Below, in pieces: positions 1 through 64,000 of a DNA stretch of 64,000 nucleotides (positions are counted from its first letter, which is position 1; each line of letters begins with the position of its first letter). The stretch spans positions 1,447 to 65,446 of the forward strand of contig JAZKYS010000019.1 in assembly GCA_045612285.1 (NCBI GenBank), written 5' to 3'. This stretch comes from Elusimicrobiaceae bacterium. GTDB taxonomy: Bacteria; Elusimicrobiota; Elusimicrobia; Elusimicrobiales; Elusimicrobiaceae. The translations under genes were made by a program, and so were the position numbers. A model generated the notes under the pieces. That model searched no databases. It was given only the letters and a program-made list of their open reading frames with translations, and had not been told where the DNA came from.

Positions 1-215
1 CGAAAAACGGTATGGGCTCTTGTCAAAACGGTATTGCCTATTATACCGCAAAAAAAGGCTATACCTATGAACAAGTTTTAAAGAAATACCACCCTAATGC
101 CAAAGTAGGCGATTTTTCTTTAAATATGTTAAAACTGGCGGAAACTATACAAGACAGAGAAGAACTTGAAAATAATTTATCCCAAGCCGAAAATAGACTA
201 AAACAAATGATATAA
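1..215 (+). CDS. C-terminal fragment of a SpoIID/LytB-domain-like protein (5' end outside window)
   Basis: Frame open from window edge. The ...SCQNGIAYYTAKKGYTYEQVLKKYHPNAKV end resembles the conserved MSQxGA...Y..IL..YY end of SpoIID domains. Confidence 0.4.
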   Translation, partial: KNGMGSCQNGIAYYTAKKGYTYEQVLKKYHPNAKVGDFSLNMLKLAETIQDREELENNLSQAENRLKQMI

Positions 216-222
216 TAGTTTT

Positions 223-927
223 ATGAAAAAATTATTATTTTATTTTTGTTTGATATTTTGTATTGCTTGTGCTGTTAAACAAGAAGCACCTTTAGAAGCG
301 GTAAAAAAAGACCTCCCTAAACAAACAGAACAAAAAGATCCTTGTGCTGTTTTTAATAAAGAAATTTTGGCCCTTGCCAAGCAAGACCAATATTTCTTTT
401 TCCCGGTGGATAAAAAACGCCATTTGCCTGCCGAATATACCCCGGCAGATTTAATTGGCAAAGGTAAATTTGCCGTTAGAGAACAAACCAAAAAAGCCTT
501 TGATAAAATGGCCGAAGCGGCAAAAAAAGAGGGAATAAATTTGTTTATTTTATCAGGCTTTAGGCCCTACGCGCGCCAAGAATATCTTTTTAACAGAAGC
601 GTTAAAACAAAAGGCAAAGCACACGCCGATAAATATGTGGCGCGTCCGGGCGCTTCCCAACACCAACTTGGCAGTGCCGTGGATATAAACAGTGTGGAAG
701 ATAGTTTCGTTAATACTAAAGAATATGCCTGGCTTAAAAAAAATGCCGCAAAATTCGGTTTTAGTTTATCCTTCCCAAAAGGACAGGAAGATAAAACAGG
801 ATATTCTTTTGAACCTTGGCATTACCGCTATATCACAATAGAAGGCTGCCAAATACAGCAAGAGCATTTTAACGATAGTCAGGTTGATTTTTTAGATGCC
901 CTTAATGCTTGCTTTGCGCAAAATTGA
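223..927 (+). CDS. M15B (VanY-like) D-alanyl-D-alanine carboxypeptidase, lipoprotein
   Basis: Lipoprotein-type signal peptide (LIFCIAC). Zinc-peptidase motifs SGFRPY, ARPGASQHQLGSAVDI and EPWHYRY. Confidence 0.8.
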   Translation: MKKLLFYFCLIFCIACAVKQEAPLEAVKKDLPKQTEQKDPCAVFNKEILALAKQDQYFFFPVDKKRHLPAEYTPADLIGKGKFAVREQTKKAFDKMAEAAKKEGINLFILSGFRPYARQEYLFNRSVKTKGKAHADKYVARPGASQHQLGSAVDINSVEDSFVNTKEYAWLKKNAAKFGFSLSFPKGQEDKTGYSFEPWHYRYITIEGCQIQQEHFNDSQVDFLDALNACFAQN

Positions 928-940
928 TACAATAGTATAT

Positions 941-1213
941 ATGATAACTTTAGATGAAATTAAAAAAACGGCAAAACTTGCCAAAATTGAAATAACCGAA
1001 CAGGAAGCCCAACTCTATACAAAACAATTAAGCGATGTTTTGGCTTGGGTTGCTAAACTTCAGGAAATTAAAGAAAAACCTGTCTGTAAGGAAAGTATCC
1101 CCAGCACTTATCAAAGGGAAGATACCCCCGTTTCTTTTGAAAACAACGCGGCAATAAGTGCCGCTTTTAATGATAAAAAAGATAATTTCTTAAAGGTAAA
1201 AAAAGTTTTATGA
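941..1213 (+). CDS. gatC: Asp/Glu-tRNA amidotransferase subunit C
   Basis: Start moved to ATG 941 (MITLDEIKKTAKLAKIEITEQE). About 90 aa and GatC-like, with ATGA overlap with gatA at 1210. Confidence 0.85.
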   Translation: MITLDEIKKTAKLAKIEITEQEAQLYTKQLSDVLAWVAKLQEIKEKPVCKESIPSTYQREDTPVSFENNAAISAAFNDKKDNFLKVKKVL

Positions 1214-2604
1214 AAACAGCCCGTCAAATAATTTCAGAAATTAAAGAAGGTAAAACAACTGCCTTAGCCGTAGTTAAAGAAAGTTTAAATAAAATAAAAG
1301 AATTAAACCCCAAAATCAATGCTTTTTTGGAAGTTTTTGAAGAAGAAGCCCTAAAAAAAGCCGCCGAAATTGACGCTAAACCTATTGAACAAAGAGGTTT
1401 GCTTGCAGGTCTTCCTATCGCCTTAAAAGATAATATTTTATATAAAGGGCACAAGGTAAGTTGTGCAAGCAAAATGCTTGAAAATTTTGTTGCCCCTTAC
1501 AGCGCAACCGTGGTGGAAAAACTTTTAAAAGAAGATGCCATAATTATCGGCAGAACTAATATGGATGAATTTGCTATGGGCTCTTCTAACGAGAACTCTG
1601 CCTTCGGTCCTGTTAAAAACCCACACGATTTAACAAGAGTGCCGGGCGGTTCAAGCGGTGGCAGTGCTGCTGCAGTTGCAAGCGGTATGGTAAGCGTGGC
1701 ACTTGGCAGTGATACAGGCGGTTCCGTCCGTCAGCCGGCTTCTTTTTGCGGTGTATGCGGCGTAAAACCGACTTATGGCTCTGTTTCAAGATACGGCCTT
1801 ATTGCTTTTGCTTCAAGCGCAGACCAAATTGCCCCTATCACTTTAGACAGCAAGGACAATGCCTTCATTTTAAGTATTATAAGCGGTGAAGATAAAAAAG
1901 ATTCTTCTTACACAAAACCTTTTGTTTTAAAAGAAGAAGAAATTAAAGATTTAACTATCGGCATTCCAACTGATTTTTTGGCCGGTTTAAATGAAGAAAT
2001 TTTATCTGCTTTAAATCAGGCAAAAGATATTTTAGTAAAACAAGGTTTTAAAGTTAAAGATATAACTTTGCCTTATGCAAAATATTCTTCCCCCTGTTAT
2101 TATATTTTAGCCGGCAGCGAGGCCAGCAGTAATCTTGCCCGTTTTGACGGCCTTAGATATGGCTTTAGCGATAAAACAGCAAAAGATTTAGAAGAAACTT
2201 ACCTTAAAAACAGAGCCGCTTTCGGACCGGAAGTTAAACGCAGAATTATGACCGGCACTTACTGCCTGGGTAGCGCACACGCACAAGATTATTATTTACA
2301 AGCCCAAAAAGTGCGCCAAATTATTAAGGAAGATTTCAAAAGAGCCTTTAGCGAAGTTGATATTATTTTGACGCCAACTTCACCTAGCACCGCTTTTAAA
2401 CTAGGCGAAAAAGTAAATAATATTCTTGATTTATACCTGGCAGATTTATATACCGTGCCTGCTAATATGGCAGGGCTTCCGGCCTTATCAATACCTTTTG
2501 GTAAAGATAAAAACAATCTACCGATAGGTATTCAATTTTACGGCAATTATTTTGAAGAAAATAAACTTTACGGACTGGCCAAACTTTTAGAACAGGAGAA
2601 ATAA
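1210..2604 (+). CDS. gatA: Glutamyl-tRNA(Gln) amidotransferase subunit A
   Basis: Amidase signature GGSSGGSAAAVA, with full-length GatA-like sequence following gatC. Confidence 0.95.
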   Translation: MKTARQIISEIKEGKTTALAVVKESLNKIKELNPKINAFLEVFEEEALKKAAEIDAKPIEQRGLLAGLPIALKDNILYKGHKVSCASKMLENFVAPYSATVVEKLLKEDAIIIGRTNMDEFAMGSSNENSAFGPVKNPHDLTRVPGGSSGGSAAAVASGMVSVALGSDTGGSVRQPASFCGVCGVKPTYGSVSRYGLIAFASSADQIAPITLDSKDNAFILSIISGEDKKDSSYTKPFVLKEEEIKDLTIGIPTDFLAGLNEEILSALNQAKDILVKQGFKVKDITLPYAKYSSPCYYILAGSEASSNLARFDGLRYGFSDKTAKDLEETYLKNRAAFGPEVKRRIMTGTYCLGSAHAQDYYLQAQKVRQIIKEDFKRAFSEVDIILTPTSPSTAFKLGEKVNNILDLYLADLYTVPANMAGLPALSIPFGKDKNNLPIGIQFYGNYFEENKLYGLAKLLEQEK

Positions 2605-3039
2605 ATGTTTGCGGAGTTTTCTTGCGGCGGAGTTATTTTGGAAAATAATAAAGTCCTTCTAGTGCAAGTTAAAAGTATGAAGGGCCGCAAGATTTGGACT
2701 TTCCCCAAAGGCCATATAGAACAGGGCGAAACCCCGCGCCAAGCCGCGCTTAGAGAAGTGCTTGAAGAAACCGGCTATAAAGCCTCTATCGTAAAACCGC
2801 TTTTAAAAGTGCGCTATGCTTTTACCTTAAAAGGCAGATATGTGCGTAAAGTTGTTCAATGGTATCTAATGAAAAAACTCGGCCGTATCGGTAAGCACGA
2901 CCCTTCTGAAATTTTGGCAATTAACTGGGTTTCCATAAACAAAGCAAAAGAAATGGTGGAATACCCCAGCGATAAGCGCCTCTTAGAACTTGTTGAAGAA
3001 GAAAACAATTTAACAAAAGACTTATCTAAAGTTTTATAA
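2605..3039 (+). CDS. NUDIX hydrolase
   Basis: Nudix box GHIEQGETPRQAALREVLEETG. Confidence 0.85.
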   Translation: MFAEFSCGGVILENNKVLLVQVKSMKGRKIWTFPKGHIEQGETPRQAALREVLEETGYKASIVKPLLKVRYAFTLKGRYVRKVVQWYLMKKLGRIGKHDPSEILAINWVSINKAKEMVEYPSDKRLLELVEEENNLTKDLSKVL

Positions 3040-3084
3040 ATCAACACGCATTTAAAATACCTTATTATTTCAAATAGTAAAATA

Positions 3085-3093
3085 TGATATACT
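3085..3093 (+). promoter_or_regulatory. Extended -10 promoter element (TGaTATACT) driving leader RNA copy A
   Basis: The same TGnTATACT lies at the same distance from the conserved 5' hairpin in all three leader copies. It resembles the AAATTT(A/G)nTATAAT motif upstream of smc, the activase and clpC. Confidence 0.55.
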
Positions 3094-3098
3094 AAAAA

Positions 3099-3340
3099 TG
3101 TAAGTATTTTTTTACTTACATAAAAATTTAATCTGTTTTTGGATGCCGAAAGGCTGCTTTTACATAAGTAAAAGTGTATTCAAATCCCAAAACAGCTGTT
3201 ATAGGTGTATAACACAAAGTCTAATTAACTTTTGTGATATACGCTGAATGTTTGCATATGCAAACTACGGCTGTTATATTTAGGGCATTGAATACACTTA
3301 AATATAAAAGCCGTTTTTTATGCTCCGAAAACCTGTTTAA
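3099..3340 (+). ncRNA. Structured 5' leader RNA, copy A (candidate cis-regulatory RNA of pilin-like gene)
   Basis: 5' hairpin 3100-3106/3113-3119, then invariant TAAAAATTTAATCTGTTTTTGGA at 3121-3143. Hairpins at 3145-3154, 3157-3174, 3205-3242 and 3250-3265. Long-range pair 3174-3183/3288-3297, helix 3267-3281/3300-3314, closing pair 3133-3143/3324-3335. All helices covary with copies B and C. Confidence 0.7.
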
Positions 3341-3354
3341 AAGGAGTATAAAAA

Positions 3355-3873
3355 ATGAATATAGTTTCAAAAAAAACAAAAGGCTTTACCTTAATTGAAT
3401 TATTAGTTGTAGTTTTGATTATCGGTATTTTGGCGGCTATTGCCGTGCCGCAATATGAAAAAGCTGTTTTAAATAGCAGATTAACACAATATATTGTCTA
3501 TATGGATGCCTTAAGAAAAGGTGCTGACCTTTATTATTTAGCTAATGGTAAAATGACTAATGATGTCCGGGATCTTGATATAGATGTTGAACCCAATGCG
3601 ATAACATTTAAAACTTCAACTATATCCCCCCTCGCAACGGGTGTTTTTTTTAAAGATGGACTTGAGTGTATGGTCCACTTTCAAGACATAGCTTGCCTTG
3701 GAAAAGATTTCTATTTACTATCTAGTCATTCCTGGAGAAATACTCCTTTTCAAGGAATTATTTGTTTTGGAAAAAATAACAAAAAAGCAGAAGAAATTTG
3801 TAAATCAAAATCCAATGGGATATCTGTTTATTATCACGAAAATTTCCAATCAAATGGATATAGGCTACAATAA
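3355..3873 (+). CDS. Prepilin-type N-terminal cleavage/methylation domain protein (type IV pilin/pseudopilin-like)
   Basis: KG|[24 protein letters not shown] motif, SD AAGGAG at 3341-3346, and a divergent Cys-containing C-terminal domain. Confidence 0.85.
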   Translation: MNIVSKKTKGFTLIELLVVVLIIGILAAIAVPQYEKAVLNSRLTQYIVYMDALRKGADLYYLANGKMTNDVRDLDIDVEPNAITFKTSTISPLATGVFFKDGLECMVHFQDIACLGKDFYLLSSHSWRNTPFQGIICFGKNNKKAEEICKSKSNGISVYYHENFQSNGYRLQ

Positions 3874-3958
3874 TCTTTTTATTTTTATTACTAATTTAAA
3901 AATTTACCTCTTGTAAAAAACATATTAATTATTAATAATATATTTAAGAGGTATATTT

Positions 3959-5650
3959 ATGGAAAATGAAAACGAGAACAGCAAAACTGTTTCAAGTAAA
4001 ATAATTGTCCTTTATTTAGTAGGGATTTTAGTTGTTATATTTCTTTCCCTACCGTTAATTTTTCAAGAGGAAACAAACCCTGTAAATAAACAAAACAAAG
4101 AGCAAGAGGTTTTGCCCCTTCAGAGTGAAAACCCTTTTACCTATTATTTTAAATTATTTAAAAACTTCTACTCATCAAGCAAAAGACAGGAACGCAATAC
4201 ATTTTCAAAAATAAAAAATAATTTGGAAGCAAAAAATAATGTTGCCGGCACTGCTCTAAGAAGAGGCGCCCAGCAATATATGGCTTCTAAATCTTCCGGT
4301 AATATTTCAGAAGAGCAAACTGCTATGGCAAGCAAAAATTATTACGCAGAAGAAAACGCACCCCAACAATATTACCAAAACGAAAAACAACAGCAAATTC
4401 AAAATTCTTTACAGGAACTAACAGAGCCGTTTGCCAAACAAGAACCTTTTGAAGATTTCCTTATGGAAGGCCTTTACGACACTTCCGAATTAGATTCTTA
4501 TGAAAGAAAATCAGAAGCAAGAAAAAAGGCTTTAGATATTATTAATCCAAGCCCTTTTGCCTTTTTGCCCTCTGCCGAAATGACAGAAAAACCTTTGGCA
4601 AAAAATACTTCTCAGATAATTACTCAAAAAAACACCCCGCAAGAAGCCAAAACTATTTTATTTAGCGACGGAACAAAAACTAATAGAGTTTCCGCTTCGG
4701 CCAGCAAATATATTAATAAAGTTTTTAACCCTTTTAAAACTACTGAAACTATCGCAGATAAAATAAACCTGGCAGGACTGCCTTTTGAAACACAAGCAGG
4801 TTTAGTATCCGCAAAATTAAACGATATATACACGGATAATCAAGCCTCTTCAAGTAGCTCCGGCAGTTCTTACCCCTATGGCCCGGATAATCAAGGCGGG
4901 CAAAGCGGCCCCACACCAAGACCGCCGCTTCCGCCAAATCCGCCCGCACCGCCCCAAGATACTTTTGACCCGACAAAATGGGACCCAAAAGTTGATGTTC
5001 TTTGTTCTGTGCCCTCTTTTACAGCGGTTCAGGAAGCCCCTGCCTTATTAAAACCCTTAGGGCAGCCCCAAGAAACGCAAACACAAGAAAAAACGCAAGA
5101 AGAATCTAACCCCGATAAAATAGAACATTGCGACCAAGAATTACAGGATAAACTGCCAAAAGTAAATAATGAAATGCAACAAAATTATAATTATTTGCTA
5201 GTTTCCGGCAGATATCAAGGTAAAATAATGATACCGGCATATAATTCTTTGTCAGATACTATTTTGACCTTTGGTATTCAATCTGTTGACCAAAACTTTT
5301 TAAATTATCCCCAGCAATTACAAGGCAAGAAGTTTTCCGAAAATACAAAACCAACCAATTTTGAATTTGCTGTTGATTTAAACCCTCAAGTTTTTGAACA
5401 AATGCTTAGAGATGATAAAACTATTCTTATTTCCGTTGACCCGCAAGATCAGCAAAGACATCCCGAAAAAACTATTTTAATACAAAGCGGCGAAATTGAA
5501 ACTTTCAGCGGGGTGAACAGAATTATTGACGAGATAAATAACTTCCCGCAAAAACAGGCGGAACTTAAAAGAGCCGCTAAAGAAAACGAAAAAAAGGAAA
5601 AAGAACAAAAAGCGCAAGATTTACAAAATAAAATAAATTCCGCAATATAA
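3959..5650 (+). CDS. Hypothetical membrane-anchored Gln/Pro-rich protein
   Basis: 563-aa ORF with SD AAGAGG and one N-terminal TM helix. Low-complexity Q/N-rich regions, a Ser run and PTPRPPLPPNPPAPP. No family recognised. Confidence 0.6.
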   Translation: MENENENSKTVSSKIIVLYLVGILVVIFLSLPLIFQEETNPVNKQNKEQEVLPLQSENPFTYYFKLFKNFYSSSKRQERNTFSKIKNNLEAKNNVAGTALRRGAQQYMASKSSGNISEEQTAMASKNYYAEENAPQQYYQNEKQQQIQNSLQELTEPFAKQEPFEDFLMEGLYDTSELDSYERKSEARKKALDIINPSPFAFLPSAEMTEKPLAKNTSQIITQKNTPQEAKTILFSDGTKTNRVSASASKYINKVFNPFKTTETIADKINLAGLPFETQAGLVSAKLNDIYTDNQASSSSSGSSYPYGPDNQGGQSGPTPRPPLPPNPPAPPQDTFDPTKWDPKVDVLCSVPSFTAVQEAPALLKPLGQPQETQTQEKTQEESNPDKIEHCDQELQDKLPKVNNEMQQNYNYLLVSGRYQGKIMIPAYNSLSDTILTFGIQSVDQNFLNYPQQLQGKKFSENTKPTNFEFAVDLNPQVFEQMLRDDKTILISVDPQDQQRHPEKTILIQSGEIETFSGVNRIIDEINNFPQKQAELKRAAKENEKKEKEQKAQDLQNKINSAI

Positions 5651-5653
5651 ATT

Positions 5654-7105
5654 ATGAAAATAAAAACAGATTTAAGTAATTTAGAACAGTGCTTACCAAA
5701 AAATTTAAATGCTCAAAAAAAAGATGCGTTTAAAACTTTATTCTATTCAAAAATGGCCCTTGTGATGCACGAAAGGTATAAAGGTAAAATAGCGAGTTTT
5801 CCAAAAGCGGCTTTTTGGGGGCCGGCCTGGCTTAATATTTGGTATACCCCAGGTGTTAGCGCACCAACTTTGGCAATAAAAAATAAAGAAGAAACTTCCT
5901 ACACCTTAACTAACCGCGCAAATAAAGTTGCTATTGTTAGCGACGGAACACGCGTTTTAGGGCTTGGCAACTGCGGGCCTAAAAGCGCACTAGCCGTTAT
6001 GGAAGGCAAGGCCTTATTAATGAATCGCCTTGGCGCAATAGACGCTGAGGCTTTATGTATTGATTCTCTTGATGAAAACGGCCAAAATAATGCCAAAAAA
6101 ATTATTGATTTTGTGCGTATGGTAAGCCCGTCTTATAGCGCAATTAATCTTGAAGATATAAGCCAGCCAAATTGTTATAAAGTATTAGATGAGTTAAAAA
6201 GAGATTGCCCTATCCCCGTTTGGCACGATGATGCGCAGGGAACAGCCTGTATAACTTGCGCCGCTTTAATAAATGCCCTAAAAGTAGCCGGGAAAAAAAT
6301 AGATAAAGTTAAAATAGTTTTATTTGGCGCAGGGGCCGCAAATACAAGCACGGCAACTTTTCTTTTTGCGCTTGGGGCAAAACCGCAAAATATGATTTTG
6401 TTTGATTCTAAAGGCCCTTTACATAAAAACAGAACCGATTTAAAAAATAATCCTAACTATTACAAACAATGGAGTCTTTGCCAAAAAACAAATTTAAAAA
6501 ATATAAATTCCAAAGAAGAAGCCTTTAAAGATGCCGATGTTTTAATTGCTTTTTCTAGGCCGGGGCCAAATGTTATTGAGCCGGACTTAATTAAACTTAT
6601 GGCAAAACGCGCTATTGTTTTTGCCTGCGCAAACCCCGTGCCGGAAATCTACCCCGAAGAAGCAATAAAAGCAGGCGCTTTTATCGTTGGCACCGGCAGG
6701 GGCGACTTTGAAAATCAAATAAATAATTCCCTTTGTTTCCCGGGGATTTTAAAAGGGGTTTTACTTTGCGGAGCAAAAAAAATAACTGATACTATGGCTA
6801 TCGCCGCAGCAAAAGCCATTGCCAAACGCGCGCAAGATACCGCTTTAAACCGCCACCACATTTTGCCTGATTCAAACGATAGGGAAGTTTACCCCCTTCA
6901 AGCAGCGGCCGTTGCCGCGCAAGCACAAAAGGAAGGCCTTGCAACTATAAAAATTACTCCTAAACAAGTTTACAAGCAAGTTAAAGCGGAAATTACTAAA
7001 AAAGATAAAATAAGTAAACTTTTAATTAAAAATAAATTTATAAAAAAGCCTTCCCAAAGTTTAATTGAAAAAGTTTTTAAACAAACTTTAAAGGAAATTT
7101 TATGA
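5654..7105 (+). CDS. NAD(P)-dependent malic enzyme
   Basis: VAIVSDGTRVLGLGNCG, VMEGKALL and Rossmann GAGAAN motifs typical of bacterial malic enzymes. Confidence 0.85.
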   Translation: MKIKTDLSNLEQCLPKNLNAQKKDAFKTLFYSKMALVMHERYKGKIASFPKAAFWGPAWLNIWYTPGVSAPTLAIKNKEETSYTLTNRANKVAIVSDGTRVLGLGNCGPKSALAVMEGKALLMNRLGAIDAEALCIDSLDENGQNNAKKIIDFVRMVSPSYSAINLEDISQPNCYKVLDELKRDCPIPVWHDDAQGTACITCAALINALKVAGKKIDKVKIVLFGAGAANTSTATFLFALGAKPQNMILFDSKGPLHKNRTDLKNNPNYYKQWSLCQKTNLKNINSKEEAFKDADVLIAFSRPGPNVIEPDLIKLMAKRAIVFACANPVPEIYPEEAIKAGAFIVGTGRGDFENQINNSLCFPGILKGVLLCGAKKITDTMAIAAAKAIAKRAQDTALNRHHILPDSNDREVYPLQAAAVAAQAQKEGLATIKITPKQVYKQVKAEITKKDKISKLLIKNKFIKKPSQSLIEKVFKQTLKEIL

Positions 7106-7941
7106 AGATTATAGAAGCAAAAAAAATTACAACTGCCGTTAGAGAAATGTGTATCAAAGCAGCGCATAATTTGCCCGCTGATATTTTGCTTGCTATAAAA
7201 GAATCTAAAACAAAACAAACAGGCCTAGCAAAACATTTAACAGATTTAATGCTTGAAAATGCCAAAATCGCTAAAACAGAGTTTTACCCCCTTTGCCAAG
7301 ATACAGGCACAGCTGTTTTGTTTGTAGAAATCGGCAGCGAGATTTTTATTAAAGGCAATATTACAAAAGCCATAAACGCCGGTGTCAAGCAAGGCTACAA
7401 AGAAGGTTATTTAAGAAAATCTATCGTCAAAGATCCTCTTTTTAAGCGCAAAAACACCACCGATAATACGCCAGCCATTATTCATTATTCTTTTAAAAAC
7501 GGCGATAAATTAAAAATTTCCCTTTTACTTAAAGGGGCCGGTTCGGAAAACAAAAGTGTTCTAAAAATGTTTGCGCCAAGCGCAAGCGTTCAAGATATAA
7601 AAGATTTTATTTTATCAGCCGTTAAAACAGCCGGTGCAAACGCTTGCCCGCCTTTTGTTATAGGTATCGGTATCGGCGGAAATTTTGAACAGTCCGCCAA
7701 ACTTGCCAAAAAAGCCTTACTTAGAAAAATAAACAATTTTAATAAAAACAAATCTTATGCTGAGTTAGAAAAAGATTTACTTAAAGAAATAAATAAAACA
7801 AAAATCGGCCCGCAGGGCCTTGGCGGTAATATTTCTGCTTTAGGTGTTTTTATTGAACAGGAACCCTGCCACACTGCTAGTTTACCCGTTGCCGTAAATA
7901 TAAGTTGCCATGTTTCAAGGCATATAACAGAGGTTTTATGA
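7102..7941 (+). CDS. Class I (Fe-S) fumarate hydratase, alpha-type subunit
   Basis: CQDTGTAV and KGAGSENKS motifs. Stop overlaps the start of the beta subunit. Confidence 0.85.
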   Translation: MKIIEAKKITTAVREMCIKAAHNLPADILLAIKESKTKQTGLAKHLTDLMLENAKIAKTEFYPLCQDTGTAVLFVEIGSEIFIKGNITKAINAGVKQGYKEGYLRKSIVKDPLFKRKNTTDNTPAIIHYSFKNGDKLKISLLLKGAGSENKSVLKMFAPSASVQDIKDFILSAVKTAGANACPPFVIGIGIGGNFEQSAKLAKKALLRKINNFNKNKSYAELEKDLLKEINKTKIGPQGLGGNISALGVFIEQEPCHTASLPVAVNISCHVSRHITEVL

Positions 7942-8444
7942 TAAATCTTACAACACCTTTAAATTTAGAAAAAATAAAAAATATAAAAGCCGGCACGCAA
8001 ATTTTTTTAAGCGGAACAATTTTTTCTATGCGAGATAAAGCCCATAAAAAAATGGTGGAAGAAAATTTTTATCCTTTAAATTTAAAAAATCAAACAATCT
8101 TTTATATGGGCCCTTCTCCGACGAGGCCCGGCCGTAAAAGCGGCAGTTGCGGGCCAACAACAAGCGCCCGTATGGATAAATGGACTCCCACTTTTATAAA
8201 AAAAACGGGTATAATTGGTATTATAGGCAAAGGAGAACGCTGCCAAGCAGTTAAAGAAGCTATGAAAGGCAAAGTTGTTTACTTTCTTGCTTTTGGCGGG
8301 CTTGGTGCCCTTTACGCAAAATGCGTTAAGAAAAGTGAAGTTGTGCTTTTTAAAGATTTAGGCTGTGAAGCTGTTTATAAACTTGAAGTTGAAAAGATGC
8401 CCTTAATTGTGGCACAAGATATTAAAGGAGATTCTATTTTATGA
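7938..8444 (+). CDS. Class I fumarate hydratase, beta-type subunit
   Basis: Start moved to ATG 7938 (ATGA overlap). GPTTSARMD and IGKGER motifs. Confidence 0.85.
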   Translation: MINLTTPLNLEKIKNIKAGTQIFLSGTIFSMRDKAHKKMVEENFYPLNLKNQTIFYMGPSPTRPGRKSGSCGPTTSARMDKWTPTFIKKTGIIGIIGKGERCQAVKEAMKGKVVYFLAFGGLGALYAKCVKKSEVVLFKDLGCEAVYKLEVEKMPLIVAQDIKGDSIL

Positions 8445-9031
8445 AAAAAACTATATCTTTATCTTTATTTTTAATTGCTGTTATTTGCTTTTGTGCTTGT
8501 ATAGGTTCTAAAGCGCCAAGAACAACTAAACAAGAACAGGCAGATGAAGCCTCTACTTATAACCGCTCTAAAAAAGCCTCTTATGAAAACAGAATAAGAT
8601 ATTCCGCTTTTGCCCCTTTTATGTATGAAGATAAATTTTATTCTTATTATTCTCTTGCTTATACGCCCTCTAATCCGGATAAAAACGGTTATAGCGAAGC
8701 CGTCTTAAAAAACGGTCCCAAAGCAGGGCAAACTGTGCGCACAAAAAATATTATTTATAAAACGAAACCAGCAAGCGCAAGTGATTTAAAAAAAGGGCAA
8801 GTTGTTTTAGTAAATCATTGGAATCCAAGAGTTCAAGATGAAAACGCCCGCATTGATATCTGGAGAAAAGGCATTGTCTATAACTTAGATGAAATAGATA
8901 ATGGTAAAGTTATGCTTGAATTCCCGCATGACCAAAACGATTTTATGGCAACAAAAGAAACTTACCTTTTACAAAATATTCGCCTTATTGTAAAACCAAT
9001 TTTAAAAGATCCAAGGAATTTTATAGAATAA
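8441..9031 (+). CDS. Hypothetical lipoprotein
   Basis: Signal peptide with Cys-rich lipobox-like end (CFCACIGS). No family recognised. Confidence 0.55.
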   Translation: MKKTISLSLFLIAVICFCACIGSKAPRTTKQEQADEASTYNRSKKASYENRIRYSAFAPFMYEDKFYSYYSLAYTPSNPDKNGYSEAVLKNGPKAGQTVRTKNIIYKTKPASASDLKKGQVVLVNHWNPRVQDENARIDIWRKGIVYNLDEIDNGKVMLEFPHDQNDFMATKETYLLQNIRLIVKPILKDPRNFIE

Positions 9032-9032
9032 A

Positions 9033-9725
9033 ATGCTAAAAAAACTATTATTTGTTTTACCCTTTATTTTAGCCAGCGCCTTAAATGCTACGCAGATAGA
9101 AGAATACTTAATAGACACCCCGACAGCAAAAGTAGCCCCGGTAAAAACTTTTATGGTAACAAGCCGTATATTTAGCGAAGGCGGTTTGCTTACCTTTTTT
9201 TCCTTTACGCCTTTTGAACGCTTTTCTATCGGCACAGGTATAACTTTGGAGCATATCGTAGGAACAAATGACAAAGATATAAAAGTTTTGCCGCCTTCCT
9301 TACAATTAAAATTTCAAATGTATGACGGAAGCGAAACTTGGCCGATGCTTGCTATCGGTTTTAACAATCAGGGTTTTTATTATGATCACGACGAAGATAA
9401 ATATTTACAATTTGCAAAAGGCCTTTATTTATCTGCCACGCAGGAAGTTTTTACTGAAGGTTTAATGTTTAATTACGGCGCAAATATCACAACCGATGGC
9501 TTTGAGTTTGACAAACTACACGCTTTTACGGCATTAAATTATGATATCACAAATTATTTGGCCTTTATGGTTGAGTGGGATAATATACGCTCTATTAAAA
9601 CTTCCCGTGTAAATAGCGGGTTAAGAGTTTATATTTCCGAATTTTTTGCCCTTGATTTTGCCGTGCGTAATTTTAATAATAAAGCAGAAAGAATTTTACA
9701 GATAAAATATAATTATACCTTTTAG
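9033..9725 (+). CDS. Hypothetical outer-membrane beta-barrel protein
   Basis: Signal peptide, amphipathic beta-strand pattern and C-terminal ...KYNYTF. Confidence 0.5.
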   Translation: MLKKLLFVLPFILASALNATQIEEYLIDTPTAKVAPVKTFMVTSRIFSEGGLLTFFSFTPFERFSIGTGITLEHIVGTNDKDIKVLPPSLQLKFQMYDGSETWPMLAIGFNNQGFYYDHDEDKYLQFAKGLYLSATQEVFTEGLMFNYGANITTDGFEFDKLHAFTALNYDITNYLAFMVEWDNIRSIKTSRVNSGLRVYISEFFALDFAVRNFNNKAERILQIKYNYTF

Positions 9726-9733
9726 GGGTTTTT

Positions 9734-10171
9734 ATGTCAGAAAAAATACAAAGAAAAATAATATTTATTAAAAAGAAGTTTCAATTAAAAATTGTTGCTT
9801 TCGTAATGTTATGTGTTCTTTTTTCAACTGCTTTGATAACTTATGAGTTTTTATCGCTTTTACAGGATATTTTCTCAAAACACCCGGCCCTTTTACAAAA
9901 TATTTTTGCGGAGGGTTCTTCTCTAGTCGTATTATTCTTAATTAAAATTGCAATTTGTTTTATAGTTATTTTGCTATTTACGGCGCTTTTATCAAACAAA
10001 ATTGCCGGCCCGATTTACAGATTTGAAGAGGCCTTCAAGCAAGTGGCCCAAGGCAATAAAAAAGTCCGTGTTTCTTTAAGACAGGGCGATACTTTAAGAG
10101 ATTTAGAAAAAGGTTTTAATAATATGATGGATATTTTAGATGACAGAGATGAGACAAAGGAGGAAAAATAA
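9734..10171 (+). CDS. Small membrane protein with HAMP-like domain
   Basis: Two TM helices followed by AGPIYRFEEAFKQVAQGN...LEKGFNNMMDIL. No output domain. Confidence 0.55.
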   Translation: MSEKIQRKIIFIKKKFQLKIVAFVMLCVLFSTALITYEFLSLLQDIFSKHPALLQNIFAEGSSLVVLFLIKIAICFIVILLFTALLSNKIAGPIYRFEEAFKQVAQGNKKVRVSLRQGDTLRDLEKGFNNMMDILDDRDETKEEK

Positions 10172-11466
10172 TGAAAAGATTTTTACTTTTCGTTTTAACT
10201 TTAACGCTTGCCGCAGGCGCCTTTGCCCAACAATACAGAATTAAATATACAACCGACGACAAAGACCCTCTTTCTTTAGAAAATGCTATCCGCCTTGCCC
10301 TTGAAAATAATTATCAATTACTTTTGACAGAACAAGATGTTATTATCGCAGAGCAAAAAGTAAAAGAAGCAAAATTTTTATATTTACCGCGCATTAGTTT
10401 AAACGCCGGCGCAACTGCCTATAATTTAGATTACCCAACAATTATACCGGAAAATCTCGGTATGCGTTTTATAACCCAGGAAGAAGGCCACGAAAACAGC
10501 GATTTGTTTTATGGCGCAGGGGTTAGCGCAATACAATATCTTTATACAGGCGGCAGAACAAGCAGCACCGTAAGCCTTGCCAAAGCAACTTTAAAAGAGG
10601 CTTTAAGCCGCTATGAAGCCGTTAAAAGCAAAACAATTTATGAAGTAAAAGAAGCCTTTTTTAATTTACTTTTCTTACAAAAGAAAAAAGAACTTTTTGA
10701 AGATACTTCCAGTAAAATTTCAAAAATTTTAAATAAGAAAAATAGTAAATCTTGGGAAAATATTTTAGTTAAATCCGAACTTGCCAAAATCAAAAGCGAT
10801 CAAAATTTTATCGGTGAAGAAACAAGAAACGCAAGCCTTGCTCTTTTAAAAACAATGAACAAAGAACTTAACAATACTCTTGCTATACAAGGAGATTTTG
10901 AGTTAAACCCCGTAGAAACAGATTTAAAAAAGTTAAGTGTTTGGGCTATGGAATTTAGACCGGAACTTAAAAGCGCCCTTTATAAACTTGAAATGGATAA
11001 TATCTCCGTTAATCTTTCCTTAGCAAGAAGATATCCCGATATTATGCTTGGTGCTTCTTATGACAGGCTTGGGGTAAATAATTTCAAAGATGAAAATATG
11101 CAAATTACCCTTGCTTTAAAATTGCCTTTAGGTTATGACTACGCAAGCCAAATTAAACAAAAACGGGCCGAACAAAGACAAACTGTTTTAAAACAAGCCG
11201 AAATTGAGGACCAAATCCGTATTGAAGTGGCGCAAGCTTATAATAAACTTCTCTTTTGGCAAGAAGAAGCGCAAAACCGCCAAAACACTTGGGAAGATAT
11301 CAGCAAGGATATCAAAAACATTAATTTCAGTGCTATAAATAAAGAAGATGCTATTAAAGTTTATGAATATTATTATAAAGCAGGGGTAGATTATTTAGAA
11401 GGCATCCGCCAATATAAACTTGCTATTGCAGCACTGGAACTTGCCGTCGGGCAGGATATACACTAA
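10171..11466 (+). CDS. TolC-family outer membrane efflux protein
   Basis: Signal peptide and duplicated OEP-type repeat architecture, 431 aa. Confidence 0.8.
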   Translation: MKRFLLFVLTLTLAAGAFAQQYRIKYTTDDKDPLSLENAIRLALENNYQLLLTEQDVIIAEQKVKEAKFLYLPRISLNAGATAYNLDYPTIIPENLGMRFITQEEGHENSDLFYGAGVSAIQYLYTGGRTSSTVSLAKATLKEALSRYEAVKSKTIYEVKEAFFNLLFLQKKKELFEDTSSKISKILNKKNSKSWENILVKSELAKIKSDQNFIGEETRNASLALLKTMNKELNNTLAIQGDFELNPVETDLKKLSVWAMEFRPELKSALYKLEMDNISVNLSLARRYPDIMLGASYDRLGVNNFKDENMQITLALKLPLGYDYASQIKQKRAEQRQTVLKQAEIEDQIRIEVAQAYNKLLFWQEEAQNRQNTWEDISKDIKNINFSAINKEDAIKVYEYYYKAGVDYLEGIRQYKLAIAALELAVGQDIH

Positions 11467-11472
11467 ACAATA

Positions 11473-12417
11473 ATGAAGAAATTATTTTTCTGTTTACTCA
11501 CTTTAACTTTAGCCTTAAACTCTTTTGCTTTGACAAGTAAAGAGGAAGATACTTTACTGCGGGAATTTTTATGGCACGAATTTGTTTTGCTGCCAAAAGA
11601 TAAAAGACCGAAAATAGGCATAACACTTTCTGCGGGCGGCTTAAGAGGTTTTTCGCATATCGGCTCAATGGAAGTGCTTATGGAAAGCGGACTGCCGGTT
11701 GATTATATGACCGGCACTTCTATGGGTTGTATCGTGGGCGCTTTGTTTAGCGCAGGCGTAAGCCGTGAGCGTATGTATAAACTTGCCAGTGATATGCCGC
11801 TTTCTACCTTATCCAGCGATTTAACTTTAGTCGGTGCTATGAAGTTTTTGTTTAATGATAAACTTTTTTCTTCCCAAAAATTCCAAGATTTTATTGATAG
11901 GGAAATAGGCGGGGTTTATTATGAAAATTTAAATATCCCCTTTGCCTGTGTTTCGGCTGATATTAAAACCGGAGAAAAAATTATCTTTGATAGCGGCCCT
12001 GTGGCACGCGGTGTTAGGGCAAGTATGAATTTGCCCGGTATTTTTGCGCCGGTTGAATACCGCCAACGCTATCTTGTTGACGGCGGCGTTGTTGATTATA
12101 TGCCTGTTGATATCGTGCGCGATATGGGAGCCGATTGGGTTTTAGCAATATTTGCTTTGCCTGATTATTCTAAAAATGTGCCTTCTACTATTATGGGTTA
12201 TGTTTTAAGAACGGCAGATTTAAGAGGTGCCTACTTAACGGCAAATTCCGAAAAAACCGCAAATTTTGTTATTGCCGCAAGAGTCGGTGATATCGGTGCA
12301 ATGGATGTAAAAGAAACTTTGCGGGCTGTTGATATAGGAGCAAAAGCAACTATAAAAGATTTGGCTGCTTTACAGGAAAATTTGCTTTTGTTTAGCACAG
12401 ATTATGTATTTAAATAG
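11473..12417 (+). CDS. Patatin-like phospholipase
   Basis: GGLRG oxyanion motif, GTSMG nucleophile elbow and DGG catalytic Asp. Confidence 0.85.
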   Translation: MKKLFFCLLTLTLALNSFALTSKEEDTLLREFLWHEFVLLPKDKRPKIGITLSAGGLRGFSHIGSMEVLMESGLPVDYMTGTSMGCIVGALFSAGVSRERMYKLASDMPLSTLSSDLTLVGAMKFLFNDKLFSSQKFQDFIDREIGGVYYENLNIPFACVSADIKTGEKIIFDSGPVARGVRASMNLPGIFAPVEYRQRYLVDGGVVDYMPVDIVRDMGADWVLAIFALPDYSKNVPSTIMGYVLRTADLRGAYLTANSEKTANFVIAARVGDIGAMDVKETLRAVDIGAKATIKDLAALQENLLLFSTDYVFK

Positions 12418-13375
12418 AACACTCATTTTTATTTCTTTTTTGCTTATGGCTTTAAATGCCAATGCTATTTTTGGCTTAAAAGGCAGAACTGAGCAAAAAG
12501 AACAAATCGCCAAAGCGCGCGAGGCCTTTGCTGCGGAAAATTACCCCGAAACTATCCGCCTAATGAAAGAATTTACTTTAAGAGATGCCCCAAAAAGAAG
12601 AATAAAAAGAGCTTATGTTTTAATTGCAGATTCCTATATCGCTATGGAAGAATATGACAAAGCAATGCTCACTTTAAGCGAAGCTTTGGAGTTTTACCCA
12701 AAAGATACCGGACTGCGCTTAACCTTAGCTGAGGTTTATTATATTTGCGATTTAAACACCCGCGCTATTGAAGAATATGAGCATGTTTTAAATCTTGATA
12801 AAGATAATCCTAAAGCAATTTTAGGCCTTGCCCAGGCTATGCTTAAAGAAGGTTTTTACAGTAAGGCTTGCGAGTATTTTAAAAAGTATATAGAATTAAC
12901 AAATTCCCAGGCGGCAAATGTCTATTATAATTATGCCAAAAGCAATTATATGGCAAATAATTTTGAGCCGGCCCTTGAACTTGCTTTGATTTCTTTTGAA
13001 CAAAAGGAAACACCCGATACTAAACTTTTAATTGCAAAAATTTATAAAAGCCAGGGCAAACTTGAAAAGGCCCTTTTAACTGTCCGCGATGCGTGGCTTT
13101 TGGATATTAACAGGGAAGATATTTATTTGACCTATGCTTTGTGGACAGCTTATGAAAAATCTACCGCAAAACAAGGGCTTGAAATGGCGCAAGATTATCT
13201 AAAAGAACACCCAAAAAACCGCCTTGCTTTATTTGTTCAATATATCGCTTATACGCGCCTTGGCAAAGAGAAAAAGGCAAAAGAATCTTTAAGAAAAATT
13301 ACTGCTTCAAAAGAAAAAGGCTTCATTAACAATCTAGCTGTTAAAATTTTGGGAAATACTGATTTAGACAAATAA
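12404..13375 (+). CDS. TPR-repeat protein
   Basis: N-terminal signal/anchor followed by several TPR-like repeats. Confidence 0.7.
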   Translation: MYLNRTLIFISFLLMALNANAIFGLKGRTEQKEQIAKAREAFAAENYPETIRLMKEFTLRDAPKRRIKRAYVLIADSYIAMEEYDKAMLTLSEALEFYPKDTGLRLTLAEVYYICDLNTRAIEEYEHVLNLDKDNPKAILGLAQAMLKEGFYSKACEYFKKYIELTNSQAANVYYNYAKSNYMANNFEPALELALISFEQKETPDTKLLIAKIYKSQGKLEKALLTVRDAWLLDINREDIYLTYALWTAYEKSTAKQGLEMAQDYLKEHPKNRLALFVQYIAYTRLGKEKKAKESLRKITASKEKGFINNLAVKILGNTDLDK

Positions 13376-13379
13376 AAAA

Positions 13380-13450
13380 CTCCGGGACTAGGACTCGAAC
13401 CTAGGCTAAACGCTCCAGAGGCGCTTGTGCTACCATTACACCATCCCGGA
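13380..13450 (-). tRNA. tRNA-Gln (anticodon CTG)
   Basis: Manual cloverleaf: acceptor TCCGGGA/TCCCGGA, D arm GTGT/GCAC, anticodon stem AGCGC/GCGTT with loop CTCTGGA, T arm CTAGG-TTCGAGT-CCTAG. CCA is not encoded. Confidence 0.85.
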
Positions 13451-13637
13451 ATATAAAAATATTCTCTAATCTTATTTTATCATTTTTGGCTTTTACTTGC
13501 TAGATTTTATTTCATCTCATCATCCTACAAAAATGTTATAGCTTTTACTTTGTAAAAGTAATTTATTTACTACTGTTTTTACAAATATCTTATTTTTTCA
13601 GTCGGTAATATTTTTATTTATCGTCGTAGAAATTGAC

Positions 13638-13663
13638 TTGATTTTCAAAAAAAAAAATAAAAT
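13638..13663 (+). promoter_or_regulatory. Candidate promoter with A11 tract in spacer (TTGATT-ttc-A11-TAAAAT)
   Basis: -35-like TTGATT at 13638-13643, A11 at 13647-13657, -10-like TAAAAT at 13658-13663. Near-identical block at 32121-32147 upstream of another pilin-like gene. Confidence 0.5.
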
Positions 13664-13683
13664 ATTGGTAGCTGAAGAAATAC

Positions 13684-13724
13684 CCCACCCTTTATCCCTC
13701 CCCTCTTTAAAAAAGAAGGGAGGG
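13684..13724 (+). repeat. CCCTCCC/GGGAGGG hairpin module (copy 1) in 5' UTR of pilin-like gene
   Basis: CCCACCC 13684-13690 and CCCTCCC 13696-13702 are two candidate 5' arms for GGGAGGG 13718-13724. Homologous modules at 43558-43614 and 56736-56792. Confidence 0.6.
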
Positions 13725-13751
13725 AAATATAAGGAAAAGGAGAAAATAAAA

Positions 13752-14243
13752 ATGAAAACAAATAAAGGGTTTACTTTAATTGAATTATTAGTAGTAGTCT
13801 TAATTATAGGTATTTTAGCAGCTATTGCCCTACCGAAATATCAAGTAGCTGTAGTTAAAAGCCGTTATTCCACAATGAAAGAATTAGCTAATTCTATTAA
13901 AGAAGCACAAGAAGTATATTATTTAGCCCACGGAGAATATGCCGCAACTTTGCCAGAATTAGATATTACACTTGGCGATAGCACAACTGATAAACAAGAA
14001 TACCCTTGGGGTTATTGTGCCATTGAAAAAAACAATGCTCTTGTTTATTGTGCAAACACTCAAATAGGTATGGAATATCAAATAATTTTTAATAATCACC
14101 CAGCTACTTCAATAGCAGGGAAGCGCCAATGCGTAGCTTACGGCAATGATTTATCTGCCCCTAATCATAGTATTTGTAAACAAGAAACAGGCTTAGTTAA
14201 TCCAACAAGTCCAGGTCAAAAACACAGCATTTATAATTACTAA
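13752..14243 (+). CDS. Prepilin-type N-terminal cleavage/methylation domain protein (pilin-like)
   Basis: Start moved to ATG 13752 (MKTNKG|[24 protein letters not shown]) behind SD AAGGAAAAGGAG. The TTG 13638 extension in the ORF track covers the promoter region. Confidence 0.85.
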
Positions 14244-14262
14244 TAAAAATATCCTTACAATT

Positions 14263-14294
14263 AAAAAACCCCTGCCGTAAAAGCAGGGGTTTTT
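14263..14294. terminator. Bidirectional intrinsic terminator
   Basis: AAAAAA-CCCCTGC-cgtaaaa-GCAGGGG-TTTTT between convergent genes. Confidence 0.8.
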
Positions 14295-14318
14295 ATTTTT
14301 ACTATTTCCTAAAAATTT

Positions 14319-14903
14319 TTAGAAATAGAATCTGCCAACTAAAGCACCGCTGATACCGCTTCTATCGGTTTTATAACCGTTTTTTTCCATTTTAGCAGAA
14401 ATATTATATTTTGCTTCAACACCTAAAGCAAAAAGTTGTGTAAATCTATATTCTGCACCGGCAACAACATGAGGGAAAACTTTGGTTTTATGTTCTTTAA
14501 ACTCACCAGCTTCAAGTTCGGTTCTCATATAAGTTGCACCGACACCGCCATATAAGCTAACGGCGTTTATACCTTTGTCCATTCTATAATAAACGGTTAA
14601 AGGAATGCCGTAAGTGCTTTCTGTAAGTTTATCAGTGCCGACTTTTAGTTCATTATCACCGTAAACATCAACACCAAGTCTAAGACCGAGTTTGCCGGTT
14701 TCGTTTAAAGCCCATTCATATTGGCCTTCAATAGCAAAAATGCCATAACCTTCGTCAAGTTCACCACCAAAAGCATCATGCATTTGTTTTAAGGTTTTAG
14801 GGTCATTTTGACCTGCGCCAAGTTTTAAACCTAAGCCCCAATCGCTGGCAAAAGCGGCAGAGGCGACAAATACTGCGAGCACTGCTAAGACTAATTTTCT
14901 CAT
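14319..14903 (-). CDS. Small outer-membrane beta-barrel protein (OmpW/OmpA-beta-barrel-like)
   Basis: Signal peptide ...ASAAFA, alternating strands and C-terminal GRFYF. Confidence 0.7.
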   Translation of the reverse strand: MRKLVLAVLAVFVASAAFASDWGLGLKLGAGQNDPKTLKQMHDAFGGELDEGYGIFAIEGQYEWALNETGKLGLRLGVDVYGDNELKVGTDKLTESTYGIPLTVYYRMDKGINAVSLYGGVGATYMRTELEAGEFKEHKTKVFPHVVAGAEYRFTQLFALGVEAKYNISAKMEKNGYKTDRSGISGALVGRFYF

Positions 14904-15010
14904 TAGTTTCTCCTTATATAATTAAGATACCTAAATGATAGCAAAAAAATAAATAGTTTTACAAGATAAAAGTTTCTTACACGCTTTCTTTTTATGTATA
15001 ATTTTATTAT

Positions 15011-15808
15011 ATGATAAAAGCGCAAAATTCTATCGGTATTTTTGATTCCGGCCTGGGCGGGTTGACGATTTTAAAAGAAGTCAGACGCGTTATGCCTAGA
15101 GAAAATATTATTTATTTCGGCGATAGCGCCCATGTGCCTTACGGCTCTAAATCAAAAGAAACGGTTAGCCAGTTTTCTCTTGATATAGCAAAATTTTTGG
15201 AATCAAAAAAAGTTAAACTGATTTTAGTTGCCTGTAATACAGCTTCAGCTTTGGCCTTAAATACTTTACAAAAACATATTTCCGTTCCTATTTTAGGCGT
15301 TATTACGCCCGGGGCAAAAGCGGCTACGCAAACAAAAAACAAAAATATTTTTGTTATCGGCACCCGCGCCACCGTTAAAAGCGAGGCATACGCAAAAGAA
15401 ATTAAAAAATTAAACGCAAAGGCAGCTGTTAAACAAATTGCCTGCCCTCTTTTTGTGCCTTTGATAGAAGAAGGCCTTGCCGATGATAAAATAACAAAAT
15501 TAACGATAGAAAAATATTTAACGGAAATTAAAAAATTCGGCCCTTGTACTTTAATTTTGGGTTGCACCCATTACCCTGTTATAAAAAACAATATTGCTAA
15601 ATTTTTGCCAAAAGCCGTTTTAGTAGATTCCGCAAAAGAAATAACAAAAGAAGCAAAACTTTTACTTGAAAAAGAAAATTTACTAAACAAAACAGGTAAA
15701 GGTAAAATTGAACTTTTTGTAAGCGACAGCCCAAAAAACTTTACCGAACTAGCCAAAAGAATTTTAGGCTTTAATTTAAAAGCAAAGGAAATAAGATTTT
15801 ATATATGA
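15011..15808 (+). CDS. murI: Glutamate racemase
   Basis: IGIFDSGLGGLT, VACNTAS and LGCTHYP motifs. Confidence 0.9.
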   Translation: MIKAQNSIGIFDSGLGGLTILKEVRRVMPRENIIYFGDSAHVPYGSKSKETVSQFSLDIAKFLESKKVKLILVACNTASALALNTLQKHISVPILGVITPGAKAATQTKNKNIFVIGTRATVKSEAYAKEIKKLNAKAAVKQIACPLFVPLIEEGLADDKITKLTIEKYLTEIKKFGPCTLILGCTHYPVIKNNIAKFLPKAVLVDSAKEITKEAKLLLEKENLLNKTGKGKIELFVSDSPKNFTELAKRILGFNLKAKEIRFYI

Positions 15809-16512
15809 GAAGAATTTACGACGATGAAAGAATGCTAGAAGCCGGCTTTATAGGCGGCACTTTATCAAAAGATTTCGGCAATGCAAGAGACAGGGAAACT
15901 GCCAAAAAAATTTTTGCTGATTTACATTTGCCCGTTGATAAAATGCTTTCCTTAAAGCAAGAACATACTGATACAATTATTTCTATTACAACGGAAGAAG
16001 AACTTGTCGCATATAAGGCACAAAAAGAAATTATTGCCGATGCTTGGTTAATTGGTTTAAATAATACAGGTGCTATGATTTTGACTGCAGACTGCGTGCC
16101 TTTATTTTTGTGGGATGAAAACGGCAAATATATCGGCCTAGCCCACTGCGGTTGGCGCGGTATTGTTAAAAAATTGCCGCAAAAACTTGCGCGTTTAATT
16201 AAAGAAAAAGATAAAGAGGCAAAACTGCTTGCCTATATCGGCCCACATATTGAAAAATGCTGTTTTGAAGTTAAAGAAGATGTGGCAAGCCAATTTCCCG
16301 AGCAGAGTTTAATAAAAAAAGACGGTAAAATTTTTGTAGATTTAACTAAAGAAATTGTTTTACAGTTAATGGCAGAAGGCGTTGACGCACTTAAAATTAA
16401 ACGCGGCTGCCACTGCACCTGCACTTGCTGTAACGAGCAAGATTTCTTTTCTTACAGGCGCACAAAACAAAAAGATAGTTTAATGAGTTTTATATATAAA
16501 ATTGGCCGATAA
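15805..16512 (+). CDS. pgeF: YfiH/PgeF-family (DUF152) purine nucleoside phosphorylase / peptidoglycan editing factor
   Basis: TADCVPLFL and GLAHCGWRG motifs. Translationally coupled to murI. Confidence 0.75.
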   Translation: MRRIYDDERMLEAGFIGGTLSKDFGNARDRETAKKIFADLHLPVDKMLSLKQEHTDTIISITTEEELVAYKAQKEIIADAWLIGLNNTGAMILTADCVPLFLWDENGKYIGLAHCGWRGIVKKLPQKLARLIKEKDKEAKLLAYIGPHIEKCCFEVKEDVASQFPEQSLIKKDGKIFVDLTKEIVLQLMAEGVDALKIKRGCHCTCTCCNEQDFFSYRRTKQKDSLMSFIYKIGR

Positions 16513-17305
16513 AGGCTTTATGAACAGGTCCGGCCATTAAAATTTCGCCATCTTTATTTTCTATTTCAAGAGTGCCGCCTGGCATAACAATTTGCGCTTT
16601 ACTCGCAGAAAGACCTTTTTTATAAGCCGCTGCCAAAGTGGCGCAAGCACCGCTGCCACAGGCCTGCGTAATACCGGCCCCGCGTTCCCACACGCGCATA
16701 AGTATTTTATTAGGCGCAACAACTTGCGCAAATTCTACATTTGTTTTATTAACAAATAAAGGGTTATGTTCTACTAAAGGGCCATATTTGGCAAGATCAA
16801 TTTTATTAATATCTTCCACAAAAAATACACAATGAGGGTTACCCATAGAAACCCCGCAGCCGTTTAAATTAGGCAAAAGGTCTGTTAAATTTGCGGTGTC
16901 TTTTTCTTCGGCTAGTCCAATACCCTGCCAAGAAAAATCAGGTTTGCCCATATTAACGCAAATTTGCCCTTTATTATAGGCTTTTAAAATTTTACCGCCG
17001 GGGGCTTCAATAAGAACTTTTTCTTTTGAATGCTTTTCCTCAAAGATTAAACTTGCAATACAGCGTGAACCATTACCGCAAGCAGCCGCCAAAGAACCAT
17101 CGCCGTTATAAATTGTCATTTTGACATCGGCCTTATCAGAATCGGTTAAAATAAAAAGCTGGTCAAAACCGATACCTGTTCTGCGATTTGCAATAGATTC
17201 AATTTCTTTAGCAGTTAATTTAACAATATCCTGCGTTTTTCTACAATCAATAATGACAAAGTCATTACCAAGACCGTCCATTTTTATAAAGGGAATATTT
17301 TTCAT
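16490..17305 (-). CDS. dapF: Diaminopimelate epimerase
   Basis: GLGNDF, CGNGSRC and CGSGACA catalytic Cys motifs. Confidence 0.9.
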
Positions 17306-18480
17306 AATTGTTTAATACGCTCCAAAGCTTTTAAAGTATTTTCGCGCGAGCCAAAAGCCGTTAATCTAAAATAGCCTTGCCCGCCAAAACCAAAACCGCT
17401 GCCCGGCGTGCCGACAACAGCGCATTTATTTAATAACTCGTCAAAAAATTGCCAGGAATCTTTGCCAACTTCAAGCCAAATATAAGGCGCATTTTCCCCG
17501 CCGTAAACTTTAAATTTTTTGCCAAGTTCTTCTTTAATAATTTTGGCATTTTTCATATAATAAGAAATCATTTCTTTTATTTCTTTTTGGCCTTGCGGCG
17601 TGTAAATTGCCTCGGCCGCTCTTTGAACAATATAAGAAACACCGTTAAATTTTGTGGTGTGGCGTCTGCGCCAGAGCGAATTTAAGCTGATTAAGCCTTT
17701 TGAACTTTGCCCTTTTAACTCGCTAGGCACAACCATATAGGCACATCTAAGCCCTGTAAAACCTGCCGTCTTAGAAAAAGAGCGTATTTCTATTGCCACT
17801 TCTTTTGCGCCGTCAATTTCGTAAATAGAGCGTGGCAAAGTCGGGTCTTGGATATATTCCTTGTAAGCGCTATCAAAAATTATTAAAGAATTATTTTTCT
17901 TTGCGTAAGCAACCCACTCTTTTAAATCTTGATGGGTTAAGACGCTGCCTGTTGGGTTATTTGGCGAACATAAATAAATAATATCTGCTTTTTCTGCCGG
18001 AATTTGCGGGACAAAATTATTTTCCGCTTTACAAATAAGTTTGCTTATTTTGCGCCCTGCCATAATATTTGTATCAAGATAAACGGGGTAAACAGGATCG
18101 CAGATAAGCACGCTATTATTAACAGATAAAATCTCCTGAATATTACCAACATCACATTTTGCGCCGTCGGAAACAAAAATTTCTTCTTTAGATAAATTTA
18201 TACCTAAAGGTTTATAATCGCCGTTGATAATGGCTTCAAGTAAAAAGTCATAGCCTTGCTCGGGGCCATAACCGCGGAAGGTTTCTTTTTGGCCCATTTC
18301 TTTGCTTGCTTTAATAAGCGCTTCAACACAAACTTGCGGCAAAGGCAAAGTAACATCACCAATACCAAGAGAAATAACTTCTTTACCCGGGTTATTTTTT
18401 TTGAATTCGGCAACTCTTTTTGCTATCATAGGGAATAGATAGCTTTGTTCTAAATTAAGATAATTATTATTTATGTTCAT
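17302..18480 (-). CDS. dapL: LL-diaminopimelate aminotransferase (class I/II aminotransferase)
   Basis: N-terminal NYL..SYLF....R...F and ISLGIGD, with [15 protein letters not shown]-lysine motif. Coupled to dapF. Confidence 0.8.
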
Positions 18481-18499
18481 AACAATAGTATATAAATTT

Positions 18500-19090
18500 A
18501 TGAAGAAAATTTTTATAGTTTTATTTTTATTTTGCTTTTGTGCCTGCGCTAAAAAGGATATAACAAACTATCCGCCTAAGGCCGGGCCTATTATTGCTTT
18601 TGGTGATAGTATAACTTATGGCTACGGCGTAAGTGCTGCGGAGGCTTACCCCGCCTTGCTTTCAAAAATGTGGGATAGAAAAGTTATAAATTTAGGTATT
18701 TCCGGCGATACTTCTTTAAAAGGATATGAAAGGAGAGCAGAATTAAAAGACTTAGAACCTTCTTTTGTTTTAATTGAATTTGGCGGAAATGATTTTTTAA
18801 AAAAAGTGCCCCGCGAGCAAACACAAAAAGCCCTTGAAGATTTAGTAGATTATATCCACTCTATCGGCGCCGTAGCTGTTTTAATTGATACCGGCGGGCA
18901 CGGGCCTATGGATACTTATACAAAAATCAATAAGAAAATTGCTAAAGAAAAAAACACTTTATATATTGACGGAATTATGAACGGAATTTTTACCGATAGA
19001 AATTTAAAAACTGACCAAATACACCCAAATAAAGAAGGACACAAAATTATAGCGCAAAGAATTGATAAGGCCTTAAAAAAATATCTTTAA
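18500..19090 (+). CDS. SGNH/GDSL hydrolase (arylesterase/lysophospholipase-like), lipoprotein
   Basis: Start moved to ATG 18500 (MKKIFIV...CAC). [14 protein letters not shown] and DQIHPN blocks. Confidence 0.8.
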
Positions 19091-19392
19091 AACATACTGC
19101 CGGAAAGAAGCGAAGAATAAAAATCATTTAATCTTTTAACAGCAATATAAAACTGATAACAAAATATTGCTGAAATAATTGTAATTAAAACGGCATTGAT
19201 AATTTTTACTTTTGTGTTTTTATAAGGTGATTTATATAAGAACCATAAACAAAAAGGGCCTATTATAAAAAGTAAAATCCACACGCCCCACATTTGATAA
19301 TACCAAGCAATATGGCTGCCTTGGCCTTTACCGCAAAAGCGGCAATAATTATCTGTTTCGTCTATTTCTTTTTTACAGTTATAACAAATCAT
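19087..19392 (-). CDS. Zinc-ribbon membrane protein, hypothetical
   Basis: CYNC...CRFC zinc-ribbon followed by three TM helices. Start overlaps the rel stop. Confidence 0.5.
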   Translation of the reverse strand: MICYNCKKEIDETDNYCRFCGKGQGSHIAWYYQMWGVWILLFIIGPFCLWFLYKSPYKNTKVKIINAVLITIISAIFCYQFYIAVKRLNDFYSSLLSGSMF

Positions 19393-20831
19393 AAATCTAT
19401 TCCGCGGGCTCTTAAGGATACCTTTATCTTTGAACGCGCGCGGGCGGTTCTTGCGGCTTCAAGCCATTGTTTTGAAGGTAAAACATTTTTGCGGGTTTGA
19501 ATTGTGCAGATATCACCGCTTTTTAACTCGTGATTCATTTTGACCATTTTGCCGTTTACAAGAGCGCCGGCATAATGGTCGCCAATTTCGGTATGTATGC
19601 TATAAGCAAAATCCAAAGGGGTTGCGTGTTCGGGCAAAACTTTAACTTCGCCCATAGGAGTAAACACGAAAATCTGACTTAAGTTTATATCCGTTTGGAA
19701 ACTTTCAATAAATTCTCTTGGGGCAGTTAAATCGCGTTGCCACTCAATCCATTGGCGTATCCAATTTAATTTTTCGTCAAAGTGCGGGTCTTCTTTAGTG
19801 CCCAGTTTATAACGCCAATGCGCCGCGATACCATATTCGCAAGTGCGGTGCATTTCTTCGGTTCTGATTTGGACTTCAATTAATTGCCCTTCATAAAAAA
19901 CGGTTGTATGTATGCTTTGATACATATTCATTTTTGGCATAGCAATATAATCGGTAAAAGTGCCGCTAACGGGTTTAAAATTGGCGTGTAAAGCACCTAA
20001 AGCGCGGTAGCAATCAAGTTTACTTTCCGTTATAATACGCACGCCCAGCAAATCTTGTATTTGTTCAAAAGAAATATTTTGCTTAACCATTTTTCTATGA
20101 ATAGAATAATAGTTTTTAACTCTTGAAAGTAAGCGGTGCGGTATTTGTTCTTTTATTAAAACTTTATCTAAACTTTCTTTAAAAGAAAGCAAAATTTTAT
20201 CTAAACTTTCTGACCTTTTGGCTACTCCGGCAACTAAATTTTTATATTCTTCCGGCTCTAAATATTTAAAAGATAAATCTTCAAGTTCGTTTTTCAAACT
20301 GAACATACCAAGGCGCTGGGCCAAAGGGGCATATAAATTAATTGTTTCCTGCGCTTTTTCTATTCTTCTTTTAGGAGCAAGGGCATCAAGCGTTTTCATA
20401 TTGTGGGTTCTATCAGCCAGTTTAATTAAAATTATGCGCATATCGTGGGAAACGGCAATCAACATCTTACGCCAGTTTTCCATAGTTTGCTCGTCATTAG
20501 AAGTGTTTTCAAGTTTATCAATTTTGGTTAAGCCTTCAACCATTAAGGCAATTTCTTTATTAAAATTCTTTTCAATATCGGCAACGGTGGTGGGGGTATC
20601 TTCAACCGTATCGTGTAAAAGGGCTGCGCAAATGGTATCAACATCAAGTTTATGTTCAAGCAAGATTAAAGCAACCTCGCAACAATGCATAAAAAAGTCT
20701 TCACCCGTTAAGCGTTTTTGGCCTTTGTGGGCTTCTTCAGCGAAGTGATAGGCCTTCTCAATCATAGCGGTATCTTGAGTTGGATTATACGCTTTAAAAC
20801 CTTCTAATATTCTCTTAAGATAGTCTTGCAT
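19389..20831 (-). CDS. rel: RelA/SpoT-family (p)ppGpp synthetase/hydrolase (HD + synthetase + TGS, no ACT)
   Basis: HD motif HDTVEDT, synthetase YQSIHT, and a TGS domain at the C-terminus. Confidence 0.9.
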   Translation of the reverse strand: MQDYLKRILEGFKAYNPTQDTAMIEKAYHFAEEAHKGQKRLTGEDFFMHCCEVALILLEHKLDVDTICAALLHDTVEDTPTTVADIEKNFNKEIALMVEGLTKIDKLENTSNDEQTMENWRKMLIAVSHDMRIILIKLADRTHNMKTLDALAPKRRIEKAQETINLYAPLAQRLGMFSLKNELEDLSFKYLEPEEYKNLVAGVAKRSESLDKILLSFKESLDKVLIKEQIPHRLLSRVKNYYSIHRKMVKQNISFEQIQDLLGVRIITESKLDCYRALGALHANFKPVSGTFTDYIAMPKMNMYQSIHTTVFYEGQLIEVQIRTEEMHRTCEYGIAAHWRYKLGTKEDPHFDEKLNWIRQWIEWQRDLTAPREFIESFQTDINLSQIFVFTPMGEVKVLPEHATPLDFAYSIHTEIGDHYAGALVNGKMVKMNHELKSGDICTIQTRKNVLPSKQWLEAARTARARSKIKVSLRARGIDL

Positions 20832-20834
20832 AGT

Positions 20835-21983
20835 TTATTTGTTATGAACAACTTCTCCCAAAATAACTTCGGCCACTCTTTTTGCAACGCCGGGCATACC
20901 AAGATGCTCTCTTATGGCGCTCATATTTTTACACATAGCGCTAAATTTCTTTTGATTACCTAAAACATAAGTAGTTTCTTTGGCAATATTTTTTGGTGTT
21001 GCCTGGTTTTGGATAAGTTCTTTTACCACCTGTTGTTTACGCAAAATATTTACAAGAGAGATAAACGGAACTTGTATTATCATCCTAGCAATAGCGTAGG
21101 TTATCCAAGAAGTTTTATATACAACTACCATAGGTAAGTTTAAAAGGGCATTTTCCAAAGTGGCAGTGCCCGAGCAAGTGATAACAAAATCCATATCCCT
21201 TCTGATTTTGTAATCCTTTTCTCTGATAATTTCAAAATCTTTATCTTTCCCGCCGATGTGGCCAAACAAAGTTTCATCGCTAACTTCCGGCACGGCAAAT
21301 AAATAGGCTTTGGCATTGGGCAAAGTCTTTTTGATTTCTTTAAAAGCCTGCCAGAAAAGTTTGGTATGTTTTTCTATCTCGCTGCGGCGGCTGCCGGGCA
21401 TCATACCGATTTTAAATTCAGCGTTTTTATCTTCCTTAAAAGTTTTGCGTGAAGGTTCCGGTATGCTGTCAAGCAAAGGGTTGCCCAAGAACATGGCATC
21501 CCCGCCAAGTTCGGTATAAATCTTCTTTTCAAAAGGAAAAATGACAAACATTTTTTTTGCCATTTTAACAATTTTCTTGGCGCGGTATTTCCTGCTGGCC
21601 CAAACTTGTGGGCAGACATAATAATACACAGGTATTTTACGCGCGTAAGCGGCCTTCATAACACGGCTGTTAAAACCAAAAAAATCTGTTAAAACCACAC
21701 AAGCAGGTTTTTGTTTATCAAAATAATCTTTAATAAGATTTAATAAATCCAGCAAGGTAAAAATTTTCTTTATCGGTTCAACAAAACCGCTTGCGCCTTT
21801 TGCTACCATATCGTATAAAAAGGTATCGCTAAGGGCCTTCATCCTTTGACCGCCGACGGAATCAAAACACAAATTAGGAGAAAGATTTTTTAATTCTTTC
21901 ATCAAATTAGATGCGTGGATATCGCCGGAAACATCCCCCGCGCAAAAGAAAATTCTTTTTTTAATTGGTGTTTGTTGGTTCAT
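20835..21983 (-). CDS. lpxB: Lipid-A-disaccharide synthase
   Basis: Full-length LpxB-like sequence (FFCAGDVSGD..., MPGSRRSEI). Confidence 0.9.
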   Translation of the reverse strand: MNQQTPIKKRIFFCAGDVSGDIHASNLMKELKNLSPNLCFDSVGGQRMKALSDTFLYDMVAKGASGFVEPIKKIFTLLDLLNLIKDYFDKQKPACVVLTDFFGFNSRVMKAAYARKIPVYYYVCPQVWASRKYRAKKIVKMAKKMFVIFPFEKKIYTELGGDAMFLGNPLLDSIPEPSRKTFKEDKNAEFKIGMMPGSRRSEIEKHTKLFWQAFKEIKKTLPNAKAYLFAVPEVSDETLFGHIGGKDKDFEIIREKDYKIRRDMDFVITCSGTATLENALLNLPMVVVYKTSWITYAIARMIIQVPFISLVNILRKQQVVKELIQNQATPKNIAKETTYVLGNQKKFSAMCKNMSAIREHLGMPGVAKRVAEVILGEVVHNK

Positions 21984-22003
21984 TTTACCTCTAAAAAATC
22001 TTT

Positions 22004-22954
22004 TTATTTAACATTATAACAATTAATCTTATCTATAATTTCCAAAGCAACCTGTAAGGCTTTTGCGCCTTTTTCGCCGCTGGGGCCGGGTGTCTTATGG
22101 TTTTTAATACAATCAATAAAGTGTAAAATTTCAGAAGTCATGGGCAGTTGCTTTTCCACCTGCGGAAAAATAACTTCCACATCATCAAGCGTTTTAACTA
22201 CCGGTGTTTTTTTGCGGTAAATTTTAACTCTTGCGTTCATAAAATCTACGGAAATATAAGCATCTTGCTGATAAAGATTCATTGTTCTTGCTTTTTCAAA
22301 ACTTGCGCGACTGGCCGTTACATCAGCTACGCAACCATTAGCAAATTTCAAACGGACATTTGCAATATCTTCATAGTTTGAAAGAGCGCTAAGGCCAAGG
22401 GCCTCAATACTGATAACATCACTTTTAAGCATAGTTAAAAGTAAATCAATATCGTGTATCATCAAGTCTAAAACAACGCCAACACTTGCAACACGCGGGT
22501 CATAAGGCCCCATACGCTTAATAGCAATAAATTTTGGTTCTTTAATATACTTAAATGCTTCTATTACGGCAGGATTAAATCTTTCAATATGGCCTATTTG
22601 CAAAAGAACATTGTTTTGTTTAGCTGCTTCAACAAGTTCGCGCGCTTGCTCCATAGTGGAGGCTATCGGTTTTTCCAAAAGGGTATGCTTTTTTTGATTA
22701 AGGCAATACATACCGATTTCGTGGTGTAAAGGTGTTGGCGCAGCAATGATAAGGGCTTCAACATCTTTTAACATTTCTTTATAATCGCTGTAAGGTTGAC
22801 AGTTATATTCTTTGGCAAGAGCGGTAGCTCTTTCAAAATTAGTGTCGCAAACGCCGACAAGTTCAACTTCACTTAAAGTTGATAAAGTGCGGGTGTGAAA
22901 AGTGCCTATTCTGCCCCCGCCGATAACACCGAATTTTATTTTTTTATCACTCAT
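22004..22954 (-). CDS. Gfo/Idh/MocA-family NAD-dependent oxidoreductase
   Basis: N-terminal Rossmann FGVIGGGRIG and EKP motif. Immediately upstream of lpxB. Confidence 0.85.
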   Translation of the reverse strand: MSDKKIKFGVIGGGRIGTFHTRTLSTLSEVELVGVCDTNFERATALAKEYNCQPYSDYKEMLKDVEALIIAAPTPLHHEIGMYCLNQKKHTLLEKPIASTMEQARELVEAAKQNNVLLQIGHIERFNPAVIEAFKYIKEPKFIAIKRMGPYDPRVASVGVVLDLMIHDIDLLLTMLKSDVISIEALGLSALSNYEDIANVRLKFANGCVADVTASRASFEKARTMNLYQQDAYISVDFMNARVKIYRKKTPVVKTLDDVEVIFPQVEKQLPMTSEILHFIDCIKNHKTPGPSGEKGAKALQVALEIIDKINCYNVK

Positions 22955-23044
22955 AAAACACTACTCCACAAAACTATTATAGCAAAATACGACGAAATAG
23001 TTTTATTTTACTTAAAATGTTTATGAAAGATAAGAATCTAAAGT

Positions 23045-23485
23045 TTATTTATAAACCCAAGCCTTGTATCCAGTACCATTAATAGGAGTAGAACCTGTTT
23101 CTTGGGCACATATTTTTTCGCCCATTTCGTCAATGGATATGCATTTTCTGCGTTTATTTGAATATTCAATCTGATATTGAAGATAGGGATTTGAAGAAAT
23201 AAAGCATCCTATTTGGGCTTGTCCTTCCAACCAACAATTCCCCCCTTCATAATAGCCACTATTTGGAATTGCTATATCTAAATCTTTATAATTTGTTGCG
23301 TATTTTCCATTTGCCAGATAATAAACATCTTGGGCGGAAACAACACTTTCCGCGAACATTTTTAACTGCACATATCTGCTTTTAGCAACTGCCATTTGAT
23401 ATTTTGGAACAGCAATAGCCGCCAAAATACCGATTATTAAAACAACGACTAATAACTCTATTAGCGTGAACGCGCGGTTTTTCAT
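23045..23485 (-). CDS. Prepilin-type N-terminal cleavage/methylation domain protein (pilin-like)
   Basis: MKNRA|[24 protein letters not shown] with SD AAGAGG. Confidence 0.85.
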   Translation of the reverse strand: MKNRAFTLIELLVVVLIIGILAAIAVPKYQMAVAKSRYVQLKMFAESVVSAQDVYYLANGKYATNYKDLDIAIPNSGYYEGGNCWLEGQAQIGCFISSNPYLQYQIEYSNKRRKCISIDEMGEKICAQETGSTPINGTGYKAWVYK

Positions 23486-23522
23486 AAAAACACCTCTTTA
23501 AATGATTAAAATTGATAAAAGT

Positions 23523-23550
23523 AGTTTATCAAAAAAAAAAAAATACACAA
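23523..23550 (-). promoter_or_regulatory. Candidate promoter with T13 tract in spacer (TTGTGT-a-T13-ga-TAAACT on minus strand)
   Basis: -35-like at 23545-23550, homopolymer at 23531-23543, -10-like at 23523-23528, spacer 16 nt. About 38 nt upstream of the pilin-like start. Homologous block at 32032-32058. Confidence 0.5.
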
Positions 23551-23714
23551 CCCCCCTTTCAGCTATCCGTCCTACAAATATTCGCTGGCTTTTGCGTTGC
23601 AAAAACAATTTGCCGCGCTACTCTTTTTATAAATTTGTTCTTTTTTGTTTATTCTTTCAACAAGAGTTTTTGCATTCGTGTAATTATTATATAATGAATA
23701 TATAGGAAAATTTT

Positions 23715-24158
23715 ATGGAAAAAACTTTAATCTTAATCAAACCTGATGCCATAAGCAAAAAACTTACCGGCATTATTATTGACAGAATTGAACACCTTGG
23801 CCTTGATATGAAAGCCGCCAAGGTCGCAGTTGTGAGTGAAGAAATTGCAAAAGAACACTATGCCAATTTGGCAGGCAAACCCTTTTTGCCAAGCGTAATC
23901 AGTTTTATGCGCGGGGACTATAACGGCATTAAAGACCACAGAATTTATGCTTTTGTTTACGAAGGCGAAAATGCTGTTTCTAAAGTGCGCGCGGCCCTTG
24001 GCGCAACAGACCCTGCAAAAGCAGAACCTTGGACTATCCGCGGCGCTTTTGGCTGCTTTAAAGACGGAGTTATGCAAAACTGCGTTCACGCTTCCGGCAC
24101 ACCTGAAGAAGCAATAAGAGAAATTAATATTTGGTTTAAACCCGAGGAAGTTTTATAA
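23715..24158 (+). CDS. ndk: Nucleoside diphosphate kinase
   Basis: TLILIKPDA and NCVHAS (active-site His) motifs, 147 aa. Confidence 0.95.
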   Translation: MEKTLILIKPDAISKKLTGIIIDRIEHLGLDMKAAKVAVVSEEIAKEHYANLAGKPFLPSVISFMRGDYNGIKDHRIYAFVYEGENAVSKVRAALGATDPAKAEPWTIRGAFGCFKDGVMQNCVHASGTPEEAIREINIWFKPEEVL

Positions 24159-24973
24159 TGAAAAAGTTTTTACTTCTCTTAGTTTTGGCTTTTGTTTGCC
24201 CGCTATGCTTTGCGCAAAGCGAAGTAAGTTGGAAAACACAAGATAATTGGACTATAAAAGGCTCTTTTTTGCCCTCTAAAAATGGCAAAATGGTTATACT
24301 TTTACACGATCTTGGCAGAACTAGAGATGATTATAAAAACTTTGAAAAAAGACTTGAAAATGAAACTTTCGGCTATCTTGCTTTTGATTTAAGAGGCCAC
24401 GGCCAAAGCACTAATCTTGGCTCTTATACCGGTTTTAAAAAATCCGGCACCGATAATGAATATAACCAGATGGTCCGTGATGTTGAAGGGGCGATAGCTT
24501 TTTTAAATAGTAAAGGTTATCCGTCTGAAAATATTTTTATTATCGGTGCCGGCCTTGGTGCAAATGTGGCAGCAAAAGCCGTCGGCTTGAACCCACAAAT
24601 TGCAGGCCTTGGCCTTTTGACACCGGGGTTAAAAACAAAAGATGTTCTTTCTATGGGCGGAATAAAAATGTATAAAAACCCAGTTATGATTGCCGTTGGC
24701 TCAGTAGATAGAAAACCTATGATGGAAGCAAACTTGCTTAGAAATGCGGCCTTTTTATCTTCGGGAGAAGGCAAAGTTTTATTTTTAACCGCCTATGAAC
24801 TTACCGGCACTAAAATGCTTGACCGCTATTTAACAAGTAATGTTATTTGGTGGCTTAAAGAGCCTGCCTTGCCGGAAGTTCTGCCCGATGCCCCTTACTT
24901 TGAAGAAACACCGCAAGAAGTTAAACCCCAAGAAGAAGAGATTATCCATTTAGGAACGCCAAGCGTTTTATAA
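24158..24973 (+). CDS. Secreted alpha/beta-hydrolase-fold protein (nucleophile elbow reads GAGLG)
   Basis: Signal peptide, HDLG... and IIGAGLGANVA blocks in alpha/beta-hydrolase order. Confidence 0.6.
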   Translation: MKKFLLLLVLAFVCPLCFAQSEVSWKTQDNWTIKGSFLPSKNGKMVILLHDLGRTRDDYKNFEKRLENETFGYLAFDLRGHGQSTNLGSYTGFKKSGTDNEYNQMVRDVEGAIAFLNSKGYPSENIFIIGAGLGANVAAKAVGLNPQIAGLGLLTPGLKTKDVLSMGGIKMYKNPVMIAVGSVDRKPMMEANLLRNAAFLSSGEGKVLFLTAYELTGTKMLDRYLTSNVIWWLKEPALPEVLPDAPYFEETPQEVKPQEEEIIHLGTPSVL

Positions 24974-24974
24974 A

Positions 24975-25853
24975 ATGTCAAATTTAAGCGAAACAGAAAA
25001 AATAAATAAGAACACCGCTAATTTACATACTCTCACTTTAGATAAGCAAATTGACTTGATGAATAAGGAAAATTTGCGTTCTGTTTTATGCGTAAAAAAA
25101 GCAAAAACTTCTATAAAAAAAGCTATTGATTTAGTTGTAAAAACTTATCAAAATAATAAAACAATTTTATTTATGGGCGCTGGCACAAGCGGACGCCTTG
25201 GTATTTTGGAAGCTGCCGAACTGCCCCCCACTTTTAGCACTTTACCTAACGAATTTAAAGCAATAATTGCCGGCGGAAACAGCGCTGTTTTTAAAGCCGT
25301 TGAAGGTGCGGAAGATTCTTGCCAAAACGGAGCAAAAGATTTCCTTAAAAACTCAAAAAATCTTGGCGCGCTTATAACTATTGCCGCAAGTGGAAACACG
25401 CCTTATATTCAAGGTGCTTTAAAAACGGCAAAACAAAAAAAAGTTCCTACAATTTTAATAACTTCAAATAAAAATGCCGATAAAAAAAATGTTGATGTTT
25501 TTATTTTTCTTGATAGCGGGCCGGAGTTTATAAGCGGTTCTACCCGTCTAAAAGCGGCAAGCGCGGCAAAATTTGCTTTAAATATGATTACGACTTTAGC
25601 TATGACAAAATGTAATAAAGTTTATAAAAATTATATGGTTGATGTTAATGCCACAAATACAAAATTAAAAGCGCGCGCTGTTAGATTAATTGCTTTAACT
25701 TTAAATATCAGCAAAGAAAAAGCACAAACTTTAGCCAAAAAAACAAATTATAAAGTAAAAGAAGCCATTTTACTTGGCAAAGGCAAAAAAAATTATAAGA
25801 CTTTACTTATAAAACATAAAGGCAATTTGGAGGCCGCTTTAAATGATAAATAA
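24975..25853 (+). CDS. murQ: N-acetylmuramic acid 6-phosphate etherase
   Basis: SIS domain with GAGTSGRLG. Confidence 0.85.
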   Translation: MSNLSETEKINKNTANLHTLTLDKQIDLMNKENLRSVLCVKKAKTSIKKAIDLVVKTYQNNKTILFMGAGTSGRLGILEAAELPPTFSTLPNEFKAIIAGGNSAVFKAVEGAEDSCQNGAKDFLKNSKNLGALITIAASGNTPYIQGALKTAKQKKVPTILITSNKNADKKNVDVFIFLDSGPEFISGSTRLKAASAAKFALNMITTLAMTKCNKVYKNYMVDVNATNTKLKARAVRLIALTLNISKEKAQTLAKKTNYKVKEAILLGKGKKNYKTLLIKHKGNLEAALNDK

Positions 25854-26907
25854 TCCCGTTGCCCTTGGCTTAATGAGCGGAACTTCTGCCGACGGCTTAA
25901 CTATTGCCGCTTTAGATTTAAAAGAAAAAACTTGCCTTTGTTATAAAACTTATAAATACCAGACTAAATTACAAAAAGAAATTTTATCTGCCGTCAATTT
26001 TACCGCGCCAAAACTTAGCAAACTTGATTATGATTTAGGCAGACTTTATTTAACTTTAACAAAGAAATTTATACAAGAATTTAAACTAAAAAATATAAAA
26101 GTTATCGGCTGCCACGGGCAGACAATTTGCCACACGCCGCAAGATAAAGCAACTTTGCAAATAGGGCAAGGTGCTTTTTTGGCAAAAGGTTTAAATGTGC
26201 CGGTGGTTAATAATTTTAGAGCCGCTGATATTGCCTTTGGCGGTCTTGGCGCGCCTTTAATGCCGATTTTTGATGAAGCATTTTTTAAAAATTCAAAGCC
26301 GATAATTTTGCTTAATCTTGGCGGTATTGCAAATTTTAGTTTAGTCGGTAAAAACATTAAAACTTTTGGTTTTGATATCGGCCCGGCCAATGCTTTAAGC
26401 GACAGCGCAGTAGCCCTTTTAACTAAAGGTAAAAAAACTTTTGATAAAGAAGGCGCGCTTGCCGCAAAATATCAGCCGGATATTAAACAAGCAAAAGAAC
26501 TTGCTAAAAAATTTACCTCTGAAAAAATAGGTCTTTCTTTGGACAGAAATATTTTTGGCGCAAATTTTTTAAATAAATATTTCCCCAAATTACAGGAAAA
26601 AGATATCGCCACTTTAAATTATTTTACCGCTCTACTTATAAGTGAAAATCTTAAAAAATTTGTGCTTTTAAAACATAAAGTTAGCGCTATTGCCGTTTCT
26701 GGCGGTGGAATTTTCAATAAAACTCTAATTGAAAATTTGCAAAATTTAACACAACTTGATATCATAAACACTATACAACTCGGCCTAGAACCGATGGCAA
26801 AAGAGGCTTTAGCTATGGCTTATTTTTCCTGGCAAACAATAAGCAAAAAACCTGTTAAACTAACAAACAATAAAAAAACTATCTTGGGGGAAATTATTTT
26901 ACCATGA
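25843..26907 (+). CDS. anmK: Anhydro-N-acetylmuramic acid kinase
   Basis: GLMSGTSADG N-terminus and AnmK-like length. Confidence 0.85.
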   Translation: MINNPVALGLMSGTSADGLTIAALDLKEKTCLCYKTYKYQTKLQKEILSAVNFTAPKLSKLDYDLGRLYLTLTKKFIQEFKLKNIKVIGCHGQTICHTPQDKATLQIGQGAFLAKGLNVPVVNNFRAADIAFGGLGAPLMPIFDEAFFKNSKPIILLNLGGIANFSLVGKNIKTFGFDIGPANALSDSAVALLTKGKKTFDKEGALAAKYQPDIKQAKELAKKFTSEKIGLSLDRNIFGANFLNKYFPKLQEKDIATLNYFTALLISENLKKFVLLKHKVSAIAVSGGGIFNKTLIENLQNLTQLDIINTIQLGLEPMAKEALAMAYFSWQTISKKPVKLTNNKKTILGEIILP

Positions 26908-28319
26908 ATATAAATCGTCTTATATATCCCGGATTTTGGTTTGGCAAAAGTGATAAAAAAGAAGCCATAAAACTTGCGCGCTTAGGCGTGGGCGGTTTTT
27001 GTATTTATAACGGAACAACAAAAGAAGTTAAAGATTTAATTAAAGAACTCCGCGCAAATGCCCCCCACAAATTGCTTATCTGTTGCGATTATGAATATGG
27101 CCTAGGCCGTTGGCATAAAGATGCGCCGTTGCTTGCTTCTAATATATCTATCGGTGCAGCTGATAATAAAGAACTTGCCTATAAAAAGGGTTATTCTACC
27201 GCCGTTCAGGCGCGTGCCTTGGGTGTTGATTGGGTTTTTGCCCCTGTTGTAGATTTAGCGCAAGAGCCAAAAAATCCTATTGTTAATACGCGCTCTTTTG
27301 GCGCAAACCCAAATAAAGTGGCCGCTTTGGCAGGTGCTTTTATGGCAGGTCTTGCCGAGGGTGGTTGCTTAAATTCTTTAAAACATTTCCCGGGCCATGG
27401 CTCAACAAATATTGATTCCCATTTAGCAATGCCTGTTATAAAAAAAGATTTTAAATTGTTTGAACAAGAAGACCTTTTGCCATATAGAAAACTCTTAGAT
27501 AAGGCAGATTCTATTATGATAGGCCATTTAAATACACCTGCTTTTGATAAAAATTTGCCGGCCTCTTTTTCTACTCAAATAATGCAAAATTATTTAAGGG
27601 GAAAAATGGGTTATCAGGGTTTGATTATTACTGATGCACTTGTAATGAAAGCAATAGGACCTTTAAGTCCCTTAGCACCTTTGCAAGCAGGCGCAGATAT
27701 TTTGCTTTGCCCGAGCGAGCCGGAAGTTTTAATAAAAGAATTAGAGAAAAATAAAGAAAGATTTTCCGCCAGAATAGAACAGGCTTTAAAGCGTCAGGAA
27801 GAACTTATTTTGAAACTTGAAAATTTACAAAAAAATGCTTTAACAAAACATATAGACGCAAGTAAATTAAATACCGAAATTGCGCAAAATTGTATAGTGC
27901 AAAAAGGCACTTTTAACCTAAAAAAAGGCGACAGCGTTTATTATTTTGAAGCGGAAACTTACCCAAGTATTTCTTGGCGCGCACAAACTTTTATTAATGA
28001 GTTAAAAAATCAAAATATCAATGTAAAACCTTATACACAGCAAATAAAAAATGAAAAAATAATTATTGCTACCTACTCTAATTATGCGGCTTTCAGCGGA
28101 CAAATAAATTTTACTCAAGAACAAATAGTTTTACTTCAAAAAGCAATAAACGATAATAAAGAAAGCGCTTTAATATCTTACGGAAGTCCTTTTGTTGATA
28201 AAGATTTAAGAAATTTAACTTCTTTTATTATGGCAGGCTCTGCCGGAAAAGAATTTGAAAAAGCCACCGCGCAAGTTCTTCTTGACAAAATAGCGGCCAA
28301 AGGCAAAATGCCTTTTTAA
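26904..28319 (+). CDS. nagZ: Glycoside hydrolase family 3 beta-N-acetylhexosaminidase (NagZ-like) with C-terminal extension
   Basis: KHFPGHG and ITDAL motifs. Coupled to anmK. Confidence 0.8.
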   Translation: MNINRLIYPGFWFGKSDKKEAIKLARLGVGGFCIYNGTTKEVKDLIKELRANAPHKLLICCDYEYGLGRWHKDAPLLASNISIGAADNKELAYKKGYSTAVQARALGVDWVFAPVVDLAQEPKNPIVNTRSFGANPNKVAALAGAFMAGLAEGGCLNSLKHFPGHGSTNIDSHLAMPVIKKDFKLFEQEDLLPYRKLLDKADSIMIGHLNTPAFDKNLPASFSTQIMQNYLRGKMGYQGLIITDALVMKAIGPLSPLAPLQAGADILLCPSEPEVLIKELEKNKERFSARIEQALKRQEELILKLENLQKNALTKHIDASKLNTEIAQNCIVQKGTFNLKKGDSVYYFEAETYPSISWRAQTFINELKNQNINVKPYTQQIKNEKIIIATYSNYAAFSGQINFTQEQIVLLQKAINDNKESALISYGSPFVDKDLRNLTSFIMAGSAGKEFEKATAQVLLDKIAAKGKMPF

Positions 28320-28336
28320 ATTGATAAAATATAAAT

Positions 28337-29200
28337 ATGAGTGAAAATAACGATATTATTATTGCTAAATCTGCCGGTTTCTGCCCTGGTGTAAAAAGAG
28401 CCATAGAGTGCGTTTTGGAGCTTGAAGCGCAAGGTTATAAACCTATTTACACGCTTGGCCCGCTTATTCATAATAAGCAGGTAACGGACAGCCTTGAAGC
28501 AAAAGGTATAAAAGCAATAGAAAGTTTATCTGAAGCAAAAGATAAAAACGGCGTTTTGGTAATACGCGCGCACGGCATTACACCGGCTTTCCAAAAAGAA
28601 ATAATGGAATATGGAATGAAAGTTGTTGATGCTACTTGCCTGCTCGTTAAAAAAGTTCATAATGTTATTGAAGAATATGCCAAACAAGGTTATGAAACAA
28701 TTATCGTAGGCGATAGCAAACACGCAGAAGTTATCGGCTTAATGGGCTACACTCAAGATAAAGGCAAAGTAATAGGTAGTATTGAAGAAGCACAAAATTT
28801 ACCTAATTTTGAAAAAGTAAATGTGGTTTCACAAACAACACAAAAGGAAGCAACCTTCCTTGAAATTGCAAACATTATAAAACAAAAAGCAAAAATTTGT
28901 AATATTTCAAATACCATCTGCCAACCCACAAAACAAAGACAAACAGAAACAACCAAATGTGCTAAAGATGCTGATCTTGTTGTGGTCGTGGGCGGGCATC
29001 ACAGCGCAAACACAGCACGCCTTGCCAAACTTTGCTCTGATTTATGTAAAAATGTTATTCATGTTGAAACATCACAAGATATAGAACCGCAAATAATTAT
29101 CAACAGCAAAAAGATTTTTATTACAGCAGGTGCTTCAACACCTATTTGGCTTGTGGAAGAAGTGGCAAATTATATTAAAACTTTAAAGGAGAAAAAATAA
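28337..29200 (+). CDS. ispH: 4-hydroxy-3-methylbut-2-enyl diphosphate reductase
   Basis: GFCPGVKRA, HN and three Cys ligand regions. IspH length. Confidence 0.9.
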   Translation: MSENNDIIIAKSAGFCPGVKRAIECVLELEAQGYKPIYTLGPLIHNKQVTDSLEAKGIKAIESLSEAKDKNGVLVIRAHGITPAFQKEIMEYGMKVVDATCLLVKKVHNVIEEYAKQGYETIIVGDSKHAEVIGLMGYTQDKGKVIGSIEEAQNLPNFEKVNVVSQTTQKEATFLEIANIIKQKAKICNISNTICQPTKQRQTETTKCAKDADLVVVVGGHHSANTARLAKLCSDLCKNVIHVETSQDIEPQIIINSKKIFITAGASTPIWLVEEVANYIKTLKEKK

Positions 29201-30301
29201 ATGAGTATCTCAAGAATCGGCATTTTAACCGCCGGAGGCGATTGCCCCGGATTAAATGCAGTTGTCCGTGCGGCAACAAAACACGCTTTAAAAAATAATA
29301 TTGAAGTTTTCGGTTTTAAAAACGGCTTTGACGGTTTAGTAAAAAATCAATTTGTAATTTTAGATGATAGAATTGTTTCCGGCATTTTAACAAGAGGCGG
29401 AACAATTTTGGGAACAAGCAATTTGGCTAATCCTTTTAATTATACTCTTGCCCCTTTAGCAAGTCCGCAAGAACCTAAAGATTTATCTGCTTTAGTTTTG
29501 CACGTTCTTAAAGCAAATAAAATTGATGCCTTAATTGCTATCGGTGGGGATGGCACTTTATCAATGGCAAGCAAATTTATTGATATGGGTGTTAAAATTA
29601 TCGGCGTGCCTAAAACTATTGATAATGATTTAAGCGCAACTGATTTTACTTTTGGTTTTGATTCTGCTTTAGCAGTTGCAAGTGAAGCTGTTGACAGAAT
29701 ACACACAACAGCAGAATCGCATCACAGGGTTATGATTGTTGAAACTATGGGCCGCTACGCCGGCTGGATTGCCTTGCGCTCATGTATTGCTGGTGGTGGC
29801 GATATTTGTTTGATACCGGAAATTCCTTATAATATTGATATTATTGCAAAAGCAATAGAACAAAGACAAAGAAAGGGTAAAACTTTCAGTATTATCGTTG
29901 CAGCAGAAGGTGCTGTTGATGAATCAGGCCAAATGGCCGTTCAAAAGAAAGTTGAAGGCTCTACCGACCCGATAAGACTTGGCGGTATCAGTGGAAAAAT
30001 TGCCGCACAACTTGAAAAGATTTTAAATGTAGAGTGCCGCGTTGTCGTCTTAGGGCACTTACAAAGAGGTGGCACTCCCACCGCTTTTGACAGGTGGCTT
30101 GCAACAAGATTCGGTGCAAAAGCAGTTGATTTGATTTTACAAGGTCAGTTTGGCAATATGGTGGCTTTACGCGGAACAGATATTGTTAGCGTGCCTGTAA
30201 AAGAAGCCGTTGCCAAACTTAAAAAAGTTGACCCGAATGGGCAGGAAGTTAAAACTGCTTTAGAAGTTGGCACAAGTTTTGGCTCCCCCACTTTAGGTTA
30301 A
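29201..30301 (+). CDS. pfkA: 6-phosphofructokinase
   Basis: GILTAGGDCPGLNA, IGGDGT, PKTIDND and MGR motifs. Confidence 0.9.
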   Translation: MSISRIGILTAGGDCPGLNAVVRAATKHALKNNIEVFGFKNGFDGLVKNQFVILDDRIVSGILTRGGTILGTSNLANPFNYTLAPLASPQEPKDLSALVLHVLKANKIDALIAIGGDGTLSMASKFIDMGVKIIGVPKTIDNDLSATDFTFGFDSALAVASEAVDRIHTTAESHHRVMIVETMGRYAGWIALRSCIAGGGDICLIPEIPYNIDIIAKAIEQRQRKGKTFSIIVAAEGAVDESGQMAVQKKVEGSTDPIRLGGISGKIAAQLEKILNVECRVVVLGHLQRGGTPTAFDRWLATRFGAKAVDLILQGQFGNMVALRGTDIVSVPVKEAVAKLKKVDPNGQEVKTALEVGTSFGSPTLG

Positions 30302-30323
30302 ATTATAAAAGGAAGAAGATTTT

Positions 30324-31073
30324 ATGGAAAGAATTAGCAAAGAAGAATTAATTTTTGGTTTACACTCAGTTAGAGAAGCCCTTAAAACAAAAAAACGCCA
30401 GGTATCTGTTTTATATATCGTGGCAAATAAGACCGCTTCAAAACAGGTAGAAGAAGTTATCCGCCTTGCAAAAACAAATAATGTAAAAATTAAATCTTTA
30501 GAGTTAAGACTTATGGATAATCTTGCTTCCGGCGGCAATCACCAGGGCGTTATTGCAAAAGCAGAACCTATAAAAGCTATGCGTCTTTCAAGTGCAATTT
30601 ACGAAGCGCAAAACAATAAAAAAGAACTTTGGCTTGCCGTTGATGAAGTAACCGACCCGCAAAATTTAGGCTCACTTTTAAGAAGTGCGGCCTGTCTTGG
30701 CTTTACCACAATTCTGTTGCCAAAGCACAGAACTGTCGGTATAAATGCAACCGTTCATAAAGTTGCCTGCGGTGCTGTTGAAAAATTAAGAATTGTTGAA
30801 GTTTCAAATTTAAATACCGCCTTAATTGATTTAAAGGAAGAAGGCTTTTGGGTTTACGGCGCTGATATGGACGGCAAAAGCATTGTTAATTTTGATTATG
30901 CTTACCCTGCTGTTTTGATTGTCGGCTCTGAAGGCACAGGCATACGCCAAAAAACTTTGGAACATTGTGATGATGTTATCAGCATACCGCAAAAAGGTGG
31001 CGTTAGCAGTTTAAATGCTGCGGCTGCCGGCGCAATTATTATGTATGATATGTTCGCCAAAAGTTTAAAGTGA
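30324..31073 (+). CDS. rlmB: SpoU/TrmH-family 23S rRNA 2'-O-methyltransferase (RlmB-like)
   Basis: SpoU substrate-binding N-domain plus LGSEGTGI and SLNAAAAG motifs. Confidence 0.8.
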   Translation: MERISKEELIFGLHSVREALKTKKRQVSVLYIVANKTASKQVEEVIRLAKTNNVKIKSLELRLMDNLASGGNHQGVIAKAEPIKAMRLSSAIYEAQNNKKELWLAVDEVTDPQNLGSLLRSAACLGFTTILLPKHRTVGINATVHKVACGAVEKLRIVEVSNLNTALIDLKEEGFWVYGADMDGKSIVNFDYAYPAVLIVGSEGTGIRQKTLEHCDDVISIPQKGGVSSLNAAAAGAIIMYDMFAKSLK

Positions 31074-31074
31074 A

Positions 31075-31326
31075 TTTACTTCAGCTTTTGCGTTTATATT
31101 GCGTTGCGCGTCGCTCACATATGCGGGGTTGCCACCCGCTCAAGGTATACCTCATTTCTAAAAGCGCTTTTTCTAAAAGAAAAAGTTAATTAAAATTTAC
31201 TCAAAAATCCTTGTAAAACAATTTGCTCTATATAATCTTATCTAAACACAAAATCTTCGTAAAAACTTTGTATTCTGTTTAGCAAAATTAAAACGCAAAA
31301 TCCTTGTAAAACTTTATGCTGTGTTT
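31075..31326 (-). repeat. Rod-like intergenic repeat element, locus R1 (three 5' boxes, one GGCA-loop hairpin, conserved tail)
   Basis: Minus-strand reading has boxes TTTTACAAGGATTTT (31297-31311), TTTTTACGAAGATTTT (31250-31265) and TTTTACAAGGATTTTT (31203-18). Hairpin GCGGGT-GGCA-ACCCCGC at about 31117-31152. Tail ...AAACGCAAAAGCTGAAGTAAA ends at 31075. Outer helix 31086-31095/31291-31300. Confidence 0.7.
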
Positions 31327-31354
31327 AAGTCTTTTTACATTAATTGCTAGTTAA

Positions 31355-31891
31355 TTATTGAAATTCATATAATGGATATCCGCTATATCTTTCTTCCTCT
31401 ATCAAATGTCCTAATGATTGACAAATTTTTGTACCTAATTGACTAGAATTTTGTCCCATACAACGAAATTTACCCGGTCTAGACCATGAAATATAAGACT
31501 GATATTTACTTCCAAGTCCTATCTGGAAATCTCTATAAGGTTTACATGTAGAAAAATCATCACTACGACCAGGGCAATAACTAGCCAATAATACAAAGTT
31601 TGAAACAGACCATTCTATAAAAAAATCTCCGCATTTAAATGTTGCGCCTGAAATACGAGAACAAGCAGAGGGTAATTCTATATCTAAATCAGATAAATCA
31701 TTTGTATAACTTCCATTTGCTAAATAAAAAAGTTCCTCTGCTTGCACTATATTAGCCATCAATGGCAATATTGTGGAAACTTCCGATTTTACAGCTGCTA
31801 CACGATATTTGGGAACGGCAATTGCTACCAAAATACCAATAATTAAAACTACGACTAACAACTCTATAAGCGTGAAGGCACGGTTTTTCAT
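31355..31891 (-). CDS. Prepilin-type N-terminal cleavage/methylation domain protein (pilin-like)
   Basis: MKNRA|[24 protein letters not shown] with SD AAGAGG. Confidence 0.85.
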   Translation of the reverse strand: MKNRAFTLIELLVVVLIIGILVAIAVPKYRVAAVKSEVSTILPLMANIVQAEELFYLANGSYTNDLSDLDIELPSACSRISGATFKCGDFFIEWSVSNFVLLASYCPGRSDDFSTCKPYRDFQIGLGSKYQSYISWSRPGKFRCMGQNSSQLGTKICQSLGHLIEEERYSGYPLYEFQ

Positions 31892-32031
31892 ACTTTTTTA
31901 CCTCTTTTTTTCTTTTGTTCAATCGTCATTCCGGAAGGTTTTTGTCCGGAATCTCTACCGATTTTATTTTTTAAAAAATAGGAAGAGATACTGAGCAAAA
32001 ACTCCTCAGTATGACTTTATTTCATAAAGTC

Positions 32032-32058
32032 AGTTTATCAAAAAAAAAAAATACGCAA
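32032..32058 (-). promoter_or_regulatory. Candidate promoter with T12 tract in spacer (TTGCGT-a-T12-ga-TAAACT on minus strand)
   Basis: -35-like at 32053-32058, homopolymer at 32040-32051, -10-like at 32032-32037, spacer 15 nt. Homologous to the 23523-23550 block. Confidence 0.45.
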
Positions 32059-32120
32059 GCGCCCTGCTAAGACGAAGAAAAAAGCAAAAAAAGAAGAAAT
32101 ATCGTCGTAAAACAAAAAAC

Positions 32121-32147
32121 TTGATTTTCAAAAAAAAAAAAATAAAA
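32121..32147 (+). promoter_or_regulatory. Candidate promoter with A12 tract in spacer (TTGATT-ttc-A12-TAAAAT)
   Basis: TTGATT at 32121-32126, A12 at 32130-32141, TAAAAT at 32142-32147. The upstream ATCGTCGTA block is shared with 13621-13663. Confidence 0.5.
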
Positions 32148-32190
32148 TTTAATTTGTTAAGTCAATAAAACAATAGGAGAAAAAACATTT

Positions 32191-32709
32191 ATGAAATCAA
32201 ATAAAGGGTTTACACTTATAGAATTATTAGTCGTTGTCTTAATTATCGGTATTTTGGCGGCTATTGCTGTTCCGCAATATCAAATAGCTGTTGAAAAATC
32301 TAGATATTCCACCATAAAAGCCAAAACAAGAGCTATCGGTGAAGCCGTTAACAGATATTATCTTACAAAAGGTTCTTACCCCAGAGAATTTGGAGAGCTT
32401 GATATTTCTTTGTCAGATATTATAGACGCACCAAGAGTGTCCGAGGAAGCAGGCGGTTTTAGTGTTACATTTAAAACATCCAAAGGATATTCTGAGTGCT
32501 ACATATGGAGATATAATATTTTTTCTCAACTTTATTGTAGTGTTAATAACAATAAAATGCTCTTTTATTTTAATCACAAAACTATTGCTCCCAGTTTATG
32601 TAGTACTAAGAAAGACTATGAAATCGGACACAAAGTTTGCCAACAGGAAACAGGTAAAACAAAAGAAGAAGGTGAGGAATCCGGTAATTATTTTATTTAT
32701 GCTTATTAA
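32191..32709 (+). CDS. Prepilin-type N-terminal cleavage/methylation domain protein (pilin-like)
   Basis: MKSNKG|[24 protein letters not shown] with SD AGGAGA. Confidence 0.85.
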   Translation: MKSNKGFTLIELLVVVLIIGILAAIAVPQYQIAVEKSRYSTIKAKTRAIGEAVNRYYLTKGSYPREFGELDISLSDIIDAPRVSEEAGGFSVTFKTSKGYSECYIWRYNIFSQLYCSVNNNKMLFYFNHKTIAPSLCSTKKDYEIGHKVCQQETGKTKEEGEESGNYFIYAY

Positions 32710-32710
32710 T

Positions 32711-33451
32711 TTACACGCCTTTTGGCAGGCGGTCAGATAAAATCTGCGGCAGTTTCAATTTTTCAATTTTAGCTTGAACTGCTTTAATATCATAAGGCAA
32801 GCGGATAAGTCTAAAAGTATTTTTCTCGGTATCAAAAATACCAAAAGAAGCCATATTATTTGTGTCGCGTGGCTGCCCGACAGAGCCGGGATTTATCATA
32901 TATCTAATGCCAGGCATAAGTTTGATACTTACATCTTTACCGTAAAAAACATCAATTTGCGGGATATGGCCTTCCTTATAACTCATAATAAAGGGAACAT
33001 GGCTGTGGCCTACAAAACAAACATTGCCTTCCCATCTGGGCAAGTTCATAATAAATTGTTCCGGAGTTAAAAGATAATCTCTGTAAGGGTCGTAAAAAGA
33101 GCCGTGAACCATAGAAAAATGTTCACCTTGATATTCTGTCAAAAACTCGGCAATAAATCTTTTACTTCTTAAACTTAATTTTTTTGAAGTCAAAGCCATT
33201 GCTTTGCTTGCATATTCGCTAAACCAACGCGAAAAATCTTTATGGAACAAACAAACATCGTGATTGCCCATAACAGCAATTAGATTTCTTAACTTCATAA
33301 CTTCTTTGGTGCATTCTTCCGGATCAGGACCATAGCCCACCAAATCACCACAAAAGGCATAGGCATCTACTTTAAGCTCTCTCATTTTAGCTAAACAAAC
33401 TTTTAGAGCTTCATAATTAGAGTGAATATCCGAAAAAATAGCATATTTCAT
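32711..33451 (-). CDS. Calcineurin-like metallophosphoesterase
   Basis: SDIHSN, GDLVGYG, GNHD and GHSH motifs. Confidence 0.8.
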   Translation of the reverse strand: MKYAIFSDIHSNYEALKVCLAKMRELKVDAYAFCGDLVGYGPDPEECTKEVMKLRNLIAVMGNHDVCLFHKDFSRWFSEYASKAMALTSKKLSLRSKRFIAEFLTEYQGEHFSMVHGSFYDPYRDYLLTPEQFIMNLPRWEGNVCFVGHSHVPFIMSYKEGHIPQIDVFYGKDVSIKLMPGIRYMINPGSVGQPRDTNNMASFGIFDTEKNTFRLIRLPYDIKAVQAKIEKLKLPQILSDRLPKGV

Positions 33452-33472
33452 AAAATTATTTTACCAAAATAA

Positions 33473-36400
33473 TTATGCGGCTGATGCTGCTTCAACAAGT
33501 TGTTTTGTTTTAGAATCCTGCTCTTTTAAATTTAATGATAAAATTTTTGAAACGCCTTTTTCTTCCATAGTAACGCCGTAAAGCATTTGCGCAGCTTCCA
33601 TAGAGCGTTTATTATGGGTAACAACAATAAACTGTGTCTTAGCGGAAAATTCTTTTATCAAATTGACAAAGCGTTCAACATTGGCTTCATCAAGCGGAGC
33701 ATCGGCTTCGTCCAAAATACAGAACGGAGAAGGACTATGCGTAAAGAACGCAAACAGCAAAGAGACTGCCGTTAAGGCCTTTTCCCCGCCGGACATTGCA
33801 GAAATTGTTAAAAGTTTTTTGCCGGGTGGTTGGGCGATAATTTCTATACCGGTTTCAAGTAAGTTTTCAGGATCGGTAAGTTTAAGTTCGGCCTCGCCAC
33901 CGCGGAAAAGTATTTGATAAATTCTCTTAAAATGCGTGCGCACTTGGTCAAAAGTATATTTAAAGTTTTCTTTTGTCGTTGCGTTAATTTTAGAAATAGC
34001 GGCTTTTAAATCTTTTTTAGCATTCTGCAAATCTTCAATTTGCTTCTTTAAGAACTCATTTCTTTGAGTTAAGGCGTCGTATTCTTCCGGCGCGGTCATA
34101 TTAACAGCGCCCATATTTTCAATACGCTTGCGCATCATTTTGACTCTTTCAAGGTCAACGGTTTTACCTTCGCACTTCATTTGAGCTTCTTGGGGTGTTG
34201 TGTTCCAAGATTCAAGCAAAGTGTTAACGATTGCCGTTTTTTGCCTGCGGTGATTAGTTAAATTATTTTCTAACTCTTGTGCTTTTAAAGCAAGTTCGCC
34301 GGAACGGGTTTTATTTTTATTTAAAGCGGTAATTTTATTATTATATTCCGTCTTTAAAACATTTAAGTCGCCGCGCATTTTATTTTCAGATGTTTCAAGT
34401 GCGGCAAGATTATCGCGGCAGGCAGCAAGTTTTGCTTGGGAAGTAAGTTTTTCTTCCTGCAAGGTTTTTATTCTTGCTTCGGCGGCAGTTGTTTCCTGCG
34501 TGCGTTTTGTTTTGGCTTCAAGCAAAGTTGTCTGTTCGCCCGCGGTGGTTTTATAGTCAAGTTCAATATTATTCTTTTTGATTTTTATTTCATAAAGTTT
34601 GGTATTGGCTTTTTCTATTTCCACTTTTAAAGTTTGTTCTTCTTGTTCCAAAGCTGCCCTTTTAGCGTGCAAGGCCTCGTGTTGTTTTTTGGCTTCTTCA
34701 TGCTGATTGTTAAGGGCGTTTAATTCGTCTTTAAAAGTTTGGACTTTGGCTTTGCGTTTTTCAACGCGGTCCAAAATTTCTTGTTTATTATTGACGATTT
34801 GCTTGCTTGCCTGTTCTAAATCATTTAAAAGTCTTTGCTTATTGTTTAAATTATTTTGCAAAGAGTTTAAAGATAAAGATTCTTCCTGAAATTTATTTCT
34901 GGCCGTCTTAAGCAAATCTTCCGTCCTGGCAAGGTCATCAATATTTTTTAGAGTTTGCTGGGTAAGTTCTTCTTGCTCTTTATTTAATTCTTTAAGTTCG
35001 GCTTTGGCAGATTCTTCTTTACCCCAATAGGCTTCCGGCGATTCTACACCGACGGCACCGGCAGAAAGCCAAAAACCGCAATTTACTTTGCCTTCCGTGC
35101 TGCTAGCATTACCTAAAATATAATTAACTAAGGGGCGTAGATTTTCCGCACAATTTATTTTTGCGGATAAATCTTGGGCGCTGTTTGAGCCTTGCGGAAC
35201 AGCATTTAAAAGGATAAAGCGGCATCTTGTTTTGCCGTTTTGCTTTAAGATTTGTTCGGCTTGATTAAAAGCATTTTCATTTTCGCAAACTACGGAATCA
35301 AGATATTTACCGAAGGCTTCTTCAAAGGCAAGTTCCAAAGTTTTATCAAATTTAAGATTCTTTCTAAGAGTGCCAAGCACGCCGGGTATTTGGGCATCTT
35401 CCACAAGTTTTGTGCCGACCCAATAAGGATTATTTTTGCCCTGTGTTTGTATCATTTGCATTTTGGTATTAAGGGCGGCTTGTTTTGTTTTTAGAGTTGT
35501 TAACTTATCGTTTAACTCTTGTTTTTGGTTTTGGAGTTTTTGTCTTTGTTCTTCCAAATTTGTTTGTTCTTGGCGGAGTTTTTCAACTTCCTGTTTTTTG
35601 GTTTCAAGGGAAGTTTTAATTGTTTCTAATTCTTTTTTAACTTCTTCAAGTTGCACTTTTTGCGCAGTTAAAGAACGTTCAAGATTGATTAAATTATTAT
35701 TTTCGTGCTGGGCGGCGGATTCTTCAAGAGCGATTTTGCCGCTTAATTCCATTTCTTTATGGGTAAAGCCCATTAAATTATTTGTTGCTTTTTCAAAATC
35801 TTGTCTGATTTGCAAAATTGCCTGCTCGTTAGCACTAACCTGCTGATATTTATTATTATATTCCTGTTGGGCAGGTTCAAGTTGCAAAGTAATTTCTTCA
35901 AGTTTCTTTTTTAAGTTAGCTAGTGCCGGTTCAATTTCGCCTAGTCTGCTTAAACTTAAAGTTTCTTCGGAAGCAAAATTTTTAAGTCGGGCTTGAAGTT
36001 CTTGGGCCATATTTTCGCAATTTTGTATTGCGCCTTCTAAAAGACCAATTTGGTATTTATCTGCGGCAATTTTTTCGCTAAACTCGCTTAATTGTTTTTG
36101 CTTGTGGGTTAAATTTAAGTCTAATGCGGCGGTTTCGCCTTCGGCCGCGCTGATAGTGCTTTGCAAATCTTCTTTTTCTTTTAAAACGGGTTCAAGTTCG
36201 GCCGCGATTTTATTTATTTGTTCTTCGTGTATTTTAATATTTTCAAGGCACAAAATAATTTCACTTTCTTTTAATTCTTCGCGGTATTTTTGGTAAAGGC
36301 GCGCTTTGCGGGCTTCGCCGTCAAGTTTTTTGATTTGCTCTTCAAGTAAAGCAAGGGTATCACTTAAGCGGGCAATATCCATATCTACTCTTTCAAGACG

Positions 36401-36937
36401 GCGGACTGCTTCATCCCTTTTTGCTTTGTATTTGGAAACGCCGGCAACCTCTTCAAACATTTCGCGTCTTTGTTCAGGGGAGGCCTCTAACATTTGATGG
36501 ACTGAGCCCTGGTCAATAATAGCATAACCTGCCCCGCCGATACCGGTATCTAAAAACATTTCCCTAATATCTTTAAGACGGCAAGGCACGCGGTTTAAGA
36601 AATATTCGCTTTCCCCCGAGCGAAAGATTTTGCGTGATACTGTCACCTCATTAAATTCCACCGGCAATTTGCGCGAAGTATTATCAAAAATCATATTAAC
36701 TTGCGCCATATTTAAAGGCGGGCGTGTTTTGGTGCCGTTAAAAATAATATCAACCATAGAGCCGGAGCGAAGTGCCTTCCAAGACATTTCGCCAATACAC
36801 CAACGCACAGAATCTATAACATTTGATTTGCCGCAGCCGTTTGGCCCTACAATACAAGATACGCCGGGTTCAAAATTAAGGCGCATTTTATCTGCAAAAG
36901 ATTTAAAACCGATTATTTCAATTGCTTTAAGATACAT
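33473..36937 (-). CDS. smc: Chromosome segregation protein SMC
   Basis: Walker A GPNGCGKSN, long coiled coils, hinge, signature LSGGEK and Walker B ILDEADAPLD. Confidence 0.95.
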   Translation of the reverse strand: MYLKAIEIIGFKSFADKMRLNFEPGVSCIVGPNGCGKSNVIDSVRWCIGEMSWKALRSGSMVDIIFNGTKTRPPLNMAQVNMIFDNTSRKLPVEFNEVTVSRKIFRSGESEYFLNRVPCRLKDIREMFLDTGIGGAGYAIIDQGSVHQMLEASPEQRREMFEEVAGVSKYKAKRDEAVRRLERVDMDIARLSDTLALLEEQIKKLDGEARKARLYQKYREELKESEIILCLENIKIHEEQINKIAAELEPVLKEKEDLQSTISAAEGETAALDLNLTHKQKQLSEFSEKIAADKYQIGLLEGAIQNCENMAQELQARLKNFASEETLSLSRLGEIEPALANLKKKLEEITLQLEPAQQEYNNKYQQVSANEQAILQIRQDFEKATNNLMGFTHKEMELSGKIALEESAAQHENNNLINLERSLTAQKVQLEEVKKELETIKTSLETKKQEVEKLRQEQTNLEEQRQKLQNQKQELNDKLTTLKTKQAALNTKMQMIQTQGKNNPYWVGTKLVEDAQIPGVLGTLRKNLKFDKTLELAFEEAFGKYLDSVVCENENAFNQAEQILKQNGKTRCRFILLNAVPQGSNSAQDLSAKINCAENLRPLVNYILGNASSTEGKVNCGFWLSAGAVGVESPEAYWGKEESAKAELKELNKEQEELTQQTLKNIDDLARTEDLLKTARNKFQEESLSLNSLQNNLNNKQRLLNDLEQASKQIVNNKQEILDRVEKRKAKVQTFKDELNALNNQHEEAKKQHEALHAKRAALEQEEQTLKVEIEKANTKLYEIKIKKNNIELDYKTTAGEQTTLLEAKTKRTQETTAAEARIKTLQEEKLTSQAKLAACRDNLAALETSENKMRGDLNVLKTEYNNKITALNKNKTRSGELALKAQELENNLTNHRRQKTAIVNTLLESWNTTPQEAQMKCEGKTVDLERVKMMRKRIENMGAVNMTAPEEYDALTQRNEFLKKQIEDLQNAKKDLKAAISKINATTKENFKYTFDQVRTHFKRIYQILFRGGEAELKLTDPENLLETGIEIIAQPPGKKLLTISAMSGGEKALTAVSLLFAFFTHSPSPFCILDEADAPLDEANVERFVNLIKEFSAKTQFIVVTHNKRSMEAAQMLYGVTMEEKGVSKILSLNLKEQDSKTKQLVEAASAA

Positions 36938-36983
36938 GGGGAAAATTCCTATAAAAAAATTAGGCGCAAAATGCCCTATTTAT

Positions 36984-37000
36984 ATCATACTAAATTTGGG
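36984..37000 (-). promoter_or_regulatory. Candidate smc promoter (AAATTTAGTATGAT motif)
   Basis: Minus strand reads CCCAAATTTAGTATGATATAAAT. The same AAATTTAGTATnAT block is upstream of the 37576 and 42247 gene starts. Confidence 0.4.
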
Positions 37001-37066
37001 GTGTTTTATAAAGAAGATATAACAATATTTTGTATAGGAAAAATATCATTTTAGTTAAAAGGAATT

Positions 37067-37576
37067 TTACCCCTGATAGGTAAAGCCCTTTTTCTCTAAA
37101 TAATCTCTTAAGGCTTGTTTATTTTGTGCAGTTAATACATCTATATGAAATTTATAGGCCTTTTCATCTTTTGTTCTAAAGACAAGGCAATTATCGCGAA
37201 GGGACTGACTTTTAGCCAAATCTGTTATATTGCTGTTTAATAAAGAAGCGACACTTCTCTTTTCGTAAATAATAGCAACTATTTGTGAATACGGCACAGA
37301 AAAAGGTGCAATAATACCTTCGTCATTTAAAGCAATAATTGTTTTAGGTTTTATAAAGCGTATAAAGAAAAAGATATCAGAAATTAATTCTATTAAAATT
37401 ACACCCGTAAAAATTTTATAGACAAGGCCCATATTAGGAACTAATTTAAAATGAATAAATAAAAAGGCAAGTACTATCGTGCATATTGTTACACAAACGG
37501 CGCAACATAAACTTACATATTTGTTTTGATAGAATTTTATTGTTCCATCGGACAAAACTTTCATTTTTTGGGTCAT
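37067..37576 (-). CDS. Hypothetical membrane protein
   Basis: 169-aa ORF with two TM helices then a soluble domain. No family recognised. Confidence 0.5.
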   Translation of the reverse strand: MTQKMKVLSDGTIKFYQNKYVSLCCAVCVTICTIVLAFLFIHFKLVPNMGLVYKIFTGVILIELISDIFFFIRFIKPKTIIALNDEGIIAPFSVPYSQIVAIIYEKRSVASLLNSNITDLAKSQSLRDNCLVFRTKDEKAYKFHIDVLTAQNKQALRDYLEKKGFTYQG

Positions 37577-37613
37577 TTTAATCTCCGTTTTTATGACTTG
37601 TGATTATGGATAT

Positions 37614-37630
37614 ATAATACTAAATTTGAG
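37614..37630 (-). promoter_or_regulatory. Candidate promoter (AAATTTAGTATTAT motif) for 37067-37576 gene
   Basis: Minus strand reads CTCAAATTTAGTATTATATATCC, about 40 nt upstream of the start codon. Confidence 0.4.
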
Positions 37631-37660
37631 ATGTTTTTTAAAGAGAAAAAATGGAATAAA

Positions 37661-38025
37661 CAAAGCAAATGATTTTGCAAGGATTTTTGTGGAAATTTTA
37701 ATTAACTTTTTCTTTTAGAAAAAAGCGGTTCTTTCAAACGAGGTATACCAAGAGGGGGCGGCAGCCCCGAGTATCCGAAGGCTTTAAAAAATAAAAACTA
37801 GTCCAAAAGCCGAAGTAAAAGTTTTGCGAGGATTTTGCGTTTAGAGAACGAAACAAATTTTATCTAAACAGAGCATATAGTTTTACGAGTATTTTGAGGT
37901 TAGTTTTAATTAATTTTTTCTAAAGAAAAAATGTTTTAAAAAATGAGGTATACCTAGAGCGGACGGCAGTCCCGCGTATCCGAAATTTTTTAAAAATTAA
38001 AACTAGCCCAAAAGACGAAGTAAAA
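37661..38025 (+). repeat. Rod-like intergenic repeat elements, locus R2 (two tandem full units plus a partial unit)
   Basis: Unit 1 is 37661-37820 and unit 2 is 37866-38025, with about 75% identity. GGCA-loop hairpins at 37740-37779 and 37945-37984. Unit 2 outer helix 37901-37911/37995-38005 (11/11). Box 37881-37896 is complementary to tail 38009-38025. Confidence 0.75.
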
Positions 38026-38026
38026 A

Positions 38027-41000
38027 TCAGGAGTCTTGTTTGGAGATGGACATCATCAACTTAATACGGTTAACTTGGTTTGTTTCGCTGGCGCCGGGGT
38101 CATAGTCAACGGCGATAATATTGGCACTTGGGTAGCGTTTTTTAATTTCTTTAATAAAACCTTTGGCAATAATATGGTTGGGCAAGCAGCCAAAAGGTTG
38201 AACGCATAAAATATTGCGAACGCCGGCTTCAAGAAGTTCAACGATTTCGGCTGTTAAGAGCCAGCCTTCGCCCGCCTGATGACCTAAAGAAGCAATACCG
38301 CGCACTTTACGGCGAAGTTTCTTAAAAGAACCAAACGGTTCAAAATGTTTAGATAATTTTAAACCGATACGCTGTGGCAAGCGGAATAATTCTATAACTA
38401 AAAGACCAAGACGGCTAAACAAACTATCTTTTAATTTACCCGTTAAATAGCGGTGGCGGAAAATATGGTCATAAAAACCATATAAAATAAAGTCAAGAAG
38501 ACCGGTTATAACGACTTCGCCGCCTTCCTGCTCAATAATTTGAGCGGCATTATTATTTGCGTCGGGGTGATATTTAAGTAAAATTTCGCCAACTATACCA
38601 ACGCGCGGTTTCCTTTTTTGGCGTTTAAGCGGAATTTTATCAAAATCTCTAATCATAGCAAAAATATTATATAGGAAAGTAAACAAATTGCCGTTTTTGA
38701 TATTTTTATGAATACGCTTTAGCCATTTTTGCTCTAAAGCATCTGTTGCGCCTTTTTCTTTTTCATAAGGGCGCATACGACAGGTTAGAGCGAGTAAAGT
38801 ATCGCCATAACAACCAAGCATTAAAATACGCAAGAAAACTTTGCGACCTGGGGCAAAACCGGTATTTGCTTTTTTACCGCTTACATTTAAAGCAATAACA
38901 GGGATATGGGATAAATTGCATTGGGCAAGCGCTTTTCTAAGAAGCCAAGTATAATTTGAAGCACGGCAACCGCCATTAGTTTGGGAAATAAGCAAAGCAA
39001 TTTTATGTGTATCATAATTGCCGTCTTGTATCGCTTTTAATAATTGCCCTATAACAACAATAGCCGGGTAGCAAACATCGTTATTGACATGTTTTAAACC
39101 GAGTTCTATTGCCTCTTTGCTAACGTGCGGTAATTGCACAAGTTTATAACCTTCACTTGCAAAAACATTTTCAATAAATTGGAAATGTAAAGGCGACATT
39201 TGCGGCACTAAAATTGTGTGGGTCTTTTTCATTTCAGGGGTAAAGATAGCAAATTTTTCTTTATCACTTTGACTAGTAAGATAGTCTTGCGGTTGTCTAT
39301 CGCGCATAGCAGCCAAAAGTGAGCGTATGCGTATTTTGGCAGGGCCTAAATTATCGCCTTCATCTATTTTAATTTGGGCATATAAACGCCCTTTACTGCT
39401 GACGATTTCTTCCGTCTGATCTGCCGTAATAGCATCAAGTCCGCAACCAAAAGAAACAAGTTGCAAAATAGCCAAATTATCTTGCTTTGCCACAAAAGCA
39501 GCAGCACGGTAAAGTCTTGCGTGATAAGTCCATTGATCGCGCACTTTTAAAGGCCCTGGGTCCGGTTGTAAATGAGCAACACTATCTTCAGTTAAAACAG
39601 CAAGACCGCAAGAATTGGCAAGTTCGGGTATGCCGTGATTTATAGCCGGGTCAATATGATAAGGGTGACCGCTTAAAACGATACCGAGCTTACCTTGCGC
39701 TTTTAATTCCTCAACGGCTTTTGCACCGGCTTCGTGAATATCTTTAGTATATTTTCTTTGTTCGGCAAAGGCTTTTTTAACCGCTTTAGCAAGTTGCTCT
39801 TTAGTAAACTTTTTAAATAAATCAACTTTTTTAAGACGCTTTGCCAAAACTCTTTCATCCAAAGGCAAGAAAGGACAATAATAAGGAATATTCCTTTCCG
39901 CAATTTCTGTAATATTTTTGAAAAGCAGCTCCGGGTAGCCGGCAACTATCGGGCAATTATAGGAATCTTCCTGAGAAGAAAAATCTTTCTTTTGTAAAAT
40001 AATTGACGGGAAGAAAATTGCATCAACTTTTTTGCTAAGCAAATTCATAATATGACCGTGCGCCATTTTTGCAGGATAACAAATTGTTTGTGAAGGTATT
40101 GAACTATAACCTTCAAAGAAAAGTTTCTTGGAAGATGCTTCCGATAATTCAACTTTAAAGCCAAGTTCGCTAAGTAAAGTAAACCACAAAGGATAAGTTT
40201 CAAACATATCAAGCGCACGCGGAATACCGATAGTGCCGTTTTTTGCTTCCTTTGAGGATAAGGGTTTATAATAATTAAACAAGCGGTTATATTTATATTC
40301 CGCTAAATTGATATGTTTGCTTTTAGGTTGTCCCGCACCGCGTTCGCAACGATTGCCGGAAATAAAATTTTCCTTCCCGCCGAAATTACTGATAGTTAAA
40401 GCACAATGATTTGTGCAACCTTGACAGCGGACATTGCGGGTAGTTATTTTTAAATTATCTATTTCTTCTTTTGAAAGTAGAGCCGTTTTTTTACCGTTTT
40501 CAGGCCCGCGCTTTTTGGCAATTAAAGCCGCACCGAAAGCACCCATTAAACCCGATAAACTCGGCCTGATAATTGTTTTACCTACTTGCAACTCAAGTGC
40601 TCTAAGTAAAGCATTATTTAAGAAAGAACCGCCTTGCGCAACAATCGTATCGCCAAGTTCTTCAACATTTCTGATTTTAATAACTTTATAACAGGCATTT
40701 TTTATGACGGAATAAGAAAGTCCTGCTGCAATATCGCCAACGGGCACGCCTTCTTTTTGCGCTTGCTTTACTTTAGAGTTCATAAAGACGGTGCAGCGGG
40801 TGCCAAGGTCAACAGGATTTTTTGCTTTTAAAGCGGCTTCAACAAATTGTGGCAGTTCCATATTAAGCGATTTGGCAAAATTTTCAATAAAAGAACCGCA
40901 ACCGGCAGAGCAGGCCTCGTTTAAACCGATATGGTCTATTGCGCCGTTTTTTAAGGACATACATTTGATATCTTGTCCGCCGATATCTAAAACAAAGGTA

Positions 41001-42247
41001 GCTTTTGGTGCGAAGAATGTTGCCGCCGTGCAATGGGCAATAGTTTCAACTTCGTCAATATCAAATTTTAAGCCGGCTTTTAAAAGAGCGCTGCCATAAC
41101 CTGTGGCGGCGGCGGCTTTGATTTCAAGCCCCGGTTTTTTACGGGAGTAAATTTCCTGTAAAATTTTTATTGCGATTGTAAAAGGATCGCCATTATTTGA
41201 GCCGTAAGAAGAATATAAAACGCGGTTTTGCTCGTCTATCAAAACGGCTTTTATTGTTGTGCTGCCGCTATCAATACCCAAGTAAGCAGGGCCTTCATAT
41301 TCTTCTAAAGGAAAAGTTTTAACATCACTTTTTTGGTGGCGTTTTAAAAATTCTTTTTCTTCTTTTTCGTTTTTAAATAAAGGCGGTAATTTTTGAATAT
41401 CTTGGTCTGTTTTTAAATCTTTTAAATCGTCTATAATTTTGGGTAAAGAATATTCTTGTTCGGTATGCCTTAAAGCATATAAAGCAGCACCGATTGCAAC
41501 AAAAATTTCTGCTTTTTGGGGAAAAATTGCGTGCTTATCATCTAAATTAAGCGTTTTGACAAAGCATTTGCCAAGAGATTTTAAAAAGGATAAAGGACCG
41601 CCTAAAAAGACAACTGTTCCTTCTATCTTGCGGCCTCTTGCAAGCCCGCCGATAAATTGGTTTACAACGGCCTGCATAATGGAAAGGGAAATATCACTTT
41701 TAGTGCAACCTTCGTTAATTAAAGGGACAATATCTGTTTTGGCAAAAACACCGCAACGCGATGCAATGGGGTAAACATTTTTTGCTTCAAGCGCAAGCGC
41801 GTCCATTTGCGGAACTTCCAAATTTAAGAAGGAAGCCATTTGGTCAATAAAGGCCCCTGTTCCGCCGGCACAAGTTTCGTTCATTCTTAAATCTGTGCCA
41901 TTGGTTAGGAAGGTGAGTTTAGCATCTTCCCCGCCGAGTTCTACTATAACATCGGCATTAGGAATTCTATTTTTTATACTTAAACCCGAAGCAATAACTT
42001 CCTGAACGAAATTTAAGTTTAATTTTGAATATAAGGTTAAAGCGCCTGAACCTGTTAAAGCCAAGCGAAAGGAATAATTTGGAAATTTAGTTTGAACTTC
42101 TTGTAAAATAGCAATAATTTTTTGGCGAACTTCTGACATATGGCGCTGATAAGTGGAAAATAAAATTTCTTCCTTATCATCTATAACAACCACTTTTACC
42201 GTTGTAGAGCCGACATCAATACCAATATTTAAAATCTTTTTTTCCAT
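38027..42247 (-). CDS. Fused BadF/BadG/BcrA/BcrD-type ATPase x2 plus CoA-substrate-specific enzyme activase/DUF2229-type domains (2-hydroxyacyl-CoA dehydratase-activase-related)
   Basis: Two actin-fold ATPase modules (GIDVGSTTVK and GIDSGSTTIKAV) each with Cys cluster ligands, followed by large C-terminal domains. 1406 aa. Confidence 0.8.
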   Translation of the reverse strand: MEKKILNIGIDVGSTTVKVVVIDDKEEILFSTYQRHMSEVRQKIIAILQEVQTKFPNYSFRLALTGSGALTLYSKLNLNFVQEVIASGLSIKNRIPNADVIVELGGEDAKLTFLTNGTDLRMNETCAGGTGAFIDQMASFLNLEVPQMDALALEAKNVYPIASRCGVFAKTDIVPLINEGCTKSDISLSIMQAVVNQFIGGLARGRKIEGTVVFLGGPLSFLKSLGKCFVKTLNLDDKHAIFPQKAEIFVAIGAALYALRHTEQEYSLPKIIDDLKDLKTDQDIQKLPPLFKNEKEEKEFLKRHQKSDVKTFPLEEYEGPAYLGIDSGSTTIKAVLIDEQNRVLYSSYGSNNGDPFTIAIKILQEIYSRKKPGLEIKAAAATGYGSALLKAGLKFDIDEVETIAHCTAATFFAPKATFVLDIGGQDIKCMSLKNGAIDHIGLNEACSAGCGSFIENFAKSLNMELPQFVEAALKAKNPVDLGTRCTVFMNSKVKQAQKEGVPVGDIAAGLSYSVIKNACYKVIKIRNVEELGDTIVAQGGSFLNNALLRALELQVGKTIIRPSLSGLMGAFGAALIAKKRGPENGKKTALLSKEEIDNLKITTRNVRCQGCTNHCALTISNFGGKENFISGNRCERGAGQPKSKHINLAEYKYNRLFNYYKPLSSKEAKNGTIGIPRALDMFETYPLWFTLLSELGFKVELSEASSKKLFFEGYSSIPSQTICYPAKMAHGHIMNLLSKKVDAIFFPSIILQKKDFSSQEDSYNCPIVAGYPELLFKNITEIAERNIPYYCPFLPLDERVLAKRLKKVDLFKKFTKEQLAKAVKKAFAEQRKYTKDIHEAGAKAVEELKAQGKLGIVLSGHPYHIDPAINHGIPELANSCGLAVLTEDSVAHLQPDPGPLKVRDQWTYHARLYRAAAFVAKQDNLAILQLVSFGCGLDAITADQTEEIVSSKGRLYAQIKIDEGDNLGPAKIRIRSLLAAMRDRQPQDYLTSQSDKEKFAIFTPEMKKTHTILVPQMSPLHFQFIENVFASEGYKLVQLPHVSKEAIELGLKHVNNDVCYPAIVVIGQLLKAIQDGNYDTHKIALLISQTNGGCRASNYTWLLRKALAQCNLSHIPVIALNVSGKKANTGFAPGRKVFLRILMLGCYGDTLLALTCRMRPYEKEKGATDALEQKWLKRIHKNIKNGNLFTFLYNIFAMIRDFDKIPLKRQKRKPRVGIVGEILLKYHPDANNNAAQIIEQEGGEVVITGLLDFILYGFYDHIFRHRYLTGKLKDSLFSRLGLLVIELFRLPQRIGLKLSKHFEPFGSFKKLRRKVRGIASLGHQAGEGWLLTAEIVELLEAGVRNILCVQPFGCLPNHIIAKGFIKEIKKRYPSANIIAVDYDPGASETNQVNRIKLMMSISKQDS

Positions 42248-42275
42248 TATTTTATGCTTTTCCCCTTAGACATAA

Positions 42276-42292
42276 ATTATACTAAATTAAGA
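42276..42292 (-). promoter_or_regulatory. Candidate promoter (TTAATTTAGTATAAT) for the 1406-aa gene
   Basis: Perfect TATAAT (plus-strand ATTATA at 42276-42281) about 25 nt upstream of ATG, with SD AAGGGGA. Confidence 0.45.
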
Positions 42293-42319
42293 GTGTTCAA
42301 TAAATATATACAATTAATG

Positions 42320-42521
42320 TTTTTACAAGGATTTTTCATTTAGAACAAATCTAGTTTTGCAAGGATTTTTTAGATAAATTAAATTTAAACAGAGCGAATT
42401 ATTTTATCAAGTATTTTGATTTTAGAGAAGGCGCAAGGAGCGAAGCATATCCCGAGAGGGTGGCAACCCCGTATATGTGAGCGACGAGCAACGAACTATA
42501 AAATCAAAAGACGCAGATAAC
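42320..42521 (+). repeat. Rod-like intergenic repeat element, locus R3 (three 5' boxes plus alpha-type body)
   Basis: Boxes at 42320-42336, 42355-42371 and 42402-42417. Outer helix TATTTTGATTTT 42412-42423 / AAAATCAAAAGA 42500-42511. Hairpin GGGT-GGCA-ACCC at 42446-42477. Followed by terminator 42522-42551. Confidence 0.7.
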
Positions 42522-42551
42522 AAAAAGCACTTCTTTTTGAGAAGTGCTTTT
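42522..42551. terminator. Bidirectional intrinsic terminator (3' of tRNA-Ala; also 3' of element R3)
   Basis: AAAAA-GCACTTC-tttttga-GAAGTGC-TTTT. Confidence 0.75.
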
Positions 42552-42555
42552 AAAA

Positions 42556-42631
42556 TGGTGGACCTGAACGGGATCGAACCGATGACCTCCTGCATGCCAT
42601 GCAGGCGCTCTCCCAGCTGAGCTACAGGCCC
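42556..42631 (-). tRNA. tRNA-Ala (anticodon GGC), CCA encoded
   Basis: Manual cloverleaf: GGGCCTG acceptor with G3:U70 Ala identity pair, anticodon stem CCTGC/GCAGG with loop ATGGCAT, T loop TTCGATC, and 3' ACCA. Confidence 0.9.
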
Positions 42632-42639
42632 GTAAATAT

Positions 42640-42669
42640 ATTATAGCAAATAAATTTTGAAATTGGCAA
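42640..42669 (-). promoter_or_regulatory. Candidate tRNA-Ala promoter (TTGCCA-18-TATAAT)
   Basis: Minus strand has TTGCCA (42664-42669) and TATAAT (42640-42645), 8 nt before the mature 5' end. Confidence 0.5.
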
Positions 42670-42695
42670 ATTAAAAACATAAAAGTTTTTTAATT

Positions 42696-42704
42696 TGATA
42701 TACT
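42696..42704 (+). promoter_or_regulatory. Extended -10 promoter element (TGaTATACT) driving leader RNA copy B
   Basis: Same motif and spacing to the 5' hairpin as copies A and C. Confidence 0.55.
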
Positions 42705-42709
42705 AAAAT

Positions 42710-42975
42710 TGTAAGTAGTTTTTACTTACATAAAAATTTAATCTGTTTTTGGAACCTTGTAAAAACAAGGATAGCTTTTGAGAAATCAAAAGCCATAGCG
42801 AAGTCCAAGAACAGCTCGTTATTAGGCACAGGACAAACGGCTTAATTACCCGCTTGTTTTGTGCCGAGTGTTTGCCGTTCTTTTAGAACGGCAAACTACG
42901 GCTGTTATATTTTTTGGTCACTTCGCTAGGCTAAAATATAGCAGCCGTCTTTCATAAGTTCCAAAAACAGTAAGA
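42710..42975 (+). ncRNA. Structured 5' leader RNA, copy B (candidate cis-regulatory RNA of pilin-like gene)
   Basis: 5' hairpin 42711-42729, invariant 23-mer 42731-42753. Hairpins 42755-42770, 42774-42793, 42825-42865 and 42870-42896. Long-range pair 42793-42804/42920-42930, helix 42898-42913/42933-42948, and 12/12 closing helix 42743-42754/42959-42970. Confidence 0.75.
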
Positions 42976-42984
42976 GAGGAATTT

Positions 42985-43518
42985 ATGAAAAACAAAAAAG
43001 GCTTTACTCTTATTGAAATACTTGTTGTTGTTTTAATTATCGGTATTTTAGCAGCGATAGCTGTGCCGCAATATCAAAAATCAGTATGGAAAAGTAGGGC
43101 TACAGGTATGCTCTTTAATTTAAAATCACTACATGAAGCAGTTAAAGTTTATCAATTAGCAAATAGCGCAAATCCATCAAATATAAATAAATTAGATATT
43201 TCCCTTAATAATTATAAACAAGCTTGTGTAAACACAGGACCGAGTTTTACCGAATCATCTTGTAAGGCAGATAAATATTCAAATTTATTTCTAAACATAA
43301 ATACAAACACTGGAAAAGGAACCGGAGAAGTTTTTTCACAATTTAATATAGGTCCTTATAAAAGTGGCGGTTTTTCAATAGCAGGTAATACTGTTATATG
43401 TTGGGAATACCCCTCATATATTAGTTTGAAAGGAGATTTTTGTAAAAAAATAATGGGTTGCCAACCAAGATCAGGCATAACAACTGAAGGCAGGCAATTC
43501 CTCTGTCCAAATTTATAA
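42985..43518 (+). CDS. Prepilin-type N-terminal cleavage/methylation domain protein (pilin-like)
   Basis: MKNKKG|[24 protein letters not shown] with SD AGAGAGGA. Confidence 0.85.
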   Translation: MKNKKGFTLIEILVVVLIIGILAAIAVPQYQKSVWKSRATGMLFNLKSLHEAVKVYQLANSANPSNINKLDISLNNYKQACVNTGPSFTESSCKADKYSNLFLNINTNTGKGTGEVFSQFNIGPYKSGGFSIAGNTVICWEYPSYISLKGDFCKKIMGCQPRSGITTEGRQFLCPNL

Positions 43519-43557
43519 AATAAAGACCTTCGGGAATGACAATTTTATCTTTTACAA

Positions 43558-43614
43558 CCCACCCTTTTATCACTTCCATAATTTTTTTGCTAACGCAAAA
43601 AAGTCAAGGGTGGG
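43558..43614 (+). repeat. CCCACCC/GGGTGGG hairpin module (copy 2)
   Basis: CCCACCCTT 43558-43566 pairs with AAGGGTGGG 43606-43614. Inner hairpin TTTTTTGC-taac-GCAAAAAA at 43583-43602. Covaries with the CCCTCCC/GGGAGGG copies. Confidence 0.6.
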
Positions 43615-43641
43615 AAATAATAGGAAATTTAAAAAACTAGC

Positions 43642-43778
43642 GACACAGAGCATATAGTTTTACAAGTATTTTGCGTTTAGAGTAGGCGCAACCGAGGAAG
43701 AGTATACTGTGAAAGGCCGGCAGGCCGAAGTATCCGACCGAGGTTGCAACGCACTATAAACGCAAAAGACGAAGTAAA
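43642..43778 (+). repeat. Rod-like intergenic repeat element, locus R4 (single alpha-type unit)
   Basis: Box at 43658-43672. Outer helix TATTTTGCGTTT 43667-43678 / AAACGCAAAAGA 43758-43769. Hairpin GGCC-GGCA-GGCC within 43700-43737. Tail ...GACGAAGTAAA ends 2 nt before the tolB stop codon. Confidence 0.7.
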
Positions 43779-43780
43779 TA

Positions 43781-45079
43781 CTAGTTGCTCCAGCAGGGGG
43801 TAAAGGAATTCCCCCCAATATTCGCAATCAAATGTTGTGCGCTGCCGTCGGCATCCATAACATAAATTTGGCGTCTGCCACCGCGGGTGGTGGTAAAGGA
43901 AATAAAGCGACCGTCAGGCGACCAGAAAGGGTCTTCATTATTACCGCTGTCTGCGGTAAGTTGTCTGATTTGGGAGCCTGTGATATCAACTAAAAATAAA
44001 TCTATCGGGTGGTTTGGCGCTTGGCGGCCGGCAAAAACAATCCAATCGCCGCTGGGGGACCATTGGGGTGTATCTGTCCAATTAAATTTAGTTAAACGGC
44101 GGGTTTGTTTTGTAGTTAAATCCAAAACATAAATTTGAGGATTGCCCGAACGGTTTGAAACATAGGTGACAAATTTGCCATCCGGTGAAAAAGAAGGTGA
44201 ACCGTCAACGCCGTATTTATCGGTTAATTGCCTTAAATTGCCCGTATCAAGTTCTTTAACGAAGATGCTGGCATTTTCCCCGCGGGACATTGTAAAAACA
44301 ATTTTGGAATCATCCGGCGAAACACCGCCAATCAAATTTAAGCCTTCACCTTTGATTAAAGATCTGATTTTACCTGCTTTTAAATCAATATAGAAAATAT
44401 CCGGGTTATTATTGCGGTAAGTAGTATAGAAAATTTTTGTGCCGTCGCTATTCCAGCGCGGTAAAAGGGTGATACTTTTATCTTTTGTTAGTTTGGTTAA
44501 ATTATAGCCGTCATAATCAACCATAAAAATTTCTTTATAACCGGCGGAATCATTGGCAAAAGCAATTTTGGTATCGGCAATACCGCGTTTGCCTTGTAAA
44601 AGTTGGACCACTTGGTCGCTAAACAAATGGGCTAAACGCCTGAGCCCTTTTTGAGAACTTACAAATCTTTTAGCTAAAACTGCTTTTTGGCTTTGCGTAT
44701 CATAAACAAAAGCCTTTAATTCCCAAGCATTATTTTGGTTTAAAGAAACTTCGCCAAACAAAAGATAATCTGCTTTTTTTGAACGGGCTAAATCCAAAGA
44801 AGAAGCCATATTTTTTGTATCAATAAAACCAATATTTTCTTCCAAATTAAAATATCTTGAACGCATTAAATCAGAACGAACGACATTGCTTAAAAGGTTG
44901 GCTGTTTCTTGTGTTTTTTCATCGCCTTCGGTATATCTAAAAGAACCTAAAGCAATTTTAGGTAAAGCGTTTGGGTCGTATTTAGAAGAAATACCGATAT
45001 AAACATCGCTATTTCTGGCAAAACAAAATAAAGGACATAGCAAAAATGCTATGAATAATAAGAGTTTTAAATTTTTCAT
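43781..45079 (-). CDS. tolB: Tol-Pal system beta-propeller protein TolB
   Basis: Signal peptide, TolB N-domain and repeated PD40/WD40-like blades (SPDG..., WSPDG...). Confidence 0.9.
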   Translation of the reverse strand: MKNLKLLLFIAFLLCPLFCFARNSDVYIGISSKYDPNALPKIALGSFRYTEGDEKTQETANLLSNVVRSDLMRSRYFNLEENIGFIDTKNMASSLDLARSKKADYLLFGEVSLNQNNAWELKAFVYDTQSQKAVLAKRFVSSQKGLRRLAHLFSDQVVQLLQGKRGIADTKIAFANDSAGYKEIFMVDYDGYNLTKLTKDKSITLLPRWNSDGTKIFYTTYRNNNPDIFYIDLKAGKIRSLIKGEGLNLIGGVSPDDSKIVFTMSRGENASIFVKELDTGNLRQLTDKYGVDGSPSFSPDGKFVTYVSNRSGNPQIYVLDLTTKQTRRLTKFNWTDTPQWSPSGDWIVFAGRQAPNHPIDLFLVDITGSQIRQLTADSGNNEDPFWSPDGRFISFTTTRGGRRQIYVMDADGSAQHLIANIGGNSFTPCWSN

Positions 45080-45759
45080 TTTATATCTTTAAGTAGTTCT
45101 TTTGCTTCTTTAGCAAAATCTGTATTTTTGAAATCTTGAACAACAGATTTTAAATACATTGCGGCCTCGTCCTTTTTGTTTAAAGGCAAAATGCTTTGCG
45201 CATAAACAATGCGGGTTTGGGCCGTTAATTTACTGTTTGGGTATTTATCAATTAAAGTAGCAGCGTTTACAGCAGCTGTTTGATAATCTTTTAATTCCAA
45301 ATTGCTTTTGGCTAAATAAAAATAGGCCTCTTCAATATTTGCGCCGTTAGGGGCTGATTTTATATACAAATTAAAACCTTCAGCGGCGGCGGCATAATTT
45401 TTATTATCAAATTGTTTTTTTGCTTCCGCGTAAAGTTCTGTCGGGGAAGTTTTATATTGTGTTGTTTCCTTTTCACTTATAGAAGTGTTAATATCATCAA
45501 GTTTTGAGGAAAGGGTATCAAGTTTATAATTAAAATCTTTTAAATTATCATTAGCCTGGGTTAATTGAACGGATAAATCTTGTATTTGCTGGTCGCTTGC
45601 GGCTTGATTTGCCTGAACGCTTTGTAAAGTTTTATTTAAAGCAGAAATTTGTGTTTTTAAAATACTGATATCATCCCTAGTGGCAACACAACCACAAAGA
45701 GAAAGGGAGTTTATCCCCACGAAAATTAAAAATAAGTTTCTAAATTTCATATAAAACAA
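45076..45759 (-). CDS. cpoB: YbgF/CpoB-like coiled-coil + TPR protein
   Basis: Lipoprotein-like signal, N-terminal coiled coil (LQSVQANQAASDQQIQDL...) and C-terminal TPR. Lies between pal and tolB. Confidence 0.65.
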   Translation of the reverse strand: MFYMKFRNLFLIFVGINSLSLCGCVATRDDISILKTQISALNKTLQSVQANQAASDQQIQDLSVQLTQANDNLKDFNYKLDTLSSKLDDINTSISEKETTQYKTSPTELYAEAKKQFDNKNYAAAAEGFNLYIKSAPNGANIEEAYFYLAKSNLELKDYQTAAVNAATLIDKYPNSKLTAQTRIVYAQSILPLNKKDEAAMYLKSVVQDFKNTDFAKEAKELLKDIK

Positions 45760-45776
45760 ACTCCCTTTGAAAAGTC

Positions 45777-46286
45777 TTACATAATTGCTGTATCAGCTCT
45801 GCGGTTTTGAGCCCAGCAAGCATTGGTGCTTTCTGTACAGACAGGTTTTTCTTCACCATAAGAAACAACCCTAATGTTTGCAGCAGGAATACCAAGTTTA
45901 ATGTAATAATTTTTGACTTCTTGTGCTCTCTTATCGCCTAAGACAATATTGTAAGCGATAGTGCCTCTGTCATCGCAATTACCTTCAATTACGATTTTGG
46001 TTGCGCCTTTTTCTTTAATAGCGCTGGCATTATCTTCCAGAGTCTTGCGGCTTTGGGCATTAAGGCTGTATTCATTAAATCCGAAATAGACCGGCTCAAG
46101 CATTGCAGAAGGAACTGCGAGGGCTTCGCCATCGTCTTCTACATCAAGTTCTTCTTCTACATAGATCTCTGTTGATGCACCAACGGCAGTTGTATCTGCT
46201 GTGGCATCTTTCTTAACGTTTTTGCTACAAGCGGCTACGCCGAAAACTAAAGCAAAAACGAGCATTAACTTCATTGTTTTACTCAT
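45777..46286 (-). CDS. pal: Peptidoglycan-associated lipoprotein (OmpA-family)
   Basis: Lipobox VAAC. OmpA C-terminal domain GNCDDRGTIAYNIVLGDKRA...NRRA. Confidence 0.85.
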   Translation of the reverse strand: MSKTMKLMLVFALVFGVAACSKNVKKDATADTTAVGASTEIYVEEELDVEDDGEALAVPSAMLEPVYFGFNEYSLNAQSRKTLEDNASAIKEKGATKIVIEGNCDDRGTIAYNIVLGDKRAQEVKNYYIKLGIPAANIRVVSYGEEKPVCTESTNACWAQNRRADTAIM

Positions 46287-46365
46287 TGTTGTTCTCCTTT
46301 TTAGGTCCTACTTAATCCTATATAATAATAAATGATACAAGACTTTTGGCCTTTCAGTCAATATC

Positions 46366-47430
46366 TTATCTCGGTAAACGGCCGGACATAACTTCCGCAA
46401 AAACTTTAGTCGGTTCTATTTTACTCAAAATAATATGTAATGCCGAAGTTATGGGAACAGCCAAAAAAGCCCCCGGTATTCCCCAAACCAAAGTCCAAAA
46501 AACAAGGGAACAGATTATCGTGACCGGGTGTAAATCCATACCGCTACCTAGGAATTTAGGTTCCAAAATACTACCTATTATTATTTGTGTGGCGGTTGGT
46601 ATTAACAACACAATAAAAAAATGAGCGCTAAAACCATATTGCATATAGGCAATAGGCAAAGGCAGTAAAACTGCTATAACAGAACCTATATTAGGTATAA
46701 AGTTTAAGATTATTGTTAATACCGCAAAAGTAAAAGCAAGCTTTACCCCTACGCCATAATATACGGCACCCACACAAATACCTGTCATGATAGACATTAT
46801 AATATGGATAAACAAATAAGCGGAAATTTTATTTTGAATTTCTTTTATTAAAGGATTTGTTATTTTTGTGCGGCTGCCGCCAATAAATAAAAAGAATAAA
46901 AAGAGTATTACAAGCATTGTGCCGGAAAGAAGTTTTATCGTCATACCGCTAAGATTTTTCATAATGGTTGCGCCATAGTCAACACTAATGATTTTAGAAA
47001 GGGTATCAAACTCAAAAAAATCTTGTGAAACAGGTATTTTATTTTTAGCAAAAAAATCACCTACTTGCGTAAGTAATTCTGTTATATTTTGCTGATAACT
47101 GGAAATAACTTTTAAAAAATTGCTTATAGATTGAATTATAAAAATTGAAACAAAAATTAAAGGAACAATTACTAAAGCAGCGCCAATTAACATTGATATC
47201 CACCTGGGCAACTTAAATTTTATGCGGATATAGCGGGTGATAGGGGTAACCATAGTAAAAATAAATACAGAAATTACCAAAGGTATTAAAATTGTTTTTG
47301 TGTAGGCTAGAGCAATAGTTAAACTCACCGCGGCAAGAACAATTAAACAAAGAGTATTTATTTTACGATACACTTCAGGAATATTTTTTTGTTCCGTAAT
47401 TTTAGAAATATTATCTTGTTTTTCCGGCAT
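46366..47430 (-). CDS. AI-2E family transporter (PerM/UPF0118)
   Basis: About 8 TM helices and conserved C-terminal ...GIPGAFLAVPIT. Confidence 0.8.
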   Translation of the reverse strand: MPEKQDNISKITEQKNIPEVYRKINTLCLIVLAAVSLTIALAYTKTILIPLVISVFIFTMVTPITRYIRIKFKLPRWISMLIGAALVIVPLIFVSIFIIQSISNFLKVISSYQQNITELLTQVGDFFAKNKIPVSQDFFEFDTLSKIISVDYGATIMKNLSGMTIKLLSGTMLVILFLFFLFIGGSRTKITNPLIKEIQNKISAYLFIHIIMSIMTGICVGAVYYGVGVKLAFTFAVLTIILNFIPNIGSVIAVLLPLPIAYMQYGFSAHFFIVLLIPTATQIIIGSILEPKFLGSGMDLHPVTIICSLVFWTLVWGIPGAFLAVPITSALHIILSKIEPTKVFAEVMSGRLPR

Positions 47431-47440
47431 TTTTCCCTAC

Positions 47441-48241
47441 TTAAATATTATTTTTATCTTGTGATTTAGGAAACTTTAACGAAATTATTGTTCCTATACC
47501 ATATTGGGAACGCATAGCAATATGCCCTTTATGTAAAGCAATAATTCTTTTTACCAAAGCAAGGCCTAGCCCCCAACCTTCTATTTGACCTGTAAAAAAG
47601 TCATCAACTTGATAGAAAGTTTCAAAAATTCTATGTAAATCTTCTTCCTTTATGCCAACGCCGTTATCAGCAATAGCAACAACATCCTGGCCGTCTTCTT
47701 CATAATAAAAAAGTTTCAAACGCTTGTTCATATTATTGTTAAACTTAATACTGTTATCAAGCAATTCTTCTAAGGCCATAATAAATAAATTTTTATCAAC
47801 CGTAATTATTGTATCTTCCGGACATCTGATTTCTATATTCGGGCCTTTACGGCGCATAGTTTCCTCGGAAGAATTTATACTTACGGCATCATCTCTAAAA
47901 GCGCATTTTGTAGCCACTTCCGTTAAAATGGGGTATAGATTTATAGGTTCGGGTTTTAAATCGGTTTCTTTTAACTCCGTAATTGAAGAAAAGTGAACAA
48001 GCCTATCCACCAAAAGAGCCATTTTTTGACCTTGCTTACTAATATTGCGCAAGGCTTGTATGTTAAACGAAGACATTTCCCCCGGTTGCATTGTTGATAA
48101 AATAGTTTCGCTGTATCCGTTTATAATAGACAAAGGTGTTTTTAATTTATGGGAAACTAAGGCAAGTAATTTTGAAGCCGGATCTTTTGCTATTTGTGGT
48201 TTTGTTTCTTCTGGCATAAGTTTTTCTTCTGACATAGACAC
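47441..48241 (-). CDS. Cytoplasmic sensor histidine kinase (HisKA + HATPase_c)
   Basis: H-box SHKLKTPLSII, N-box LLDNSIKF, G-boxes DNGVGI and GWGLGLALV. No TM segment and no adjacent response regulator. Confidence 0.85.
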   Translation of the reverse strand: MSMSEEKLMPEETKPQIAKDPASKLLALVSHKLKTPLSIINGYSETILSTMQPGEMSSFNIQALRNISKQGQKMALLVDRLVHFSSITELKETDLKPEPINLYPILTEVATKCAFRDDAVSINSSEETMRRKGPNIEIRCPEDTIITVDKNLFIMALEELLDNSIKFNNNMNKRLKLFYYEEDGQDVVAIADNGVGIKEEDLHRIFETFYQVDDFFTGQIEGWGLGLALVKRIIALHKGHIAMRSQYGIGTIISLKFPKSQDKNNI

Positions 48242-48247
48242 CCCTTA

Positions 48248-49102
48248 TTAAAATTTTAAAGATATTGCACCTTTAAAAATATCTTTATCCTTTTGCGACT
48301 GAACAAAAATATGATTATAGGCCAAATTAATATATAAATTATAAGTCAACTTAATAACACTTGAAAACATTAAGGAATGGTGCGCACAAGTATCGTGTTC
48401 TTTAAACTCTATATATCTATAAGAAATAGTATTTGAAGTTTGGCTTGCTTCTGAATTCCATTTTATTTTAGCAGCTAAAGAATATTTCGGCAAACTTAAA
48501 ACATAATTCAAAGTATCTAAAGAAGCAACATTTTGTTGATCTAAAACACCGGCAATATTTTCCACATCGCTTATACCGGAAATATAATCAAAGGTATTAC
48601 CTGAAAACTCAAAAAAGTAAACATTAAAATAATCAAAAACCAGGCCGCCTTCATAAACTATTTGTTTAAAATCTTCTTTTTGGGTGGTAAGATCGCTTTT
48701 ACTAACATAAGCATTTTGATTTGCAAAACCTGCTGATAAAAACATACTTGAAGAAGAATTGTCAACTTCATCTTGTTTTATGTTTAAAGTTAGTGTTGCT
48801 TTTACCCCGTAGGCACTAGCATCATTGGCATTATCCGGAATAATAAAAGGTCTTAAATAAAAACCAAATCTTTCCGCACGGAACATTAACGGCACACTAA
48901 GCGTATAAATATGATTAGCAATATCATCGTGTTCGGTTATATCAAAATTTAAACCGGCATTAAACATATAGTTAAACTCGTGAGATATCCCGACGCTATT
49001 TTGCCAAAAATCTTTACTATAAGTAAAGCTGTCGGAAATCTCAAAAGCTCCGGCAGAAAAACTAAATAAGGATAAAATAAGAGTCAAAAATATTTTTCTC
49101 AT
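48248..49102 (-). CDS. Hypothetical outer-membrane beta-barrel protein
   Basis: Signal peptide ...SAGAFE, beta-strand periodicity and C-terminal ISLKF. Confidence 0.5.
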   Translation of the reverse strand: MRKIFLTLILSLFSFSAGAFEISDSFTYSKDFWQNSVGISHEFNYMFNAGLNFDITEHDDIANHIYTLSVPLMFRAERFGFYLRPFIIPDNANDASAYGVKATLTLNIKQDEVDNSSSSMFLSAGFANQNAYVSKSDLTTQKEDFKQIVYEGGLVFDYFNVYFFEFSGNTFDYISGISDVENIAGVLDQQNVASLDTLNYVLSLPKYSLAAKIKWNSEASQTSNTISYRYIEFKEHDTCAHHSLMFSSVIKLTYNLYINLAYNHIFVQSQKDKDIFKGAISLKF

Positions 49103-49119
49103 AAATTTATTCTACTAAA

Positions 49120-50556
49120 TTAACTCATTAAACGAACAAGTATTTTGTTAATTATAGCAGGATTGGCTTTGCCTTTTGAAAGTTTCATAACCATACCTAC
49201 CATAGCCCCTATTGCTTTTGTATTGCCGGCTTTATAATCGGCAACGGCTTTGGGGTTAGCTTCAACAGCCTGCTTGGCCCAAGCTTCTATTTGGGCTTCA
49301 TCATTAATTTGAGTTTGGCCTAAACCCTTAACTAAATCGGCAATTTTTTTGTTTTCATTAAATGCTTTGGGGAAAATTTCCCTTGCCATCTTAATAGAAA
49401 TTTTGCCTTCTTGTATAAATTTAATTAAAGCGGCAAGTTCACTTGGGGGCAGGGGGCTATCTTCAATTTCTTTACCGCAAGCATTTAAAGCACCAAGCAA
49501 ATCAGTGCCAATCCAATTTGAAGCCTGCTTGGCAGGAACTCCGTAAGATAAAACTTTTTCAAAGTAATCTGTAATTTGGCGGCTTTTTGTTAAAACCCCG
49601 GCATCATAAGCGGCAAGGCCAAGTTCCTTCTCAAAATATTCTCTTTTTTGGGCGGGAAGCATTGGCATAGAAGCGCGGACTTGGGCAATTTCTTCTTCAG
49701 TAATAATTAAAGGTTTTAAATCCGGCTCCGGGAAATAACGATACTCTTGCGCGGTTTCTTTACTGCGCATAACTTTGGTTTGGCCTGCGACTTCATCCCA
49801 AAGCATAGTTTGCTGGTGTAAAGTTTCCCCCGCTTTAACTGCGGCAATTTGGCGGTTAATTTCATAAGTCAAAGCATCTTTTACCGCTTTAAAAGAATTA
49901 AGATTTTTTATTTCCATCCTAGTGCCAAATTTTGTTTGTCCCATAGGACGGACGGAAACATTAACATCAACTCTTAATTCGCCTTTTTCCATATCGCAAT
50001 TTGAAACATCTAACCAAGATAAAAGGGCGCGTAAATTTGTTAAATAGTCATAAGCCTCTTGCGGGCTTCTTAAATCAGGTTCGCCGACAATTTCAAGCAA
50101 AGGAACACCGCTTCTGTTTAAATCCACTAAGGAATCAGTTGCTTCGTGCATACTTTTGCCGGCATCTTCTTCTAAATGAGCGCGAGTAATACCGATTTTT
50201 TTTGTATTACCTTGCGCATCTTTAATTTCTATATATCCTTTACCAATAATAGGTTTATCATCTTGGGAAATTTGATAGCCTTTTGGCAAATCTGGGTAAA
50301 AATAATTTTTGCGCGCAAAAACAGATTCTTTATTTATTTGCGCATTAAAACCAAAACCTGCTTTTAAAGCAAGTTCAACGGCTTTTTTATTTAAAACGGG
50401 TAAAGCCCCCGGTTGACCGCTACAAACAGGGCAAAGTGCCGTGTTAGGGGCAAGATTCTTTTTTGCTCCGCTAGGGCAAGAGCAAAACATTTTACTTTCG
50501 GTATTTAATTGGACATGTATTTCAAGTCCGATAATAGATTCAAAATTTTGTTCCAT
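49120..50556 (-). CDS. gatB: Asp/Glu-tRNA amidotransferase subunit B
   Basis: IGLEIHVQL and KMFCSC...CPVC motifs. Full-length GatB with GatB/YqeY tail. Confidence 0.95.
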   Translation of the reverse strand: MEQNFESIIGLEIHVQLNTESKMFCSCPSGAKKNLAPNTALCPVCSGQPGALPVLNKKAVELALKAGFGFNAQINKESVFARKNYFYPDLPKGYQISQDDKPIIGKGYIEIKDAQGNTKKIGITRAHLEEDAGKSMHEATDSLVDLNRSGVPLLEIVGEPDLRSPQEAYDYLTNLRALLSWLDVSNCDMEKGELRVDVNVSVRPMGQTKFGTRMEIKNLNSFKAVKDALTYEINRQIAAVKAGETLHQQTMLWDEVAGQTKVMRSKETAQEYRYFPEPDLKPLIITEEEIAQVRASMPMLPAQKREYFEKELGLAAYDAGVLTKSRQITDYFEKVLSYGVPAKQASNWIGTDLLGALNACGKEIEDSPLPPSELAALIKFIQEGKISIKMAREIFPKAFNENKKIADLVKGLGQTQINDEAQIEAWAKQAVEANPKAVADYKAGNTKAIGAMVGMVMKLSKGKANPAIINKILVRLMS

Positions 50557-50626
50557 ATATTTAATATAATATCATAATGATAGATTTTAAGAAAGGGCCT
50601 TTTTCAAAGTTATAAAGGTTTTCTTT

Positions 50627-50641
50627 AAATTTATATATAAT
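50627..50641 (+). promoter_or_regulatory. Candidate clpC promoter (AAATTTATATATAAT)
   Basis: TATAAT at 50636-50641 preceded by AAATTT, about 40 nt upstream of ATG 50681. Confidence 0.45.
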
Positions 50642-50680
50642 ATAAGTAAACATATTTTATAACACACAAGGATTTTTATT

Positions 50681-53164
50681 ATGTTAAGATTTAGCCCCGG
50701 CGCACAAAAAGCAGTTTTAATTGCTCAACAAGAAGCAAAAAAATTAAATCATGATTATGTAGGAACTGAACACCTTCTACTTGGACTTGCCAAAGCAGAA
50801 GGCGAAATTTCTTATGCTATCTTATATAATCTTGGTCTTGAAGCACCAAAAATTATTAATGCTATTGAACAACTTGTAGGAAGAGGTGATAATGTTTCTA
50901 TCCCTAGCGAAATTCCTTTTACCGCAAGATCAAAAAGAGTTTTAGAGCGCTCTTTTGAAGAAGCACAAATTTTAAACAGTGTGTTTATTAATACGGAACA
51001 TTTACTGCTGGGCCTTGCCGCAGAACAAGAAGGCGTAGGCGCAAAAATCTTACAAAATTTTAATATAACAGAAGACCTTATCCGCGCTTTAGTTTTAAAA
51101 ACAATTTCCGAACAGGAAAGAGAATTTAAAGAAGAAAAACAAAATAAAACTTTAGCAAATTTGGAAAAGAAACAAGAAACTTCTTCCACCCCGACACTTG
51201 ATGAACACTCCCGCGATTTAACCCAACTTGCCCGCGAAGGCAAACTTGACCCTGTTATCGGCAGAGAAGAAGAAATTGAACGCTTAACCCAAATCCTTGC
51301 AAGAAGAACAAAAAATAATCCGATTTTAATTGGCGACCCCGGTGTCGGTAAAACTGCTATTGTTGAAGGCCTTGCCCAGCGTATGGCAAGCGGCGAAATT
51401 GCCGAAGTTTTACATAATAAACGCCTTGTTAATATTGATCTTGGTTCGCTTGTTGCCGGCACAAAATACCGCGGTGAATTTGAACAAAGACTTAAAAATA
51501 TTATCAGCGAAGTGGAAGAAGCAAAAAATGTTATTTTGTTTATTGACGAATTCCATACTATCGTCGGCGCAGGCGCGGCTGAAGGTTCTATGGACGCTTC
51601 AAATATGTTAAAACCTGCTTTAGCCAGAGGTTCTTTTCAATGTATCGGCGCTACCACTTTTGATGAATATAGAAAATATGTTGAAGCAGACCCAGCTTTA
51701 GAAAGAAGATTCCAACCGATTACAACGGAACCGGCTTCTTTAACTGAAACTTTAGAAATTTTAAAAGGTTTAAAAAATAAATATGAACAACACCACGAAG
51801 TTGTTTTTACCGACGAAGCCTTAAAAGCAGCCGCAAATATTGCTGATAGATATATTACCGAGCGCGCTTTGCCAGATAAGGCTATTGACCTTTTAGATGA
51901 AGCCGGCTCAAGAGTCCGTTTGAAAAACTCCACCTTGCCGCCAAGTTTAAGAGAAAAACAAAGAAATTTAACTGCTTTAAATGAAGAAAAAGAAGAAGCT
52001 CTTAATAAACAAAAATACGAACAGGCAGAAAAAATAAAACAAAAAGCGGCTAAACTTTCAGAAGAAATTGAAAAAGCAAAAGAAACTTTCTTTAAAAATA
52101 AAAAGAAGAAACATCCGCAAGTTTCCGCAGAAGATATTGCTATTGTTGCTTCTAAATGGACGGGCATTCCCGTGACCCGCTTAACGCAAAGCCAGACTGA
52201 TAAAATTTTAAATATGGAAGCATTTTTACACGAAAGAATTATCGGCCAAGATGAAGGCGTGCACGCAATTTCCCAAGCAATTAAGAGAAGCAGGACAGGT
52301 CTTTCTAATCCAAACAGACCTTTGGGTGGTTTCTTATTCTTAGGGCCGACCGGTGTTGGTAAAACAGAACTTGCCAAAACTTTGGCCTCTTTCTTATTTG
52401 GCGATGAAGACGCTATGATAAGAATTGATATGTCAGAGTATATGGAAAAATTTGCAGTTTCACGCTTAATCGGTGCGCCCCCAGGTTATGTTGGTTATGA
52501 GGAAGGTGGGCAACTGACCGAAGCTGTTAGAAGACGCCCTTACAGTGTGGTTGTTTTAGACGAATTTGAAAAAGCACACCCTGATATTTATAATATTCTT
52601 TTACAAGTGCTTGATGAAGGCAGTTTGACCGATAATTTAGGCCATAAAGTTAATTTTAAAAATACTATAATTATTATGACTTCAAATGTCGGTGCGCGTG
52701 AAATTGTTAATAAAGGCAACCGCCTTGGCTTTACCGCGCAAAATACTGTTGAACAGCAATATTCCGATATGAAAGGCGATGTTCTTGAACAGGTAAAAAG
52801 AACCTTCAACCCCGAGTTTATAAACAGAATTGACGAAATTATTGTTTTCCATCAATTAACCGAAGAAAATATGCACAAAATTCTTGATATAAACTTAAAG
52901 GATATTGAAAAGAAACTTGCCGCCCATAATTTAAAAATTAAATTCACGGCAAGCGTAAAAGATTTCTTAGTCAAAACCGGCTTTGACCCAAAATATGGCG
53001 CAAGACCTTTGCTTCGCACTATTAGACGCGAACTTGAAGATCCTTTAGCCGAATATATTTTGGAAAATCAACTTGGCGATAAGAGCGAAGTCGTTGCCGA
53101 TTATGATAAAGCAAAAGATAAAATAGTTTTTAGTATTTCAAAATCTAAAAGTGCTAAAAAATAG
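50681..53164 (+). CDS. clpC: ATP-dependent Clp protease ATP-binding subunit ClpC
   Basis: Two Clp_N repeats, two AAA+ modules (GDPGVGKT and GPTGVGKT) and a short UVR-like middle domain. Confidence 0.9.
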
Positions 53165-53177
53165 GAGGAAGTAAAAA

Positions 53178-54221
53178 ATGGCAGAAACAAATTTAGATAA
53201 GAAAAAAGCCCTTGAACTTGCTATCGGGCAGATTGAAAAATCTTTCGGTAAAGGCGCAATTTGCCGTCTGGGCCAAGCAGCAACACAAAAAATTGAGTGT
53301 ATCCCAACAGGGGCACTTTCCCTTGATTTAGCACTTGGTATCGGCGGTATTCCGCGCGGCAGAGTTATTGAAATTTACGGCCCTGAAGCAGGCGGTAAAA
53401 CAACTTTAAGTTTACATATCGCCGCGCAAGCACAAAAAGCAGGCGGAACAGTTGCCTTTATTGATGCAGAACACGCTTTAGACCCTTCATACGCAAAATT
53501 AATTGGCGTAAATATTGATGAATTATTTATTTCCCAACCTGATAGTGGCGAACAAGCCTTGGAAATTGCAGAAAAATTAGTCCGCTCCGGTGCTACTGAT
53601 TTAATTATCGTTGACTCCGTTGCAGCACTTGTTCCGCAGGCAGAAATTGAAGGCGAAATGGGTGATTCCCACGTTGGTTTACAAGCACGCTTGATGAGCC
53701 AGGCCTTAAGAAAATTAACCAGCCTTCTTGCCAAAACAAAAACAAGTATTATCTTTATTAACCAACTCCGCCAAAAAATCGGCGTTATGTTTGGCAACCC
53801 GGAAACCACACCCGGCGGTCTTGCTTTGAAATTTTATTCTTCCGTTCGTTTGGAAGTTAGAAAAATTGAAAACCTTAAAAACGGCGAACACGTTATCGGC
53901 ACAAGAGTCAGAGTTAAAGTTGTTAAAAACAAAGTTGCACCCCCTTACAGACAAGCCGAATTTACAATGCTCCACGGTGAAGGTATTTCTAAAGAAGCTT
54001 GCTTACTTTCCATGGGCGCAGATAATGGCGTTATTGAAAAGAGCGGCAGTTGGTTTATTTATAATGGCGAAAAGCTCGGCCAAGGTGCTGAAAATGCCCG
54101 CCAATACTTAAAAGATAACCCGGAAGTGGCAAACGAAATTGAGAACAAATTAAAAGAAATGTTCTTAAACACAGGTTCACTTCCCGCTAAGGCTGAAAAG
54201 AAATCTAAAAAAGCAGCCTAA
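53178..54221 (+). CDS. recA: Recombinase A
   Basis: GPEAGGKTT Walker A, IFINQLR, and full-length RecA. Confidence 0.97.
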
Positions 54222-54240
54222 GAATATTCTTACAAAATAT

Positions 54241-54277
54241 AGGGCTTATGGCTGCGCGCTGTAAGCCCTGTTTTTTT
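54241..54277 (+). terminator. Intrinsic terminator after recA
   Basis: AGGGCTTA-13 nt loop-TAAGCCCT followed by GTTTTTTT. Confidence 0.75.
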
Positions 54278-54293
54278 AAAAAGAAAAGTAAAA

Positions 54294-55172
54294 ATGGAAA
54301 TTGAAGATTTTTTAAATCATCTTTCTTTTGAAAGGCAATTATCAAAAAACACTATCCTTGCTTACGGTAGGGATATTAAGCAATTTTTTGATTATTGCGC
54401 GCAAAATAAAACAGAGCCGGTGGAGGCAACGCCGGAGTTCTTGGATAATTATATTTACCATTTAAAAGCAGAGTTAATGCTTGCCCCTGCCAGCACTCAA
54501 AGGAAACTTGAAGCCCTAAAAGCTTATTATAAATTTTTGATGATTGAAGGGATTTTGAAAAATGACCCTTCGCGTTTTTTAATTTCGGCAAGAACTATCC
54601 GCCATTTGCCAAAACAGTTAACAAAAGAACAAATGGAGCGTTTGCTAAGTTTCCCCGCTAAAACTTTTAGCGAAAAAAGAACCCTTGCCATTTTACATTT
54701 ACTTTATGCAAGCGGTATAAGAGTGAGCGAACTTATTAATTTGCGTATAGAAAATGTTAACCTTGAAGAAAGGTGGCTACTGGCCTTTGGTAAAGGCAGG
54801 AAGCAAAGATTTGTGCCTATTAATAAGGAAGCATGCCGTGTGCTAAAAGATTATCTTGAGTTAAGGCGCGCGCACTTTGCTAAAAAAAATACTTCTGATG
54901 AATTCTTTTTAAACCGCGACGGCAAAAAAATGAGCCGCGTTATTGTTTGGAAAGATCTAGCCCAAATCGGGCGTTTAAGCGGTATTACAACAAAATTACA
55001 CCCCCACCTTTTGCGCCACACTTTTGCAACACATCTCTTAAGTGGCGGGGCAGATTTGCGCTCTTTACAGGAAATGTTGGGCCATGAAAGCCTAAATACC
55101 ACCCAAATTTATACCCATGTTGATACCTCTGATCTGAAGAGAAAGCATAAATCAGCACACCCAAGGGGCTAG
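54294..55172 (+). CDS. Tyrosine recombinase XerC/XerD family
   Basis: R..ELINL, HLLRHTFATHLL and LGHESLNTTQIYTHV catalytic blocks. 292 aa. Confidence 0.85.
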   Translation: MEIEDFLNHLSFERQLSKNTILAYGRDIKQFFDYCAQNKTEPVEATPEFLDNYIYHLKAELMLAPASTQRKLEALKAYYKFLMIEGILKNDPSRFLISARTIRHLPKQLTKEQMERLLSFPAKTFSEKRTLAILHLLYASGIRVSELINLRIENVNLEERWLLAFGKGRKQRFVPINKEACRVLKDYLELRRAHFAKKNTSDEFFLNRDGKKMSRVIVWKDLAQIGRLSGITTKLHPHLLRHTFATHLLSGGADLRSLQEMLGHESLNTTQIYTHVDTSDLKRKHKSAHPRG

Positions 55173-55279
55173 TGTGCTATAACAAAAAACATTTTTAAAA
55201 GCAATACTCTTTAAAGTTTTTTCTTCCCCCCAAACTTTATAACTGATAAAATATAAGTGTAGAAGTAATGGAGGAAAAA

Positions 55280-56581
55280 ATGAAAAAACTAACAAAAATA
55301 GCAACTTTAGTGTTATCCGTTTGCTTTGCCGGACAGATTGCTTTTGCAGCTGGATTTGGTTTATATGAGTTCAGCGCAAGAGGCAATGCTATGGGCGGTG
55401 CCGTTTTAGCAGGGGAAGCAGAACCTGCATCCTTGGCACTTAACCCGGCCTTAATTACCCAATTACCCGGCAAACAGGTTCAATTATCCACAACTTTGGT
55501 AACAGCAAAAATTGAAGATGTAGAATATGGCTCTGCCAAAACTGATACTGATAGAGAATGGTGGCCTTTGCCAGCTTTATATTATACCCAACAACTTAAT
55601 GATAAATGGTGGCTTGGCTTGGGTGCTTTTACCCGTTTTGGTTTAAGCAATACTTATTCTGATAAAGGTTGGGTACTTAATGCACCAAGTGCTGCAAGTT
55701 TAAACCATGTCGGCGTAGTAACCTATACCGTTCAACCGACAGTTGCTTATCAAGCAACAGATAGATTTGCTGTTTCCGCCGGTCTTGAAGTTCAATATTT
55801 AAACTTTACCGAAAAAGTTCGTTTCGGAACACCCAGCACAACTTATGCTGACTTAAATTTAGATGGCGATAGCGTTGCTTTTTCCGGAATACTTGCTTTC
55901 TTTTATAATGCTAATGAAAAGGTTAACTTTGGCGGTAGTTTCCGTATGAGAAATGACCATAGTGTAAGAGGTCCGCAAAAATATGACTATGTAAATCCCG
56001 CCGTTTCACCTATGTTTGTACAAGGCGGAGATTTCTGGGGAGATATTACCTTTCCCGCACAACTTGCTTTAGGTGCTTCTTATAAACCAACAGATAAATG
56101 GTTATTTGAATTTAACTGGACAAATATCTTTTGGAGCTGCTTTAGATCTATTGATATTTATTTTGATAATGTCCCCGGTAAAGCAGGCGGTGGCAAAGAT
56201 ATGCTTGGTACAAAAGAAGGTAACATGAAAGAATATCAAGATGCTTACAGAATCGGCCTTGGTGCTGAATATACTTTAAGTGCTAAAACTAAACTCCGCG
56301 GCAGCTTCATTTTTGATAAATCACCTATAAATGACCAATTTATGGATGTTATGCTCCCTGCTGATGATAGATATATCGTCGGTCTTGGTGCAGGTTTTGA
56401 TTTAGGCAAAAATGTTCTTTTAGACCTCAGCTATAATATCTTGTTTGTTCAAGGTTTAAAAGGTGTTTATACATCTGCTGATTACAGTGATCCAGACAAT
56501 CCTATTATAAAACACGGTCCTGTTCACTATAAGAGTTCTATCAGCCACTTATTTGGCCTTTCAGTTAGATACACTTTCTAG
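55280..56581 (+). CDS. FadL/OMPP1/TodX-family outer membrane transport protein
   Basis: Start placed at ATG 55280 behind GGAGGA. Signal peptide, GFGLYEFSARGNAMGGA N-terminal hatch motif, and C-terminal RYTF. Confidence 0.8.
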   Translation: MKKLTKIATLVLSVCFAGQIAFAAGFGLYEFSARGNAMGGAVLAGEAEPASLALNPALITQLPGKQVQLSTTLVTAKIEDVEYGSAKTDTDREWWPLPALYYTQQLNDKWWLGLGAFTRFGLSNTYSDKGWVLNAPSAASLNHVGVVTYTVQPTVAYQATDRFAVSAGLEVQYLNFTEKVRFGTPSTTYADLNLDGDSVAFSGILAFFYNANEKVNFGGSFRMRNDHSVRGPQKYDYVNPAVSPMFVQGGDFWGDITFPAQLALGASYKPTDKWLFEFNWTNIFWSCFRSIDIYFDNVPGKAGGGKDMLGTKEGNMKEYQDAYRIGLGAEYTLSAKTKLRGSFIFDKSPINDQFMDVMLPADDRYIVGLGAGFDLGKNVLLDLSYNILFVQGLKGVYTSADYSDPDNPIIKHGPVHYKSSISHLFGLSVRYTF

Positions 56582-56610
56582 TTTTCTAACAAGAATAAAA
56601 AACTTACAAA

Positions 56611-56638
56611 CTCCGCAAAATACTTTGCGGAGTTTTTT
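56611..56638 (+). terminator. Intrinsic terminator after fadL-like gene
   Basis: CTCCGCAAA-atac-TTTGCGGAG followed by TTTTTT. Confidence 0.8.
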
Positions 56639-56673
56639 ATTTTACCTCAAAAACACTCAAAATGACAAAGCGC

Positions 56674-56906
56674 AACAGAGCAAAATATTTTTGCGAGGAT
56701 TTTGGAAATAGTTTTAATTAGTTTTTCTTCTAATACCCCTTCCTTTATCCCTCCCCTAATTTTTTGCTAATGCAAAAAAGTCAAGGGAGGGAAATTAAAA
56801 GAGATGAAAAAATGATTTTAGAAATGAGGTATACCCCGAGTGGCTGGCAAGCCCGTGTATCCGAAATTTCTAAAAAATTAAAAATAGCCCAAAAGCCGAA
56901 GCAAAC
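56674..56906 (+). repeat. Rod-like intergenic repeat element, locus R5 (beta-type unit interrupted by the CCCTCCC hairpin module)
   Basis: Box at 56689-56703 and GGCA-loop hairpin (GGCT-GGCA-AGCC) at 56826-56865, with tail ...AGCCCAAAAGCCGAAGCAAA. A 56736-56792 module sits inside the loop of the TTTTTC/GAAAAA hairpin. Confidence 0.7.
56736..56792 (+). repeat. CCCTCCC/GGGAGGG hairpin module (copy 3), nested in R5
   Basis: TCCCTCCCC 56748-56756 pairs with GGGAGGGA 56785-56792. Inner hairpin TTTTTTGC-taat-GCAAAAAA. Confidence 0.6.
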
Positions 56907-56946
56907 CCCTCTTGTAAACATTTACATTTTATAATAAGATATACTT

Positions 56947-58386
56947 ATGAGAATCACTAAAATTTTTATCTTATTTACTTTACTTACTTTACCGCTTTTT
57001 GCCCAAAATAATGCAATTATTGTGGAAGGCCCTTACGGCTCTGAGCAAAGGCAATTATCCTCGCAAGAAGAAGCTAAAAAAATTACCGATTTAAATAGAA
57101 AAATTGAAGAACTTAACAGAGCAGCAAAGGAAGAAAATTATAAATTTATTCAAAAAGAAGCACACAAACTGCTCGCGCAAGATATAAAAGATTCAAGAAT
57201 TGAACGCCTGCTCGCTTTAAGTTATGAAAAACAAAGCGATTGTAAAAACGCACTTTATTATGCCTCTCAAGCAATAGCACGACAACCGGCCGACGCCCAG
57301 GCCTATGCCGTGCGCGCAAGTTGTTATTATAAAAACGGCGATACTTTAAGAGCAACCGAAGATATTGAAACAGCCTTAAAATTAAACCCCAATTATCTTT
57401 TTGCCAAGGATTTAAAAAAATTAATTGATAATTATGATACACAAATTGTAAAGAAAAAATATCAGGCGAAAAATCAAAGAAGATTGCCCTCTTGGTTTTT
57501 ACCTTATTTAATCGGCGTTTTAATACTTATAGGTCTTTTGCTTTTATTACACTTTAAGGCAATGTATTCTTTAAAAGATAGAAAAGGAACGGCCTATCAA
57601 GGTATCAATATCAAAGAAAAGTATAATTTCATCCGCCAAATAGGCGAAGGCGGTATGGGTAAAGTTTACGAGGCCTATGACAATATGTTAAAAAGACGCG
57701 TCGCCGTAAAAAGAATACGCCCGGAACTTTTAAAAAATGATTATATAAGAGAACAATTTTTAGCCGAAGCACGCTTGGTTGCAATGCTAAGGCACCCTTG
57801 TATTGTGGAGATTTATACAGTTATAGAAACTGCAAACAGCCTTTACTTAGTATTTGAATATGTTGACGGACAAACTTTGGAAACACGCCTTGATATTGAT
57901 AATAATTTAACTTTGGAACAGGCAAAAGATATTTTTGCTTCCGTATGTAAAGGGCTTGCTTACGCCCACAGCCAAGATATCGTGCACGGCGATTTAAAAC
58001 CGGGTAATATTATGATTTCAGATAGCGGAATAGCAAAAGTCATGGATTTTGGCGTAGCAAAAAAAGTTGCAGGCGGCTCTAAAAAAGAAGCAAAAAATCT
58101 CGCCGGAACGCCGGCCTATATGTCGCCCGAACAACAACAAGGTGTTATGTCAAAACAATCGGATATTTACTCCCTTGCGGTTTGTTTATACGAAACCCTT
58201 TGCGGGCAAGTGCCGTGGTCTATTGAAGGCTTTGATGTGGAAACAAAAAAAATTGTTCCCCTTTCAAAATTGGTATCTAATATTCCGCCTACCGTTGATG
58301 CTTTGATTGAGAGATGCTTAAAAGAAGACCCTGAAGAAAGAATCCAAAGTGTAGAAGAATTTTGGGAAAGATTATCTAAAGCATAA
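56947..58386 (+). CDS. Hanks-type Ser/Thr protein kinase with N-terminal extracytoplasmic TPR domain
   Basis: Signal peptide, TPR region and TM helix (LPYLIGVLILIGLLLLLHF). Kinase motifs GEGGMGKVY, VAVKRI, HGDLKPGN, DFG and GTPAYMSPE. Confidence 0.85.
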   Translation: MRITKIFILFTLLTLPLFAQNNAIIVEGPYGSEQRQLSSQEEAKKITDLNRKIEELNRAAKEENYKFIQKEAHKLLAQDIKDSRIERLLALSYEKQSDCKNALYYASQAIARQPADAQAYAVRASCYYKNGDTLRATEDIETALKLNPNYLFAKDLKKLIDNYDTQIVKKKYQAKNQRRLPSWFLPYLIGVLILIGLLLLLHFKAMYSLKDRKGTAYQGINIKEKYNFIRQIGEGGMGKVYEAYDNMLKRRVAVKRIRPELLKNDYIREQFLAEARLVAMLRHPCIVEIYTVIETANSLYLVFEYVDGQTLETRLDIDNNLTLEQAKDIFASVCKGLAYAHSQDIVHGDLKPGNIMISDSGIAKVMDFGVAKKVAGGSKKEAKNLAGTPAYMSPEQQQGVMSKQSDIYSLAVCLYETLCGQVPWSIEGFDVETKKIVPLSKLVSNIPPTVDALIERCLKEDPEERIQSVEEFWERLSKA

Positions 58387-58464
58387 AATAGAAATATATT
58401 CTTTTTTTGTGCTAAAAATGGTATCCTTTATTTAGGTATTAGTTGTTTTAATTAAGAAGATTTT

Positions 58465-59403
58465 TTGGGAGATTTTATTGTGCAGAAAACTTATGTATTA
58501 AAAGACAATAAAATTGTGGAAGATACAAATGTAAGCGCAAACGCTTGCGATGTTTTGCTTTTTGTGGACCCTACTTCCGCCGAGCAACAATATTTAATTA
58601 ATGAATTAAAAATTGACGAACACACTCTTGCTTCCGCAATGGACCCGGAAGAATTGCCCCGTGTAGAACAAGAACCAAACCACACCGCTTTGATTTTAAA
58701 TAGACCGCGCAATTATTCCGGCAAGGACCAACTTGTTTTTAAAGTTGCTTCCATGGGTTTATTTTTGTTTAAAGATAAACTTGTTATTGTTATGACGGAA
58801 GATATCCCGCTGTTTATAGGAAAAAGATTTAATAATGTAAGTTCTATACAAGATGTTTTCTTGAAAATTATTTATAATGCTATTGCCCATTATCTTGAGC
58901 ACTTGCGCGTTATCAATATGATTTCAGAAGAGATTGAAAAGAAAATGGCAGAATCTCTTGATAATAAATATTTGCTTAATTTATTTAGTCTTGAAAAAAG
59001 TTTGGTGTATTATATCAGCGCAATTACCGCAAACGGTTTTGCTTTTGAAAAATTAAGAACCTTCTCCACGCGTATTGGTTTTGATGAAGCAAGCAGAGAA
59101 ACTTTAGACGATATTATAGTTGAAAATACCCAATCCCAAAAACAAGCGGAAATTTACTCCGATATTTTAGCAGGCTTAATGGATGCAAGAGCCTCTATCG
59201 TAAATAATAACTTAAACTGGCTTATTAAACGCTTAAACAATATAACAATCGGTATTATGGTGCCGACTTTTGTTGTTAGCGCATTTTCTATGAACGTTAG
59301 AATTCCGCTTGCGCAACACTATTACGCCTTCTGGATAGTTATGGCTCTTGGCCTATTATCTGTGTGGCTAATGATTTCCATTTGGAAATATAAAAAGTGG
59401 TAA
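58465..59403 (+). CDS. CorA-like divalent metal transporter
   Basis: CorA-type cytoplasmic domain and two C-terminal TM helices with an SMN (GMN-like) motif. Start uncertain: TTG 58465 or GTG 58480. Confidence 0.7.
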   Translation: MGDFIVQKTYVLKDNKIVEDTNVSANACDVLLFVDPTSAEQQYLINELKIDEHTLASAMDPEELPRVEQEPNHTALILNRPRNYSGKDQLVFKVASMGLFLFKDKLVIVMTEDIPLFIGKRFNNVSSIQDVFLKIIYNAIAHYLEHLRVINMISEEIEKKMAESLDNKYLLNLFSLEKSLVYYISAITANGFAFEKLRTFSTRIGFDEASRETLDDIIVENTQSQKQAEIYSDILAGLMDARASIVNNNLNWLIKRLNNITIGIMVPTFVVSAFSMNVRIPLAQHYYAFWIVMALGLLSVWLMISIWKYKKW

Positions 59404-59418
59404 AATTTTAGACAAAAC

Positions 59419-59453
59419 AAAACCCCTGCTCATAAAAAGAACAGGGGTTTTTT
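59419..59453. terminator. Bidirectional intrinsic terminator
   Basis: AAAA-CCCCTG-13 nt-CAGGGG-TTTTTT between convergent genes. Confidence 0.75.
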
Positions 59454-59470
59454 ATTGTGAAAAAACTTAA

Positions 59471-60004
59471 TTAAAATTTCTTAAGATAATTAAGTAGTTC
59501 GTCAAATAAGCGCGAAAGCATATCTTGAATATATTGCGAAAAACTTTCCTTCTTTGTCGGGCTTTTTGGCGTTTTACACCAATCAACTTCGGCCTTGGTT
59601 TCGCCGTAATATCTGACGGCTAAATGATTATTTACAAGTTCTTCGGATAAATCATAACCTTGATTTGGGCCAAGAACAACGACATCACAAAGGATGCGAA
59701 AATATTTATCTCTTTTACAATTTTTAAGTAAAACAGTTCCTTTAGATAAAACTTCTTTTGTTAAGGCTTGGGCTTCTTTTGCTTTTTTCTTTTCGCAAGA
59801 GTTTTGGGCCTTCATTTCAGGGGTATCAACGCCGTAAACACGCACGGAAATATCCCTGCAAAAAATATCTTGCGTGCAAGGTAAATTAACTTTAAAAGTA
59901 TCGCCGTCATAAACGGAAACAACTTTGACATTGTCAAAATTTTCCGCAGTTAAAAGCGAAAAGCAAAATAAACAAAGGCAAAACAAAAAATATTTTTTTA
60001 TCAT
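59471..60004 (-). CDS. Secreted thermonuclease (staphylococcal nuclease homologue)
   Basis: Signal peptide plus DGDTFKV and VRVYGVDTPE motifs. Confidence 0.8.
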   Translation of the reverse strand: MIKKYFLFCLCLFCFSLLTAENFDNVKVVSVYDGDTFKVNLPCTQDIFCRDISVRVYGVDTPEMKAQNSCEKKKAKEAQALTKEVLSKGTVLLKNCKRDKYFRILCDVVVLGPNQGYDLSEELVNNHLAVRYYGETKAEVDWCKTPKSPTKKESFSQYIQDMLSRLFDELLNYLKKF

Positions 60005-60007
60005 AAA

Positions 60008-61210
60008 TTAAAGCGTGTATCTTTCGTAAACTTTCAAATCAAAAACTGAAATGATAGACAAAAGATGATCAAAAATATCCGCCTGTATGCCTTCATAAGA
60101 AACCCAATTTGTATCATTGGAAAATGCGTAAACTTCCAAAGGTAAACCTTCTGAAGTCGGCTCAAGTTGGCGCACCATACAAGTAAATTTTTGTGTAATA
60201 TTTTTATTGTGTTTTAAATATTCTTGGCAATAAGCCCTAAAAGTACCGATATTGGTTAAACGCCTTGTATTATAAATATTTTCGCGGTGTTCAACTTTTT
60301 TATTATAATCGGCAAGTTCTTTTTCTTTTCTTGCTAAATAGTCTTTCAAAAGTGAAATACTTTTTAATTTTTCAATTTCTTCCGGTGTTAAAAATCTAAT
60401 TGAGTGAATATCTATATTAATTGCTCTTTTTATTCTTCTTGCGCCCGATTCGCTCATAGCGCGCCAGTTTGTAAAAGAGTGGGAAACAAGGTCATAAGCC
60501 GGAACATTGACAATAGTATTATCCCAATTTTTAACTCTAACGGTGGAAAGCAAAATATCAACAACTTCTCCGTCTGCGCCTTGGCCGGGAATAACTATCC
60601 AATCGCCGACTCTTACCAAGTCATTTAAGGAAAGCTGGAAACCCGAAACAAGACCTAAAATAGAATCTTTAAAAATTAAAAGTAAAATTGCAGATAAAGC
60701 AGTTAAACCGCCGAGCAAATAAACCGGCTCTTTATTAACAATAATAGATACCATTAAAATAACGGAAACAAGCCAACACACAACTTGAATTGCCTGCACA
60801 ATACCTTTAACAGGTATTTTGACGGAGCGGGAATATTTCTCGCCAAACACACTTAAACAGGCTGTTACCAGTAAAGTAAATTTTGCAATTATAATGATGT
60901 TTAAAATTCTTAAAATAAAAGCTGTAAATTTAGGAAATTCTTGACTTAAAAAAATGTCATTTACGCCGACTAAAACACAAAGCCCGATAGCAAAAAATAA
61001 ATGGTCCAAAACTTTATGTTTGATAATTAAACTTACCCAACCTCTGCCGATAATTTGTCTTTTATTTAAAAATTTTTCCGTAAGCCATTGTAAAGTGCGG
61101 GAAATATATTTTAAGACAATAACAATTAATATTATTATCCCAACACCGATAATGTATCTTGTTAGGGCGCTTTCAATAGTTATAAAATTTTTAAAAAATT
61201 CACCTGACAT
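60008..61210 (-). CDS. Mechanosensitive ion channel (MscS family)
   Basis: Multiple TM helices and conserved MscS beta-domain ...NDLVRVGDWIVI...GEVVDILLSTVRVKNWDNTIVNVP. Confidence 0.85.
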   Translation of the reverse strand: MSGEFFKNFITIESALTRYIIGVGIIILIVIVLKYISRTLQWLTEKFLNKRQIIGRGWVSLIIKHKVLDHLFFAIGLCVLVGVNDIFLSQEFPKFTAFILRILNIIIIAKFTLLVTACLSVFGEKYSRSVKIPVKGIVQAIQVVCWLVSVILMVSIIVNKEPVYLLGGLTALSAILLLIFKDSILGLVSGFQLSLNDLVRVGDWIVIPGQGADGEVVDILLSTVRVKNWDNTIVNVPAYDLVSHSFTNWRAMSESGARRIKRAINIDIHSIRFLTPEEIEKLKSISLLKDYLARKEKELADYNKKVEHRENIYNTRRLTNIGTFRAYCQEYLKHNKNITQKFTCMVRQLEPTSEGLPLEVYAFSNDTNWVSYEGIQADIFDHLLSIISVFDLKVYERYTL

Positions 61211-61272
61211 AAACTCTCCTTTTTATGCTATCATATATTATACATTGTATAAATTATGGAGGACTTTTTAAA

Positions 61273-62022
61273 ATGAAAAAAATTATTTTAGGCACCCTTG
61301 CTATCTTTTTAGTGGCGCAAGTTTATGCTTTAAATATTACTGACCCCTTTTATATACCACAAAAAGGCGGTTTTATTTCCGACACCACTGTTTTAAAACA
61401 AAATAGCGGTATGGCTAGAGCCTACGGTATCAGAGAAAGAGTAGATTACGGTATTACCAACGAAATATCTTTGGGCGCAAGCCTTGGCTGGGCCAAAATT
61501 AAAGACGGCGACAGCGGTTTAGAAGACCCTACTATCTACGGAAGATGGAGAGTAGCAGACGAAGCTAAAACTTCTAATGGTATTATTGTTGATTTAAAAG
61601 CCTATATCAGCCCTGAAATTTTTGACTCTCCTTTAAACGGCAAAAAAGGCGTGGCAAAAGGTTCTACCGATTTTGGTATTTCCGCTATGGCCGGTTCAAA
61701 AGAGTTTGTTAAAGATTTTGTATTATGGGCGGAAGCCGGTGTTGATTTAATAGGAAGCACAAAAGCTACAAAATCAAGCAATGTTCTTTTTATCTCCGGT
61801 AATGCTAAATACTATATGGATGATTTAAATTCCTTTGACGGTGGTATTTTCTTAAAGCACTATTCCGCAGGGGATGGGTATACCGGTTATGGTATTAAAC
61901 TTGATTATGTAAGACTCTTACAAGATAATCTTGCGCTTGTTCCTTTCTGGTCAGCGGAATCCCATAGCGATAATGTGCCTTCTACCGTTCAATTCGGTAT
62001 TACTTTAAGATATACTTTCTAG
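61273..62022 (+). CDS. Hypothetical outer-membrane beta-barrel protein
   Basis: Start moved to ATG 61273 (MKKIILGTLAIFLVAQVYA). C-terminal LRYTF. Confidence 0.5.
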   Translation: MKKIILGTLAIFLVAQVYALNITDPFYIPQKGGFISDTTVLKQNSGMARAYGIRERVDYGITNEISLGASLGWAKIKDGDSGLEDPTIYGRWRVADEAKTSNGIIVDLKAYISPEIFDSPLNGKKGVAKGSTDFGISAMAGSKEFVKDFVLWAEAGVDLIGSTKATKSSNVLFISGNAKYYMDDLNSFDGGIFLKHYSAGDGYTGYGIKLDYVRLLQDNLALVPFWSAESHSDNVPSTVQFGITLRYTF

Positions 62023-62044
62023 TTTCTTAAAACAATCAGACAAA

Positions 62045-62079
62045 AGACCTTTGCCAAATAGCGCAAAGGTCTTTTTTTT
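62045..62079 (+). terminator. Intrinsic terminator
   Basis: AGACCTTTGC-8 nt-GCAAAGGTCT followed by T8. Confidence 0.8.
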
Positions 62080-62093
62080 AGTAAAATTAATAT

Positions 62094-63269
62094 ATGAAGA
62101 AATTTTTATTTTTTGTTTTTATTTGTCTTAGTTTTAATCTTAACGGCGCGCAAATTGTGCGCGGGCCTTATATACAAGATACCGAGCCGACAACGGCTGT
62201 TATCCGTTTTTCTACCGATGAGCCATCGCCTGCTTGGATAGAATACGGACCTAAAGATAATTGCTCCCTTATAATGACAAACAGCCCAAAACAAAGAAAC
62301 CACGCTATTAATTTACACGGGCTTATACCCAATACCCAATTTTGTTATAAAGTTTATGTGGAAAATAATAAAGGCACCGGCGTTCAAGCACCGCAAAGCG
62401 GAACTTTTACCACCGCTTACAGCGCAGAAAGAAAAGAATTAAGTTTTCTTGTTTTAGGCAATACCGCAGACCCCAATAATAATGCCGGGCAAATTAAAAA
62501 ACAACTTGCCCAAAGTATGCTTAACCATCAAGCAGATTTATTAATTCACACGGGCAATATCGCAACCGACGGTCTTTTAACTAATGTTTATAAAGATTTT
62601 TTTGAACCTTTTAAAGAAGTTCTTAAAAAAACGCCTTATATTGCTGCGCTTGGCCAAGATGAATATGGCCCCAACAGAACCGAAGCCGAAAGTAAAGGCT
62701 TTTTAAACGCAAATTACCGCGTAATAAACTCTATGCCTTGGAGCAAAGGGACACCCAACTATTATTATTATGACAGCGCAAATGCCAGAATAATCGTGCT
62801 TGATACAAATAATATGTTTGATGCCGTAAATGCTCCTAAACTTGATAAAGACAGCCCGCAATATGCCTGGTTAAAAAATGCTCTTTCTACCGCCGGTTCG
62901 GATAAATGGAAAATCGTTGTTTTACATCACCCTGTTTATTCAAGCGGAGCAAGCGAAGATAGATTAAGCCAGTTGCTTGCCCCTTTGTTTGAAGCATATA
63001 GAGTTAATTTAGTTTTACAAGGCTATCAAGGCGCCTATGAAAGAACAAAACCCATACGCTCCGGTGAAGCAAGCAAAACAGGTCCGACTTATGTTAGTAT
63101 CGGCGGGGCAGGGCGTTCTTTTGAACCTTCATCTTATTCTAATGAGTGGTCCACAAAATATTATGCTACACCGCATTTTGCCCATATTAAAATTGTGGAT
63201 AGAAAACTTTCCCTAAGAATTTATACCCACGAAGATAAAAAAATTGACGCTTTAGATATTTATTTCTAA
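62094..63269 (+). CDS. Purple-acid-phosphatase-like metallophosphoesterase
   Basis: Signal peptide and N-terminal FN3/PAP-N-like domain, with GNTAD, HTGN and [10 protein letters not shown] metallophosphoesterase blocks. Confidence 0.8.
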
Positions 63270-63277
63270 ACTTTTAT

Positions 63278-63778
63278 ATGATTGATTTAAAAGTTATTCA
63301 AGGGGATATAACCACCTTTAAAACAGATGCTATTGTTAATGCCGCAAATAAAACTTTGCTTGGCGGTGGCGGTGTTGACGGCGCAATACACCGAGCAGCC
63401 GGCCCTGATTTATTAAACGAGTGCCGCACCTTAGGCGGATGCCAAACGGGCGAAGCAAAAATAACCTCTGCCTATAATTTGCCTTGTAAATATGTGATAC
63501 ATACCGTTGGCCCTGTTTGGTCCGGCGGAAAAAATAACGAAGAAGAAAAACTATATAATTGTTATATAAATTCCCTAAAATTAGCAGATTCTTATAATTG
63601 TAAAAGTGTTGCTTTCCCTTGTATTTCTACCGGTGTTTACCGCTTTCCAAAAGATAAAGCCGCAAAAATTGCAACTAGCGCGATAAAAGAAATTTCCCCC
63701 TCTTTAAAAAAGGTAAAGCAAGTTTTATTTGTTTGCTTTAGCGCAGAAGATAAAATTATCTACGATAATCTATTATAA
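63278..63778 (+). CDS. Macro-domain protein (O-acetyl-ADP-ribose deacetylase-like)
   Basis: GDIT...[23 protein letters not shown] and HTVGP motifs. Confidence 0.9.
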
Positions 63779-63781
63779 ATT

Positions 63782-63790
63782 TGTTATACT
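63782..63790 (+). promoter_or_regulatory. Extended -10 promoter element (TGtTATACT) driving leader RNA copy C
   Basis: Same motif and spacing as copies A and B. Begins 4 nt after the macro-domain stop codon. Confidence 0.5.
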
Positions 63791-63795
63791 ATAAG

Positions 63796-64000
63796 TGTAA
63801 GTAGCAATACTTACCTAAAAATTTAATCTGTTTTTGGAACCTTGTTTGTAGAACAAGGAGAACTTTTGAGAAATCAAAAGTGCTATGAGGTCCGAAAGCA
63901 GTCGTATTATAAATATACAGAAAAGTATATTTTATTCTGCCGTCTTTTTAGGCGGCAGATACGGCTGTTTATATTTGGGTTCCCTCATAGCACTCAAATA
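63796..64000 (+). ncRNA. Structured 5' leader RNA, copy C (3' end truncated by window)
   Basis: 5' hairpin 63797-63803/63808-63814 with GCAA loop, invariant 23-mer 63816-63838. Hairpins 63840-63858, 63862-63881, 63909-63935 and 63937-63958. Long-range pair 63880-63890/63983-63993. Confidence 0.7.

What the first reader, a model, noticed from the sequence alone, without database searches (positions are those of the whole stretch)
42696..42984. Leader copy B shows mutually exclusive pairings and a pseudoknot-like topology, consistent with a switch
The invariant CTGTTTTTGGAA (42743-42754) is 12/12 complementary to TTCCAAAAACAG (42959-42970), which lies just upstream of the SD AGAGAGGA. This would close a domain of about 215 nt. 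The same segment can also pair, with G-U pairs, with the proximal TCCAAGAACAG (42804-42814). Both partner sites exist in copy A as well (3185-3195 and 3324-3335), and the proximal one exists in copy C (63891-63901). A second duplication also gives two candidate partners for one strand. GCTCGTTAT after the proximal site mimics the 5' strand of helix Pe, ACGGCTGTTATATTTT (42898-42913) : AAAATATAGCAGCCGT (42933-42948). The 3' strand of Px (42920-42930) lies inside the Pe loop, so Px and Pe either form a pseudoknot or exclude each other. In copy A, Pe is followed immediately by TTTTTT (3314-3319), which looks like an intrinsic terminator. Together this resembles an attenuator or riboswitch expression platform. 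The ligand or protein partner is unknown.
Basis: inference. Interest (0 to 1): 0.78.

Follow-up and report, generated by a model that had tools for sequence, protein, structure and literature searches.

The report
Structured leader RNA before pilin genes
This is one copy of an apparently undescribed, highly structured RNA leader found many times per genome in gut Elusimicrobia, in front of pilin-like and other cell-surface genes, and its anatomy fits a switch that controls both transcription termination and translation.

Summary
Copy B is one of three copies in the window. At least 137 copies occur in 44 Elusimicrobiaceae/Elusimicrobiales assemblies. The core is about 200 nt, and no Rfam 15 model or searchable paper matches it.

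- **Architecture:** an invariant 5' strand S1 (CUGUUUUUGGA) closes a three-way junction (P1, P2, P3). Hairpins P4 and P5 follow, then a long hairpin Pe with a U-run, which is an intrinsic terminator.
- **Pseudoknot:** the strand just 5' of the P1 3' strand pairs with the Pe loop (Px). All nine counted Px pairs covary.
- **Antiterminator:** the P1 3' strand plus its tail can instead pair with the Pe 5' strand, contiguous with Px. This helix is as stable as P1.
- **Translation:** the roughly 25 nt after the terminator pair with the SD/AUG of the downstream gene, in a copy-specific way. They overlap the distal S1 complement, which about half of the copies carry.

Best reading: a cis-acting attenuator coupled to translational control of pilin-like and envelope genes, with an unknown effector. 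The switching itself is inferred. The alternative helices rest on compatibility, not covariation, because their strands are invariant.

The parts
42696..42704 (+). Putative extended -10 promoter, TGATATACT (TG at 42696-97, TATACT at 42699-704). No TSS was mapped.
   Evidence: Read from the sequence. Equivalent TGnTATAAT/TATACT boxes lie upstream of most homologues. The tool's -35/-10 scan did not call it.
42710..42730 (+). P0, a 5' hairpin (42710-17 / 42723-30). It is present in window copies A, B and C and in some lineages, and absent in many homologues.
   Evidence: MFE. Hairpins of different sequence sit at the same place in other genomes.
42731..42742 (+). Conserved A(A/C)AAUUU-NN tract just 5' of S1.
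   Evidence: Nearly invariant columns in A2. CAATTT co-occurs with a downstream A[AG]TTG at +22..28 after Pe (38/68 against 1/33). This may be a lineage effect.
42743..42754 (+). S1: invariant CUGUUUUUGGA(A). It is the 5' strand of P1 and the candidate partner of the distal site.
   Evidence: Identical in 3/3 window copies and in nearly all of 128 parsed copies.
42755..42770 (+). P2 hairpin (42755-60 / 42765-70), usually capped by a GNRA-like or GNRGA loop in the family.
   Evidence: In 115/124 copies the segment between S1 and Px folds as exactly two hairpins, z = -3.3.
42774..42793 (+). P3 hairpin (42774-81 / 42786-93), variable in sequence.
   Evidence: (I6).
42793..42804 (+). Px 5' strand (CCAUAGCGAAGU). 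It pairs with the Pe loop.
   Evidence: I7. Cognate duplex -15.9 against non-cognate -6.7 kcal/mol. All 9 counted pairs change on both sides.
42804..42814 (+). S2: the proximal P1 3' strand (UCCAAGAACAG).
   Evidence: 95.7% paired. Variation is almost only A<->G opposite U and C<->U opposite G, plus two compensatory changes.
42810..42818 (+). Antiterminator strand: the end of S2 plus its tail (AACAGCUCG). It is complementary to the Pe 5' strand.
   Evidence: Tail columns 113/114 are C or U only, both opposite G.
42825..42865 (+). P4 long hairpin (42825-40 / 42850-65) with an interchangeable apical module.
   Evidence: all 14 pairs have compensatory changes and 92% of cells are paired.
42870..42896 (+). 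P5 hairpin (42870-81 / 42885-96).
   Evidence: (I5) and 52: all 9 pairs have compensatory changes and 95% of cells are paired.
42898..42948 (+). Pe terminator hairpin (42898-919 / 42929-48). Its loop carries the Px 3' strand (42920-30).
   Evidence: (I2). The base of the stem is 98% paired across the family.
42949..42955 (+). Degenerate U-tract (CUUUCAU) in copy B. In the family it is usually U4-U6.
   Evidence: at least 4 T in the first 6 nt after Pe in 114/128 copies.
42950..42962 (+). Anti-RBS strand. It pairs with 42978-42990 (SD GGA through AUG and the first codons).
   Evidence: MFE. I3 is 16 nt at 88%. Family cognate -12.2 against non-cognate -8.5 kcal/mol, p = 2e-16.
42959..42970 (+). 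S3: the distal complement of S1 (UUCCAAAAACAG). It overlaps the anti-RBS strand.
   Evidence: I1. Family enrichment. Overlap with the anti-RBS strand.
42974..42990 (+). SD (GAGAGGA, 42974-80), the start codon (42985-87) and the first codons. This is the 3' strand of the sequestering hairpin.
42985..43518 (+). Downstream gene: a type IV pilin-like protein (N-terminal methylation motif, KGFTLIEILVVV).
   Evidence: Pfam PF07963, E = 8e-10.
3085..3354 (+). Copy A of the leader. S1 3133-43, S2 3185-95, Px 3171-81 / 3289-99, Pe 3267-3314, U6 3314-19, distal site 3324-35. It precedes the pilin-like ORF 3355-3873.
63785..64000 (+). Copy C of the leader, cut by the end of the window inside Pe. S1 63828-38, S2 63891-901.

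Best explanation
Copy B is a member of a previously uncatalogued family of structured 5' leader RNAs of Elusimicrobiaceae. The core is about 200 nt, or about 270 nt with the 5' hairpin and the ribosome-binding region. The family sits in front of pilin-like and other envelope genes.

I propose that it works in cis as a two-level switch.

- **Fold T (off).** S1 pairs with S2 to close the P1-P2-P3 junction. The strand next to S2 kisses the loop of Pe (Px). Pe plus the U-run terminates transcription. In any read-through transcript, the roughly 25 nt after the terminator pair with the SD/AUG and block initiation.
- **Fold A (on).** Before the Pe 3' strand is made, the helix nucleated by Px extends into S2 and its tail, which pair with the Pe 5' strand. 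This displaces S1 and prevents the terminator. The freed S1 can then pair with the distal site S3. S3 overlaps the anti-RBS strand, so the ribosome-binding site opens.
- **What decides.** An unknown factor shifts the P1 against antiterminator balance. It could be a metabolite or second messenger, an RNA-binding protein, or a specialised elongation factor.

Shown here: the family, its helices, the pseudoknot, the terminator signature, the RBS-sequestering helix and the gene association. Inferred: that the alternative helices form in vivo, the direction of the switch, and the existence of an effector.
For: - **Family and structure.**
  - nhmmer found 137 copies, in 44 assemblies by my count.
  - P1, P4, P5, Pe and Px together are 92.3% paired, against 76.8% in shuffles and 36-48% when slid. 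The covariation score is 0.489 against 0.205.
  - Px cognate -15.9 against non-cognate -6.7 kcal/mol.
  - P2 and P3 are present in 115/124 copies.
- **The structure is on the sense RNA strand.** The one-sided changes are U-A to U-G and G-C to G-U, which would be mismatches on the other strand.
- **Terminator.** Pe is followed by at least 4 U in 6 nt in 114/128 copies.
- **Antiterminator.**
  - S2 plus tail against the Pe 5' strand averages -14.7 kcal/mol (shuffles -6.8). P1 averages -13.2.
  - 94.8% of cells are paired, against 23-65% when slid. The tail positions are restricted to C/U opposite G.
- **Bistability in silico.**
  - The nested MFE of copy A is the Px-plus-antiterminator fold; that of copy B is P1 plus Pe.
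  - The nascent B transcript ending at 42932 flips to the antiterminator fold.
  - Across the family, 99 copies give fold T and 21 give fold A.
- **Translation arm.**
  - Post-terminator segment against its own SD/AUG: -12.2 against -8.5 kcal/mol for non-cognate pairs, p = 2e-16, best of 21 in 31% of copies.
  - In B the two helices use the same arm (I1 and I3).
  - Forcing S1:S3 costs only 4 kcal/mol.
  - S1 complements of 10/12 or better occur in 50/101 copies against 16.6 in shuffles, clustered 8-14 nt after Pe.
- **Sequence invariance sits in the multi-partner strands.** The invariant columns are concentrated in S1, S2, the Pe 5' strand and the Pe 3' strand.
- **Gene context.** 118/125 copies have an SD-ATG ORF on the same strand, at a median of 51 nt. 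Most are prepilin-type. The rest include GT8, GT2, pyruvyl transferase, acyltransferase-3 and an OMP beta-barrel.
Against: - There are no expression, probing or termination data.
- The antiterminator and S1:S3 helices have no covariation support, because S1 and the Pe 5' strand are invariant. The shuffle control is therefore uninformative.
- In the rare S1 variants (L100 4799, L016 609), S2 shows a compensatory change but S3 does not. That is only two cases.
- A fully wobble-compatible distal 10-mer is present in only 13-29% of copies.
- With Px counted, fold T should be the clear ground state of the finished RNA. Fold A must therefore be kinetic or factor-dependent.
- Copy B has a weak U-tract.
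- Conserved nucleotides lie mostly in helices, not in junctions. That is unusual for a metabolite aptamer.
- The search pattern required exact S1 and Pe 5' cores, which inflates their apparent invariance. However, copies found only by nhmmer also keep them.
- The TSS is not known.
Confidence: 0.55

Rival explanations
1. It is a stand-alone, stable, structured small RNA of about 200 nt that ends at Pe. It has its own trans function, such as a protein sponge or scaffold, or cross-talk between paralogous loci. Expression of the downstream gene is only incidental read-through.
For: - A strong, conserved terminator closes a compact, heavily base-paired RNA.
- There are many copies per genome with the same invariant single-strand-capable S1.
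- With Px counted, the finished RNA should sit stably in one fold.
Against: - Position and orientation are fixed immediately upstream of an ORF, at a median of 51 nt. I saw no obvious promoter in the spacers I read, and this was not scanned systematically.
- The sequence after the terminator co-varies with the SD/AUG of that ORF.
- An S1 complement follows the terminator in half of the copies.
- These features make sense only if the read-through transcript matters.
Confidence: 0.15
2. It is a static structured 5' UTR with no switch. The fold with pseudoknot protects the mRNA or sets a fixed, low level of read-through and translation. The alternative complementarities are by-products of U-rich and A-rich sequence.
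For: - The helices with true covariation (P4, P5, Px, and P2/P3) all belong to one fold.
- The alternative helices have only compatibility support.
- The nested MFE is fold T in 99/124 copies.
Against: - The strict sequence invariance of S1, S2 and both Pe strands, next to freely covarying helices, is hard to explain by structure alone.
- The tail after S2 is restricted to C/U opposite the Gs of the Pe 5' strand.
- The antiterminator is as stable as P1 and lies exactly contiguous with Px.
- A strong terminator between a promoter and its only gene implies regulated read-through.
Confidence: 0.2
3. It is a DNA-level repeat: a mobile promoter cassette, a MITE or a recombination site that spreads in front of surface-protein genes. 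It is not an RNA structure.
For: - It is multicopy and dispersed, and precedes variable surface genes.
- Other repeat elements occur in the same regions.
Against: - 35 of 50 pairs have compensatory changes.
- Px differs completely between copies yet stays complementary.
- The one-sided changes are G-U wobbles on the sense strand only.
- I noticed no terminal inverted repeats, target duplications or transposase genes. None of these was searched for specifically.
Confidence: 0.03

Closest known systems
Transcription-terminating riboswitch expression platforms, for example the cyclic-di-GMP riboswitches found upstream of type IV pilin genes in Clostridia (own knowledge)
   Same: - A long structured 5' leader whose closing helix P1 competes with an antiterminator for a shared strand.
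- An intrinsic terminator follows.
- There are many copies per genome.
- It is associated with pilin and surface genes.
   Different: - No sequence or structure match to any Rfam riboswitch.
- It is larger, with five hairpins plus a pseudoknot into the terminator loop.
- The invariant nucleotides lie in the switching helices rather than in a junction pocket.
- The ligand is unknown and may not exist.
Classical four-segment attenuators (trp-type 1:2 / 3:4 against 2:3; own knowledge)
   Same: The logic is the same. S1:S2 and Pe5':Pe3' (terminator) compete with S2:Pe5' (antiterminator).
   Different: - There is no conserved leader peptide. Only 19/125 copies have any SD+ATG ORF of at least 8 codons, and these are at scattered positions.
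- Ribosome stalling therefore cannot be the sensor.
- A pseudoknot (Px) tethers segments 2 and 3.
Pseudoknot-dependent riboswitches in which a long-range helix links the aptamer to the expression platform, for example ZTP, SAM-II and preQ1 classes (own knowledge)
   Same: A covarying long-range pseudoknot joins the sensor domain to the 3' regulatory element.
   Different: Here the pseudoknot strand lies in the terminator loop, not in its stem. It is compatible with both folds. It looks like a toehold for strand exchange rather than the switching helix itself.
SD-sequestering hairpins, translational riboswitch platforms and RNA thermometers (own knowledge)
   Same: A 13-bp hairpin covers the SD, the AUG and the first codons in copy B. 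It co-varies with the start region across copies.
   Different: - The sequestering strand begins in the terminator's U-tract.
- It overlaps a complement of the far-upstream S1, so opening would be driven by a pairing across about 200 nt.
Processive antitermination of surface-structure operons by NusG paralogues (RfaH/ops; UpxY in Bacteroides capsule loci; own knowledge)
   Same: - A regulon of pili, LPS/polysaccharide-modifying enzymes and outer-membrane proteins.
- Long leaders with an invariant sequence element before the first gene.
   Different: - No ops-like sequence was recognised.
- No NusG paralogue was looked for.
- This leader has an extensive covarying RNA fold, which those systems do not need.

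Membership tests
Any Rfam 15 family (riboswitches, leaders, sRNAs) | Score at or above the family's gathering threshold with its covariance model | tested here: not met
   Only tRNAs pass in the window and in 12 loci that hold leader copies. The best sub-threshold hits on copy B are microRNA-like noise with E of 0.24 or more.
Intrinsic (Rho-independent) terminator | Stable G+C-containing hairpin immediately followed by a U-run | tested here: met
   - Across the family, the Pe base is 98% paired.
- At least 4 U in the next 6 nt occur in 114/128 copies.
- Copy A has U6.
- Copy B meets this only partly (CUUUCAU).
- The simple scanner misses Pe because its loop exceeds 8 nt.
Riboswitch (metabolite-binding leader) | Conserved, covarying aptamer fold upstream of the regulated gene | tested here: met
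   Gene association.
Riboswitch (metabolite-binding leader) | Mutually exclusive terminator and antiterminator (or SD and anti-SD) pairings that share a strand with the aptamer | tested here: inconclusive
   The alternative helices are present, stable and positionally conserved. They are supported only by compatibility, because the strands are invariant.
Riboswitch (metabolite-binding leader) | Highly conserved unpaired nucleotides that form a ligand pocket, and direct ligand binding | not testable with these tools
   - The invariant columns lie mainly in S1, S2 and the Pe strands.
- The junction motifs (UUUAGG, GARUGUUU) are only moderately conserved.
- Binding needs in-line probing or ITC.
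Ribosome-mediated (leader-peptide) attenuator | Conserved short ORF with an SD that overlaps segment 1 | tested here: not met
   19/125 copies have an SD+ATG ORF of at least 8 codons, at scattered positions.
RNA pseudoknot (loop-to-distal-strand) | Covarying helix between a hairpin loop and a strand outside that hairpin | tested here: met
   Px: 9/9 pairs change on both sides, and 80% of cells are paired even in a sequence-only alignment.
Type IV pilin / pseudopilin (downstream gene) | N-terminal class III signal peptide with the G/FTLIE methylation motif | tested here: met
   PF07963 in ORFs 3355-3873 and 42985-43518. The motif is in the first 60 aa of 76/118 downstream ORFs, and further in for many others.

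The most novel reading that the evidence does not exclude
The leader is a new riboswitch class that senses a small molecule, most plausibly a second messenger governing surface structures. It uses an unusual mechanism. A hypervariable pseudoknot (Px) acts as a built-in toehold for strand displacement between P1 and the terminator stem. One ligand-dependent decision therefore sets both termination and, through the 200-nt S1:S3 pairing, translation of a whole regulon of pilins and envelope-modifying enzymes in Elusimicrobia.
Probability: 0.2. Interest if true: 0.85.

Novelty: new member of a known kind. Interest (0 to 1): 0.72.

Why it matters
- **An unstudied phylum.** Elusimicrobia are a poorly studied gut phylum with dozens of pilin-like genes per genome (own knowledge). 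Nothing is known about how those genes are controlled.
- **A testable handle.** A large, well-defined RNA element is shared by pilin, glycosyltransferase, acyltransferase and outer-membrane-protein genes. That gives a concrete way to study regulation of the cell surface in these bacteria.
- **A strong orphan candidate.** The evidence comprises 137 copies, heavy covariation, a pseudoknot and a terminator.
- **An unusual architecture.** A pseudoknot into the terminator loop lies contiguous with the antiterminator, and a translational arm is coupled to it. If confirmed, this would be an instructive variant of attenuation. Cultured strains (E. posterum, P. proximum) carry it, so experiments are feasible.

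Tried and rejected
- **Rfam.** Gathering and E-value searches on the window and on 12 other loci found nothing but tRNAs.
- **Literature.** Four searches (Elusimicrobia/Elusimicrobium with RNA motif, riboswitch, structured noncoding RNA, pilin) found nothing relevant.
- **Exact-protein look-up of pilin B.** It is not on record, so the source genome was not identified beyond its Elusimicrobiaceae-type leaders.
- **Promoter and terminator scanner.**
  - It did not call the extended -10 or Pe, because there is no -35 and the loop is too long.
  - I therefore judged these by eye and by family statistics.
- **Leader-peptide attenuation.** Rejected.
- **S1 pairing with the Pe 3' strand (a full four-strand exchange).** Weak at -4.7 kcal/mol, so rejected.
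This is specific to copy B. Family-wide, the segment mimics the Pe 3' strand.
- **RNAalifold on the MAFFT alignment.** It missed P2, P3, the Pe extension and Px because of misalignment. These were recovered by anchored parsing and duplex tests.
- **Extension of the distal helix (5' CAAUUU with downstream AAUUG).**
  - The association is strong.
  - It cannot be separated from lineage, and TACAAT could also be promoter sequence, so I left it tentative.
- **Not done.**
  - No covariance model was built.
  - No metagenome scan was run.

Full report
**1. Observation**

All stated facts hold.

- CTGTTTTTGGAA (42743-54) is the exact reverse complement of TTCCAAAAACAG (42959-70).
- In the whole window that 12-mer occurs exactly on the + strand only at 42959.
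- The inverted-repeat finder extends the match to 24 nt at 79% (42743-66 / 42947-70).
- The proximal partners (B 42804-14, A 3185-95, C 63891-901) exist.
- So do the Pe arms (42898-913 / 42933-48), the Px strands (42796-804 / 42920-28 perfect) and the T6 after Pe in copy A (3314-19).
- The three copies share an invariant 21-mer, AAAATTTAATCTGTTTTTGGA. Between the conserved blocks they differ by compensatory changes.

**2. What it is**

No Rfam 15 model matches, either at gathering thresholds or at E up to 10. Twelve other loci carrying copies also give nothing.

- 111 of the 120 loci are Elusimicrobiaceae or Elusimicrobiales assemblies. These include the cultured Elusimicrobium posterum Dip510 and Parelusimicrobium proximum Dip518. 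The other nine are chance hits.
- An HMM built from these found 137 copies in the loci plus the window. Some lack the exact pattern.
- Single MAGs contribute more than ten copies.
- 118 of 125 non-redundant copies are followed on the same strand, at a median of 51 nt, by an SD-ATG ORF.
- 76 of the 118 ORFs have a prepilin motif within 60 residues, and many others have it further in.
- The remainder include three GT8 and one GT2 glycosyltransferase, a polysaccharide pyruvyl transferase, an acyltransferase-3, an OMP beta-barrel and a Zn-ribbon membrane protein.

In the window, ORFs 3355-3873 and 42985-43518 carry PF07963. Four other pilin-like genes in the window lack the leader.

**3. Anatomy (copy B coordinates)**

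| Element | Coordinates | Note |
|---|---|---|
| Putative extended -10 | 42696-704 | TGATATACT |
| P0 | 42710-17 / 42723-30 | 5' hairpin |
| S1 | 42743-53 | pairs with S2 to form P1 |
| S2 | 42804-14 | P1 3' strand |
| P2 | 42755-70 | enclosed by P1 |
| P3 | 42774-93 | enclosed by P1 |
| P4 | 42825-65 | long hairpin |
| P5 | 42870-96 | hairpin |
| Pe | 42898-919 / 42929-48 | terminator hairpin |
| Px | 42793-804 / 42920-30 | joins the strand next to S2 to the Pe loop |

On the 125-copy alignment A2 the combined structure is 92.3% paired. Shuffles give 76.8% and slid partners give 36-48%. The covariation score is 0.489 against 0.205.

- P4, P5 and Px have compensatory changes at every pair.
- The Px cognate duplex averages -15.9 kcal/mol against -6.7 for non-cognate partners, and is the best of 21 in 88% of copies.
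- P2 and P3 form in 115/124 copies.
- P1 and the base of Pe barely vary. What variation exists is U-A to U-G or G-C to G-U on the sense strand. This places the structure on the RNA and rules out a purely DNA-level repeat.
- Pe is followed by at least 4 U in 6 nt in 114/128 copies. Copy B has the degenerate CUUUCAU.
- There is no conserved leader peptide.

**4. Alternative pairings**

*(a) Antiterminator.*
- The end of S2 plus its tail (AACAG-YYG) is complementary to the Pe 5' strand (CGGCUGUU), and further pairing continues into Px.
- It averages -14.7 kcal/mol against -6.8 for shuffles and -13.2 for P1.
- 94.8% of cells are paired, against 23-65% when slid.
- The two tail positions opposite G are C or U in 125/125 and 120/125 copies.
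- Because the Pe 5' strand is invariant, there is no covariation test.
- The nested MFE of copy A is this fold.
- The nascent copy B transcript ending at 42932 also adopts it.
- For the finished RNA the P1-plus-Pe fold is the MFE in 99/124 copies, even without counting Px.

*(b) RBS sequestration.*
- In copy B, 42950-62 pairs with 42978-90, which covers the SD GGA, the AUG and the first codons.
- Across 101 copies the post-terminator segment pairs better with its own start region than with those of other copies. The means are -12.2 against -8.5 kcal/mol, p = 2e-16, best of 21 in 31%.

*(c) Distal S1 complement.*
- It overlaps the anti-RBS strand. In B the arms of I1 and I3 coincide. Across the family, the two overlap by at least 3 nt in 92% of copies.
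- A complement of 10/12 or better occurs in 50/101 copies, against 16.6 in shuffles, clustered 8-14 nt after Pe.
- The mean duplex is -9.3 against -6.2 kcal/mol.
- Forcing it in copy B costs 4 kcal/mol.
- In two rare S1 variants, S2 carries a compensating change and S3 does not.

**5. Mechanism**

The best-supported reading is a cis-acting attenuator with a coupled translational arm.

- **Off state:** P1 plus Px plus Pe terminates transcription, and the anti-RBS hairpin silences any read-through.
- **On state:** the antiterminator, nucleated by Px, displaces S1 and prevents Pe. The free S1 then captures S3 and opens the RBS.
- **Why the invariance fits:** the strands that must serve two partners (S1, S2, Pe 5', Pe 3') are invariant, and they sit beside freely covarying helices. 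That is what such a design predicts.

The effector is unknown. The surface-structure regulon suggests a second messenger, an RNA-binding protein or a NusG-type factor. Confidence that this is a conserved structured leader is very high. Confidence in the switch as described is about 0.55.

Rivals:

| Rival reading | Confidence |
|---|---|
| Stand-alone sRNA | 0.15 |
| Static UTR | 0.2 |
| DNA repeat | 0.03 |

**6. Comparison and novelty**

- It works like a terminator/antiterminator riboswitch or a trp-type four-segment attenuator.
- It fails membership of every catalogued family and lacks a leader peptide.
- Four literature searches found no description.
- I class it as a new member of a known kind, namely an orphan attenuator or riboswitch candidate.
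- It has two unusual features: a pseudoknot into the terminator loop that is contiguous with the antiterminator, and a 200-nt pairing tied to RBS release.

**7. Caveats**

- The search pattern fixed the S1 and Pe 5' cores.
- The alignments are sequence-based.
- Pseudoknot energies were not modelled.
- The TSS is unmapped.
- No experiment exists.

Noticed in passing
window 13637-13663 and 32120-32148; also 23531-23543 (- strand): - Pilin-like genes that lack the leader (starts near 13743, 32191 and 23485-) share a different upstream motif.
- The motif is CTTGATTTTC, then a homopolymeric A-run (A11 in one copy, A13 in the other), then TAAAAT. It looks like a -35/-10 pair whose spacer is the A-run.
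- A T13 run precedes the third gene.
- The layout suggests slipped-strand phase variation.
   Followed up: partly
window 31927-31953; loci such as L114, L119, L037 and L007 downstream of the leader: - A REP-like hairpin, CATTCCGGAAGGTTTTTGTCCGGAATC, is present in the window.
- Related copies (CATTCCCGAA...TCGGGAATC) occur in other Elusimicrobiaceae genomes, often between the leader and the pilin coding region.
- There are 14 regex hits in the held sequence.
   Followed up: partly
L003 1766(-), L030 3681(+), L115 1429(-), L061, L112, L013 and others: - Many leader-associated pilin ORFs have 60-100 residues before the [11 protein letters not shown] cleavage motif.
- These extensions contain recurring peptide blocks such as VVICPPCGE and LWPLLPRLTAVLPPQGRE.
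- They look like repeat elements inserted in frame into the prepilin leader peptide, or start codons called too far upstream.
   Followed up: no
15 of 125 loci, 28-47 nt (rarely about 125 nt) after Pe, for example L117, L115, L013, L035: - A conserved small hairpin lies between the terminator and the SD, often preceded by AAATTGAAAT.
- Its forms are AGGTCAGG-N(4-7)-CCTGAC and AGGTTGGG...CCCAAC, so the stem covaries.
- Its function is unknown.
   Followed up: no
A2 columns about 137-152 (apex of P4); window 42838-42852: - The tip of P4 carries one of a small set of recurring modules.
- Examples are GGACUAAUUACCC, GGAACUUAUAAUCC, GGAAGUCAUGAGCC, GGACCUUCGAAACC, GGGUAGCUCCC and GGGCGGCCACCC.
- They appear to be swapped between copies within one genome, as if interchangeable tertiary-contact or protein-binding units.
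   Followed up: no
window 42523-42631 (- strand): A tRNA gene (42559-42631, -) with a terminator-like hairpin (42523-42551, -) lies immediately upstream of leader B. The leader promoter therefore sits in a short divergent gap.
   Followed up: no
loci L050, L116, L038, L066, L009, L049, L025, L055: The same leader also precedes non-pilin envelope genes: GT8 and GT2 glycosyltransferases, a polysaccharide pyruvyl transferase, an acyltransferase-3, an OMP beta-barrel and a Zn-ribbon membrane protein. This points to a surface-structure regulon rather than a pilin-only element.
   Followed up: partly
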